A stretch of 64,000 nucleotides of DNA from Macrostomum lignano (GCA_002269645.1 NIVC01000536.1:186001-250000), one strand, 5' to 3'; counted from the first letter of the stretch, positions 1 to 64,000 are shown. Made by a program: numbers and translations. The notes: generated from the sequence alone by a model not told the origin.

Positions 1-185
1 TCTCTATCTCCCTCTACCTCTCTCTATCGTCTTCTACCCTCTCTATCTCCCTCTACCCCTCTCTATCTCCCTGTAACCCCTTTATCTCTATCCACCCCTC
101 TCTACCCTCTATCTTCCTCTACCTCTATCTTCTTCTACCCTCTCTATCTCCATCTACCCCTCTCTACTTTCTCTATCTTCGTCTA
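1..185. repeat. Degenerate CT-rich tandem repeat (tctctaccc/tctctatc motifs), truncated by window edge
   Basis: Repeated ctctctaccc/ctctatct motifs visible directly. Confidence 0.7.
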
Positions 186-1084
186 CTTTTATAGGTCCCT
201 GCAATTTAATGTACTACATGCAAAACGCAAAATCGAACTCAATGCCCATGTCCCCGATCTGCATCATTTTCTGTTTCTCAATGCCCTACAATTTACGTGT
301 CTTATATTGCATCGCAGATCATCACACTATTTTGTTAAACTTGGCTTGTTTCATGACCTCTCCTACCTAGCCTATTCTAGGAGTTATTTATTTTCTTCAA
401 TCTAGAAAAATGGTATTTACAATGGAATTAGACATTGTTTCTTTGTGATAGAGATTCCGCTTATTATTTGATTTTCTATTATCGCATTCCTCATCTGTGC
501 TAGGGATGTTTGCACTTTTACTCGCATAGACAGTGTATTGCATAATGACCGCACAATTCAACCTACTTAATATGTCCTGTTTGTCCTGTAAACTTCCAGT
601 GTCACCCATCGGCATGCAAATGCTGTTGTGTTGTAAAACCAACTATTAAACGCCATAATTAAAGGCTAAAGTATTACTACTTAATCCTATTTTTTTACTA
701 ACGCATTCAGTCCGAACTTTTTTCATTCTGTTTTTTTTTTCTGTTGCAATTTATTAAACATAATTCACTTTCTATTTAAGATACAAAGTGCTCCGTTGTA
801 CTTAAACTGCACAACCTTTAATCAAGGTCATTGAAAAATTGCTTTTCAAAATTTATTTAATTGTGTCTATTGGTTTGCAGATAATTATTTTGTATTTAGT
901 AGGAATGTTAAATGTGTTACTGTCTTGATAATTGAGATTATCGCGTTTTCAACTTAATATCATATTTACTTATTTAATATTATTTATTTTGTTACTTTAA
1001 TTAACGAAAAAATAGTTAACATTTTCTATCTAGAATTGCTCCAAATTCCCAATCAAACATTAATCTCCCCAAATACTCTAATCT

Positions 1085-3562
1085 CCCCAAATCTCCATAT
1101 AGATTCGCCTCTAATCTCCATCTAGATTCGCCTATAATTTCCATTTACATGTAGATTCGCCTCTAATCTCCATCTAGATTCGCCTATAATCTCCATCTAG
1201 ATTCGTCTCTAATCTCCATCTAGATTCGCCTATAATCTCCATCTAGATTCGCCTATAATCTCCATCTAGATTCGTCTCTAATCTCCATCTAGAGTCGCCT
1301 CTAATCTCCATCTAGATTCGCCTCTAATCTCCATCTAGATTCGCCTCTAATCTCCATCTAGAGTCGCCTCTAATCTCCATCTAGATTCGCCTCTAATCTC
1401 CATCTAGATTCGCCTCTAATCTCCATCTAGATTCGCCTCTAATCTCCATCTAGATTCGCCTCTAATCTCCCCCAATCTCCATCAGATTCGCCTCTAATCT
1501 CCATCTAGATTCGCCTCTAATCTCTATCTAGATTCGCCTCTAATCTCCATCTAGATTCGTCTCTAATCACCATCTAGACTCGCCTCTAATCACCATCTAG
1601 AGTCGCCTCTAATCTCCATCTAGATTCGCCTCTAATCTCCATCTAGAGTCGCCTCTAATCTCCATCTATATTCGCCTCTAATCTCTATCTAGATTCGCCT
1701 CTAATCTCCATCTAGATTCGCCTAAAATTTCCATTTACATGTAGATTCGCCTCTAATCCCCATCTAGACTCGCCTCTAATCACCATCTAGAGTCGCCTCT
1801 AATCCCCATCTAGATTCGCTTCTAATCACCATCTAGAGTCGCCTCTAATCTCCATCTAGATTCGCCTCTAATCTCCATCTAGATTCGCCTAAAATTTCCA
1901 TTTACATGTAGATTCGCCTCTAATCCCCATCTAGAGTCGCCTCTAATCCCCATCTAGATTCGCCTCTAATCACCATCTATATTCGCCTCTAATCACCATC
2001 TAGAGTCGCCTCTAATCACCATCTATATTCGCCTCTAAACTCCATCTATATTCGCCTCTAATCTCCATCTAGATTCGCCTCTAATCTCCATCTAGATTCG
2101 CCTCTAATCTCGATCTATATTCGCCTCTAATCTCCATCTAGATTCGTCTCTAATCACCATCTATATTCGCCTCTAATCTCTATCTAGATTCGCCTCTAAT
2201 CACCATCTATATTCGCCTCTAATCACCATCTAGAGTCGCCTCTAATCACCATCTATATTCGCCTCTAAACTCCATCTATATTCGCCTCTAATCTCCATCT
2301 AGATTCGCCTCTAATCTCCATCTAGATTCGCCTCTAATCTCGATCTATATTCGCCTCTAAACTCCATCTATATTCGCCTCTAATCTCCATCTAGATTCGC
2401 CTCTAATCTCCATCTAGATTCGCCTCTAATCTCCATCTAGATTCGCCTCTAATCTCCCCCAATCTCCATCAGATTCGCCTCTAATCTCCATCTAGATTCG
2501 CCTCTAATCTCTATCTAGATTCGCCTCTAATCTCCATCTAGATTCGTCTCTAATCACCATCTAGACTCGCCTCTAATCACCATCTAGAGTCGCCTCTAAT
2601 CTCCATCTAGATTCGCCTCTAATCTCCATCTAGAGTCGCCTCTAATCTCCATCTATATTCGCCTCTAATCTCTATCTAGATTCGCCTCTAATCTCCATCT
2701 AGATTCGCCTAAAATTTCCATTTACATGTAGATTCGCCTCTAATCCCCATCTAGACTCGCCTCTAATCACCATCTAGAGTCGCCTCTAATCCCCATCTAG
2801 ATTCGCCTCTAATCACCATCTAGAGTCGCCTCTAATCTCCATCTAGATTCGCCTCTAATCTCCATCTAGATTCGCCTAAAATTTCCATTTACATGTAGAT
2901 TCGCCTCTAATCCCCATCTAGAGTCGCCTCTAATCCCCATCTAGATTCGCCTCTAATCACCATCTAGAGTCGCCTCTAATCTCTATCTAGATTCGCCTCT
3001 AATCACCATCTAGAGTCGCCTCTAATCACCATCTATATTCGCCTCTAAACTCCATCTATATTCGCCTCTAATCTCCATCTAGATTCGCCTCTAATCTCCA
3101 TCTAGATTCGCCTCTAATCTCCATCTAGATTCGCCTCTAATCTCGATCTATATTCGCCTCTAATCTCCATCTAGATTCGCCTCTAATCTCGATCTATATT
3201 CGCCTCTAATCTCCATCTATATTCGCCTCTAATCTCGATCTATATTCGCCTCTAATCTCGATCTATATTCGCCTCTAATCACCATCTAGATTCGCCTCTA
3301 ATCTCGATCTATATTCGCCTCTAATCTCCATCTATATTCGCCTCTAATCTCCATCTAGAGTCGCCTCTAATCTCCATCTAGAGTCGCCTCTAATCTCCAT
3401 CTATATTCGCCTCTAATCTCCATCTAGAGTCGCCTCTAATCTCCATCTATATTCGCCTCTAATCTCTATCTAGATTCGCCTCTAATCTCCATCTAGATTC
3501 GCCTCTAATCTCCATCTAGATTCGCCTCTAATCTCCATCTAGATTCGCCTCTAATCTCCATC
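1085..3562. repeat. 23-bp satellite array (CTAGATTCGCCTCTAATCTCCAT), ~100 copies
   Basis: Period 23 measured (cctctaat at 1321 and 1344). Variant units recur in longer blocks (e.g. aaaatttccatttacatgtag at ~1725, 1890, 2712, 2878). Confidence 0.97.
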
Positions 3563-3579
3563 TTGAATCGCCCTTACCC

Positions 3580-3603
3580 CGCTCTACCCGGCTGCAACTT
3601 CAG
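3580..3603 (+). promoter_or_regulatory. 3' splice acceptor 8 nt upstream of BUB3 ATG (candidate trans-splice or 5'UTR-intron acceptor)
   Basis: Pyrimidine-rich tract ending cttCAG (AG at 3602-3603), then caaccgca-ATG. Confidence 0.55.
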
Positions 3604-3611
3604 CAACCGCA

Positions 3612-6503
3612 ATGTCATCGGGTGACGGTGGATTGCAAACTGAGGTGCGCCTGAAGGAGCCGCCGGAAGACGGCATCAGCGCGGTGAAATTCCAGCCGAA
3701 CTCTTGTCAGCACCTGCTGGTGTCCAGCTGGGACGGCTCCGTGCGGCTGTACGATGTGAATAAGAATTCACTGCGGTCCACCTACTATCATCAGCAGCCT
3801 GTGTTGGACTGCGACTTCTCTGTGAGATTCTTGTGGTACAAGCGGAGCTCTGAGGGTTGGCCTGGGTTAGGGAAATGTTTATGGATGAGTGCCTGAAGCT
3901 GAATGAGTTTTTAGTCTGAAGTTTAGAAGCTTGAATGTTTATGAGCTAAAAGCCTGAAGGGGAGTTCGTAACCTGAAGCTCCAAAGCTGAAGGCCTAAAG
4001 TTCATTAGGGTTGTAGCCTAAATGTGTACGAGGTACTAGCCTGAAGGCGTACAAGGTACTAGCCTGAAGGTGTACAAGGTAATAGCCTGAAGTGTATAGT
4101 AGTAGTCTGAAGTTCTATAAAGTAGTAGCCGAAGGCGTACAGGGTACTAGCCTGAAGGCGTACAAGGTAGTAGCCTGCAGGTGTATAAGCCTGAAGGGGA
4201 GTTTGTAACCTGAAGCTCCAAAGCGGAAGGCCTAGAGTTCACTAGGGTTGTAGCCAAAATGTGTACGAGGTAGTAGCCTGAAGGCGTACAAAGTACTAGC
4301 CTGAGGGTGTACAAGGTACTAGCCCGAAGGCGTACAAGGTACTAGCCTGAAGGCGTAAAAGGTAGTAGCCTGCAGGTGTACAAGCTAGTAGCCTGAAAGT
4401 CAGTTGTCCCTTATACTTGTTAATTTTTTTAATTGTTATAAATTACGAGTATTATAAATTCATCCTCTCAGGAGGCTGCCAGGTCCTTCAGTGGCGGCTT
4501 GGACTGCGTTCTGCTGGGCTACGACTGGACCGCCGGCAAAGGTTGGTGACGTTGTGAGCTCCTGTCGCTTTAAATTTTATATCAACCATTAGAATCGGCA
4601 TTATATCATCCGTTAGAATAGGTAATATATATCACCTATTAAAATTGTTAATAAATTCGCCATCGAATCGCCCCAAAAATCGGCCTTCAAAACCGCACTC
4701 TCCGATCGCCCCGCAGATATCGTAGTCGGCTATCACGACCGACCAATCAGATGCGTTCACTTCTCCGCGGACACAAATCAGCTGGTGACGGGCTCGTGGG
4801 ACAGCTCCGTAAAGCTTTGGGACACCAGGGCGCCCGCATTCAGCTCCATGCACCAGCAGCCGGACAAGGTTTACACCCTGGACACTGCCGGGCACCATCT
4901 GGTTGTTGGTACGGCTGGCCGGCATGTTCTTGTCTGGGATTTGAGACAGATGACTCAGCCGCAGCAGACCAGAGAGTCCAGCTTGAAATATCAGACCCGC
5001 TGCTTGCGCTGCTTTCCAAATAAACAGGCAAGTGCTGGGGAGGGGACTTTTGGGAAATGCGGCTGGGGAGCTGGGTGAAGGGACAGGGTGCAGGGAGCTG
5101 GGTGAAGAGACAGGGTGCAGGGAGTTGGGTGAAGAGACAGGGTGCAGGGAGCTGGGTGAAGGGACAGGGTGCAGCGAGCTGGGTGAAGGGACAGGGTGCA
5201 GGGAGCTGGGTGAAGGGACAGGGTGCAGGGAGCTGGGTGAAGGGACAGGGTGCAGGGAGCTGGGTGAAGGGACAGGGTGCAGGGAGCTGGGTGAAGGGAC
5301 AGGGTGCAGGGAGCTGGGTGAAGGGACAGGGAGCTGGGTGAAGGGACAGGGAGCTGGGTGAAGAGACAGGGTGCAGGGAGCTGGGTGAAGGGACAGGGTG
5401 CAGGGAGCTGGGTGAAGGGACAGGGTGCAGGGAGCTGGGTGAAGGGACAGGGTGCAGGGAGCTGGGTGAAGGGACAGGGAGCTGGGTGAAGAGACAGGGT
5501 GCAGGGAGCTGAATCAAGGGACAGGGTACAGGGAGCTGGGTGAAAGGACAGGGTGTAGGGAGCTGGGTGAAGAGACAGGGTGCAGGGAGCTGGGTGAAGG
5601 GACAGGGTACAGGGAGCTGAGTGAAGAGACAGTGTGCAGAGAGCTGAACGGACAGGGTGCAGGGAGCTGGGTGAAGGGACAGGGTGCAGGGAGCTGGGTG
5701 AAGGGACAGGGTGCAGGGAGCTGGGTGAAGAGACAGGGTGCAGGCAGCTGGGTGAAGAGACAGCGTGCAGGGATCTGAGTGAAGGGACAGGGTGTAGGGA
5801 GCTGGGTGAAGGGACAGGGTGTAGGGAGCTGGGTGAAGGGACAGGGTGTAGGGAGTTGAGTGAAGGGACAGGGTGTAGGGGCATGTAGGGAGAGAAATAA
5901 GGAAGATTTAGGAACAAGGGTGCAGAGATATGCAGGGAAGTGTAAGCTGAGTATTTATGCTAACTTGTAGTTTAGTTCAGCAAAGGTCGAGTAGGTTAGT
6001 GATTATATCATCCTAGTACTGTAAGTAGGCAGTTTGGAACTCGCAGTTCATGACCTAATCGCCTGGCCTTGCAGGGCTACGTCCTGTCCTCAATCGAGGG
6101 CCGAGTAGCCGTAGAATTTTTCGACACCAATCCGGAAGTTCAAGCGAAAAAGTACGCCTTCAAGTGCCACCGGGTGAAGACCCAGGACGCGGAGGAAATC
6201 CATCCGGTGAACGCTGTGGCTTTTCACCGTCAGTTTAACACGTTCGCGACCGGCGGCAGCGACTGCATGGTTAACATCTGGGACGGCTTCAATCGGAAGC
6301 GGCTGATGCAGCTGCACAAATTTCCAACATCAATTTCGGCGTTGGCATTCGCTGACGACGGCAGCATGCTGGCTGTGGCGGCCTCCTATATGTTTGAGCA
6401 GGGGGAGGAGAGCGCGACTGGCCAGCAGCGGGTTGAAGACAGCGTGTTTATTCGGTACACTAGCGACCAGGAGGTCCGGCCCAAGCATATGCCTCAGCAG
6501 TAG
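3612..6503 (+). CDS. BUB3: Mitotic checkpoint protein BUB3 (WD40), 4 exons, ~339 aa
   Basis: Exons 3612-3821, 4472-4541, 4717-5027, 6075-6503 with consistent phases. Motifs PPEDGISAVKF, LLVSSWD, SGGLD, VTGSWD, RESSLKYQTRC, FPNKQ|GYVLSSIEGRVAVE, KYAFKCHR, TFATGGSD, NIWDGFNRKRL. Intron 3 is GC-AG. Confidence 0.96.
3950..4400. repeat. Degenerate 23-bp repeat (TAGCCTGAAGGCGTACAAGGTAC) within a ~238-bp duplicated block, BUB3 intron 1
   Basis: tagcc period 23 (4037, 4060). Block starting cctgaagggg(g)agtt occurs at ~3953 and ~4190. Confidence 0.8.
5066..5885. repeat. 27-bp G-rich minisatellite (GGGAGCTGGGTGAAGGGACAGGGTGCA), ~30 copies, BUB3 intron 3
   Basis: Direct; 9-aa periodicity of the overlapping spurious ORFs. 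Confidence 0.97.
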
Positions 6504-6574
6504 CTGGCTTTGGTCATGTGTGCTGAGTCATAACTGATCATTATTGTACCTGCTCATTAAAAAAAAACGAATAT

Positions 6575-6830
6575 TTTTAGGAAGATTTGTAGGGATGTTA
6601 TAGAGATATTGTAGGGAGGTCCGTAGAATATTGTAGGGATATCGTAGGGAGATTCTTAGGGATATCGTAAGGAGATTCGTAGGGATATTATAGTGATATT
6701 GTAGGGAGATCAGTGGGAATATTGTAGGTATATTCATAGGAATATTGTAGAGAGATTAGTAGTAAGTTTAGCGAGCTTTGTACGAAGGCTCTTATGAGAT
6801 TGTAGGGATATTATTGGTAGGGTGTAGGGA
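6575..6830. repeat. Degenerate repeat (gatattgtaggga-like) downstream of BUB3
   Basis: Recurring tgtaggga/atattgtag motifs. Confidence 0.55.
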
Positions 6831-7836
6831 GTGTGAAAGCAAGGTTGAAGTGGAAAGTAAGGAGGACCCAATGAAAGCGCGCGCCTCCTTCATTCAAATT
6901 GCAGCTTCTCCTTCATCTGTGCTCCGTATAATCCGTACCCACTGTATTCCGAATTTTCCTAAAATAAAAAGTAAATGAAGTGGGCCTTGAATCCGATTGC
7001 TTTCTTGTGTGATTTTTAATACTGTACGTATGACATTGATTGCATCCCTTGATACATTTGATTCCTAGTACAGTATGCCCGCTGCTCTTCTTAAGTGTGT
7101 TAACATGCGTTTATATCATTTCAGTTTATTAATTTATCCTATATTAATCTGTCAGCATTTCTCAGCCATCAGCTAGTTGCTTTTTATTAACTTCGCAGTT
7201 TCCGGTTTCGAATAAAACCTTAGTAACAATAATGAAAAATCAATATTCTTATTTTTTCTCATTCGTCATTTATTTCGTTTTCAAATTTTATTTATGAACT
7301 AGGCGTACGATGAAAATTTATTAACAGGGTAGTACCAGTACTAGCTAAATATGGCAAATTAATTATAGGTCTTGCATTTTTTGCGTCTACTTTAAGTAGT
7401 ATAAAAATATATAGAATAAATTCAACGTGTGACTCATGCAGATTGGTCAGTTCAGTTGAAACTAATCTAGAGAAGAATAAAGCTGCGTGTTGCAACATCA
7501 ACAGAAATTGTTTTCACAAGCTGCATGTGAAAATGACGAAATAGACTTTTTTCAAAGCAGAGAATTAAGAGATGAGAAGAAATCTGGCTTCATTGAACGG
7601 TATCTTGATGAACCTGTGAGTGCACCCAAGGACTACTCTACATTTCTAGGAAAATTTTAGAAGGCAGGTTTCACCGAAAAAATACATTACAGAGAATGGA
7701 GGTCTTCATTTTTCAGCACATAAATTGTTATTGCTTTCTTTTCCTTACGTACATGTTCTGTGTCTAAAAATCTTAAAAATTGCAGAGCTCGACTCGTTGG
7801 TTTTATGAATCTTTTTATCATTCTGTTACAACTTAC

Positions 7837-8539
7837 AAGCAAGGACGACTTAAGTAGAAGGACGGGAAACCTCGTTTCTTAGAAAAGTTTTGAAGGCACT
7901 TTTTCCCGAAAAAATACACTACGGAGATAGGAAATTTTCATTTTTTCAGCACAAAAATTGTTATTGCGTTTGATAGGAGGCAGATCCTGTGTTCATCTTT
8001 TGATATGTTGTGCCTTTTTATTGCTCTATCGATATTAATAAAGCTTTTTGTTCAGAAAATTAGGATTCTATGTTAATTTTTTATTCTACGTATATTTTCG
8101 CGTGTCTTGTGCTTGAAATACATTAGAATGCCACGGCTCGGCTCTTTAGCTTCATGAGTCTATTTTATCATTCTTACTCGACTGTGTAGCAAATATTTGT
8201 AACAGAGATGATAAAATAGATTCATAAAACCAAATATTGGAGCTGTCATGCATTTTTGTGATTTTTAGATACAGGAAATATACGTAGAATAAAAAATTAA
8301 CATAGAATCCTAATTTTCTGAACGAAAAGCTTTATAAATATCGATAGAGCAATAAAAAAGGCACAACATATCAAAAGATGAACACAGGATCTGCCTCCTA
8401 TCAAACGCAATAACAATTTTTGTGCTGAAAAAAATGAAAACTTCCTATCTCCGTAGTGTATTTTTTCGGGAAAAAAGTGCCTTCAAAACTTTTCTAAGAA
8501 ACGAGGTTTCCCGTCCTTCTACTTAAGTTGTCCTTGCTT
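7837..8539. mobile_element. Long inverted repeat / foldback (MITE-like): ~340-bp arms, ~30-bp spacer
   Basis: 7837 aagcaaggacgacttaagtagaaggacgggaaacctcg is the reverse complement of cgaggtttcccgtccttctacttaagttgtccttgctt ending 8539. Pairing continues to the centre at ~8173/8206. Confidence 0.75.
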
Positions 8540-9458
8540 ACAAGTTTTATTACACAGTTAGCTAAGAATGATTCGAAAGTCTAGAAAAGCTAAAAAAAAC
8601 TGGAAGTTAAAACCGGCGACAAATTGCAATTTGCATCTATTTCCATATTCTTATGATGCTGTATTGTAGTGTAGGCCTGTAGGCTGCCATGGAGATAATA
8701 GAGATATTCCCTCATTGACCTTCATTTGCCTCAGAATTGTTTGCTTTAGTGTGATTCAAGGAATTCTTAGAATTTCCAAGGGAAACGGATTATGGACAAT
8801 GGTAGGGCCTTGCCCTCGGGCCTCAATTGTCAATTCCCATTGGTAAGGGCATCCCATGCCACGTGAACTCTTGCAAATTGCAGCCGGTTCTGACATGGAA
8901 AACTTTTCGGTTTTTCCAAGAACTGCCGCTTGGGGGATGGGGTGGGTAAGAGATTCAATGTACACTCACTGTAGGAGAGGGTTTGAATGTATTGTACACT
9001 GAAGCCCCGCGGCCGTGCGCTCTTTCTAGGCTAGGCTTAGTAAACGTAGAGCCTCAGCCGGAGCGTGGGCTTCACTCGGAAAATCCGAGTAAAATTTCTC
9101 GTTTCGCGGCTGTACGCTCGTACACATCTCATTATTTTTTGTTTGAAGCCTATAAGTTCCAAGTATTTTATCATTTTATATGCGAACACTCTCTAGGTGT
9201 GCTGTTCTCTTTAGGTGTGCTGTTTAACATTTAGCATCAAACAAGGCACTAAAAGCCTTCAACATAGATTTTTTTCCGATTCCAGCTGTAAATTAATATG
9301 AATCTGTAAAACTTGTTTACATATTCATATTCATTTACAGTTTAATTATCGAAACCAGTTCGGATTTCAGCTTCGAAACTTTTATTTTTATTCTTGTACC
9401 TATTGCAGGGTTTACTGCAAAAGAAATTGAAATCAAAAGAATTTGAATCAATATTGCA

Positions 9459-11072
9459 ATGGCCCATCAAGGTAAGAAGAGTGGCAGCGGCAAGAAGTAC
9501 GAGGATGCGAAGCCTTCAGATTCCAAACCTATAAAAAGGGACATTCAGTTCGACTCGATTTCGGAAAAGTAAGTAGAAATATTTTTCATTGCTAGATTTT
9601 CCATTTAAGCAGAAATTCTAGTAATCGAGCCTTTTCATTTCTTCCCCTATCAGGCCAAAACAAGAGCATCTTGGCTTGAGCCAGAATGTCAGAGACGCCA
9701 AGGACGCTAACGCTGGCGGCGCTGTGGATTTTGACTCGGCTGCTCCCAAAGCCACTTCTTTGTTATCGTCAAAGTCTGATCCGGGCAGCCGCGACCAATC
9801 AGCTAGCGCTTCATTAACCAAACCAGGCTCATCATCAAGACCTGAATTGTCCTCTGTCACTAATAGAGTCCAACAGATGAGCCTAGATGAAGGTATTGCC
9901 ACTGTGGAGAGCATTCCTCAAATCGCTTCTGTTAATTATCCTACAAAGACTCAAGCAGCAAAGACTGTCGACGCCAAGGCGACTGCATTAAGAGCAGAAA
10001 TTTCTGGTCCGGGCAGCCACGACCAATCAACTAGGGATTCATTAACCAACTTCAAAGCCTTACCGCCAGGCTTATCATCAAAACCCGAATTGTCCCCAGT
10101 CACTGAGACTGGTAGAGTCCCACAGAAGAGCCTAGATGAAGGTATCGACAGCTTTGCTCCAATCGGTTCTGTTAAGTCTTTTACAAAGACTGTGGGCGCC
10201 GGGGCGACTTCATTAGGAGCAGAAATGTCAGACTCAAAAGCTGACGAGCTTAGCTGTTACAAAAATGCCGTTACCGCCGCTGTCCACTGCCTGGCCTTCA
10301 CCAACGATCCAGCCAAGGCTATGGACCTTTTGTTAAAACGCTGTCCCCAGACTCTACACAGCGTTGACAACCAGCTGTACCAGGAGAGCCCGCTAGGACA
10401 GGCTCTGCTCCGGGGCCACGCCGGTCTGGCTAAGAACTTTCTAGAAACAGCGGAGAAAGCCGGGCTTGATGATGCGATACTGCGTCATCGCAATTCTTCT
10501 CGGCACACTATGCTTATACTGGCTGTTGACCTGTTGAAGAATGAGCCTAGCAAGAATACAGAGCTCATTGTGCGGCTGCTGAGTAGTTGGTGCGTGTTTG
10601 AACTTGTTTTACTAGAATATTTTAACTGACAGTTTGGTTTGACTGTCTGTCTGTCTGTGTCTGTCTGTCTGTCTGTCTGTGTCTGTTACTTATCCAAACT
10701 TCTGACCGGAGCGCAAAACTTATCTTATCCCTTCCGCCTCCGCAGGCCCACCCAGGTGCACGAATGCTACGACGTCGAGGGTCGCAACGTGTTTCATCAT
10801 TGCGCAGCCGACAACAATCCAAACGCTCTGGCCGCGATATTTAACTGGCTGTCGAAGAATCCTGACCAGTGCGAGCCGTCCCGTGTGGCCGCCGCTCTGC
10901 AAATGCCGGACGGCCGGTGCCGGACCCCCGTGCATTACATGGCCGAACAGGGCTGTATGGAGATGCTGGAAACTGTTCAAAAATTTGCCAAGGATAAAGG
11001 GGTTAAGGTGAGCTATTTTTTGCCTGAATATATTTTTTATTTGAACAGACACTAAGACACTAAGACGGACAG

Positions 11073-11111
<39 letters not shown>

Positions 11112-11791
11112 CAGACACTAAGACATATACAGACGGCCCCATAAAAATCCCACAGATTGATTTCGACTGGCACTGGCGCGGCGCATTCGATCGCACCCCG
11201 CTGATGCTGGCGGCCCAGTGCGGCAACCTAGACGCCTGCCGCTGGCTGCTGAACAACGGCAGCGTTCGGTTGACTATCCGAGCTTCCGACATCGGCCAGA
11301 CGGCATTAGACATGGCCAAGTCAGCCGGGCATGATGAGGTCGCCAACCTGCTCCAATCCGCATTACAGTCAGCTCAGGAGGATGACGATGCATTATCAGA
11401 CTTCGCCGATGACTACAACGAGGATTCAGACGAAGATTTCGGCTTCGAGGAGGGCGTCTGTTCGGCCGCTACTGTGTCCGCTGTGTCCGCTGGGCCGGCT
11501 ACCAACGACCTGGACAAGCTGGACTCCAGCGCCCGCACCCAGCTGTGCGCCCAGCTGCGCGAACTCAAGCTGTACGACAACTTTCTGGACCGGCTGAAAG
11601 AATGCGTGCCCGAGCTGAAAACCAACCCGGGCTTCTTGGAGCTGTCCGCCGATCCGCTCTACCTGTCAATCAGCCTGGCCGCCGGTAGCCGCTCGCACGG
11701 AGTCAGCCGGGCTATGCTGGCCAAACTGCTGTCCGAGATCAACGCGCCGGACAGCCTGGCCAAGGAATTGCGCCTGCTCGAGGGCCAGTAG
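9459..11791 (+). CDS. Ankyrin-repeat protein (about 6 ANK repeats) with acidic linker and C-terminal death-fold-like helical domain, 4 exons, ~647 aa
   Basis: Exons 9459-9568, 9654-10589, 10746-11007, 11156-11791, GT-AG and phase-consistent. ANK motifs ESPLGQALLRGH, GRNVFHHCA, RTPVHYMAEQG, RTPLMLAAQCGN, GQTALDMAKSAGH. The death-like assignment is by eye only. Confidence 0.85.
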
Positions 11792-13121
11792 GGCCGGCAT
11801 AGGAGGAGCGGCGCCGGCCGGCCCCGGGCCAAGGATGCCTGGCGTGGCCAGTCTCAGGGCCGAGTGGGTGGCTTTGCTTTCCATTTGCTGTCTCGAGCTG
11901 CCCCTTGCCAGGCGCCTTTTAGTGTAGTTGTTTAGCTTCACCTAGCCTGTTTTACAAGGTCATTGTCTTGCGTTGAAATCCTGACCTACAGTAGTTTAAG
12001 TGGCCCATTTTCCCTTCTTGATGTCCCTGGACCTCGTGTGATGACCCATTGAACAATTTGCCTTTGAGATCCTGATTTACTGACACGATTTTCCCTTCAA
12101 TCAGAGACCCAAAATTTCCTGAGAAAAAACACCAAGCCTACCTTTTACTCACCTCTCCTACTTTGCAAGGCAAAATGTACTCTGTTATACTCCCGCTCCA
12201 GATCGGCCAACTCTGACACAATGTACTTTTATAGGCCCAACTGCCGCTTTTATCAGCTACAATAATTATCCATCTAATTAGACCTGATAAGCGGCGGTTG
12301 GGCTTGTTAAAGTACATTGTGTCAGAGTTGGGCGATGTGGAGCGAGTATAGCAGCGTACATTCTTGTTGAGGATTGGCTGAGCAATAAAACTGGGTTGGC
12401 TGACTTGAGGGCGCTGATTGAGTTTTATCCATATATACTTATCTTCGAAATCATCTAACTGCACCCATCTATTATGTTATTCAGCTATCTAAATTGCACT
12501 AATTTAGTGCCTGGCAAGCAGCTGGCTTAATTTAATTCGGCTTTCTCTAAAACGGGTGTTTGGTCTACAATTATTATTATGATCAATAATAATAATAATT
12601 TATAAAATAACTAGCACACGCCAGTGTCTTTTGCCGGATTAATTAAGTTTATCGGGACTATAAGCGTATACAGAAAGCATTGCTGACCCTTGTTTGAGAG
12701 GACTGATCGAGCTGGTTATTGCGTTTTTCACCTGAGTTGCTTGCTATGTCCTATTCATGAGTCCGGAGTCTAAGACCCGAGTGAACAAGGACAGCTCACA
12801 GTGTGGCTACTGTGGGTACTTGCGTGTTGTAGTGCTAGCATGTATGCTCGAGCCTCTTAAAATGGTCCTGTTTTTTACGACCGGCTGCTCTCATGGCACT
12901 GGATTTCGAAAAACGAAGAATAAAATTGTATAAATCTTTACTCTCGCATTCATCGCTTGTAAAATTCTGTACTCATTTGCGCGTGTCTTTAATTTTTTAT
13001 ATTTAGTTACTCCTAATTTTCATTGGGAAATTATTTATTATTTAGTGTTGTCTGCTTTGCTACGCTAACAATGTCTGGTAAAATTGTTCTTTCTCTGTCT
13101 GTCTAAATTAAAAATTCTCTT

Positions 13122-13231
13122 AGGTTTACTCCCGATTTGCTGATTTGCACAACATACAAAGTCCTGGCTAATGCTGAAATTGCTAACTAATAGCTATAGA
13201 ACTTTGAATTCGGCGAATCGGGAGTAAACCT
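13122..13231. mobile_element. Small TIR element (MITE-like), termini AGGTTTACTCCCGATT / AATCGGGAGTAAACCT
   Basis: 16-bp inverted termini; CTT present on both flanks (possible 3-bp TSD). Confidence 0.45.
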
Positions 13232-13302
13232 CTTATTATTTATTCGGTTTCAAATTTTATTATTCACCTTCGCTTTATGATTATATCTATCTTACCTGTT
13301 GA

Positions 13303-13430
13303 GGTTTACTCCCTATTCACCGAATCCTGATTTGCCGAAATTCCCACTTCGCCGGATTCCCCAGCAAAGGAGCGGCTTCGGCGAGGTGGGAAGTGCGGCA
13401 AATCGGGATTCGGTGAATAGGGAGTAAACC
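13303..13430. other. 128-bp near-perfect hairpin sharing GGTTTACTCCC termini with the 13122 element
   Basis: ggtttactccctattcaccgaatcctgatttgccg pairs with cggcaaatcgggattcggtgaatagggagtaaacc; inner stem cccacttcgccg/cggcgaggtggg. Confidence 0.75.
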
Positions 13431-14159
13431 CCTGTTGGGTAGCTTCAATTCTTGTTTAAATGATGATTTTGATGTAGTGTAGTTTGCGGTGAAATCTGTA
13501 TGTGACTGCTCATCTATTTACTGTTTTACTCAATTTCCTTTTTTTATCTTCTTTATAATCTTCTAAATTCGCCATTATCGACACTTAGCAAAGCGCTCTC
13601 TTGTTGCTGCAGCCCATCTTGATCTGAAGTACCTTTAAATGCATGTGCCGCGGCGTCTCTATTGTAGCAATTTTTATAATTAGGAACGTCGCGAGGAACG
13701 TTAATACGCGAGGGAATTTTCGATGCATTTAAAGAGACTATTTGATTTTTTGTCATAAAGCAAGTGAATTTTAAAAGAATAAATGCGGCTTCTTTGACAA
13801 TAAAATCGAACATGCTTCTGCATGAAGGAGCGACTTGAGCCGCCTTGCTTTATCCGTCATATATCAATTCTTTTTGTTTTAATTTCTGTCTTATTTGTTA
13901 TTTCTTTTAAACGTAAAGCAAAAAAGTTGTTATTGTTTACACAGTTGAACAAAAATATATTTGTCAGCAGAGTTTTCACTGCTACTTACTATCATCAATT
14001 ACTGGCAAATTGTCAGTTGCCAGTAATAAAGAGCCGTTTTCTGCCATGAAACTGACAACCAGTTGAAGCTAAACCAGCTACTAAACTTCAGTATTCATCA
14101 ATCAAATAACTTTATTACCTATTGCTTCCACTATCAGCTAGTCAACAAACCCCTACATT

Positions 14160-14470
14160 CACCCCACTTCACTATCAGCCAATCAGGAAACCCGTCCATC
14201 CACCCTACTCCACTATCAGCCAATCAGCAAACCCGTCCATCCACCCCACCCCACTATCAGCCAATCAGGAAACCCGTCCATCCACCCCACTCCACTATCA
14301 GCCAATCAGGAAACCCGTCCATCCACCCTACTCCACTATCAGCCAATCAGCGAACCCGTCCATCCACCCCACTCCACTATCAGCCAATCAGGAAACCCGT
14401 CCATCCACCCTACTCCACTATCAGTCAATCAGCGAACCCGCCCATTCACCCCACTCCACTATCAGCCGAC
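14160..14470. repeat. 41-bp minisatellite carrying CAGCCAATCAG (CCAAT box), ~7 copies, directly upstream of TAMM41
   Basis: actatcagcc at 14171 and 14212 (period 41). Confidence 0.92.
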
Positions 14471-14479
14471 CCGGCCACC

Positions 14480-14505
14480 ACACATTTCACTCTTCCACTC
14501 TTCAG
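14480..14505 (+). promoter_or_regulatory. 3' splice acceptor 8 nt upstream of TAMM41 ATG
   Basis: catttcactcttccactcttCAG (AG at 14504-14505), then cggcccga-ATG. Confidence 0.65.
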
Positions 14506-14513
14506 CGGCCCGA

Positions 14514-15704
14514 ATGAGCGAGCCGACGCTGCGGCTACTCCGGCGCATAGTCGGCTCTTTTCCTCAGCCAATGAGCGCCTGCTTCGCCTACGGCTCGGCG
14601 GTGTTTGAACAGTCTGGCCGGGTCCGCGGCAGCGGCATGCTAGACCTAGTGTTCGTGGTGCCGGACAGTCGAGCTTGGCACGAGGCCAACCTGGCCAGAC
14701 ACCGGTCGCACTATTCCGGCATGGGCAGTCTGGGTGCTGGCGCGGTCGCCCGCATACAGGAGGGCCTCGGAGCCGGTGTTTATTTCAATACGCTGGTGCC
14801 CGCGGCCGAGGGCCGGACAGTGAAGTACGGCGTGGTCAGCGTCGACTCTCTGCTGGCCGATCTGACCGAGTGGCGCTGGCTGTACCTGGCCGGCCGGCTG
14901 CACAAGCCCGTTGCCTGGGTTGTTGAGCCGGACAGTACTGGCCAAGACTGTCCGAGATTATCTGAAGCTTTGGATGCCAACCGGACGGCGGCACTCGCCG
15001 CGGGTCTGCTGACTTTGCTGCCGGACAATCGGGTTGATCGACGACGCCTGCTGGCGGCCGTCTGCGGGCTCAGCTACGGTGGCGACGTTCGGATGGCCTT
15101 TGCTGAGGACTCCGGCAAGGTGCGATGATTTTCTGGTTCAAATATTTTTGACACCTTTTCTTTGAAACGGGCAGTTATCTAAAAAATTGCCGTAGCAACT
15201 TTTGTGTAGAGTTTACCAGCTAGTAAATAAACTAATGGAGCGGAGTGATATGCTTTTTTCTTACTACTTGTTAGTTGTCGGTCTCACGAATACAATTCTC
15301 AGGTCCAGAACATCGCCGTGCCGCAGGCGCCGCTGCTGACAGACATCTACCGTCCGCTGGCCGCTAAACGACTGCCTTTTCTTACCTGGCAGCAACAAGA
15401 CTCCGCTGATTCCAACGATGACGTCATCACTTGGACGGCCGAACCCGACCAGCTGGCCGAGCTTATTGCCTGTCTGCCGGCTCCGCTGGCCTCGGAGCTC
15501 ACTGCGCCACTGCAATCCGGCGCCAGCGCGCGTGACATCGCCAAAATTCTACGGAGTCGACTTCGTCGTATCGTGTCCAGGTCCAGCCTCGGCCAAACGG
15601 TGAAGAGCGCCGTCACAGCTGGTGTGCTCAAGTCCGTGCGCTACGGCGGCGCTAAGGTGGCCAAGTGGTTCGCCTCAGTTGCACCGTGGTTAACAAAACG
15701 ATAA
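14514..15704 (+). CDS. TAMM41: Mitochondrial phosphatidate cytidylyltransferase TAM41 homolog, 2 exons, ~335 aa
   Basis: Exons 14514-15119 and 15303-15704. Motifs FAYGSAVFEQ, MLDLVF, NLARHRSHYS, GVYFNTLV, KYGVVS, LYLAGRLHKPV, GLSYGGDVRMAFAED-K|VQNI, SSLGQTVKSAVTAG. Confidence 0.95.
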
Positions 15705-15740
15705 AAGTTGTCAGACATTTATACTTAACTGTTATTTTAC

Positions 15741-15900
15741 CCACCCCACTCCATTCTGCTCCGGCAGCCAATCAAATCGCCCCATGTAGCCACCCCACTC
15801 CATTCTGCTCCAGCAGCCAATCAGATCGCCCCATGTAGCCACCCCACTCCATTCTGCTCCGGCAGCCAATCAGATCGCCCCATATAGCCACCCCACTCCG
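15741..15900. repeat. 49-bp repeat (~3.3 copies) with CAGCCAATCA, in TAMM41 3' region
   Basis: ccaccccactcc at 15741, 15790, 15839, 15888. Confidence 0.88.
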
Positions 15901-16575
15901 TTCTACAGATTTTACCGGTATATCTGCACCAGCTCATTACAAATTTTAGTTTTTTTACGTATTGTAATTTTTAGTATAAAATGTTGATTGATGCATTTAC
16001 TCGATTTAATAAAAGTATACGCTTTAGTATACAATAAAAAATACAATACATTGACATTACAAAACTGCTGCAATTAAACTTATGATTTATGATTCGACAA
16101 TTTGAAGAAACCGCGCATATACCACTCAATGAATAAGTAGTGCAGTTTGTATCTACCGTAAAATGAAGAAGACGTCAGGTCTTTAACTTTTTTTTTTGGA
16201 TAATTTGGTATATAGGCGACGGATCGGATATATTCGTTGTACAAAAATGGTACAAAAAGTTAAAAATTAATATGAGCATCATTTGATCGGAAATAAATCT
16301 GACATGCTCTGCTTAACACACAAAAGTTGGAAGATATTAAAGATATTGGAAGAACATATTTTTAAGGAAGGCACCGTATATATAAGTAATATTTTTAAGT
16401 GGAAGCAAATAAAGGATAAAATTCCATAATGTGTATAAATAAACCGAATGGATAATGTAACAGTTTTTAGCACCTACAAAATGAAAGTCTGTAAGTCTTT
16501 GCTCGTTGTCGCCGAATAAAATATAAAAAATCGAAAAAACAATCAATTAAAAAAGTCCGACCCAAAAACTTCCCG

Positions 16576-19500
16576 CTAGCCGGCAAAAATCCCCGCCAAT
16601 TCGCTGTTCAGCTTCAGTAGATTTCGCACCGATTTGAACTGCATCGCGTGACTCGCGCAGGATTCTGAAATTTGATTTTTTGCATTTATTATGCCGATTT
16701 TTCCTCTCGCTACTACTAACAGTAGAGTCTAAGAAATCGTCACTGGTAAAAAAGGCCTCAACTCACCAGCCGTGGCCGCCTCGGAGTTCACCGTGCTGGG
16801 GGCGGCGGCCATGACGGCGCGGCTCAACTCTGGCGTCATGCCTACCAGGCCGTGCAAAGCGGTTTCCATGGCGACGGCATCGATCAGGGAGTCGCCGTCG
16901 GATCTGCTTGACATGCGCTGTTAGGAATAGGAGTGTTGGTTTCTGTGTATCAGATACGAGTCTGCAAGTGCAAATAGGCGGAATCCAAGGCTGGGGGATC
17001 CTCACCATCATGGCGTCTCTCAGGATTGCTTCGGCACCGTCTGGGCAGCAAAGCAGAGCGGCTGCGATGTGCAGCCAGCGGGGGTCGATGCGGCCGCTGC
17101 CTGACTGGAACGGAGCGGGGATGACTGTCAGACAGACAGACAGACAGACTACAGACAGACAGACAGACAGACAGACAGCAGAACCGCACCCAGTCGAAGA
17201 TGTCAAACACGAGTCGCATCCAGGACTCCAGCGGCCCGGGCAGGGCGGCCTCCGCTGCCAGCTCGTGCGGACACAGCAGCTTGGGCGGCCCAGGCGTCAG
17301 TCGGTTCAACAGCTGCACTGCCTGGTCGTACCCACCGTCTTTGTCTTCGCCGCAGTCATTCTGGTCGCCTGCAGACGCTGAGGCTGGTAGCAGGCGTCGG
17401 AACAGGCGACGCAGACCGCTCAGCGGGAAGCCGAGGTGGCGGAGGCCGCGACGGCGAGCCGCTTTGAACAGCAGGACGTCCGTGTAGGAATGGTCGCTCA
17501 CTGGCAGGCCGGCGTGCCTGGCGATTTGTTATGAGAGAGGACAACAGCCAATCAGCGAGCGCGGAGGATGGGGTGGGCGTCGCGGGTTAAAAATGAGGGA
17601 CTTCACTGAATATACTACTATTAAAGACGGCAAATGAGTACATCCAATGTCTATAAAATTCTTTACCTAGCCAGGAGATCGCGGACATTGTTGGCGTAAA
17701 GCTGCGGATTGGCGCGCTCTTCAACCGACGGATGATAAACAGGTAGGAACTGTAGCGGCAGGTTGATTGGGAATGAGGATTGATGAAGGATTCATTACAA
17801 CGGGTTTCAAGTTTGATTCTCGCGTCTTGATTCAGGGTGAAATCCCAGGTGTTGGTTCAGTGTGAAATCCCAGGTGTGGGTTCTGGACCGGTTCTCAGGT
17901 GTGTAGTGTTCGAGATTGATTCCACGAGAAGTTAGTATTAAGCTATCAAGATTAAGCTACCTGCACCGTTGCTAATTACTTATTTATACCGATACTAACC
18001 TCAACGTGCAGCTCAGAGTAGAGCCGAGAGCCCAGGACCGGTTCTCAGGTGTGGTTCTGGACCGGTTCTCAGGTGTGGGTTGGTTATCAGGTGTGGGTTG
18101 GTTCTCAGGTGTGGTTCTGGACCGGTTATCAGGTGTGGGTTGGTTATCAGGTGTGGGTTCAGGAGAAGTCAGTATTAAGCTATCAAGATTAAGCTATCTG
18201 CATCGTTGCAAATTACTTATTTGTATCGGTACTAACCTCAACGTGCAGCTCAGAGTAGAGCCGAGAGCCGCACCTGAAGATCATATGGAACCTGCAAATG
18301 ACGGGGAGAGATTATTTCAATCAACGGCTTACGATGAGATAAATATCCCCCCCCCCGATCTACTACTCACATGGAGGGCCCGTCAACAGCCCAGCACTGC
18401 AGCTGCAGGGGATCCCGATGCCGCACCAGCACCGGCTGCACCGGGACGCCGGGAGTGAAGGCGCCCAGACGGAAGCCGATCAGCGCCCCGCCATTGGTGC
18501 ACGTGCCTTCGGGGAAGACCAGCAGCTGGCGGAAGCCTCCGCCATTCAGGCAGCTGCGCGCCCTGTCTACAATTTCCTCGGCCGCTTTGGCGCGCATCCG
18601 GCGATTGTCCCGGTACACCACCACCGCCTCGCCTGCTGGCACCATCACTGCGGGGTAGGGCAAGTGGGGGCTGTGAACTGCCGGGTATTGAGAATGCGAA
18701 CTACCGGCTATTGGGGGCTGTGAACTGCCGGGTATTGGAACTGTGAACTGCCGGCTATTGGGGGCTGTAAACTGCCGGGTATTGGGGGTTGTAAACTGCC
18801 GGTTATTGGGGGCTGTAAACTGCCGGCTATTGGGGGCTGTAAACTGCCGGCTATTGGGGGCTGTAAACTGCCGGCTATTGGGGCTGTAAACTGCCGGCTA
18901 TTGGGGGCTGTAAACTGCCGGCTATTGGGGGCTGTAAACTGCCGGCTATTGGGGGCTGTAAACTGCCGGCTATTGGGGGCTGTAAACTGCCGGCTATTGG
19001 GGGCTGTAAACTGCCGGCTATTGGGGGCTGTAAACTGCCGGCTATTGGGGGCCGTGAACTGCCGGCTATTGGGGGCTGTAAACTGCCGGCTATTGGGGGC
19101 TGTAAACTGCCGGCTATTGGGGGCCGTGAACTGCCGGCTATTGGGGGCTGTAAACTGCCGGCTATTGGGGGCCGTGAACTGCCGGGTATTGGGGGCTGTG
19201 AACTGCCGGGTATTGAGACTGCGAACTGCCGGCTATTGGGGCTGTGAACTGCCAGGTATTGGGGACTGTGAACTGCCGGCTATTGGGGGCTGTGAACTGC
19301 CTGGAGGTGTTGTTGAAAGACCCTATTTAAGGACTGTTTACAGTGACTAAAAGGGACGTGCTTGCAAAAACTATTAATAAGCACACCATTATAAAAGAAA
19401 TTCTTCGGCGCCTTGGTCACCGGAGCGAGCATCGGGCGCTGGCAGAAGAACACCACCGTGTCAGTCAGAGAGGTGTGCGGCGCCGCCACCAGCAGAGGCG

Positions 19501-20798
19501 CCTCGCGGACGCTGGCGCGCCGGCCTTTCAGGTGAATTCGCTGGTAGCCGCCCACGAACGCCCCCATGCGGCCGATGTTGAGCAGCAGGTGATCCGCCAC
19601 CCAGCTGGATATTGGGGTGTAAAGGTACTCTTTTTTCCTGTAGGTAGCAGCCTTTGCAATGTGCATTTTTATGCAAAGCTGTGCAAAGCTCCAGCGACCT
19701 CCCCAATGTACACTCCACTCCCGACCAACCCCGCTTCCCCAATGTACATTCCACTCCAAACCAACCCCACCTCCCGAATGTACACTCCACTCCCGACCAA
19801 CCCCACCTCCGCAATGTACACTCCATTCCCGACCAACCCCACCTCCCCAATGTACATTCCACTCCAAACCAACCCCACCTCCCGAATGTACACTCCACTC
19901 CCGACCAACCCCACCTCCGCAATGTACACTCCATTCCCGACCAACCCCACCTCCCCAATGTACATTCCACTCCAAACCAACCCCACCTCCCGAATGTACA
20001 CTCCACTCCCGACCAACCCCACCTCCGCAATGTACACTCCATTCCCGACCAACCCCACCTCCCCAATGTACATTCCACTCCAAACCAACCCCACCTCCCG
20101 AATGTACACTCCACTCCCGACCAACCCCACCTCCCCAATGTACACTCCATTCCCGACCAACCCCACCTCCCCAATGTACATTCCACTCCAAACCAACCCC
20201 ACCTCCCGAATGTACACTCCACTCCCGACCAACCCCACCTCCCCAATGTACACTCCATTCCCGACCAACCCCACCTCCCCAATGTACATTCCACTCCAAA
20301 CCAACCCCACCTCCCGAATGTACACTCCACTCCCGACCAACCCCACCTCCCCAATGTACACTCCACTCCAGACCAACCCCACCTCCTCAATGTACACTCC
20401 ATGTAACAGGTAGGATTTTGTGTCCATCCTGCCTGCACCTTCTGCTCACGTCGGATAACAAAGAATTGAACTCGAAGCACGATTTTTCTGGGCCCAGGCT
20501 GCTGCGGCCACCCCCAAAAACCTCACCTCCGCCAAGGAGACAGAGGCGCGGTGGCTTTGCCCCCAATCTGGGTGACAAAAGACACCAGGAAAGCCAAGGC
20601 CAGCGACAGGATCAGCAGAAGCAGCCGCACGGGGAACAGCAGCAAGCCGAGCAGGGGCACAGTCAGATAGTGGTACCAGAAGAAGCCCGCCCGATGGTAA
20701 AACGGATTGAACGGACGAGGCGGCAGAGGCAGCGAGCAGACGCAGGCGTCAGCCGTGTCTGCCGTGACGGCCGAGTCACCGCTGGACGACGGCTGCCC
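16576..20798 (-). CDS. LPCAT: Lysophosphatidylcholine acyltransferase (LPCAT1/2 family), 9 exons, ~524 aa; no in-frame ATG at its 5' end
   Basis: Exons 20798-20527, 19604-19387 (donor uncertain), 18647-18371 (acceptor uncertain), 18291-18237, 17749-17667, 17517-17190, 17104-17006, 16917-16767, 16664-16576; total 1572 nt, in frame. Motifs NPFYH, TM helix, APHTSLTD (HX4D), LLVFPEGTCTNG, GAFTPGVPVQPV, EFLPVYHPS, LYANNVR, EF-hand-like DWSGSGRID. Confidence 0.9.
17805..18160. repeat. Degenerate ttctcaggtgtgg repeat plus partial duplication of exon 4, LPCAT intron 4
   Basis: Recurring ggttctcaggtgtgg; 17925-18031 duplicates 18165-18270. Confidence 0.7.
18665..19300. repeat. 24-bp minisatellite (GGGGGCTGTAAACTGCCGGCTATT), LPCAT intron 2
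   Basis: Direct; 8-aa periodic spurious ORF LLGAVNCR. Confidence 0.96.
19700..20400. repeat. 35-bp minisatellite (AATGTACACTCCACTCCCGACCAACCCCACCTCCC), ~20 copies, LPCAT intron 1
   Basis: Direct; 105-bp trimer higher-order period. Confidence 0.96.
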
Positions 20799-20934
20799 CT
20801 GAAAGACGGCGGCGGCGGCGTCAACAGAGATTGTTGTGGCTGATGCGAGTAGTCTAGCACGATTATTCTCTAACAAGATTTTAAATCGATTTTGTCTGGT
20901 CCAGTACTGCAGCTTTTTACATTAGAATGAGGGT

Positions 20935-21895
20935 TATTTATGAGTGGAATTTACATTGGGGAGGTGGGGTTGGTAGGGAGTGGAGTGTAAATTGGGGAGG
21001 TGGGTTTGGTCTGGAATGGAGTGTACATTGGGGAGGTGGGGTTGGTCTGGAGTGGAGTGTACATTGGGGAGTAGGGTTGGTCGAGAGTGGAGTGTACATT
21101 GGGGAGGTGAGTTCGTCGGGAGCGAGTGTACATTGGGGGTGGGGTTGGTCGGGAGTGGAGTGTACATTGGGAAGGTGGATTTGGTCTGGAGTGGAGTGTA
21201 CATTGGGGAGTGGGGTTGGTCTGGAGTGGAGTGTACATTGGGGAGTAGGGTTGGTCGGGAGTGGAGTGTACATTGGAGAGGTGGATTTGGTCTGGAGTGG
21301 AGTGTACATTGGAGAGGTGGATTTGGTCTGGAGTGGAGTGTACATTGGAGAGGTGGATTTGGTCTGGAGTGGAGTGTACATTAGGGAGGTGGGGTTGGTC
21401 TGGAGTGGAGTGTACATTGGGGGTGGGGTTGGTCGGGAGTGGAGTGTACATTGGGAAGGTGGATTTGGTCTGGAGTGGAGTGTACATTGGGGAGTGGGGT
21501 TGGTCTGGAGTGGAGTGTACATTGGGGAGTAGGGTTGGTCGGGAGTGGAGTGTACATTAGAGAGGTGGATTTGGTCTGGAGTGGTGTACATTGGAGAGGT
21601 GGATTTGGTCTGGAGTGGAGTGTACATTAGAGAGGTGGATTTGGTCTGGAGTGGAGTGTACATTGGAGAGGTGGATTTGGTCTGGAGTGGAGTGTACATT
21701 AGAGAGGTGGATTTGGTCTGGAGTGGAGTGTACATTGGAGAGGTGGATTTGGTCTGGAGTGGAGTGTACATTAGGGAGGTGGGGTTGGTCGGGAATGGAG
21801 TGTACATTGGGGAGGTGAGTTCGTCGGGAGCGAGTGTACATTGGGGGTGCATGGGGTTGGTCGGGAGTGGAGTGTACGTTGGAGAGGTGGGGTGA
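20935..21895. repeat. Same 35-bp minisatellite in opposite orientation, upstream of LPCAT exon 1
   Basis: gtgtacattggggaggtggggttggtctggagtgga is the reverse complement of the 19700-20400 unit. Confidence 0.95.
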
Positions 21896-22643
21896 TAATT
21901 TCAATTGACTACTAAAGTAATATCTGTAGTCTGAATTTCTGAAACAATCGGTGAAATATGGTAATATTTATCAATCATAAAATGATGTAGCCTTTGGTTA
22001 TAGAGGCTACATTAATATCCGCAGTTATCTTATATATTTGCAAAGAAAACGTCAGCATTGCAAGACGCAATTTTCAGGTTGCATTATTACTGTCGCCTTG
22101 GGATAAAAAAGAAGTGAACAAAAGTTACGCACAGGTAAATTCAGATTAAGTGCCAGCGGAGTGTTTAAGATAGAATAAATTCAGACGAAAGAAAATACAA
22201 AAAGGTTTTTATAAATAAAATTAAGGCATTTGTATCAGCGCTGGATAGCACCACAGATAACATAGAATAATAATATGTAATTGATAGTAAATTATAATAC
22301 ATAATATATCTATATGGGTTTATACATTAGCCGTGATTAAGCTTAAATTTTTGTTTTAACTTGCCAATTCTCAAACAGTCGGGAATTGCTAAACTGAAGT
22401 TCAAATAGAAAAAACAATTTCGGGACACACAAGAGGTCCCGGCCCCCGGGTTCGAACTCAGAAAATTAATTCAGGATTTATTGCATAATAGAAAATCTAC
22501 GCATCAATACATAGAGGTGCTGCATTGCAATCTGGAAAATATATTAAAAAATTACAGGTAAGCACACAAACTGTGCTGCTACTCTACAGTATCTGGCACA
22601 CTTGGCCAGATTACACAATTCTATCTATCCAGTGAGATAGGGC

Positions 22644-23250
22644 CGGATTCTCAGGTGTTGGGGTTCAGGGCCGGATTCTCAGGTGTTGGGGTACAGGGCC
22701 GGATTCTCAGGTGTTGGGGTTCAGGGCCGGATTCTCAGGTGTTGGGGTTCAGGGCCGGATTCTCAGGTGTTGGGGTTCAGGGCCGGATTCTCAGGTGTTG
22801 GGGTTCAGGGCCGGATTCTCAGGTGTTGGGGTTCAGGGCCGGATTCTCAGGTGTTGGGGTTCAGGGCCGGATTCTCAGGTGTTGGGGTTCAGGGCCGGAT
22901 TCTCAGGTGTTGGGGTTCAGGGCCGGATTCTCAGGTGTTGGGGTTCAGGGCCGGATTCTCAGGTGTTGGGGTTCAGGGCCGGATTCTCAGGTGTTGGGGT
23001 TCAGGGCCGGATTCTCAGGTGTTGGGGTTCAGGGCCGGATTCTCAGGTGTTGGGGTTCAGGGCCGGATTCTCAGGTGTTGGGGTTCAGGGCCGGATTCTC
23101 AGGTGTTGGGGTTCAGGGTCATAATTCTCAGGTGCTAGGGTTCAGGTTTTAGTTCAGGGTCGGATTCCTCAGGTGCTAAGGTTCAGGTTTTAGTTCAGGG
23201 TCGGATTCCTCAGGTGCAAGGGTTCAGGTTTTAGTTCAGGTTCGGATTCT
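22644..23250. repeat. 28-bp minisatellite (GGCCGGATTCTCAGGTGTTGGGGTTCAG), ~17 near-perfect copies plus a degenerate tail
   Basis: Direct; 28-aa periodic spurious ORFs. Confidence 0.96.
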
Positions 23251-23355
23251 CTCGTTTCAGTTTTTCAGCTTTGATACGCGGAACAAGTGTCAGACGATGT
23301 TAACTCAATAAAAATTCAAATATTCAAACAAATATCAGTGCAACTGTCCCAGAGC

Positions 23356-26045
23356 TCAGACCAGGTACACAGTATCTATGCAGGAGAAGCCCGTGGCAAC
23401 TCCGCCCTCGTCCGTGAACGCTGATTTCGTTCTCAACACGTGACCAGCCGAGCAGTTCAATCGCTCAGAGTTGTTCTTAGCCACCAGAGCGCCGTAGATG
23501 CCCAGCTCGGAGATCGCAGACACGCACAGCGGCATCTCCGGCCGGCGGGACAGCCGCTGATCGGCTTTGAGCATCAGCGACACCTGCTGCTGAGGCCGGA
23601 TGCGCCGCATCAGGATGTACGCGGCCGACTGTCGGGTTGTCAGGCGGCTGGCGAAGTCCACCACGTCGCGGCCGTAGATATTGTTGCCGCCGCCTTCTCG
23701 CTGCGGCTTCAGTACGAAGTCTTCGGGGTCGGCCAGCAGCCAGCGGTGCGCTCTGCGGGCATCGAATGAAATGTATGCTGTGCGGAGGAATATGCAGCAG
23801 AATTAGCTGCAGCTCAAACTGAAACTGAAACCGAAACGATAAACCAAATTAAAATCAAAGATAGAAACGAAACCGAAACCGAAACTGAAACTAAACCCGA
23901 AACCGAAACTGAAACTAAACCCGAAACCGAAACTGAGACTAAACCCGAAACTAAAACCAAACCCGAAACTAAAACCAAACCCGAAACCGAAACTGAAACT
24001 ACATGTAAACCGGAAACCGAAACTAAAACTAAATCTGAAACCCGAAACTGAAACTAACCCCGAAATCGAAACTGAAACTAAACCCAAAACTGAAACTGAA
24101 AAATAACACGATATACCAAAATAAACTCAAAACTCAAAATAAACCAAAAACCGAAACCGAAGCTAAATTCAAAACCTGAAAACTAAATTAAAAACCTGAA
24201 AACTAAACCCAAAACCTAAAAACTAAACCTAAAACCTGAGCTCACCTCGAGTCGCTCAGCACGCATTGATCAACAAACGTGGCCTCAACTTTGGCGCTCT
24301 TCCCCGGCAGATAGCGCGCCACGGCGCCGGGTTCGCAGAGCGCCGCCTGTACAGCCTTGGTGTTGGCCAGCATGTAGGCCAGGCTCGGACACTTGATGGC
24401 CCGCGATCGCTCCATCAGCAGCTTGGCGCTCCAGGCCACGCCGGCCGGGTCGGAGAAGTGATCGGGCGAGTAGCCGTGCCGGTAGTACACAATGGCCACC
24501 TCCTGGTCAGCCAGGTACAGCCGGCCGGAGCTCTCCTCCAGTCGGGCCGAGCTGGCAATCTGGTCGAAGCTCCGACGCAGAATCTGCGGCACGTGAACTG
24601 GCGAATCTGACGACGCGTCGGCAGCATAGATTTCGGCTTCCAGTGTTCGCTGGTCGAAAATATTTCGCTCGTCTGGCGACACCACAAACAGGATGGCGGC
24701 TTCCGGCCGGCCGTACAGCTTGAAGGCCTGGATGAAGGCTTCGCCGAAGGTCTCGGCTGGCCGGTTGTCGGGCAGCCGGTGGGCCAGCTGGCGCTCGCTG
24801 ACACCGGCGGCCGACATCACCTGGCGGTGCACAGTCGACAGGCGCTGGGCCAGGCCGCCGAAGCTGGACGCCATCAGGTTGATTTCCACCTGCGATTGTT
24901 TGGGAAGGAGAGATGCCAGATCGCTATTGATTTCTCCATTGCTTCCAAATTCAAAATCTCACCCTGCAGACTTTCTGAGATTCAAAATCTCACCTTTAAG
25001 AGATATTTGGAGCTTCAAAGTCTGACCTTGAAGATTTTCTGGGCTTCAAAGTCTGACCTTGAAGATTTTCTGGGCTTCAAAGTCTGACCTTGAAGATTTT
25101 CTGGGCTTCAAAGTCTGACCTTGAAGATTTTCTGGGCTTCAAAGTCTGACCTTGAAGATTTTCTGGGCTTCAAAGTCTGACCTTGAAGATTTTCTGGGCT
25201 TCAAAGTCTGACCTTGAAGATTTTCTGGGCTTCAAAGTCTGACCTTGAAGATTTCTGGGCTTCAAAGTCTGACCTTGAAGATTTTCTGGGCTTCAAAGTC
25301 TGACCTTGAAGATTTTCTGGGCTTCAAAGTCTGACCTTGAAGATTTTCTGGGCTTCAAAGTCTGACCTTGAAGATTTTCTGGGCTTCAAAGTCTGACCTT
25401 GAAGATTTTCTAGGCTTCAAATTTTCACTTTAAAGATTCTCTTAGCTTAAAAATCTCACCCTGAAGATTTTTAGAGCTTTAAAATATTTTCCTGGAGCCA
25501 CCAGAAAATGCCACGATGGGTAAAAACTGCAGAGTTACATTATCCCAAATATTTTAATTCCTACAGACTTTGTATGCCAATGCAACCCCCAACCCCCTCA
25601 ACCACCCTCGCACCTGTTTAAGCCCGGCCTCTTCATCCAGCATATAGTCGGCTCGATTCAAAGCCAAAGTGATTGGCTGGTCAGCGCCAGACTGCCGGAC
25701 AGTTTGGTACATGTCCCACAGGGCGGACAGGAACGAGTCCGACTCGGCCGCAGGTGGGATCACCCGGCACAGGAAATTGTGATCCCGGGACACCCGGTGG
25801 TACAGCGAGTTGAACAGGGCCTGCAGCTCAACTGCTTGGTTGAACGCCTCCTTGGAGAAGGAGGACGGCACCAGGGTGATTGGCGCCATCATGCAGCGGT
25901 CGGGGGCGGCGGAACCAGACGAGGAAGATGCCGGGTTGTCTTTTAGTAGCAGGCCGTTCATGCAGGCCAGGTCTCTGGCCAGGCTGGACAGGCGGACCTG
26001 CTGGCTTCCCGTCAGCCCGCTAGAAGGGTTGCGCCTGTGCTGCTG
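23356..26045 (-). CDS. GSS: Glutathione synthetase (eukaryotic type), 3 exons, ~491 aa; conserved frame begins upstream of the first ATG (25961)
   Basis: Exons 26045-25614, 24889-24246, 23752-23356, phase-consistent. Motifs APITLVPS, LNRADYM, KQ|VEINLMASSFGGL, EERNIFDQ-like DERNIFDQ, VYYRHGY, ERSRAIKCP, LANTKAVQ, FVLKPQREGGGNN, SELGIYG, EGGVATG. Confidence 0.95.
23815..24240. repeat. A-rich 6/24-bp repeat (AAACTGAAACTAAACCCGAAACCG), GSS intron 2
   Basis: Direct. Confidence 0.85.
25010..25425. repeat. 31-bp minisatellite (CAAAGTCTGACCTTGAAGATTTTCTGGGCTT), ~13 copies, GSS intron 1
   Basis: tctgacc at 25021 and 25052. Confidence 0.96.
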
Positions 26046-26134
26046 CTGCGGGCGGGCGAACGAGTTTTAGTTGCTATGGAGACGGCTGGGATGGCAAGGC
26101 GGGTAGGGTAGCGACCATAGAATTCTTGGGAGAG

Positions 26135-26655
26135 TGAGAAGACAGAGTGACAGTGACGGGAAGAGGAGAGTGACGGACAGATTGACTGTAAGGAGAGTGA
26201 CGAACAGAGTGACAGAAGAGAGTGAAAGTGACAGGAAGAGGAGAGTGACGGACAGATTGACAGAAACAGGGGAGTGACAGGAAGACAGGAAGAGGAGAGT
26301 GACGGACAGAGTGACAGGAAGAGGAGAGTAACGGACAGAGTGACAGGAAGAGGAGAGTGACGGACAGAGTGACAGGAAGAGGAGAGTAACGGACAGAGTG
26401 ACAGGAAGAGGAGAGTGACGGACAGAGTGACAGAAAGGAGAGTAACGGACAGAGTGACAGGAAGAGGAGAGTGACGGACAGAGTGACAGAAAGGAGAGTA
26501 ACGGACAGAGTGACAGGAAGAGGAGAGTGACGAACAAAGTGACAGGAAGAGGAGAGTGACGGACAGAGTGACAGGAAGAGGAGAGTGACAGGAGGAGGAG
26601 AGTGACAGGAAGGAGAGTGACGAACAAAGTGACAGAAAGAGGAGGGTGACAAGAA
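26135..26655. repeat. 29-bp purine-rich minisatellite (GACAGGAAGAGGAGAGTGACGGACAGAGT) upstream of GSS
   Basis: gacagg at 26342 and 26371. Confidence 0.92.
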
Positions 26656-27009
26656 GCATTAACAGTCACTATATTTAAATTGGTCAAGCCAAACTAACAT
26701 AATCAAGGACAAAGAAATTAATTCTAGACAGAATGTTTGTATTTTTGGGGTTGCACGCAAAATAGTCTTTGTCAGTATATTTCTAGTTACCAGACTGAGC
26801 CTCGGACAAAGGAAAATGCAACCGGATATTTCTGTCAACATTACGTAATAAATACGCGAGAGTCAATTATGAATTATGACAGTGCGGATTTCATACGCAT
26901 TATAAAATGTACAAGTTTTCACTAGCAAAATGCTGCGTTTACGAGTGAATGAAAGGCCAACAAGCTGGGTTGCAACAGCATGAGTGTAATATAATATAAG
27001 CCGTCAGAA

Positions 27010-27320
27010 ATCCCTAGCTATTCTAGCCAATTAGAAAACGCCTCGCTTTTCTAGCCGATTAGAGAACGTCTAACTTGTCTAGCCAATGAGAGGACATCTA
27101 GCTTTTCTAGCCAATCAGATAACTCCTAGCTTTTCTAGCCAATTAGAGAATGCCTCGCTTTTCTAGCCAATGAGAGGATATCTAGCTTTTATAGCCAATT
27201 AGAGAACTCCTAGCTTTTGTAGCCAATCAGAGGACGCTTAGCTTTTCTAGCCAATTAGAGAACGTCTGACTTTTCTAGCCAATTACAGAACGCTTGACGC
27301 TAAGCTGCTCCAGCCAATCA
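27010..27320. repeat. Degenerate ~28-29-bp repeat with CTAGCCAAT(T/C)AG, ~10 copies, between ABT1 and GSS
   Basis: Recurring ttttctagccaattagagaac. Confidence 0.8.
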
Positions 27321-27335
27321 AAGACCAGCAAAATA

Positions 27336-28287
27336 TCAAGATTTCCCTCGCCCACCTCCTAGCAGTTGTGCCAAAAATGTAGGATTATTAACGGCCTGCA
27401 ACTCGGGATCGTTGTTGCCCTTGCGGCTCCGCCGTTCGCGTCGACGCCGCTGTTCAACCCGCTGCAACTCCGGCAAAGGTCGAAACTGATCGCCCTTGGC
27501 TTGCTTAGCTCGCTCCTGATATTTCGACTGCTCCAAGGATTCCTTGTAGAGCTTGCCGATCCGTCTAGCTTGCTGAATCTCCATTGCCAGGCGCTTATTT
27601 CTAACGGCTTTCTCGTTGGCCTCTCTATAGGTGATGTCGGTCCAGGCAAAGCCGGGCAGGTAGCGCAGATTCCACAGCTGGCCAGCCCACGGCTTTTTCT
27701 TGTCGGCTACTTCGGTGGCGTTCAAGGAGGCGACGCAACGCTTTGCGTCCGATCGGCGAAGGAATTCGGCCCAGCCTTCGCTGTACAGCCGCCAGCGCTT
27801 GCGGGCCGATGCTTCGTCGACCTTTGCGTGGTAAAAATGCAGGGAAAGTAGTGCTGATTTTAAAAAGCAATCCAGCCAATAAGAAAAAAAATAACAAAAT
27901 CCAGCCCAATGAGTACACAGCAAGCAAAATCCAGCCCAATGAGTACACAGCAAGCAAAATTCAGCCAATCAGAATACAGTAAGCAATTAGATTACAGTAG
28001 CATTCGAACCAATCAGATTTGAGAAGCATTTCAACCAATCAGAGCAGAGTACTAAAAAGGCAGCTTTAAAAACTAACCTGCAAAAAAACTCGCCCTAACT
28101 TTCCATATGGCGAGAGGTGCTCCCGAACCAGCTTCACCGTCATACCGTGCGGTACACTGCTCAGATACACAATTCCAGGCTTTAGCGACTTCCCAGTTGA
28201 GGATTTGGGGAGTTCCTCCTTGAGCTCCTCTTCCATAGGCTCGGCTGCTTCGTCTGCTGACATGCCGCTTTGGGGATTAGTGGCCAT
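27336..28287 (-). CDS. ABT1: Activator of basal transcription 1 / pre-rRNA processing factor ESF2, 2 exons, ~231 aa
   Basis: Exons 28287-28078 and 27821-27336. Motifs PGIVYLSSVP, LSPYGKLGRVFLQ, YSEGWAEF, WNLRYLPGFAW, RLAMEIQQA. Confidence 0.94.
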
Positions 28288-28329
28288 AAATTGGGATCCA
28301 GAGTTGCTAAGCTGCTTCCAAATATTAGT

Positions 28330-28530
28330 TTGTTGGGATTCTTTGTGGGCGGTTTTGGATAATTTGGAGATTCCTGGATTCCTGAATAGTTTTGGGATTT
28401 CTGGATGGTTTTGGGATTTCTGGATGGTTTTGGGATTCCTGGATAGTCTGGGAATTTGGTTTTGGGATGTCTGGGTGTTTTTGGGATTTCTGAATAATTT
28501 AGGAATTTCTGGATGGTTTTGGCATTTCTA
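28330..28530. repeat. Degenerate ~19-20-bp repeat (ttttgggatttctggatgg) between DDX51 and ABT1
   Basis: Direct. Confidence 0.7.
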
Positions 28531-28730
28531 ATTGGTTTTGCGATTAATGAGTAAAAGAGTAAAAAAGTCGAGCCATTTCTCACAGTACAGCCAAAAAATG
28601 CATATGAAAATTGTTGGCTAGGCTGACAATTTCAGTTATATAATTAGTTAAAGTGAAATGCCTCACAGGGGGGACCAGATAATTATATTCCAGCAGTTTC
28701 CTTCCAAATGGAAGATCAAAAAACAAAGAA

Positions 28731-31700
28731 TCAATGGTCAACTTCTTTTGATTTGTCTTCTTTTGTCTTTCTCTTTTTCATGCTGGTTTTCTTATTCTGA
28801 TCTTTCGACGGATCTTCGCTCGCCGCCTCGCCCGCCTTCTGCTCCTCGTGCAGCCGGTTCAGGGCAGTCTGGTACCTGGCCTCGTACCGCTTAGTCTTGC
28901 TGCCGTGCAGCCGAACCTCTCGTACTTGACGCCCGCCAGCGCTCAGCATCCGGCGGAAGTGCAGAACCTCGCGCCGCTCCAGCAGGGTGTACGCGGCTCC
29001 AGCTCGGCCGGCTCGCGCAGTGCGGCCGGCGCGGTGCACGTAGGTTCGGAGCGAGGCCGGCCGGTCGTAGCACACGACGGCATCTACGCTGGGCAGGTCC
29101 ATGCCGCGGGCCATGCTGTCCGAGCAGACCAGTACGGACAGTTGGCCGGTGGAGAAACGGCGCAGGATGCGGGCTCGCTTGGGCACCTGCGGATTGGGGG
29201 AGGGAGATGGGTAAAAACTATAAAAAATCCCACTTAAGCAAAACATTACAAATTCTTGTCAACATGAGATTCCCAAAACCCGAAATCCTTAAACTCAAAA
29301 TCCAAAAAATTGATCTGAATCCCCAAAACTTGACTCAAATTTAAAAACTCTATCGAAGGGAGTTTCGAAGGGATTCGAAGATTTCGAAGGGATTTCGATT
29401 GATTTTAGGGATTTCGGTCGAGTTTTTGGGATTTCGATCGAGTTTTGGGGATTTCAATCGAGTTTCAGGATTTCAATCGAGTTTTGAGGATTTCAATCAA
29501 GTTTCGAGTTTTAGTTTTGAAATCCTTAAAACTCGATTGAAATCCCGAAACTCGTTTGAAATCCCAAAACTCGTTTGAGATCCCAAAAACTCAATTAAAA
29601 TCCTAAAAACACGATTTCAGTTTTCAATTATCATCAATTATCCAATTATTAAAATTATTGGGATCAATTAAAATCCCAAAATCCTTAAAACTCGATTGAA
29701 ATCCTGAAACTCGATTGAAATCCCAAAAACTCGATTGAAATCCCGAAACTCGTTTGAGATCCCAAAAACTCAATTAAAATCCCGAAAACACGATTTCAAT
29801 TTTCAATTATCAATTATTAAATTATTCAATTCAATTATCAATTATCGATTAACCAATTATTATAATTATTGAGATCATAAATCCCAAAAATCCTTAAAAC
29901 TCGATTGAAATCCCGAAAACTCGATTGAAATCCTCAAAACTCGATTGAAATCCTCAAAACTCGATTGAAATCCTCAAAACTCGATTGAAAGCCCAAAACT
30001 CGATCGAAATTCCAAAAGCTCGATTGAAATCCCAAAAATCAATTGATATCCAAAAAACCGATTGAAGTCCAAAAACTTAATCGAAATCCCAAAAATCGAC
30101 TGAAATCCCAAAAAAACCGATCGAAGTCCCAAACACTCAAAATGCCTCAAGCCCGTAAAAGCGCGGAAGCAGGAAAATCCAGGAACATCAGCAGCACTGC
30201 TAGCAGTACTCACAGGCAGCCTGGCAGACACGGCCTCGCAGGTGACTCGCGGATCGGCAAAATGTGTAATTAGCGAGGCCAGACGGTGCGCCGACTCGCG
30301 CGAGTTCGTGAAGCAAAGCACCCGGCTGCGGCCGAGGCCCAGCACCAGGTGGATGACAAACAGCGGCTTCTGAGACGGCTTGAGCTGCACGAAGAACTCG
30401 CTCAGACGGCCGGGCGCGGCGGACACCTCCAGCTCCTTGTCGGACTCCGCCGTGGCAGTCAGCAGCAGCGGATTGTGCAGCCGGAATCGCTGGAGCAGCT
30501 CCGGGTTGTGGGTGAGGGTGGCGCTCAGCAGCAGCTTCTGAAGGTGCGGCGGCTTCGAGTGCAGCCACGAGTGGATGCTGGGGTGCGGCATCGGCCTGCT
30601 CAGATAAGGAGGATTTGTAAGCTGACATGATTTATCCCGATGATCTATTTTTTGCCCGCGTGTCAAAATGTCTGTATTCAGCCAGCATTTTTAGTAAAAA
30701 GAAAACCAATTTTAAAATCCCCATTCCAGATTCATTTGCCTAGTCCCAGTTCCTGGCAATTCCTAGTCCCAGATCCCGACAATTCCTAGTCCCAGCTCCC
30801 ATGAATTCCTAGTCCCAAATCTCATGGATCCCTAGTGACCTAGTCGTCCCATATACCGGGAATTTATAGTCCCAGATCCCATGGATTCCTAGTCCCAGAT
30901 CCCAGGGAATCCTAATCCCAGATCCCAGGGGATTCTTAGTCTCAGATTCCAAAAACTCCTAGTCCCAGATCCCAGGAATTCTTAGTATCAGATCCCTGGG
31001 ATTCCTAGGCCCAGATCCCAGAAATTCTTAGCCCCAAATACATCACGATTCACTTCTCTATCCATGATCCCAAGCACCAAAGTACAATATCCATCCCAAA
31101 TCCCCATCATGGATTCCCAGTCTTCGAGTGTAAACCCATCCCTACCCAGAGTCTAACACAGAGAAATAGAAACCCACACACAAACTCAAACAGCATGCCA
31201 GTCCCAGATCATCACAAAGCTAATTAACATCTCCAAACCCCAGGCCTCACCTGTCCAGCAGCCGTTCCAGCAGTCCGAACCAATCCTGCTTCTGTTCGGC
31301 CATGACCCGATCTGCCTCATCAATGATAAGCATGCGCAGCCTAGCCAGACTCAATCCCGGACAGTTGAGCAGGTGATCGGCCAGACGGCCGGGCGTGCAA
31401 ATGACCAGGTCGGCCAGAGGGCGGTAGCTGCCATCCGGCATGAGGCGGACCAGCTGGTGCCGCTCCTTCTCCAGGCTGCGCTCGCCAACCAGCAGCTGGC
31501 AGCGAATCTGGCGGCGACAACCGTCCGAGTCGGCTGCTCCCTCGGACAGAGCGGCCAGCAGCCGGAGGCAAACCTGGTGCACCTGACAGCCAGGGTTAGG
31601 AAATTGAATGATTGGGATTTTAGCTGGGGGATCACGAGATTGGGACTCTAGCTGGGGGATCAGCAGAATGGGATTCTAGCTTGGGGATCAGCAGATTGGG

Positions 31701-32587
31701 ATGTTAGCTGGGGATCAGGAGATTGGGATTCTAGCAGGGGGATCAGCAGATTGGGATGTTAGCTGGGGATCAGGAGATTGGGATTCTAGCAGGGGGATCA
31801 GCAGATTGGGATTTTAGCTGGGGGATCAGGAGATTGGGATTTTAGCTGGGGGATCAGGAGAATGGGATTTCAGCTGGGGGATCAGAATTTTGGGATTTAG
31901 CTAAAGGATCATGAGATTTGTAATTAAGCTATAAGATCCAGGATATTGGTATTGTAGCTAGGAGCTTCCAATTGCGGTTTTGGCTAGATAGAGGAGCCAA
32001 CAAATTGGGATTTTAGCGGGGAACCGTTAGCTAGATTGTTTACATGGCTTACGGTAAAGATCGGAGTTCGGTAACAAATATGGGAGAAACAGTTGCTATA
32101 GTAGTGACAAGCCCCCATGGCATCAAAAGGATTTCTATAAATAAAAAGCCGGCAAACACACCTGCATAGCCAGGTCCCGCACGGGCAGCACAATGATGCA
32201 CCTTAGAGCCACAGTTTTGCAGGCAGCCAGCAGTTGCAGAGCCGGCAGCAGGTAGGCCAGAGTCTTGCCGCTGCCCGTAGCCGCGCACACGGCGAAGTCC
32301 CTCGGCCGAGTCCAGCTGTACCGATGGGACGCCAGCACCAGGGGCACGGAGGTGGCCTGCACAGGGAACAGGGTCTCCACACCGGTGGATCTGAGCGCTG
32401 AACGAATTGGCTCGCTCAGGCAGTCAATGGAATCAATTGGTACGGAAGCATCTAAGCTGTTGTCAATAGCAACCGGCCGGCGCATCCATTCGGGCCGGTA
32501 GGCGCTGCCGGCCGAGCCGACGCCGAGGGGCGCGCGGCGCCGCTTTCGTGTTCGATCGGGAACGAGAGTGAAGCCGCCAACTGACGC
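28731..32587 (-). CDS. DDX51: DEAD-box RNA helicase DDX51/Dbp6, 4 exons; 5' end uncertain (first ATG 32485, open frame to 32695)
   Basis: Exons (32587 or 32485)-32162, 31582-31251, 30595-30214, 29186-28731. Q-motif LFPVQ, AATGSGKT, LPVRDLAMQ, TPGRLADH, DEAD, SATL, LCFTNSRE, SDSMARGMD, HRAGRTARAG. PEW and QKLLLSATL are typical of the Dbp6 subfamily. Confidence 0.93.
29290..30130. repeat. Degenerate ~20-bp repeat (aatcccaaaaactcgattga) with an internally inverted segment, DDX51 intron 3
   Basis: gatttcaatcgagtttt units at 29380-29510, then aaaactcgattgaaatc units from ~29520. Confidence 0.82.
30740..31030. repeat. Degenerate ~21-bp repeat (attcctagtcccagatccc), DDX51 intron 2
   Basis: Direct. 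Confidence 0.78.
31610..31920. repeat. ~29-bp repeat (gggattttagctgggggatcagcagatt), DDX51 intron 1
   Basis: Direct. Confidence 0.82.
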
Positions 32588-32908
32588 CTGTTGGGCTTCC
32601 CCGTTGTCAAGGCCGTCAGCTGACGGCTTCGCCTCGTCAATTGAGGCTTCGGGGGAAGCGTTGGGTTCGTCAATTTCCAGGAAAATTGTACCAGATCAAT
32701 TTATTGCCTTTTATTTGCTAAAATGCATTCTCTACTTCTAGTAGCATCTTGCAGTTTGCAGAAAGAATATGCAGACATAAAAATATTTAGAGAATTAGGG
32801 TCGGAATTTTTTTTGACAAAATTGAACAATGTAAAGATCAAAAGGTAAAACATGACAGAATAGATGCAAATTTTTGTAACCAGCAAAGTAACAAAATAAC
32901 AAGCCCTA

Positions 32909-33361
32909 TTAGAATAAATTCTCAAAGACCACGGATGCACGCCAGGCATTGCCAATCTAGGGGGCAAATGGGTAAACAGCGGGAGAAATTCTACTGTGTT
33001 GCCTCGTCAGCTAATAAGTACATGTATCCTGCACTGTTTGTCTAGTTTTATTAAATGATTGACGGGATAAACTATGACCAACTTGCCTAAGCTGTCTACT
33101 GCATGATCTTGTAAGTTTTATTAATTCAACTAATAAGTAAGCAATTTACTATTTTCACTTAGCAGAAACTCAAAAAATTAGAACTTTGCACACCCCCTCA
33201 CCTTGGCCTGCAGATCAGCAGTTATTAAAATGTTTCTCAAACTAAAACTGCCATGACAAATTGGGGGCTTCTCAACGCTATGCAGGTAATAAAAGCCTTT
33301 AGCAATTTGATGCAGCCAGAGAGACAACACAAGTTTGCTACCCTTCAACACACTATTACTT
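32909..33361 (-). pseudogene. Orphan protein-kinase-fold fragment (subdomains VIa-VII) lacking the catalytic Asp: pseudokinase exon or gene remnant
   Basis: Exon 33361-33202 (cag|...AAG|gtgagg) encodes LWLHQIAKGFYYLHSVEKPPICHGSFSLRNILITADLQAK. Possible next exon 32956-32909 gives IGNAWRASVVFENLF*. No N-lobe exons recognised. Confidence 0.6.
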
Positions 33362-36300
33362 CTGAGTGCCACCTTTCAAGTATGTGGTACCCCTCTGGTG
33401 TGTCACCCCACTGGTATACCACCCCTTAGCCCTTCTAGTATGCTGCTCCTTAGCCTTTCCGGTGTACCAACACTTCAAAATGTGCCAGACAACTATCCAT
33501 GAAAATATAACTTTTCCAATAGGGACAACAAGGACAGGTTTAAATAAAATGCATTTAAATAATCATTATTTCAACAAATTTTCTATCAAAAGACTTGTTC
33601 CCAATTTTTTTTAGATTTAGGATCTAAATATTATAGGAATTAAATATTTTTGGGATACCAAAAATTTGGGATTAAGATCCAGGATCCTATTTGGCCTCCT
33701 ACTTTTGAGCATATTTTGATAATAGACCTTATAAAAATAGCCATGATCAACATCTAAAAAAGTGGACTTCTTGAACTTTATGTAGATAAAATAGTTTCAA
33801 TTTTGATAGGATCATAATTTTGTCTCTATAGGGGTTTTTGATGGTGCTGATTTCAAATTTGAGCTTTGTTTTTTGTATCTTAAAGCCAACCATTGGGGCA
33901 TGGGGAATGGGGGTTTTAGGGTAGGGAAAATCTTTATGGGGAATGATTTTCTGTACCTAAACTTCAATAGAGGCATAGAGGTCTATTGAAGATTAAGTAA
34001 ATAAATTTAGAGGCTGAGGGGAGGGGGCAAGTCTTGGGGGGGGGGGGGGTAGGGTGGGGTAAGAGGGAGACTAACAACCACCAACAACAGGGCATGGAAA
34101 ATGGGAGGAGGTTTTGGGGAGAATCTTCATGAGGATAGATTTTATATACCTAAACTTCAATAGAGGCATGGGGGTTTATTGAAGATTAGGTAGATAAATA
34201 AAGCTTAAATAAAAAAGTCAACAAAGCCTATGGAACACCTCTATAAAGAAAAATTATAATCTTATCAAACTAATTGATATATAACTAATTGATATAACTA
34301 ATAACTAACTAATTATATAACTAATTGATAATCTTATCAAACTAAGTAAAAATGAATATAGGTAAACAAGTAAAGAATGTATGGCTAATCACAACTGAGA
34401 GAACAACAGCGAATCAAAAGCAAGAGGTGAGGGGTGCTGGCGAACCAAGAGTCAACATTAAAAAAAAACACTAATCTGATTTAGCATTCTTGCTACACTA
34501 TAACAAACTGAGAGAATAAAAATTAGAATAAACACTCTTTTTATTTGAATTAAAATTCTAACCCTTTAAATGTTCTTTTCAAACAAATTCACTAAATTGT
34601 GGAAAATAATTACATTTGAAAGTCATGATTCTAAAAAAGTTATATTTTCAAACATACAATTCTTTGAAACTGCTTGCATCAAATTATCACTAATTATACA
34701 GGGATGAAAAAATTGAGCTCCTATTAATTCTAAAAGATTTTTTTGCAGTTTTTTTGCCTCAACATCATTTTAGATAGACTTTAAGACTCTGGCAAAATTT
34801 TTAGAAAAATTAGAAAAATCAGAAGTATTTTATGTACCTAAGTTCAAGAAGTCCAAAAAGGGACTATACATTATAGCCTAAAAACCTAGCACATATAAAC
34901 AAAAAGTCTACCATATAGAAAACACCTAAAATAATTTTAATGATAGCAAAGCTAATTAGAAAAAAATTAGCTCAAATAACATGATATACCTAAATATATT
35001 ATTTATATTCAATTCAAAAATAGGCTTTTATATATATTATTATATTCACAATTAATATATCATATGTACCAGTTTCAATGAAAAACAAAAATTAAATTAA
35101 ATTAAATTAAATTAAATAACTAAAAAGTTTGATTGGGTTCTAATTTGACCATTTTGAATTTGACTTTGAACAGAGTTTTAGATTATATAAAAGCTACAAG
35201 TCAATTAGTCAAACATTGATCTTATAATAATATTTATATTTTTCTATACTTTTCTAGATTTTATGTTGCTAACACTCTTTTATTTAGCTATGATGCACAA
35301 TAATATACTAGAAAGCCTAATTTAAAGCATTTGACAATAATTTATACATTTATAAAATTGTAAAGGCCTACTCTACTATTTTTTCTTAAGCCATAGTGCA
35401 TAGCCTAATCAGATTCATCTTATCCTTTGTTTTTTAAATATAATGCTCAAGAAGGAATCATTACTGTTTCTTTAAAAAACCTCTAACAATAATTACTAAT
35501 TAGTAATTAGGGACACTAGCAAGATTTTAAAAGCTTAAAGTTTTGATTTTTTCATTTAATCTTCTTTATAGAACTCAGTTACAAGCATTTTGACACCTCA
35601 TTTGTGTAATTGAGTCAAGTAATAAAAATTTATAGCAAGTATGTAGTGTAATTTATGCAGCAATATGCCGGGTACATATTATAGCCGTTTTAATCTATCC
35701 CAATCTATTCCGATTCCCAATCTGTTTTTTGTAAAGTTTGCAATCATTAGAGTCTCAAAGTAGCAGAATTAAACGCTGCTTTCATGGGCATGAGTCCAGC
35801 AATAAATGCTCCAGCTCCGAGCATGCCGAGTGCACCAGAATCGGTATGATCGTTTATGAGCTCGCATGACATGACTCTGGGTCCTGGGAACGAACATCGC
35901 AATATCGAGCGGAGATACAAATGAATTTCAATTTAAAATATAGTTAACAATTAAACTTAGCCAAAGACGCCACCCAAGAAAACCATATTTGCATTTCTTT
36001 AATTAAAAAATACCTTATTATTGCTTTCTAATAGCTTTAATTTTGATTTTTATAAATAGTGTATTCATTTTTGTTGTAACCACTTTCTCAACAAGTTCAT
36101 GAGTACACATTGCGGAATACAATTTTCAGTTTCGAATTAAGACACGTACATGTATTTACGTATTATTAGCTCGTAAGTATAGACCTGTATTGGCCTGTAG
36201 CCAGGTCAGGAGCACGAAATAACGAAATGGCGAGCGAATTAAATTACAGTGACACCTACACCCGTACCGCGTCACCCACCTTGCAGTGGACAGCACGATT

Positions 36301-36829
36301 CTTAAAGTTGATGGCCTACGGTTGGTTTTACGTTTATCTGAGTCCTAAGCATCGCTATTATTAAAAAATTACTGACGAGGTGCAATTTTGGATTGACTTT
36401 GACTTTACAAAGACTTCTCAAATATGATCGATGGAATGTGCAGTGACATTACGCGCATTTTGGCGCAGGGAAATGCAAGCAAAAAAAACACGCCTCGGCT
36501 TATTTTTGACTAAATTAAAAAAATTGAATCGCTTTGCATGTACGCTTTGGCTATAGCCAAAAAAATTATACTAAACGGTACATATACAAACAAGGAATTA
36601 TTAAATCCCAGGAGGGTCTCAAATGAAAATATATTATATCATGTGGATTTTTACATGTACATGTAGTTTATAAATTGACGATAATGGGGCCAGACGCATG
36701 ACAACGATAGATGTAGATAAACGGATTTTAGCTATCATCAGAAATTGACGATTTACTTGCGCAAAAATTAAAAAACAAAAATTAAAAAAATTAAAAAAAC
36801 GAACCCTGCTACAGACCACCCAATTAAAA

Positions 36830-37200
36830 GCTTGACTTTTATAACCTTTAGAAATCAAACCGGAGAAACCCCAACGCGCCCTAAATGCTTGACTTTTACT
36901 TGTATGACCCTAGAATCAAACTGGAGGAACCCCACCACCCCAAATACTTGACTTTTATGACCCTAGAAATCAAACTGGAGGAACCCCACCACCCCATGGA
37001 AATGCTTGACTTTTATGACCCTAGAAATCAAACGGAGAAACTCCACCACCCCAAATACTTGGCTTTTATGACCCTAGAAATCAAACTGGAGGAACCCCAC
37101 CACCCCATGGAAATGCTTGACTTTTATGACCCTAGAAATCAAACGGAGAAACTCCACCACCCCAAATACTTGGCTTTTATGACCCTAGAAATCAAACCGT
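36830..37200. repeat. 53/58-bp alternating repeat (111-bp dimer; cttgacttttatgaccctagaaatcaaac...)
   Basis: ttg(a/g)ctttt at 36948, 37006, 37059, 37117, 37170. Confidence 0.9.
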
Positions 37201-38421
37201 ACGAAACCCGCAAGCGCTAACGCGTGACTTATATTAAACGGCGCTGGAAATCACACAGAAAATGTATTAGCTCATTAGGAGAGATGGAGAGGATTGGGCG
37301 GTTCTCAGCTGCTTACGGCTCGCAGCGACTCTTGCACTAGTGGTGCAACTGCTGGCTGGCTTTATAATTAGCCAAATATTTCATTGAAAAAAAAATTGAT
37401 TTAGCTTGCAAGCACTCAGCTAAGCAGTTGACCAATAGCGTCTTAGTCGGCCTTTGTAAATTGATAAATCATGGACAATACAATATTATTTTTTGCGATT
37501 CAATCTTACCCAGTTTTTTGTTCTTTGAAGATACAATTATTGTCTGAAGTGTCAGGGCAAACAGATTACTGACAAATTAATCAAGCTCAAAGCAGAGAGC
37601 TGAAGAGAGTCGGTGAGGAAGAGAGGAGAGCAGGGAGGGAGAGCGGTGGCAGGTGAGCTGTCTGTTTTATACGCAAATCAGTGCAGCGGGGTGAGGGAGC
37701 AGCAATGCTAGCCAATCTGAACTCAACAGCACGGATGGAGGAGGGCTTTACTTAGCTGTCTTTCCAGCCTCTCCCATTGCCAATTTCCTTCATCCTGCTG
37801 AGCGCGACTTCCCCGCAATCGGCCTAACAGAGTAGAGTCGAGCTGACTGAGTTGCGCCTCATCCCTCTGAAAGCGCGGCATCAGCTTGTATTTGACAGAT
37901 TTTCCGCTGTAAGCAAAACTCACACCGAACAGGACTGGGAGATGCGCTACAGATTGAAAACGAAAATCATAGAAATACCGGAGCACCCTGGATTTCGAAT
38001 GTCATGTGCTCAGCCAGAAACACCTACCTACGCGTAATCCTGTCATTTCTTGAGCAAATTTTCTTCATTTTTTCACGCTTAAAGAAGCAAGAATTCAAAG
38101 CCAAGGCGTTGAACCCACATTTCTGGATAAGGATAACCCTCGCTGAGAATTATAATTAGTTACTATGCATTGCAAAATGGAAACAGGACTCACAGATATC
38201 TAATTGCCCCGCAGACTGCTTACTCATAAGATTACTCATAACAATAAAGAATTGAGCCTGCTCACAAACACATATTTCATTTTCATAGCTTCCAAAACCA
38301 TTTGCCTGATAAGTAAAACAAAGGTACGCCGAGGAGAAAAGCAGACAATGATCCGCTTTTACGCATCAATTCTCGGCCCGAATTCAATAGGAATGACTTG
38401 AAATGCTTTCAGCCCAATGTG

Positions 38422-38729
<308 letters not shown>

Positions 38730-39104
38730 ATGGATAATTTCCCCACTCAATGGCATTTAGTTTCGTCAGGACTGCAGTCCCTACAAATACCCCAGACACC
38801 ATTAGTCAGATCCCAGCCTCCTGCTTCATCTACCTAAAATAGTCATCCTCAATTAAGTGGCAGTCAATCAGCAGTTTTCCAATTGCCAGAATCGCGCCGC
38901 TTCTCCTCGGCCTTACTGGGTATTCATTGTTTAATCAAGCATTAGCGATCGGTGAATGCCTATGCTGTGGAATCATAGGGAGTATATATTCTACACAAGT
39001 GAGTGACTGTGCAGCCAATAGGTTAAATCAAAACTGGGATTTCAGTCTTGGGATTTCAGTTTTAGAGCTGAGAAGATAGATGTGCTTCTCAATCCGCATG
39101 AGTG

Positions 39105-40035
39105 TGACCCAACTCAGTCTGCACCAGTGTGACCCAACTCAGCCTGCACCAGTGTGACCCAACTCAGTCTGCATCAGTGTGACCCAACTCAGTCTGCACC
39201 AGTGTGACCCAACTCAGTCTGCACCAGTGTGACCCAACTCAGTCTGCACCAGTGTGACCCAACTCAGTCTGCGCCAGTGTGACCCAACTCAGTCTGCATC
39301 AGTGTGACCCAACTCAGTCTGCACCAGTGTGACCCAACTCAGTCTGCACCAGTGTGACCCAACTCAGTCTGCATCAGTGTGACCCAACTCAGTCTGCATC
39401 AGTGTGACCCAACTCAGCCTGCACCAGTGTGACCCAACTCACTTTGCACCAGTGTGACCCAACTCACTTTGCACCAGTGTGACCCAGCTCAGTCTGCACC
39501 AGTGTGACCCAGCTCAGTCTGCACCAGTGTGACCCAACTCAGCCTGCACCAGTGTGACCCAACTCAGCCTGCACCAGTGTGACCCAACTCAGTCTGCACC
39601 AGTGTGACCCAACTCAGTCTGCAGTGTGAGCCAACTCAGCCTGCAGTATGAGCCAACTCAGTCTGCAGTGTGAGCCAACTCAGTCTGCAGTGTGACCCAA
39701 CTCAGTCTGCAGTGTGAGCCAACTCAGCCTGCAGTGTGAGCCAACTCAGCCTGCAGTGTGACCCAACTCAGTCTGCAGTGTGAGCCAACTCAGTCTGCAG
39801 TGTGAGCCAACTCAGTCTGCAGTGTGAGCCAACTCAGCCTGCAGTGTGAGCCAACTCAGTCTGCAGTATGAGCCAACTCAGTCTGCAGTGTGAGCCAACT
39901 CAGCCTGCAGTGTGACCCAACTCAGTCTGCAGTGTGAGCCAACTCAGTCTGCAGTGTGAGCCAACTCAGTCTGCATCAGTGTGACCCAACTGAGTCTGCA
40001 TCATCTGAGCCAACTCAGTCTGCAGTGTGAGCCAA
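39105..40035. repeat. Minisatellite with 25-bp unit (GACCCAACTCAGTCTGCACCAGTGT) switching to a 22-bp unit at ~39620
   Basis: Period 25 (39181/39206), then 22 (39661/39683). Confidence 0.96.
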
Positions 40036-40774
40036 TGTACTACCATATCAGAACGGGGACTACTTCAATTAAGATCAGCCACTCTCACTTAGAGCGAGTT
40101 GAAATCGCGGGGCAACGCAGCTAATCTGCTAATTAGTCCAGATTTTCACTTGCAACTGCTGTGTCTTAATTTGAAAGCCTCCCACTAGAAACGCATTATG
40201 ATGATTAGTCAGTGGTGATAAGCAGTGACAAGGTGGAGTCACTGTGTATTCGATATCAGTCATTACTCAGCATCTCAGCGGCATCAAGGGAAGCCTTTCT
40301 CTCATTGCTTGAGCGCAAAGGAATCCCAAAGCCAGTTGAGCGCATGAGCGACTAAACAAAAATCCCCTCGACTGGGTGTGTCCGTGTTATTATACTCCTG
40401 CTGCACTACCTTTTATCCACCTTGCTGACTCGCTGCAGCCGAAATTGCTGAATCCGATCAATACAGAGCATGTATTAGTTTTTGAGCACAAAGAGGTTTG
40501 GGAAACGGTTGTAGAGTTTCGACTTGCAACGAAGCGTTCTGGGAATATTCGGCGGGGGGAGCGCTGGGGCAACTGGAGACATGTATTGTGAAGCATAGAA
40601 GCAGAACTTACTGTTTGTTAGGCTTAGCCAATGATAGCCTCATGGCCTGTAGGATTACAAGCGTAGGATTTCATATTGATGGTGCGTGTGGTCATGATCA
40701 GCTTCTTTCCACTCTTTGTATTGTCCGTATCGTTTGGGTGCAAATATCGAATTTCTGACGGAGAGAATCATTGT

Positions 40775-43700
40775 TTGTTGGTCATTATTTAGTCATGATA
40801 GTTGGTCATTGTCTAGTCATGATAGTTTGTTATTGTCTAGTCATGATAGTGGTCATTGTCTAGTCATAATAGTTGGTCATTGTCTAGTCATAATAGTTGA
40901 TCATTGTCTAGTCATGATAGTTGGTCATTATTTAGTCATGATAGTTGATCATTGTCTAGTCATGATAGTTGGTCGTTGTCTAGTCATGATAGTTGAACAT
41001 TGTCTAGTCATGATAGTTGATCATTGTCTAGTCATGATAGTTGGTCGTTGTCTAATCATGATAGTTGAACATTGTCTAGTCATGATAGTTGGTCATTGTC
41101 TAGTCATAGTAGTTGGTCGTTGTTGAGTCATGATAGTTGGTTATTGTCTAGTCATGATAGTTGGTTATTGTCTAGTCATGATAGTTGGTTATTGTCTAGT
41201 CATGATAGTTGGTTATTGTCTAGTCATGATAGTTGGTTATTGTCTAGTCATGATAGTGGGTTATTGTCTAGTCATGATAGTTGGTCATTGTCTAGTCATG
41301 ATAGTTGGTCGTTGTCTAGTCATGATAGTTGGCTATTGTCTAGTCATGATAGTTGATCATTGTCTAGTCATGATAGTTGGTCGTTGTCTAGTCATGATAG
41401 TTGGTCATTATTTAGTCATGATAGTTGATCATTGTCTAGTCATGATAGTTGATCATTGTCTAGTCATGATAGTTGGTCATTGTCTAGTCATGATAGTTGG
41501 TCGTTGTCTAGTCATGATAGTTGGCTATTGTCTAGTCATGATAGTGGGTTATTGTCTAGTCATGATAGTTGGTCATTATTTAGTCATGATAGTTGATCAT
41601 TGTCTAGTCATGATAGTTGGTTATTGTCTAGTCATGATAGTTGATCATTGTCTAGTCATGATAGTTGGTCGTTGTCTAGTCATGATAGTTGGTCATTGTC
41701 TAGTCATGATAGTTGATCATTGTCTAGTCATGATAGTTGGTCGTTGTCTAGTCATGATAGTTGATCATTGTCTAGTCATGATAGTTGGTCATTGTCTAGT
41801 CATGATAGTTGGTCATTGTCTAGTCATGATAGTTGGTCGTTGTCTAGTCATGATAGTTGGCTATTGTCTAGTCATGATAGTGGGTTATTGTCTAGTCATG
41901 ATAGTTGGTCATTATTTAGTCATGATAGTTGATCATTGTCTAGTCATGATAGTTGGTTATTGTCTAGTCATGATAGTTGGTCGTTGTCTAGTCATGATAG
42001 TTGGTCATTGTCTAGTCATAGTAGTTGGTCGTTGTTGAGTCATGATAGTTGGTCATTATTTAGTCATAATAGTTGGTTATTGTTTAGTCATGATAGTTGG
42101 TCGTTGTCTAGTCATGATAGTTGATCATTGTCTAGTCATGATAGTGGTCATTGTCTAGTCATAATAGTTGGTCATTGTCTAGTCATAATAGTTGGTCATT
42201 GTCTAGTCATGATAGTTGGTCGTTGTCTAGTCATGATAGTTGGCTATTGTCTAGTCATGATAGTGGGTTATTGTCTAGTCATGATAGTTGGTCATTATTT
42301 AGTCATGATAGTTGATCATTGTCTAGTCATGATAGTTGGTTATTGTCTAGTCATGATAGTTGATCATTGTCTAGTCATGATAGTTGGTCGTTGTCTAGTC
42401 ATGATAGTTGGTCATTGTCTAGTCATGATAGTTGATCATTGTCTAGTCATGATAGTTGGTCGTTGTCTAGTCATGATAGTTGATCATTGTCTAGTCATGA
42501 TAGTTGGTCATTGTCTAGTCATGATAGTTGGTCATTGTCTAGTCATGATAGTTGGTCGTTGTCTAGTCATGATAGTTGGCTATTGTCTAGTCATGATAGT
42601 GGGTTATTGTCTAGTCATGATAGTTGGTCATTATTTAGTCATGATAGTTGATCATTGTCTAGTCATGATAGTTGGTTATTGTCTAGTCATGATAGTTGGT
42701 CGTTGTCTAGTCATGATAGTTGGTCATTGTCTAGTCATAGTAGTTGGTCGTTGTTGAGTCATGATAGTTGGTCATTATTTAGTCATAATAGTTGGTTATT
42801 GTTTAGTCATGATAGTTGGTCGTTGTCTAGTCATGATAGTTGATCATTGTCTAGTCATGATAGTGGTCATTGTCTAGTCATAATAGTTGGTCATTGTCTA
42901 GTCATAATAGTTGGTCATTGTCTAGTCATGATAGTTGGTCGTTGTCTAGTCATGATAGTTGGTCGTTGTCTAGTCATGATAGTTGATCATTGTCTAGTCA
43001 TGATAGTTGGTCATTATTTAGTCATGATAGTTGATCATTGTCTAGTCATGATAGTTGATCATTGTCTAGTCATGATAGTTGGTCGTTGTCTAGTCATGAT
43101 AGTTGGTCATTATTTAGTCATGATAGTTGATCATTGTCTAGTCATGATAGTTGATCATTGTCTAGTCATGATAGTTGGTTATTGTCTAGTCATGATAGTT
43201 GGTCGTTGTCTAGTCATGATAGTTGGCTATTGTCTAGTCATGATAGTGGGTTATTGTCTAGTCATGATAGTTGGTCATTATTTAGTCATGATAGTTGATC
43301 ATTGTCTAGTCATGATAGTTGGTTATTGTCTAGTCATGATAGTTGATCATTGTCTAGTCATGATAGTTGGTCGTTGTCTAGTCATGATAGTTGGTCATTG
43401 TCTAGTCATGATAGTTGATCATTGTCTAGTCATGATAGTTGGTCGTTGTCTAGTCATGATAGTTGATCATTGTCTAGTCATGATAGTTGGTCATTGTCTA
43501 GTCATGATAGTTGGTCATTGTCTAGTCATGATAGTTGGTCGTTGTCTAGTCATGATAGTTGGCTATTGTCTAGTCATGATAGTTGGCTATTGTCTAGTCA
43601 TGATAGTGGGTTATTGTCTAGTCATGATAGTTGGTCATTATTTAGTCATGATAGTTGATCATTGTCTAGTCATGATAGTTGGTTATTGTCTAGTCATGAT

Positions 43701-44400
43701 AGTTGGTCGTTGTCTAGTCATGATAGTTGGTCATTGTCTAGTCATAGTAGTTGGTCGTTGTTGAGTCATGATAGTTGAACATTGTCTAGTCATGATAGTT
43801 GGTCATTGTCTAGTCATGATAGTTGGTCATTGTCTAGTCATGATAGTTGGTCGTTGTCTAGTCATGATAGTTGATCATTGTCTAGTCATGATAGTTGGTC
43901 ATTGTCTAGTCATGATAGTTGGTCATTGTCTAGTCATGATAGTTGGTCGTTGTCTAGTCATGATAGTTGGCTATTGTCTAGTCATGATAGTTGGTCATTG
44001 TCTAGTCATGATAGTGGGTTATTGTCTAGTCATGATAGTTGGTCATTATTTAGTCATGATAGTTGATCATTGTCTAGTCATGATAGTTGGTTATTGTCTA
44101 GTCATGATAGTTGGTCGTTGTCTAGTCATGATAGTTGGTCATTGTCTAGTCATAGTAGTTGGTCGTTGTTGAGTCATGATAGTTGAACATTGTCTAGTCA
44201 TGATAGTTGAACATTGTCTAGTCATGATAGTTGGTCATTGTCTAGTCATAGTAGTTGGTCGTTGTTGAGTCATGATAGTTGAACATGGTCTAGTCATGAT
44301 AGTTGGTCATTGTCTAGTCATAATAGTTGGTCGTTGTTCAGTCATGATAGTTGGTTATTGTCATGACTAGTCATGATAGTCATTGTCTAGTAATGGTAGT
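40775..44400. repeat. 24-bp satellite (GTCTAGTCATGATAGTTGGTCATT), ~150 copies, with higher-order blocks
   Basis: Direct; 8-aa periodic spurious ORFs CLVMIVGH. Confidence 0.98.
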
Positions 44401-45249
44401 TGGTCATTGCCTAGTCATGTTAGTCTGTCATTATATGGCCATTTTATGGTCATTGTATGACCAGTGCCGACTGCATGAGCACAATATGTGGAATCGAAGC
44501 CGAATATTTCCCGAAAAAAACTCAGAGCAGCCTCTTTCTGCCCCAGCCCATCTGCAGCCAACTCTGTGGTCAATCTGTTCCCACCTGAGTTCTGTTGACA
44601 ATTATCCCTTCCCCAAGATTCTCGCCATTAATTATCTCCTTTGTCTCACTGCCGGCCCCCTCCCTCTCTCTGATTGCGGAGCAGCAGGTTTACAGAATTA
44701 CAGGAGGCAGTCAAACAGAACTGAGCCGGTTAGCTTCTGGGAAAACGAAAAGGAAGGAAGACAGAAAAAGCAAAGCCCTGGCAATAATTACTGAGCCGAC
44801 TGATTGCGCGAAAATTGAGCTGCTGCTCGTCTTTTGAGCAGCGCAATGGGACAATTATGATGCTGCCCAGGTGCGATGCAGCGCCTCGTTTCTAACTGTT
44901 TCTCGGCCGATCCGGAAGCACTCAGAACGAGCTTGAGCAGAGTAAGACATGCTGAGCTCCCTCCTTAGCAACTGAGGGCGTGTCCAGCTCTTCTAGATGC
45001 ATATTGCTGTTTCTGTTTTATTGGAAAGAAAATGCAGAGGCAGCCCGGGTCAGTATGAGCAGGGGTTGGCTCATACTGAATTTACCATTTCACGTTTCAA
45101 GCTACTTGTAGTAGGATTTCCGTATTTTTAACACGAATTACGAGCGTAATTCTCTCACGCATCCATATCATGTTGTTCACTTAGACTCGCTTATGTTCTT
45201 GATCTCACGATCTCGTTCATGAACTCATGAAAGGATAAAATGAACCATG

Positions 45250-45780
45250 AACTCATTAACTCATAAACTCACTCATGAACTCACTCATGAACTCACTCAT
45301 AAACTCATGAACTCACTCATAAACTCATGAACTCACTCATAAACTCATAAACTCACCCATAAACTCATGAACTCACTCATAAACTAATGAACTCATTCAT
45401 AAACTCATGAACTCACTCATAAACTCATGAACTCACCCATAAGCTCATGAACTCATTCATAAACTCATGAACTCACTCATAAACTCATGAACTCACTCAT
45501 AAACTCATGAACTCACTCATAAACTCATGAACTCACTCATAAACTCATGAACTCACTTATGAACTCATGAACTCACTCATAAACTCATGAACTCACCCAT
45601 AAACTCATGAACTCATTCATAAACTCATGAAATCACTCATAAACTCATGAACTCACCCATAAACTCATGAACTCACTTATGAACTCATGAACTCACTCAT
45701 AAACTCATGAACTCACTTATGAACTCACTTATGAACTCATGAACTCACTTATCAACTCATAAACTCATGACCTCACTTAT
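45250..45780. repeat. 20-bp minisatellite (AAACTCATGAACTCACTCAT)
   Basis: Direct. Confidence 0.95.
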
Positions 45781-46229
45781 GATTCTGTGAAATCATGAAC
45801 CACATCAATCAATCACACCTGCAGCTGTAAGGGCCCTAAACTAATTTTAGTAGCAACTTTCTTTTTCGTCTACTTTAAGTAGTCAATACTGACCATTCCA
45901 AGAATTGATTTCAATCGCAAATCGACTACATTTTTCCTGTCAAGTTCATTTGAGAAACTCCGCTGGGAAAACGTTTCGGGTAGCCTGTTGAATAATAAAA
46001 AAACTTTTTTACGAACTTCTTTAAACTTTTGAGAATTTTGCTAACGAGTTAGTTTGAAATTTCCTTGCAGAAATACTTGCACTCGAAAGCTTGCCGCATC
46101 GTTAAGCTTCAAAAGTACTGACCACTAGGAGAAGCAGGTTGCAACAGTTCTCAGTTGATCCTGGCTCCCTCTCTTATTTCTCCCAGCCTCTGTTCTCACA
46201 GTTTTCCTCTCCGCTCCAATCTCCCTTTC

Positions 46230-48920
46230 GATCTCCCATTCTCCCTTTCCAAATATCCCTCTCCCATTCTCCCTCTCCCATTCTCCCTCTCCCATTCTCC
46301 CTCTCCTAATCTCCCTCTCCCATTCTCCCTCTCCCATTCTCCCTCTCCTAATCTCCCTCTCCCATTCTCCCTCTCCTAATCTCCCTCTCCCATTCTCCCT
46401 CTCCTAATCTCCCTCTCCCATTCTCCCTCTCCCATTCTCCCTCTCCTAATCTCCCTCTCCCATTCTCCCTCTCCTAATCTCCCTCTCCCATTCTCCCTCT
46501 CCTAATCTCCCTCTCCCATTCTCCCTCTCCCATTCTCCCTCTCCTAATCTCCCTCTCCCATTCTCCCTCTCCTAATCTCCCTCTCCCATTCTCCCTCTCC
46601 TAATCTCCCTCTCCCATTCTCCCTCTCCCATTCTCCCTCTCCTAATCTCCCTCTCCCATTCTCCCTCTCCTAATCTCCCTCTCCCATTCTCCCTCTCCTA
46701 ATCTCCCTCTCCAAGTCTCCCTCTGCCATCTCCCTCTCCTAATCTCCCTCTCCCAGTCTCCCTCTGCCATCTCCCTCTGCCAATCTCCGTCTGTCATTCT
46801 CCCTCTTCCATTCTCCCTCTCCCACTCTCCCTCTTCCACTCTCCCTCTCCCTCTCCCATTCTCCCTCTCCCACTCTCCCTCTCCCAGTCTCCCTCTGCTA
46901 ATCTCCCTCTCCCATTCTCCCTCTCCTAATCTCCCTCTCCAAGTCTCCCTCTGCCATCTCCCTCTCCTAATCTCCCTCTCCCAGTCTCCCTCTGCCATCT
47001 CCCTCTGCCAATCTCCGTCTGTCATTCTCCCTCTTCCATTCTCCCTCTCCCACTCTCCCTCTTCCACTCTCCCTCTCCTAATCTCCCTCTCCCACTCTCC
47101 CTCTCCCAGTCTCCCTCTCCCATTCTCCCTCTCCCATTCTCCCTCTCCCATTCTCCCTCTCCCATTCTCCCTCTCCTAATCTCCCTCTCCCATTCTCCCT
47201 CTCCCATTCTCCCTCTCCCACTCTCCCTCTCCCAGTCTCCCTCTCCCATTCTCCCTCTCCCATTCTCCCTCTCCCAGTCTCCCTCTCCCATTCTCCCTCT
47301 CCCATTCTCCCTCTCCTAATCTCCCTCTCCCATTCTCCCTCTCCCATTCTCCCTCTCCTAATCTCCCTCTCCCATTCTCCCTCTCCCATTCTCCCTCTCC
47401 TAATCTCCCTCTCCCATTCTCCCTCTCCCATTCTCCCTCTCCTAATCTCCCTCTCCCATTCTCCCTCTCCCATTCTCCCTCTCCTAATCTCCCTCTCCCA
47501 TTCTCCCTCTCCCATTCTCCCTCTCCTAATCTCCCTCTCCCATTCTCCCTCTCCCATTCTCCCTCTCCCACTCTCCCTCTCCCAGTCTCCCTCTCCCATT
47601 CTCCCTCTCCCATTCTCCCTCTCCCAGTCTCCCTCTCCCATTCTCCCTCTCCCATTCTCCCTCTCCTAATCTCCCTCTCCCATTCTCCCTCTCCCATTCT
47701 CCCTCTCCTAATCTCCCTCTCCCATTCTCCCTCTCCCATTCTCCCTCTCCTAATCTCCCTCTCCCATTCTCCCTCTCCCATTCTCCCTCTCCTAATCTCC
47801 CTCTCCAAGTCTCCCTCTGCCATCTCCCTCTGCCAATCTCCGTCTGTCATTCTCCCTCTTCCATTCTCCCTCTCCCATTCTCCCTCTCCCACTCTCCCTC
47901 TCCCACTCTCCCTCTTCCACTCTCCCTCTCCCAGTCTCCCTCTGCTAATCTCCCTCTCCCACTCTCCCTCTCCCAGTCTCCCTCTGCTAATCTCCCTCTC
48001 CCACTCTCCCTCTCCCAGTCTCCCTCTGCTAAGCTCCCTCTCCCACTCTCCCTCTCCCAGTCTCCCTCTGCTAATCTCCCTCTCCCATTCTCCCTCTCCC
48101 ACTCTCCCTCTCCCAGTCTCCCTCTCCCATTCTCCCTCTCCCATTCTCCCTCTCCCAGTCTCCCTCTCCCATTCTCCCTCTCCCATTCTCCCTCTCCTAA
48201 TCTCCCTCTCCCATTCTCCCTCTCCTAATCTCCCTCTCCCATTCTCCCTCTCCTAATCTCCCTCTCCCATTCTCCCTCTCCTAATCTCCCTCTCCCATTC
48301 TCCCTCTTCTAATCTCCCTCTCCCATTCTCCCTCTCCTAATCTCCCTCTCCCATTCTCCCTCTCCCATTCTCCCTCTCCTAATCTCCCTCTCCCATTCTC
48401 CCTCTCCTAATCTCCCTCTCCCATTCTCCCTCTCCTAATCTCCCTCTCCCAGTCTCCCTCTGCCATCTCCCTCTGCCATCTCCCTCTCCTAATCTCCCTC
48501 TCCCAGTATCCCTCTGCCATCTCCCTCTGCCAATCTCCGTCTGTCATTCTCCCTCTTCAACTCTCCCTCTCCCATTCTCCGTCTCCCACTCTCCCTCTCC
48601 CAGTCTCCCTCTGCTAATCTCCCTCTCCCACTCTCCCTCTCCCAGTCTCCCTCTGCTAAGCTCCCTCTCCCACTCTCCCTCTCCCAGTCTCCCTCTGCTA
48701 AGCTCCCTCTCCCACTCTCCCTCTCCCAGTCTCCCTCTGCTAATCTCCCTCTCCCACTCTCCCTCTCCCAGTCTCCCTCTGCTAAGCTCCCTCTCCCACT
48801 CTCCCTCTCCCAGTCTCCCTCTGCTAATCTCCCTCTCCCATTCTCCCTCTCCCAGTCTCCCTCTGCTAAGCTCCCTCTTCCAATCTTCCTCTCCCAATAT
48901 CCCTATCTCAATCTCCCTCT
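46230..48920. repeat. 14-bp polypyrimidine satellite (CCCTCTCCCATTCT / CCCTCTCCTAATCT), ~2.7 kb
   Basis: Direct. Confidence 0.97.
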
Positions 48921-48957
48921 CCCGATTTTACTTAAGGAAGCATTCTAAGAAAATTCC

Positions 48958-48958
48958 C

Positions 48959-49028
<70 letters not shown>

Positions 49029-49030
49029 CA
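48958..49030. repeat. (CA)n microsatellite
   Basis: Direct. Confidence 0.98.
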
Positions 49031-49110
49031 AATCGAATCAATCCCCATTGTGAATCCTTGGCTCTGTCCCCTGTTGCAGCAGCGCTGATTGCATAACTGT
49101 CCCACCGTCT

Positions 49111-49112
<2 letters not shown>

Positions 49113-49152
<40 letters not shown>
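49113..49152. repeat. (TA)n microsatellite
   Basis: Direct. Confidence 0.98.
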
Positions 49153-49155
<3 letters not shown>

Positions 49156-49569
49156 TATCCATAGAAATGGGAATATAGAAAGACAGAAGACTTCTGGGAA
49201 GAGAGCGGGAAGATCAGATATGCTTCAACCCTGATAAGCGGTGCTTTATTTACTGCCAAGCCGGCCATAACTGTGATCGAAACTTCCACCACGCGCTGAA
49301 GGTTATTAGCCTCTGTAAGAGACGCCACCTCCATCCCGGATCCCACGCAACGTCCGCCTGTCGCTGTTGCTGGGATTTTTATTAAGAAGTTTCAAATCAA
49401 ATAGCGGCATCTCTCTCTCTGTTCTTATCGACTCCGCCCCCACCGAACCGAATCTCTGACTGTCTGCCTGTCTTCTGCTTGCCTTCTGCTGTCTTCATTC
49501 AATCGATAAGATGCTTTGATAGTCAGCTGGGGCAAGGAATATTGCCGCTTGCGTAATGGGGTGACTTCT

Positions 49570-50330
49570 GCCTCTGTCTCTGTCCCTCTGTGTCCGTCAT
49601 CTGTCTGTTTATGTCTGTAATCTCTGTCTGTGTCTGTCATCTCTGTCTGTCTGTCTGTCTGTCATCTCTGTCTGTCTGTGTCTGTCATCTCTGTCTGTCT
49701 GTGTCTGTCATCTCTGTCTGTCTGTGTCTGTCATCTCTGTCTGTTTCTGTCTGTTATCTCTGTCCATTTGTGTCTGTAATCTTTGTCAGTGCTTGTGTCT
49801 GTCATCTCTGTCTGTCTGTGTCTGTCATCTCTGTCTGTCTGTGTCTGTCATCTCTGTCTGTCTGTGTCTATCATCTCTGTCTGTCTGTGTCTGTCATGTT
49901 TGTCTGTCATGTTTGTCTGTCTGTTTGTGTCTGTCATCTCTGTCTGTCTGTCTGTGTCTGTCATCTCTGTCTGTCTGTGTCTGTCATCTCTGTCTGTCTG
50001 TGTCTGTCATCTCTGTCTGTCTGTGTCTGTCATCTCTGTCTGTTTCTGTCTGTTATCTCTGTCCATTTGTGTCTGTAATCTTTGTCTGTGCTTGTGTCTG
50101 TCATCTCTGTCCGTTTGTGTCTGTCATCTTTGTCTGTGTCTGTCATCTCTGTCTGTCTGTGTCTGTCATCTTTGTCTGTGTCTGTCATCTTTGTCTGTCT
50201 GTGTCTGCCATCTCTGTTTGTGTCTGCCATCTCTGTGTCTGTGTCTGTCATCTCTGTCAGTGTCTGCCATCTGTCAGTGTCTGCCATCTGTCAGTGTCTG
50301 TAATCTGTCTGTCAGTGTCTGTCTCTCTCT
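49570..50330. repeat. TGTC-derived degenerate minisatellite (tgtctgtcatctctgtctgtctg)
   Basis: Direct. Confidence 0.9.
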
Positions 50331-50719
50331 GCCAGTCTCATCCCTCAACTCCCTTTTCCCTGACAGTCTCAGATTCTGCTAGAATAAATTTATTCACCCA
50401 CTTCAGCTCCTCACACGGGCACCCACTTTCGCCCCATCCAAACTTTGACCGCTTGATGAATTTCATTGAGTTCTCCGAGTTTCAAACTGGTCATCCCATC
50501 CAGCGCTGTTGACCCCACGTGCCCCCCGTCTCAGCTCATTGCGAGTCCGGTTTAGGGATTGATTTTATGTTCACTCTCAAAGCTCGAAAGTGTTGCTGCC
50601 CGAAAATGAGAAACCGCCAACGATTTCAGCCAGTAGGAACTCCGGTGGACCTTGACCTCGGATCGAATCGTCAGGCTCCTGTTGGAAATAAGTAATAGCC
50701 CGAGAAATGGGTGATGGAT

Positions 50720-51160
50720 GCCCATCAGTGTCTCCGTCTCTGTCTCCCTCTCCCTTGCCTCTCTCAGTGTCTCTATCTCTGTCTCCCTCTCCCTTGGCTC
50801 TCTCAGTGTCTCCATCTCTGTCTCCCTCTCCCTTGCCTCTCTCAGTGTCTCCATCTCTGTCTCCCTCTCCCTTGCCTCTCTCAGTGTCTCCGTCTCCGTC
50901 TCCCTCTCTCCTTGCCTCTCTCAGTGTCTCCGTCTCCGTCTCCCTCTCTCCTTGCCTCTCTCAGTGTCTCCATCTCTGTCTCCCTCTCTCCTTGCCTCTC
51001 TCAGTGTCTCCGTCTCCCTCTCTCCTTGCCTCTCTCAGTGTCTACATCTCCATCTCCCTTGGCTCTCTCAGTGTCTCCGTCTCCCTCTCCCTCTCCCTTG
51101 CCTCTCTCAGTGTCTCCATCTCTGTCTCCCTCTCCCTCTCCCTCTCCCCTTGCCTCTCTT
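50720..51160. repeat. ~39-bp CT-rich minisatellite (ctctcagtgtctccatctctgtctccctctcccttgcct)
   Basis: ctctcag ending at 50767 and 50806. Confidence 0.88.
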
Positions 51161-51629
51161 AATGTCTCAAATTTTTATTTACATTAGTAAGAAATCGAAC
51201 CTCGGACCTTTCGCACGAGAGCGTGTAGAAACGCGATAGGCCACCGCAGCGGGTTAAAACAATGCCGTGTTTATCTTATAAGCTTATCTACTAACCAACT
51301 GGCATCCTGAACATCTCTATGGGCACGTGGGAATTCTGTATTCAATAACATCCAGCGCGTAACACACAGTATTGCCTTAATGAGGCCTATGAGATTCTAC
51401 ATTACTGCTATGGCAGAGTTATAACTGGCATTGCGTCATACAGACTTATCTGTGTGCCAACTAAGCTAGCGGAAAGTTTTAGCTTATCAACCGCCAGAGC
51501 CAGTCTCTTGGGAGGCAGGCAATTATTTGTTTTTTATCTTCTTCTGGTCCCGATTCTTGGAATGATCCCCTTTTCGTGGGAACTTTCCGCATCCTGGCTG
51601 ATAGTAGGCGGGTCTGTGGAAGGGACTAG

Positions 51630-54415
51630 TGGATTGCTAATCTAGCCAACAAGGATTTAGAAGCAGACTGGATTGCTAATCCTTGATCAAGGAATGGAAT
51701 GGATTGCTAATCTAGCCAACATCATAGATGTAGGAATATAATGGATTGCTAATCTAGCCAGCATCATTGATGAAGGAATAGAATGGATTGCTAATCTAGC
51801 TTACATCATTGATGAAGGAATAGAATGGATTGCTAATCTAGCCAGCATCATTGATGGAGGAATAGAATGGATTGCTAATCTAGCCAGCATCATTGATGGA
51901 GGAATATAATGGATTGCTAATCTAGCCAGCATCATTGATGGAGGAATATAATGGATTGCTAATCTAGCCAACATCACTGATGAAGGAATAGAATGGATTG
52001 CTAATCTAGCCAACATCCCTAATGGAGGAATAGAATGGATTGCTAATCTAGCTTACATCATTGATGAAGGAATATAATGGATTGCAAATCTAGCCAGCAT
52101 CATTGATGAAGGAATATAATGGATTGCTAATCTAGCCAGCATCATTGATGAAGGAATAGAATGGATTGCTAATCTAGCCAGCATCATTGATGAAGGAATA
52201 GAATGGATTGCTTATCTAGCCAACATCACTGATGAAGGAATAGAATGGATTGCTAATCTAGCCAGCATCATTGATGGAGGAATATAATGGATTGCTAATC
52301 TAGCCAGCATCATTGATGGAGGAATAGAATGGATTGCTAATCTAGCCAGCATCATTGATGGAGGAATATAATGGATTGCTTATCTAGCCAACATCACTGA
52401 TGAAGGAATAGAATGGATTGCTAATCTAGCCAGCATCATTGATGGAGGAATAGAATGGATTGCTTATCTAGCCAACATCACTGATGAAGGAATAGAATGG
52501 ATTGCTAATCTAGCCAGCATCATTGATGGAGGAATATAATGGATTGCTAATCTAGACAGCATCATTGATGGAGGAATAGAATGGATTGCTAATCTAGCCA
52601 GCATCATTGATGGAGGAATATAATGGATTGCTAATCTAGCCAGCATCATTGATGGAAGAATATAATGGATTGCTAATCTAGCCCACATTAAGGATGAAGG
52701 AATAGAATGGATTGCTAATCTAGCCAACATCATTGATGAAGGAATAGAATGGATTGCTAATCTAGCCAGCATCATTGATGAAGGAATAGAATGGATTGCT
52801 AATCTAGCCAACATCATTGATGAAGGAATATAATGGATTGCTAATCTAGCCAGCATCCCTGATGGAGGAATAGAATGGATTGCTAATCTAGCCAGCATAA
52901 TTGATGGAGGAATATAATGGATTGCTAATCTAGCCAGCATCATTGATAGAGGAATATAATGGATTGCTAATCTAGCCAGCATCATTGATGGAGGAATATA
53001 ATGGATTGCTAATCTAGCCCACATTAAGGATGAAGGAATAGAATGGATTGCTAATCTAGCCAGCATCATTGATGTAGGAATAGAATGGATTGCTAATCTA
53101 GCCCACATTAAGGATGAAGGAATAGAATGGATTGCTAATCTAGCCTACATCCCTGATGAAAGAATAGAATGGATTGCTAATTTAGCCTACATCATTGATG
53201 AAGGAATAGAATGGATTGCTAATCTAGCCAGCATCATTGATGAAGGAATAGAATGGATTGCTAATCTAGCCAGCATCATTGATGAAGGAATAGAATGGAT
53301 TGCTAATCTAGCCTGCATCCCTGATGAAGGAATAGAATGGATTGCTAATCTAGCCAACATCACTGATGAAGGAATAGAATGGATTGCTAATCTAGCCAGC
53401 ATCATTGATGGAGGAATAGAATGGATTGCTAATCTAGCCTGCATCCCTGATGAAGGAATAGAATGGATTGCTAATCTAGCCAACATCACTGATGAAGGAA
53501 TAGAATGGATTGCTAATCTAGCCAGCATCATTGATGGAGGAATATAATGGATTGCTAATCTAGCCAGCATCATTGATGAAGGAATAGAATGGATTGCTAA
53601 TCTAGCCAGCATCATTGATGGAGGAATATAATGGATTGCTAATCTAGCCCACATTAAGGATGAAGGAATAGAATGGATTGCTAATCTAGCCAGCATCATT
53701 GATGAAGGAATAGAATGGATTGCTAATCTAGCCAGCATCATTGATGGAGGAATATAATAGATTGCTAATCTAGCCAGCATCATTGATGGAGGAATATAAT
53801 GGATTGCTAATCTAGCCAGCATCATTGATGGAAGAATATAATGGATTGCTAATCTAGCCCACATTAAGGATGAAGGAATAGAATGGATTGCTAATCTAGC
53901 CTACATCATAGATTAAGGAATAGAATGGATTGCTAATCTAGCCAACATCCCTGATGAAGGAATAGAATGGATTGCTAATCTAGCCTACATCATAGATGAA
54001 GGAATAGAATGGATTGCTAATCTAGCCTACATCCCTGATGAAAGAATAGAATGGATTGCTAATTTAGCCTACATCATTGATGAAGGAATAGAATGGATTG
54101 CTAATTTAGCCTACATCATTGATGAAGGAATAGAATGGATTGCTAATCTAGCCAGCATCATTGATGAAGGAATAGAATGGATTGCTAATCTAGCCAGCAT
54201 CATTGATGAAGGAATAGAATGGATTGCTAATCTAGCCTGCATCCCTGATGAAGGAATAGAATGGATTGCTTATCTAGCCAACATCACTGATGAAGGAATA
54301 GAATGGATTGCTAATCTAGCCAGCATCATTGATGGAGGAATATAATGGATTGCTAATCTAGCCAACATCAAGGATGAAGGAATAGAATGGATTGCTAATC
54401 TAGCCAACACGGATT
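51630..54415. repeat. 42-bp satellite (GGATTGCTAATCTAGCCAGCATCATTGATGAAGGAATAGAAT), ~65 copies
   Basis: Direct; 14-aa periodic spurious ORFs. Confidence 0.98.
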
Positions 54416-55089
54416 AGGATGCACAATGAATTGCTAATCTCAACCACAATCGCTTTCTCCCCTTCATAGTCAGGGAAAATTACTCACATCGATAAAATAT
54501 CCACAATTAAAATTCGTGCATCAGATTAAGAAATTGTCCCATTCAAAAATCCCACAGGAAGCGAGAGCAGTGGATAGCAGTTGGTTTGAGAATGAAGAGT
54601 AGCAGGTCTCAGATTGACCGCTAGCACCTATCATTAAGAACAGGTTCCTCACTCCACCAAGTCGCGTGCTAGCGGTGGTCCACTTCTCGATGACGCAATC
54701 GGATCCCCGAGCTCGCACGCACCAGTCCAGCCTCCACCTCAGCAGGATGAAGCGTAGCGGATTCGCCCGGAGCGGGAAATGCGATAAGAAAATTGCCACG
54801 AACGAATGTTTCTTGTCACTTTTCTGCAACCTACTTTATCGTGTTCCAGCCTCTGCTGCCTTCGCTACAACACCTGGTTTTTCTGTTCTCTTCTCTTCCT
54901 TTCGCCTCTCTTCCTTCCTCTCTTTATTCCGTCATTCAAAACTGCTTTTGCGTGACCGGCGGTTCCATTCAAGTTTGGTGGGGGTCACAACCCCCCCCCC
55001 CCTGGGATTTCTACAACTCGTGTGTAAATTGGTTATGAAAATTGTAGATCTATGGCTTCAAAATATCCCACTGAATGACTCCGTGGGAA

Positions 55090-56225
55090 TGATCCCATGT
55101 GAATGATCCATGTGAATGATCCCATGTGAATGATCCCATGTGAATGATCCCATGTGAATGATCCCATGTGAATGATCCCATGTGAATGATCCCATGTGAA
55201 TGATCCCATGTGAATGATCCCATGTGAATGATCCCATGTGAATGATCCCATGTGAATGATCCCATGTGAATGATCCCATGTGAATGATCCCATGTGAATG
55301 ATCCCATGTGAATGATCCCATGTGAATGATCCCATGTGAATGATCCCATGTGAATGATCCCATGTGAATGATCCCATGTGAATGATCCCATGTGAATGAT
55401 CCCATGTGAATGATCCCATGTGAATGATCCCATGTGAATGATCCCATGTGAATGATCCCATGTGAATGATCCCATGTGAATGATCCCATGTGAATGATCC
55501 CATGTGAATGATCCCATGTGAATGATCCCATGTGAATGATCCCATGTGAATGATCCCATGTGAATGATCCCATGTGAATGATCCCATGTGTGAATGATCC
55601 CATATGTGAATGATCCCATGTGAATGATCCCATGTGAATGATCCTATGTGAATGATCCCATATGTGAATGATTCCATGTGAATGATTCCATGTGAATGAT
55701 CCATGTGAATGATCCCATGTGAATGATCCCATGTGAATGATCCCATGTGAATGATCCATGTGAATGATCCCATGTGAATGATCCATGTGAATGATCCCAT
55801 GTGAATGATCCTATGTGAATGATCCCTTGTGAATGATCCCATGTGAATGATCCCATGTGAATGATCCCTTGTGAATGATCCCATGTGAATGATCCCATGT
55901 GAATGATCCCATGTGAATGATCCCATGTGAATGATCCCTTGTGAATGATCCCATGTGAATGATCCCATGTGAATGATTCCATGTGAATGATCCCATGTGA
56001 ATGTTTCCATGTGAATGATCCCATGTAAATGATTCCATGTGAATGATCCCATGTGAATGTTTCCATGTGAATGATCCCTTGTGAATGATCCCATGTGAAT
56101 GATTCCATGTGAATGATCCCATGTGAATGATCCCATGTGAATGTTTCCATGTGAATGTTTCCATGTGAATGATCCCATGTGTGAATGATCCCATATGTGA
56201 ATGATCCTATGTGAATGATCCCATC
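55090..56225. repeat. 14-bp satellite (GATCCCATGTGAAT), near-perfect over 55090-55580, degenerating rightward
   Basis: Direct. Confidence 0.98.
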
Positions 56226-57344
56226 GTGGTCCCACTATTTCTCTAATCGTCACTCCCAGCGAGTTCTCCGGTTTCCTGGAATTGACAACAATGGGTCTCC
56301 CCAGATCCCAACAAAAATGAGTCAATCGGGATTCAATAAGAACACTCCAGACACAGCCTGTGAAACTTTTTCTTTTTGTTTTTTTTTTGTTTTCCATTGA
56401 TTGGTTGGAAGCTGGTGGAAACTGCCTCTTTGTTGCCAGGGTGGGACCGGAAGAGGTTCGGATTGGGGATATTTTGATCAAACAGTTCGATTTAGGGTCC
56501 TCCCAGCGGGCGGTCCTGTTTTGCCAAACAGTGGGAAATCCCAGATTATTCCCTGGCCGGCTCTGGGGGGGGGGGAATTTCACTTTCCTTTCTGTCGGAC
56601 GTGCCAGCAAAAATCTCAGTAGCCATTTTTGCTTCTTCATCCCCACGGCCTGCAGATCTGGCCTTCGGGCAGCCGCTTTAACCAACAGCGCCGATTCTCG
56701 GGACCCGGCCGTCCATTAAAGCGGCCCCGAGGGCTCGGCTTTGCGGATAGAGACAGGGGGCATCGGCCAGTGACCCCCTCCCCCTCACTAATCAGCGATT
56801 ATGCAACCCTATCAGCACTGGGCGAACACTGGGATAACTGAAAGGGCGTAAATCCCCTCCCCTAGATTCTTCCAGGCCTTCTTTCTCCCCCACACACACA
56901 TATCCCCCACTTGCCCTGGACCGTGTCTCCTAGAAGAGAAACAAGAAGACGCTAAAAAGGCGTTTATTCAGCTTTTTTTTCGTTTTCTTCTTCTTCTTTC
57001 TCCGCCCTTCTTTGAAAAAGCAAGATTTGCTGGCTAAGTGCTGTCGGCAAAGAGAAGCGGCTGGAAGGGCGGCTGCTCCTCCCCCCACCCTCCTTCGGAT
57101 CGGAGACTGGCGGGGGCAAGATAATCTGGTTATTTTGCTCGAACTCAAATCCTCTCCAGCTGCAGAGAGGGTGGCTGGCGAAATCCTCACCGTCAGACAA
57201 AATGCAGCTTAACTTGGGGGAGGCAGGTGCCTTGGGACAGGTAGGTTAATGATAAAAGAAATGGATTTAAGCAAAACAGTTGTATTGTGCTTTGAGATCG
57301 ACCTCTCGCATCATTAGCTCTTATCTAATCAACCTCCTGCACCT

Positions 57345-58160
57345 CCCCTTCTCCCACCCCCTCTCCTTCACCTCTCCTTCTCACGCCCCCTCTCCTTCAC
57401 CTCTCCTTCTCACGCCCCTCTCCTTCACCTCTCCTTCTCACGCCCCCTCTCCTTCACCTCTCCTTCTCACGCCCCTCTCCTTCACCTCTCCTTCTCACGC
57501 CCCCTCTCCTTCACCTCTCCTTCTCACGCCCCCTCTCCTTCACCTCTCCTTCTCACGCCCCTCTCCTTCACCTCTCCTTCTCACGCCCCTCTCCTTCACC
57601 TCTCCTTCTCACGCCCCCTCTCCTTCACCTCTCCTTCTCACGCCCCTCTCCTTCACCTCTCCTTCTCACGCCCCCTCTCCTTCACCTCTCCTTCTCACGC
57701 CCCTCTCCTTCACCTCTCCTTCTCACGCCCCCTCTCCTTCACCTCTCCTTCTCACGCCCCCTCTCCTTCACCTCTCCTTCTCACGCCCCCTCTCCTTCAC
57801 CTCTCCTTCTCACGCCCCTCTCCTTCACCTCTCCTTCTCACGCCCCCTCTCCTTCACCTCTCCTTTTCACGCCCCCTCTCGCACTCCTTCTCCCACCCCT
57901 CGCCTTCACCTCTCCTTCTCACGCCCCCTCTCGCACTCCTTCTCCCACCCCTTCCTTCACCTCTCCTTCTCACGCCCCCTCTCGCACTCCTTCTCACGCC
58001 CCCTCTCGCACTCCTTCTCACGCCCCCTCTCGCACTCCTTCTCACGCCCCCTCTCGCACTCCTTCTCACGCCCCTCTCGCACTCCTTCTCCCACCCCTCT
58101 CCTTCACCTCTCCTTCTCACGACCCCCCTTGCACCTCTCCTCCTTCACCTCTCCCTCTCC
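57345..58160. repeat. 27-29-bp CT-rich minisatellite (ctctccttcacctctccttctcacgccc)
   Basis: Direct. Confidence 0.93.
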
Positions 58161-58651
58161 CACTCCGCTCTCATTTATCCTATATGAAGCAGCCACAAAG
58201 GCCAGTAAAATTTCCACGACTTGGTCTGTTGGCCCAAATCCTCCATTTCCATAAACATCCGTTTCCATGCCAAGACATAGGAACTAAAAATAACCAAAGG
58301 ATGAAGGGTGTTCAGCATCTGTCTAATAGAATTTTTGTGGAGATTCGAGGCTGGGATTTGTCTTCCTAGACTAAGCTTGGCCAGGCTTTGGCTAAAGACA
58401 CACAAAAACTGATCGAGAACAAAGGAGCTGAGGATATATCCGCGGGATAAAACGCGTCACATCCCATTGAATTCTCCCAAGCTTATTTGCTTGGCCGGCA
58501 GTTCAGCTCCACCACCACCCCCCGGCTCAATGTGGCCCCGATCAAAGACTGCAGTGCAATGCTACTGAGGCAGCTGACAGGGGCGACAGGTGGGGGTCAA
58601 GGGGATATAAACAGCAGTTCATGGGTGCATATAGGATGAGGTGACCGGGAA

Positions 58652-58797
<146 letters not shown>

Positions 58798-59106
58798 GGT
58801 CTTTATTTACGGCAATACCGAGGCTCACTGACAGCATGGGGATAAAAAAGCAGCGAAAAGGCCCGGTCTGCCATCCCATTGTTTGTTCTCGGGCTTCTTT
58901 TTCCCGGAACTCTCCGTTTCCCCCGAGCTCAAGCAAACTTGGATCCGGGTTTTTACTCCGCATCTGTCGCCCTCCCGCCTCCCAGAACTCCTCAGTTCCG
59001 GTGCTGGGCAGGGTCAGTGCAGCGGGCAGACAAATTCGGGAATAAATTCCTTTCTTAGATAGTTACACAATGGGATAATTTTCTCCGTGTTGGCAAGTCG
59101 GTCGCC

Positions 59107-59129
59107 GGTCACGTGACCTGCCGGAAGTG
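59107..59129. promoter_or_regulatory. Candidate promoter motif pair: palindromic E-box GGTCACGTGACC and ETS site CCGGAAGTG
   Basis: Both consensus motifs are adjacent in a unique GC-rich island; no linked gene identified. Confidence 0.35.
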
Positions 59130-59514
59130 GGGCCTCTGTGTGCGTGAAAATTCTCCTGCAAAATGTTTATTAATACGAAATAAAACTTATGTCGCAAGTT
59201 GGGGTTCGGCTGGATGAGTTTCACGACTCAAAGCGATGCGTGTCTCGCTCGATACTTTGAGTTCCCTTTAAGCGTGGCTTGAGTCAGCTCGACCTTGAAT
59301 CTTACTCAAGTAGATTCCAACTACAAGTCAGCCAGGTTTTGGCAAAATCTTTTCTGTATTGAAGATTTTTTATTCAAACTATCTCGATTTTCAATTTGCA
59401 ACTGAAAGGGTGTTAGAATTTCAAATGCATGCAGTCCGGGAGTTAGCCTCCCCGCTGCGTCTTCGGACCGCCCTGCAGCTAAGAGAGTTTGCAGTGAAAT
59501 CGGTAAAGTAAGTG

Positions 59515-60105
59515 GGAGAGAGAGGAAAGAGAAAGAGAAGAAGTAGAAAAAAGAAGGAAGGAGAAGGGGAGAGGGAGGAGACAGGGAGAGAGATTGTGAG
59601 AAGGAGAGAGAGTAGGAGAGAGAGAAGGAGAGGGAGAGAGGGAGAGGGAGACAGACAGAGGGGGAGCGAGAGAGAGGGAGAGGAAGAGAGACGGAAATGG
59701 AGAGAGAAGGAGAGGAAGAGAGTTTGTGAGAAGGGGAGGGAGAGAGAGAGGGAGAGAGAGGGAGAGGAAGAGAGTTTGTGAAAAGGGGAGGGAGAGAGAG
59801 AGGGAGAGAGAGGGAGAGGAAGAGAGTTTGTGAAAAGGGGAGGGAGAGAGAGAGGGAGAGAGAGGGAGACGGAGAGAGATTGTGAGAAGAGGAGGGAGAG
59901 AGGGAGAGGGAGTGCGAGAGAGAGGGAGAGGGAGAGGGAGAGAGGGAGAGAGAGAGAGGGAGAGGGAGAGAGGGAGAGGGAGAGAGGGAGAGAGAGAGAG
60001 GGAGAGGGAGAGAGGGAGAGGGAGAGAGGGAGAGGGAGAGAGAGAGGGAGAGAGGGAGAGGGAGAGAGGGAGAGGGAGAGAGGGAGAGGGAGAGGGAGAG
60101 AGCGG
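59515..60105. repeat. GA-rich polypurine repeat ((GGGAGA)n and derivatives)
   Basis: Direct. Confidence 0.92.
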
Positions 60106-61154
60106 AAACAGAGATGGAGATTGGGGAGACTGTACAAGTCCCTAAGACTGGTGTGAAATTCAAGATCAAGTAAAGGGTCAGATTAGAGACTGACCCTCCG
60201 TTACAGCCTGAAAGTACAGATTCGGGCCATAGACAGAACCTGCACATGCACCCCTTCCACTCGTAGAGCCGTGGATTGATCGATTTTTATACTATTAGAA
60301 CGGCTAAGAGAGGCTGTCATCCTGACTTTAATATTTCAAAATTTCTGACACGTGAAAAAATTCTGAATTGACCAGAGAGGTTCTCATATCTCATAGCTAA
60401 TCAAAAGCTTTCCCATGCAATTTTTTTGCGGAAAAATACTCGACTCACTCAACCGAGGCCGAATTCCCAAAAACAAAGCGCCCCTGTCTGCATTGACAAA
60501 TTGTGAAAAGAAGCACAGAAGCGACAAATGATGCTTTCCGGGTTGCCCATGTCTGTTCAAGAGGATTTGTTTACGCCCTGACCTGCAGCTTGGCTGCCTG
60601 CCTAGCTCGAGGGTCGGTGGGATATTAATCCCCAATATTGGTCTCCTTTCGGGTTGTCGGCTTATGCCGTAATCCCCACACAGTCTCAGCGATGACGCAA
60701 TCGAAGGGTCGCCATCCGATTCAGCCCCAGCCTCCTTCTCTGTCTCCATCCGACAAAAAACTATTCTGTCACAGGTGCTACAGCAACCTCGTTTTGCTCT
60801 ACTAAATATTAATATGTTGTTTTTACAAGGGATTAAGTACAGACCGATTAGCTGCCCCTCAAAATATTTGTGCAGATTTGACCAACTGTGTATTGGCTTA
60901 TTGTGAGTTGCGCAATAATCCTACGTGGGGGGATTATCGTGAGAGGCGGTGAGGGTTCAGTTAGGGACTGAGGGCATTAGGGACTGTGAGCTTGCATAAG
61001 TTAACTCTCTTTATTTTCTTTGTGTGCTGTTGAGTTTCAAGACGGAAAAAAATTCCTTCGATTGAAGATCCCGTGCCCTCGATTGGGTGGAGGTTGTTCG
61101 CGCCATCGTGAGCAAATTATGGCTGGGAGAGAGTATGGATAAAGCTAGATTTTA

Positions 61155-61745
61155 GACTGAGAGCTAGAGATCAGGAGACTGAGAAGTAGAGATCAGAAGG
61201 CGAAGAGGTAGATAGGAGACTGAGAAGTAGATTGGAGACTGAGAGGTAAATAGGAGACTGAGAAGTAGATTGGAGACTGAGAGGTAGATAGGAGACAGAG
61301 TGGAAGAGATCGGGAGACTGAGAGGTAGATTGGAGATTGAGAGGTAGATAGGAGATTGAGAGGTAGATAGGAGACTGAGAGATAGATAGGAGACGGAGTG
61401 GTAGATAGGAGACTGAGAGATAGATAGGAGACGGAGTGGTAGATAGGAGACTGAGAGGTAGATAGGAGACGGAGTGGTAGATAGGAGACTGAGAGGTAGA
61501 TAGGAGATTGAGAGGTAGATAGGAGACGGAGTGGTAGATAGGAGACTGAGAGGTAGATAGGAGATTAAGAGGTAGATAGGAGACGGAGTGGTAGATAGGA
61601 GACTGAGAGGTAGATAGGAGACGGAGTGGTAGATAGGAGACGGAGTGGTAGATAGGAGACGGAGTGGTAGATAGGAGACGGAGTGGTAGATAGGAGACTG
61701 AGAGGTAGATAGGAGACGGAGTGGTAGATAGGAAATTGAGAGGTA
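61155..61745. repeat. ~19-20-bp repeat (gagaggtagataggagact / ggagtggtagataggagac)
   Basis: Direct. Confidence 0.9.
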
Positions 61746-62979
61746 GAGGCAACTGAAGAAGACATGGTGGCTGCAGATGACTTTAGGAAAAAGAGGGTCG
61801 CAAATGCTACGAGTAAATGAGTACAAAAAAGGTTATATAAAACCAGCAAAATGACTGCCGAAAGCCAGCCTCACAAGGCCTCTCGCTAATTACTCAATGC
61901 TCTCCCCGTGAAGTGTCTGCCAAAAGCAAGGAATTCTGTTTCATAAAATTCCACAAAAGATATCAAATGGTGTTGTTTTTTATGTGACTCAACACTGATT
62001 TTCACACAGTCAGTAGCCTGATGAAGCGACACTCTAAGAGGCTGACTTGCCCCTCTCCTGGTTGCATCATCATCATCGATACTAAAGGGATTGAAAAAGA
62101 AGAAAATTGATGCAGCAGATGAGATGCTGCAATGGCCCCACCCGTACAAAATGAGATGCCGCAGGATGAGCTGATGAAGGGTTGAGGCTGATGCTGGCAC
62201 TGGTTCTTCTTTCTTTCCAGCAGTTCAGCCAGAAAGAAGGGTCAAAAGCCACTTAAGGATGCTGGGCCTCCATCCCCAAGCAGAAATAGTGTTAGGGGGG
62301 TCAGGGGGCACGGGGTGTCAAGAGCTTCCTACTGAAGTGTCTGCCTTCCCCCGCCTCATCCCCAGCCTCTCCGCAATGGCTGATGCAGCGGGAATCCACT
62401 CGACTCCGGAGCCTGGGCGATGATATCCCCGCGACTCCAGAGTCCGCGGGTCCTCCGCAATGGGAATTCTAAGTGGTGACCTCCGTGACCCCCCTACCTG
62501 TGTAGAGCTGAGAAGCCGGGTGCTCAACAGCTGGTGTGTGCCACGCCCAAACATTTGGCAAATCTGGGCACTGAGCACTGGACATCTCAGGGCCAGGTTT
62601 CTGTGCTCAACGTCTGGGGATCTCAATGGGATAAATTTATTGTGGTTCCCCAGCTGCATTTGGTGACTCTCACTCAGACTCGCCACTTCTTGCCACTCCA
62701 GTGCGTCACTCAATCGCAACTGAGCATTTGAACAGTCTTCTGCGCTCCTGTCTGTCTTTTGGCCTCTGTTAGACTAAGCTGTTCGTGATATAGAGAAACC
62801 CGCATGAGAATGGGATAATTATATATTATTACTGCCTGAAGTTTTGCATTAATCAATTCTATTTGTGAATAGAAAGATAAATAGTGGCTGGCTGCATCCT
62901 TATGCAATTTCATTCGATTATTGCCCGCGGCAACATGGGCCAGAAAATGTCTGACCATTCTATTCATTTTTATATGATG

Positions 62980-64000
62980 CTGGATAGATTAGCAATCCAT
63001 TCTATTCCTTTTATATGATGCTGGATAGATTAGCAATCCATTCTATTCCTTTTATATGATGCTGGATAGATTAGCAATCCATTCTATTCCTCTTTATATG
63101 ATGTTGGGTAGATTAGCAATCCATTCTATTCCTTTTATATGATGCAGACTAGATTAGCAATCCATTCTATTCCATCATCAGTGATGCAGGCTAGATTAGC
63201 AATCCATTCTATTCCATCATCAGTGATGCAGACTAGATTAGCAATCCATTCTATTCCATCATCAGTGATGCAGGCTAGATTAGCAATCCATTCTATTCCA
63301 TCATCAGTGATGCAGACTAGATTAGCAATCCATTCTATTCCTTTTTATATGATGCAGACTAGATTAGCAATCCATTCTATTCCATCATCAGTGATGCAGG
63401 CTAGATTAGCAATCCATTCTATTACATCATCAGTGATGCAGGCTAGATTAGCAATCCATTCTATTCCATCATCAGTGATGCAGACTAGATTAGCAATCCA
63501 TTCTATTCCATCATCAGTGATGCAGACTAGATTAGCAATCCATTCTATTCCTTTTTATATGATGCAGACTAGATTAGCAATCCATTCTATTCCTTTTTAT
63601 ATGATGCAGACTAGATTAGCAATCCATTCTATTCCATCATCAGTGATGCAGGCTAGATTAGCAATCCATTCTATTCCATCATCAGTGATGCAGACTAGAT
63701 TAGCAATCCATTCTATTCCATCATCAGTGATGCAGGCTAGATTAGCAATCCATTCTATTACATCATCAGTGATGCAGGCTAGATTAGCAATCCATTCTAT
63801 TCCATCATCAGTGATGCAGACTAGATTAGCAATCCATTCTATTTCTCTTTATATGATGCTGGATAGATTAGCAATCCATTCTACTCCTTTTATATGATGC
63901 TGGATAGATTAGCAATCTATTCTATTCCTCTTTATATGATGCTGGATAGATAAGCAATCCATTCTATTCCTTTTATATGATGTTGGGTAGATTAGCAATC
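62980..64000. repeat. Same 42-bp satellite family as 51630-54415 in inverted orientation, running off the window
   Basis: gatgcaggctagattagcaatccattctattcc is the reverse complement of ggaatagaatggattgctaatctagcctgcatc. Confidence 0.96.

What the first reader, a model, noticed from the sequence alone, without database searches (positions are those of the whole stretch)
25961..26069. GSS conserved N-terminal helix lies upstream of its first ATG; tandem in-frame CAG acceptors fit an SL-AUG start
Seen: the first ATG (25961) falls inside LSSLARDLAC-M-NGLL, which by eye matches the first helix of eukaryotic GSS (human LEELARQAVDRALAEGVLL). There is an in-frame TAA at 26067-26069 and no ATG in between. 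After a pyrimidine-rich tract come CAG CAG CAG (26048-26040); all three acceptors are phase 0, so any of them keeps the frame. Inference: a second gene in the same cluster depends on an externally spliced AUG, with NAGNAG micro-heterogeneity (M-QQH, M-QH or M-H).
Basis: partly seen in the sequence, partly recalled or inferred. Interest (0 to 1): 0.7.

Follow-up and report, generated by a model that had tools for sequence, protein, structure and literature searches.

The report
Flatworm GSS gene needing spliced-leader AUG
The window comes from the flatworm Macrostomum lignano, and its glutathione synthetase gene has no start codon of its own ahead of a conserved first helix, so the AUG almost certainly comes from the trans-spliced leader, a trick already known in flatworms.

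Summary
On the minus strand an in-frame TAA (26069-26067) is followed by 35 sense codons with no ATG until 25961. CAGCAGCAG (26048-26040) lies in phase 0. The window is identical to Macrostomum lignano scaffold NIVC01000536.1. The 28 genome-encoded codons upstream of ATG 25961 encode the whole first helix of glutathione synthetase, including an Asp (25973-25971) that is invariant in 106/106 orthologues and aligns with human Asp24, a dimer-interface residue. Orthologues have a median of 28 residues before this point; this protein would have 29 with one added Met. The published M. lignano spliced leader ends in ATG. Two independent public annotations treat the CDS as 5'-incomplete, and the UniProt model begins at QQH, exactly after the first CAG. 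No upstream cis exon is annotated. Use of the flatworm SL 3'-AUG as initiator has been known since Cheng et al. 2006. I could not see SL reads, so trans-splicing at this gene is inferred. NAGNAG heterogeneity is untested, and "all three in phase" follows trivially from a trinucleotide repeat. The next gene downstream (LPCAT-like) shows the same pattern even more clearly. Verdict: a real but ordinary new instance of a known mechanism.

The parts
26167..26650 (-). 29-nt-unit tandem array, 82% pyrimidine on the sense strand, forming the distal part of the presumed outron
   Evidence: TRF; composition and AG count
26049..26166 (-). Proximal outron. It holds four out-of-frame AGs (26187-86 just beyond its upper edge, 26126-25, 26087-86, 26075-74) and the in-frame TAA
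26067..26069 (-). In-frame TAA that closes the GSS reading frame upstream
26040..26048 (-). CAGCAGCAG: three tandem candidate trans-splice acceptors, all phase 0 (junctions 26046|26045, 26043|26042, 26040|26039)
   Evidence: The UniProt model A0A1I8HJY0 starts at QQH, which is base 26045. The sequence is identical in three paralogous copies
26035..26036 (-). Competing out-of-frame AG (CACAG|G). An SL-AUG joined here would read MAQPF-stop
25962..26045 (-). 28 genome-encoded codons (QQHRRNPSSGLTGSQQVRLSSLARDLAC) upstream of the first genomic ATG; coding by homology
25959..26009 (-). Codons of predicted helix alpha-1 (residues 14-30 when the SL Met is counted as residue 1)
   Evidence: AlphaFold2 model: helix 13-29 in P0001 numbering, pLDDT about 95. 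The model matches human GSS 2HGS with TM 0.87/0.90
25971..25973 (-). GAC, Asp26, aligned with human GSS Asp24 (dimer interface); Asp in 106/106 orthologues
   Evidence: bioRxiv 10.64898/2026.06.09.730884
25959..25961 (-). First genomic in-frame ATG (Met30), an internal helix position where orthologues have L (73) or M (15)
25614..26045 (-). GSS coding exon 1 (144 codons); donor GT at 25613-25612
   Evidence: the spliced model equals P0123, 490 aa
24246..24889 (-). GSS exon 2
23356..23752 (-). GSS exon 3, including the stop TGA at 23358-23356

Best explanation
[quoted passage not shown] It lies in a same-strand gene cluster: DDX51-like helicase, ESF2/ABT1-like, GSS, then an LPCAT-like acyltransferase. 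The pre-mRNA upstream of GSS is an outron made largely of a pyrimidine-rich tandem array. This outron is removed by spliced-leader trans-splicing. The 35-nt SL (CGGTCTCTTACTGCGAAGACTCAATTTATTGCATG) is joined to the CAG acceptor at 26046|26045, possibly also at 26043|26042 or 26040|26039. The last three bases of the SL then become the first AUG of the mRNA, in frame with the body of the gene. Translation gives M-QQHRRNPSSGLTG (disordered), then helix alpha-1 (SQQVRLSSLARDLACM), then the rest of a normal 491-residue ATP-grasp GSS. What is shown: the sequence anatomy, the species, homology of the upstream codons, the predicted helix, and the SL sequence (from the literature). What is inferred: SL addition at this particular acceptor, and initiation at the SL AUG.
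For: The species and locus are fixed: the window is identical to NIVC01000536.1, and the spliced model equals UniProt A0A1I8HJY0. The SL ends in ATG, about 30% of genes are trans-spliced, and the acceptor motif ends in CAG (PMC8629364). A G3 2023 paper states that the Macrostomum SL likely contains the translation start ATG (PMC10468722). Conserved residues, including the invariant Asp, lie upstream of the first genomic ATG. All 106 orthologues have at least 19 (median 28) residues before the Met30 column, against 29 here with the SL Met. AlphaFold2 places a confident 17-residue helix entirely upstream of and ending at Met30. Human Asp24 contacts are reported as essential for activity and stability. 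An in-frame TAA 6 codons upstream of the CAGs excludes a longer exon ORF. All three acceptors are in frame. The UniProt model starts exactly after CAG number 1, and the GenBank models are flagged 'partial' with no upstream exon. All three paralogous copies lack an ATG in the same way. The neighbouring LPCAT-like CDS in GenBank starts exactly after TTTCAG| and has no Met anywhere in its first exon, so the same solution is used next door. The repeat-adjusted distance from the ESF2 stop is about 525 nt, below the published 1-kb operon threshold. Precedent: in S. mansoni more than 40 cDNAs need the SL AUG (PMC9851317), and E. granulosus shows the same (PMC3510090).
Against: No SL-containing read or cDNA for this gene could be retrieved. 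The GenBank models start 15-18 nt downstream of the CAGs at positions not preceded by AG, so they do not mark the acceptor. They look like slightly 5'-truncated StringTie models, as the ESF2 model also is. The sequence before the first CAG (CCCGCAG) does not match the T at -5 of the published [T/C]TNCAG motif. Four AGs lie upstream of the CAGs and one lies 5 nt downstream, all out of frame, and sequence alone cannot rank them. The SL AUG has U at -3, a weak context, so some scanning through to Met30 is possible.
Confidence: 0.85

Rival explanations
1. Translation starts at the genomic ATG 25961 (Met30) and gives a functional enzyme shortened by 29 residues. The open frame upstream would then be untranslated leader.
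For: ATG 25961 is the first genomic in-frame ATG. It carries the same TGCATG context as the SL AUG, and the weak -3 U of the SL AUG would allow leaky scanning. Splicing at the out-of-frame CACAG|G would give a 5-codon uORF followed by re-initiation at Met30.
Against: This start would delete the whole helix alpha-1 (pLDDT about 95), including an Asp invariant in 106/106 orthologues and equivalent to human Asp24. No orthologue has fewer than 19 residues before this column. The upstream frame carries the conserved motif in the right register, which is unexpected for a UTR. It may still exist as a minor isoform.
Confidence: 0.05
2. An unannotated cis exon further upstream supplies the ATG and is spliced to one of the CAG acceptors. 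One candidate is the micro-exon ending ...TCTATG|GTCGCT at 26118-26116, which would give a 70-nt intron.
For: Introns of this gene are also filled with tandem arrays like the upstream region. An ATG directly followed by GT exists at 26118-26113.
Against: Two independent RNA-supported annotations show no upstream exon and mark the CDS as 5'-incomplete. The N-terminal length already equals that of orthologues with a single added Met. The candidate donor GTCGC matches none of the +3 to +5 positions of the published GT[G/A]AG consensus. The other upstream ATGs open only short ORFs.
Confidence: 0.04
3. The mRNA is not trans-spliced, and translation starts at a near-cognate codon, for example the in-frame CTG at Leu12 (26015-26013).
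For: In-frame CTG codons exist at residues 12, 20, 23 and 27. The GenBank transcript models begin near 26030, upstream of these codons.
Against: The species has a dedicated SL that ends in AUG, and in-frame acceptors lie exactly where the orthologue N-terminus would begin. The GenBank 5' ends look truncated, since the ESF2 model loses its own ATG. The UniProt model reaches the first CAG.
Confidence: 0.03

Closest known systems
[quoted passage not shown]
   Same: The SL ends in AUG. The acceptor phase puts that AUG in frame. The conserved N-terminus of the protein lies upstream of the first genomic AUG, so the SL Met is needed to match orthologues. This is the same criterion used in PMC3510090 and summarised in PMC9851317.
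   Different: The host is Macrostomum lignano, an early-branching free-living rhabditophoran rather than a neodermatan parasite. No cDNA or translation assay is available for this gene. I found no genome-wide count of SL-AUG-dependent ORFs for M. lignano in the papers held.
Eukaryotic glutathione synthetase (human GSS, PDB 2HGS; Pfam PF03917 and PF03199)
   Same: Identity is 37-41% over the full length. The model superposes on 2HGS at TM 0.87/0.90. The invariant GSS motifs are present (KPQREGGGNN and others). The N-terminal helix with Asp26, equivalent to human Asp24, is present.
   Different: The start codon is not in the gene. There is a small insertion at residues 40-50 (poly-Ser, lower pLDDT).
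NAGNAG tandem acceptors (subtle alternative splicing that adds or removes one codon)
   Same: CAGCAGCAG offers three acceptors 3 nt apart. Each would change the product by one Gln in a disordered, unconserved N-terminal tail.
   Different: Here the donor would be a trans-spliced SL, not a cis exon. Use of more than one site is not shown. The repeat may simply be a short poly-Gln/CAG microsatellite.
M. lignano SL-resolved operons (Ustyantsev and Berezikov 2021; Wudarski et al. 2017 transcriptional units)
   Same: Four same-strand genes lie in a row. The repeat-adjusted spacers are about 0.5-1 kb and are filled with tandem repeats, as those authors describe. The downstream gene's annotated 5' end falls exactly on a TTTCAG acceptor.
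   Different: Co-transcription of this particular cluster was not seen directly here.

Membership tests
SL-AUG-initiated flatworm mRNA | The organism's spliced leader ends in AUG | tested here: met
   The species was identified as M. lignano. The published SL is CGGTCTCTTACTGCGAAGACTCAATTTATTGCATG (PMC8629364). No SL RNA gene lies in the window, so this rests on the literature.
SL-AUG-initiated flatworm mRNA | The mRNA is SL trans-spliced at an acceptor just upstream of the coding body | not testable with these tools
   The evidence is only indirect. The UniProt model starts at base 26045, right after CAG number 1. The GenBank CDS is 'partial'. No upstream exon is annotated. No reads or cDNAs were retrievable.
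SL-AUG-initiated flatworm mRNA | The acceptor phase places the SL AUG in frame with the main ORF | tested here: met
   Junctions at 26046, 26043 and 26040 all give a continuous ORF into GSS.
SL-AUG-initiated flatworm mRNA | No genomic in-frame AUG precedes the conserved N-terminus; the SL Met is needed to match orthologues | tested here: met
   TAA at 26069-26067 and no ATG until 25961. Conserved L20, A24, R25, D26 and A28 lie upstream. The N-terminal length is 29 against an orthologue median of 28.
SL-AUG-initiated flatworm mRNA | Ribosomes initiate at the SL AUG in vivo | not testable with these tools
   This needs ribosome profiling, N-terminal proteomics or a reporter assay.
Eukaryotic glutathione synthetase (ATP-grasp) | Full-length sequence and fold match, with both Pfam GSS domains | tested here: met
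   PF03199 and PF03917 are on the identical protein. phmmer against 2HGS gives E = 1e-82. Foldseek TM is 0.87/0.90.
NAGNAG alternative acceptor | Tandem NAG motifs 3 nt apart at one acceptor | tested here: met
   CAGCAGCAG at 26048-26040.
NAGNAG alternative acceptor | More than one of the AGs is actually used | not testable with these tools
   Only the QQH model start is available. Exact look-ups of MQQH, MQH and MH full-length products found none.
M. lignano operon (published criterion) | Adjacent same-strand trans-spliced genes with a repeat-adjusted spacer under 1 kb | tested here: inconclusive
   From the ESF2 stop (27336) to the acceptor (26046) is about 1290 nt, minus 765 nt of tandem arrays, leaving about 525 nt. 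From the GSS stop to the LPCAT-like acceptor is about 2557 nt, minus 1563 nt, leaving about 994 nt. The trans-splicing status of each gene was not observed directly.

The most novel reading that the evidence does not exclude
Acceptor choice at this cluster of AGs acts as a translational switch. Splicing the SL to one of the in-frame CAGs would make full-length, dimer-competent GSS. Splicing 5 nt downstream at the out-of-frame CACAG|G (26036-26035), or leaky scanning past the weak-context SL AUG, would yield a 5-codon uORF or a Met30-initiated enzyme lacking the interface helix. Glutathione synthesis would then be tuned at the trans-splicing or initiation step. More broadly, obligate SL-AUG dependence may be widespread in M. 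lignano: two adjacent genes here show it. That would place the mechanism at the base of Rhabditophora and explain many '5'-partial' models in the public annotation.
Probability: 0.1. Interest if true: 0.5.

Novelty: new member of a known kind. Interest (0 to 1): 0.25.

Why it matters
The main value is for annotation. M. lignano GSS, and the neighbouring LPCAT-like gene, are deposited as 5'-partial or Met-less proteins, although the mature mRNA most likely encodes a complete protein once the SL AUG is counted. The same is probably true of many trans-spliced genes in this model flatworm. It also extends gene-level evidence for SL-AUG initiation from parasitic flatworms to an early-branching free-living lineage that has transgenesis, where the mechanism could be tested directly. 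It does not reveal a new mechanism.

Tried and rejected
- **RNA-derived protein fragments carrying the SL junction.** Two protein searches with N-terminal queries returned nothing useful: one search had no hits, and one search gave only a distant EukProt GSS. The word index did not even recover the identical UniProt entry, so these negatives carry little weight.
- **Exact look-ups.** Searches for full-length MQQH, MQH and MH products (both alleles) and for a Met30-start product found none in the collection.
- **Supplementary tables.** I searched two M. lignano papers for the gene ids Mlig002428 and Mlig005657. Nothing relevant was held.
- **SL RNA gene in the window.** None was found (up to 3 mismatches), and Rfam gave no hit at gathering threshold.
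- **Paralogue comparison.** I compared L001, L002 and L003 to look for a drop in conservation at the acceptor. The copies are about 97-100% identical near the gene, so this was uninformative.
- **AG depletion in the upstream array.** I considered whether the pyrimidine array is depleted in AG beyond its composition. It is not: 4 AGs observed against about 6 expected.
- **GenBank CDS starts as acceptors.** Positions 26030 and 26027 are not preceded by AG, and the ESF2 model on paralogous scaffolds is likewise clipped two codons past its own ATG. I rejected these as acceptor evidence.
- **Papers not held.** Wasik 2015, De Jesus 2014 and Polekhina 1999 could not be read. Their content is cited only through papers that quote them.

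Full report
**What is in the sequence**

The feature lies on the minus strand. Reading 5' to 3', the sequence is a pyrimidine-rich stretch, then ...AGC AAC TAA AAC TCG TTC GCC CGC CCG CAG CAG CAG CAC AGG CGC AAC CCT ... GCC TGC ATG AAC GGC. The TAA is at 26069-26067. The three CAGs are at 26048-26040. The first in-frame ATG is at 25961-25959. The 35 codons between TAA and ATG contain neither a stop nor an ATG.

**What gene and organism this is**

The frame continues through three exons:
- Exon 1: 26045-25614
- Exon 2: 24889-24246
- Exon 3: 23752-23356

The introns have GT..AG boundaries and are filled with tandem repeats.

The spliced product hits one protein at 100% identity: glutathione synthetase of Macrostomum lignano. 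All other GSS hits are at about 35-41% identity. The 90%-identity cluster holds four public entries:
- UniProt A0A1I8HJY0: identical to the window, 490 aa, begins QQHRRNPSS with no Met.
- UniProt A0A1I8H5Z9: one V/A difference, also begins QQH.
- GenBank PAA81357.1: flagged "partial", begins NPSSG.
- GenBank PAA86750.1 (with the identical PAA86812.1): flagged "partial", begins PSSG.

The genomic locus of PAA81357.1 (NIVC01000536.1, assembly Mlig_3_7) is base-for-base the window. Two paralogous scaffolds carry the same gene with an identical acceptor region, and neither has an ATG there.

**Are the codons upstream of ATG 25961 really coding?**

- *Alignment to solved structures.* phmmer against PDB sequences starts the alignment to human GSS (2HGS) at query residue 15, matched to human residue 12. 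That is 15 residues upstream of Met30, counting an added Met as residue 1.
- *Orthologue conservation.* In an alignment with 106 full-length orthologues, five columns upstream of the ATG are conserved and matched by the window: L20 (L in 86/106), A24 (99/106), R25 (K/R in 100/106), D26 (Asp in 106/106) and A28 (104/106). At the column of Met30 itself, orthologues carry Leu or Met as an internal residue.
- *N-terminal length.* Every orthologue has at least 19 residues N-terminal to that column, with a median of 28. The window protein would have 29 with exactly one added Met.
- *Chance.* A PSSM from orthologue representatives scores the upstream peptide at z about 3 (44 of 20,000 shuffles reach it). 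The two other frames score like background. The helix segment alone is matched or beaten by 60 of 60,638 stop-free genomic 16-mers. The motif LxxxA[KR]DxA occurs once in the six-frame translation of the 64-kb window, at this spot and in register.
- *Structure.* An AlphaFold2 model of the public protein (mean pLDDT 91.5) gives a disordered tail of about 12 residues. It then gives a confident 17-residue helix that ends exactly at Met30. The model superposes on human GSS at TM 0.87/0.90.
- *Function of the conserved Asp.* Asp26 (25973-25971) aligns with human Asp24. A 2026 preprint, citing De Jesus et al. 2014, describes the contacts of Asp24 with Ser42 and Arg221 across the dimer interface as essential for activity and stability. 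It also names residues 11-30 as an interface region.

A protein starting at ATG 25961 would lack all of this.

**Where the AUG comes from**

M. lignano has a single 35-nt spliced leader, CGGTCTCTTACTGCGAAGACTCAATTTATTGCATG. It is added to about 30% of genes, and the acceptor motif is [T/C]TNCAG (PMC8629364). [quoted passage not shown]

Joining the SL to any of the three CAGs puts that ATG in frame, giving M-QQH, M-QH or M-H.

All other AGs in or near the outron are out of frame and would make short uORFs:
- Four lie upstream of the CAGs: 26187-86, 26126-25, 26087-86 and 26075-74.
- One lies just downstream at 26036-35 (CACAG|G), which would read MAQPF-stop.

Two further in-frame AGs at 26002-01 and 25999-98 have a poor pyrimidine tract.

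The UniProt models begin at the first complete codon after CAG number 1. That is what a transcript-supported model looks like when the SL part does not align to the genome. An ab initio longest-ORF model would instead have started at NSFARP, right after the TAA.

The GenBank models begin 15-18 nt further in, at positions not preceded by AG. I read these as slightly 5'-truncated StringTie models, for two reasons. The published pipeline mapped reads end-to-end (PMC5730564), so SL-bearing reads drop out. The ESF2 model on the paralogous scaffolds is likewise clipped two codons past its own genomic ATG. Neither annotation contains an upstream exon.

**Context**

GSS sits in a same-strand run of four genes:
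- a DDX51-like DEAD-box helicase
- an ESF2/ABT1-like gene
- GSS
- an LPCAT-like acyltransferase

The spacer from the ESF2 stop to the GSS acceptor is about 1290 nt. Of this, 765 nt is tandem array, leaving about 525 nt. That is below the 1-kb repeat-adjusted threshold those authors use for operons.

The downstream acyltransferase is the more striking case. Its GenBank CDS on this scaffold begins exactly after TTTCAG| (AG at 20800-20799). The product starts GQPSSS, and the whole first coding exon contains no Met. Because the published pipeline cuts transcriptional units at mapped SL peaks, that boundary is most simply an experimentally mapped trans-splice site whose SL AUG is in frame. The same solution is therefore used by two neighbouring genes.

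**Comparison with what is known**

Flatworm SLs characteristically end in AUG. Cheng et al. (2006) showed that this AUG can serve as initiator. As summarised in PMC9851317, it is in frame in 28% of S. mansoni trans-spliced transcripts, and more than 40 cDNAs need it. [quoted passage not shown] The AUG is conserved across parasitic flatworm SLs (PMC12582326).

The present case meets the sequence-level criteria of that class. It fails none that I could test. SL addition and initiation themselves were not testable here.

**Rival explanations**

- *Initiation only at Met30* would delete a conserved, structured, interface-forming helix. It may occur as a minor product, because the SL AUG has a weak -3 U.
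- *An upstream cis exon* has no support from either annotation and is unnecessary given the N-terminal length. The one ATG|GT candidate (26118) has a donor matching none of the consensus positions.
- *Non-AUG initiation* on an unspliced leader cannot be excluded, but it is unparsimonious in a species with an AUG-ending SL.

**NAGNAG**

The three acceptors being in phase is automatic for a CAG repeat. Whether more than one is used is unknown. Any variation would fall in a disordered, unconserved tail and would probably be neutral.

**Verdict**

The main interpretation is well supported but indirect (confidence about 0.85), and the heterogeneity claim is untested. This is a new, unremarked instance of a mechanism known for two decades. 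Its value lies mainly in annotation and as a convenient test case in a transgenic flatworm model. Interest is low to moderate.

Noticed in passing
window 20526-20921 (minus strand); acceptor AG at 20800-20799: The LPCAT-like acyltransferase downstream of GSS has no ATG anywhere in its first coding exon. Its GenBank CDS starts exactly after TTTCAG| (GQPSSSGDS...), which matches the published trans-acceptor motif, so an SL AUG would be in frame. The paralogous scaffolds carry shorter models that start at internal ATGs.
   Followed up: partly
window 28287-28316 (minus strand): The ESF2/ABT1-like gene has its own ATG at 28287. Two AGs 24-27 nt upstream (28316-15 and 28313-12) are in frame with no stop, so an SL AUG there would add 9-10 residues. 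The gene is not annotated on this scaffold in GenBank, although it is on both paralogous scaffolds, where the models are clipped two codons past the ATG.
   Followed up: partly
window 32485-32698 (minus strand): The first exon of the DDX51-like helicase is open for 70 codons upstream of its first ATG (32485), back to a TGA at 32698. It has four in-frame AGs (32634-33, 32628-27, 32589-88, 32544-43). Its true start is unresolved and could also depend on the SL.
   Followed up: no
window 20000-32000, e.g. 24950-25471, 23864-24239, 22639-23249, 29353-30138: Almost every intron and spacer of the cluster is occupied by tandem arrays of 20-40-nt units, each array different. Exons are about 60% GC against about 40% for the rest.
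   Followed up: no
window 26167-26650 (minus strand): A 484-nt, 29-nt-unit array that is 82% pyrimidine on the sense strand lies directly upstream of the GSS acceptors. Its AG count is not lower than its composition predicts.
   Followed up: yes
window 25959-25964: The internal ATG has the hexamer context TGCATG, identical to the last six bases of the spliced leader. This is probably coincidence.
   Followed up: no
L002 (NIVC01000266.1), about 0.5-1.5 kb upstream of GSS: One of the three paralogous copies diverges completely from the other two beyond about 500-1000 nt upstream of the acceptor, and its ESF2-GSS spacer is longer. The proximal outron and acceptors are conserved.
   Followed up: no
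window 3567-6500 (plus strand): A BUB3-like WD40 gene with its own ATG (…AMSSGDGGLQTEVRL…) lies on the opposite strand, outside the cluster.
   Followed up: no
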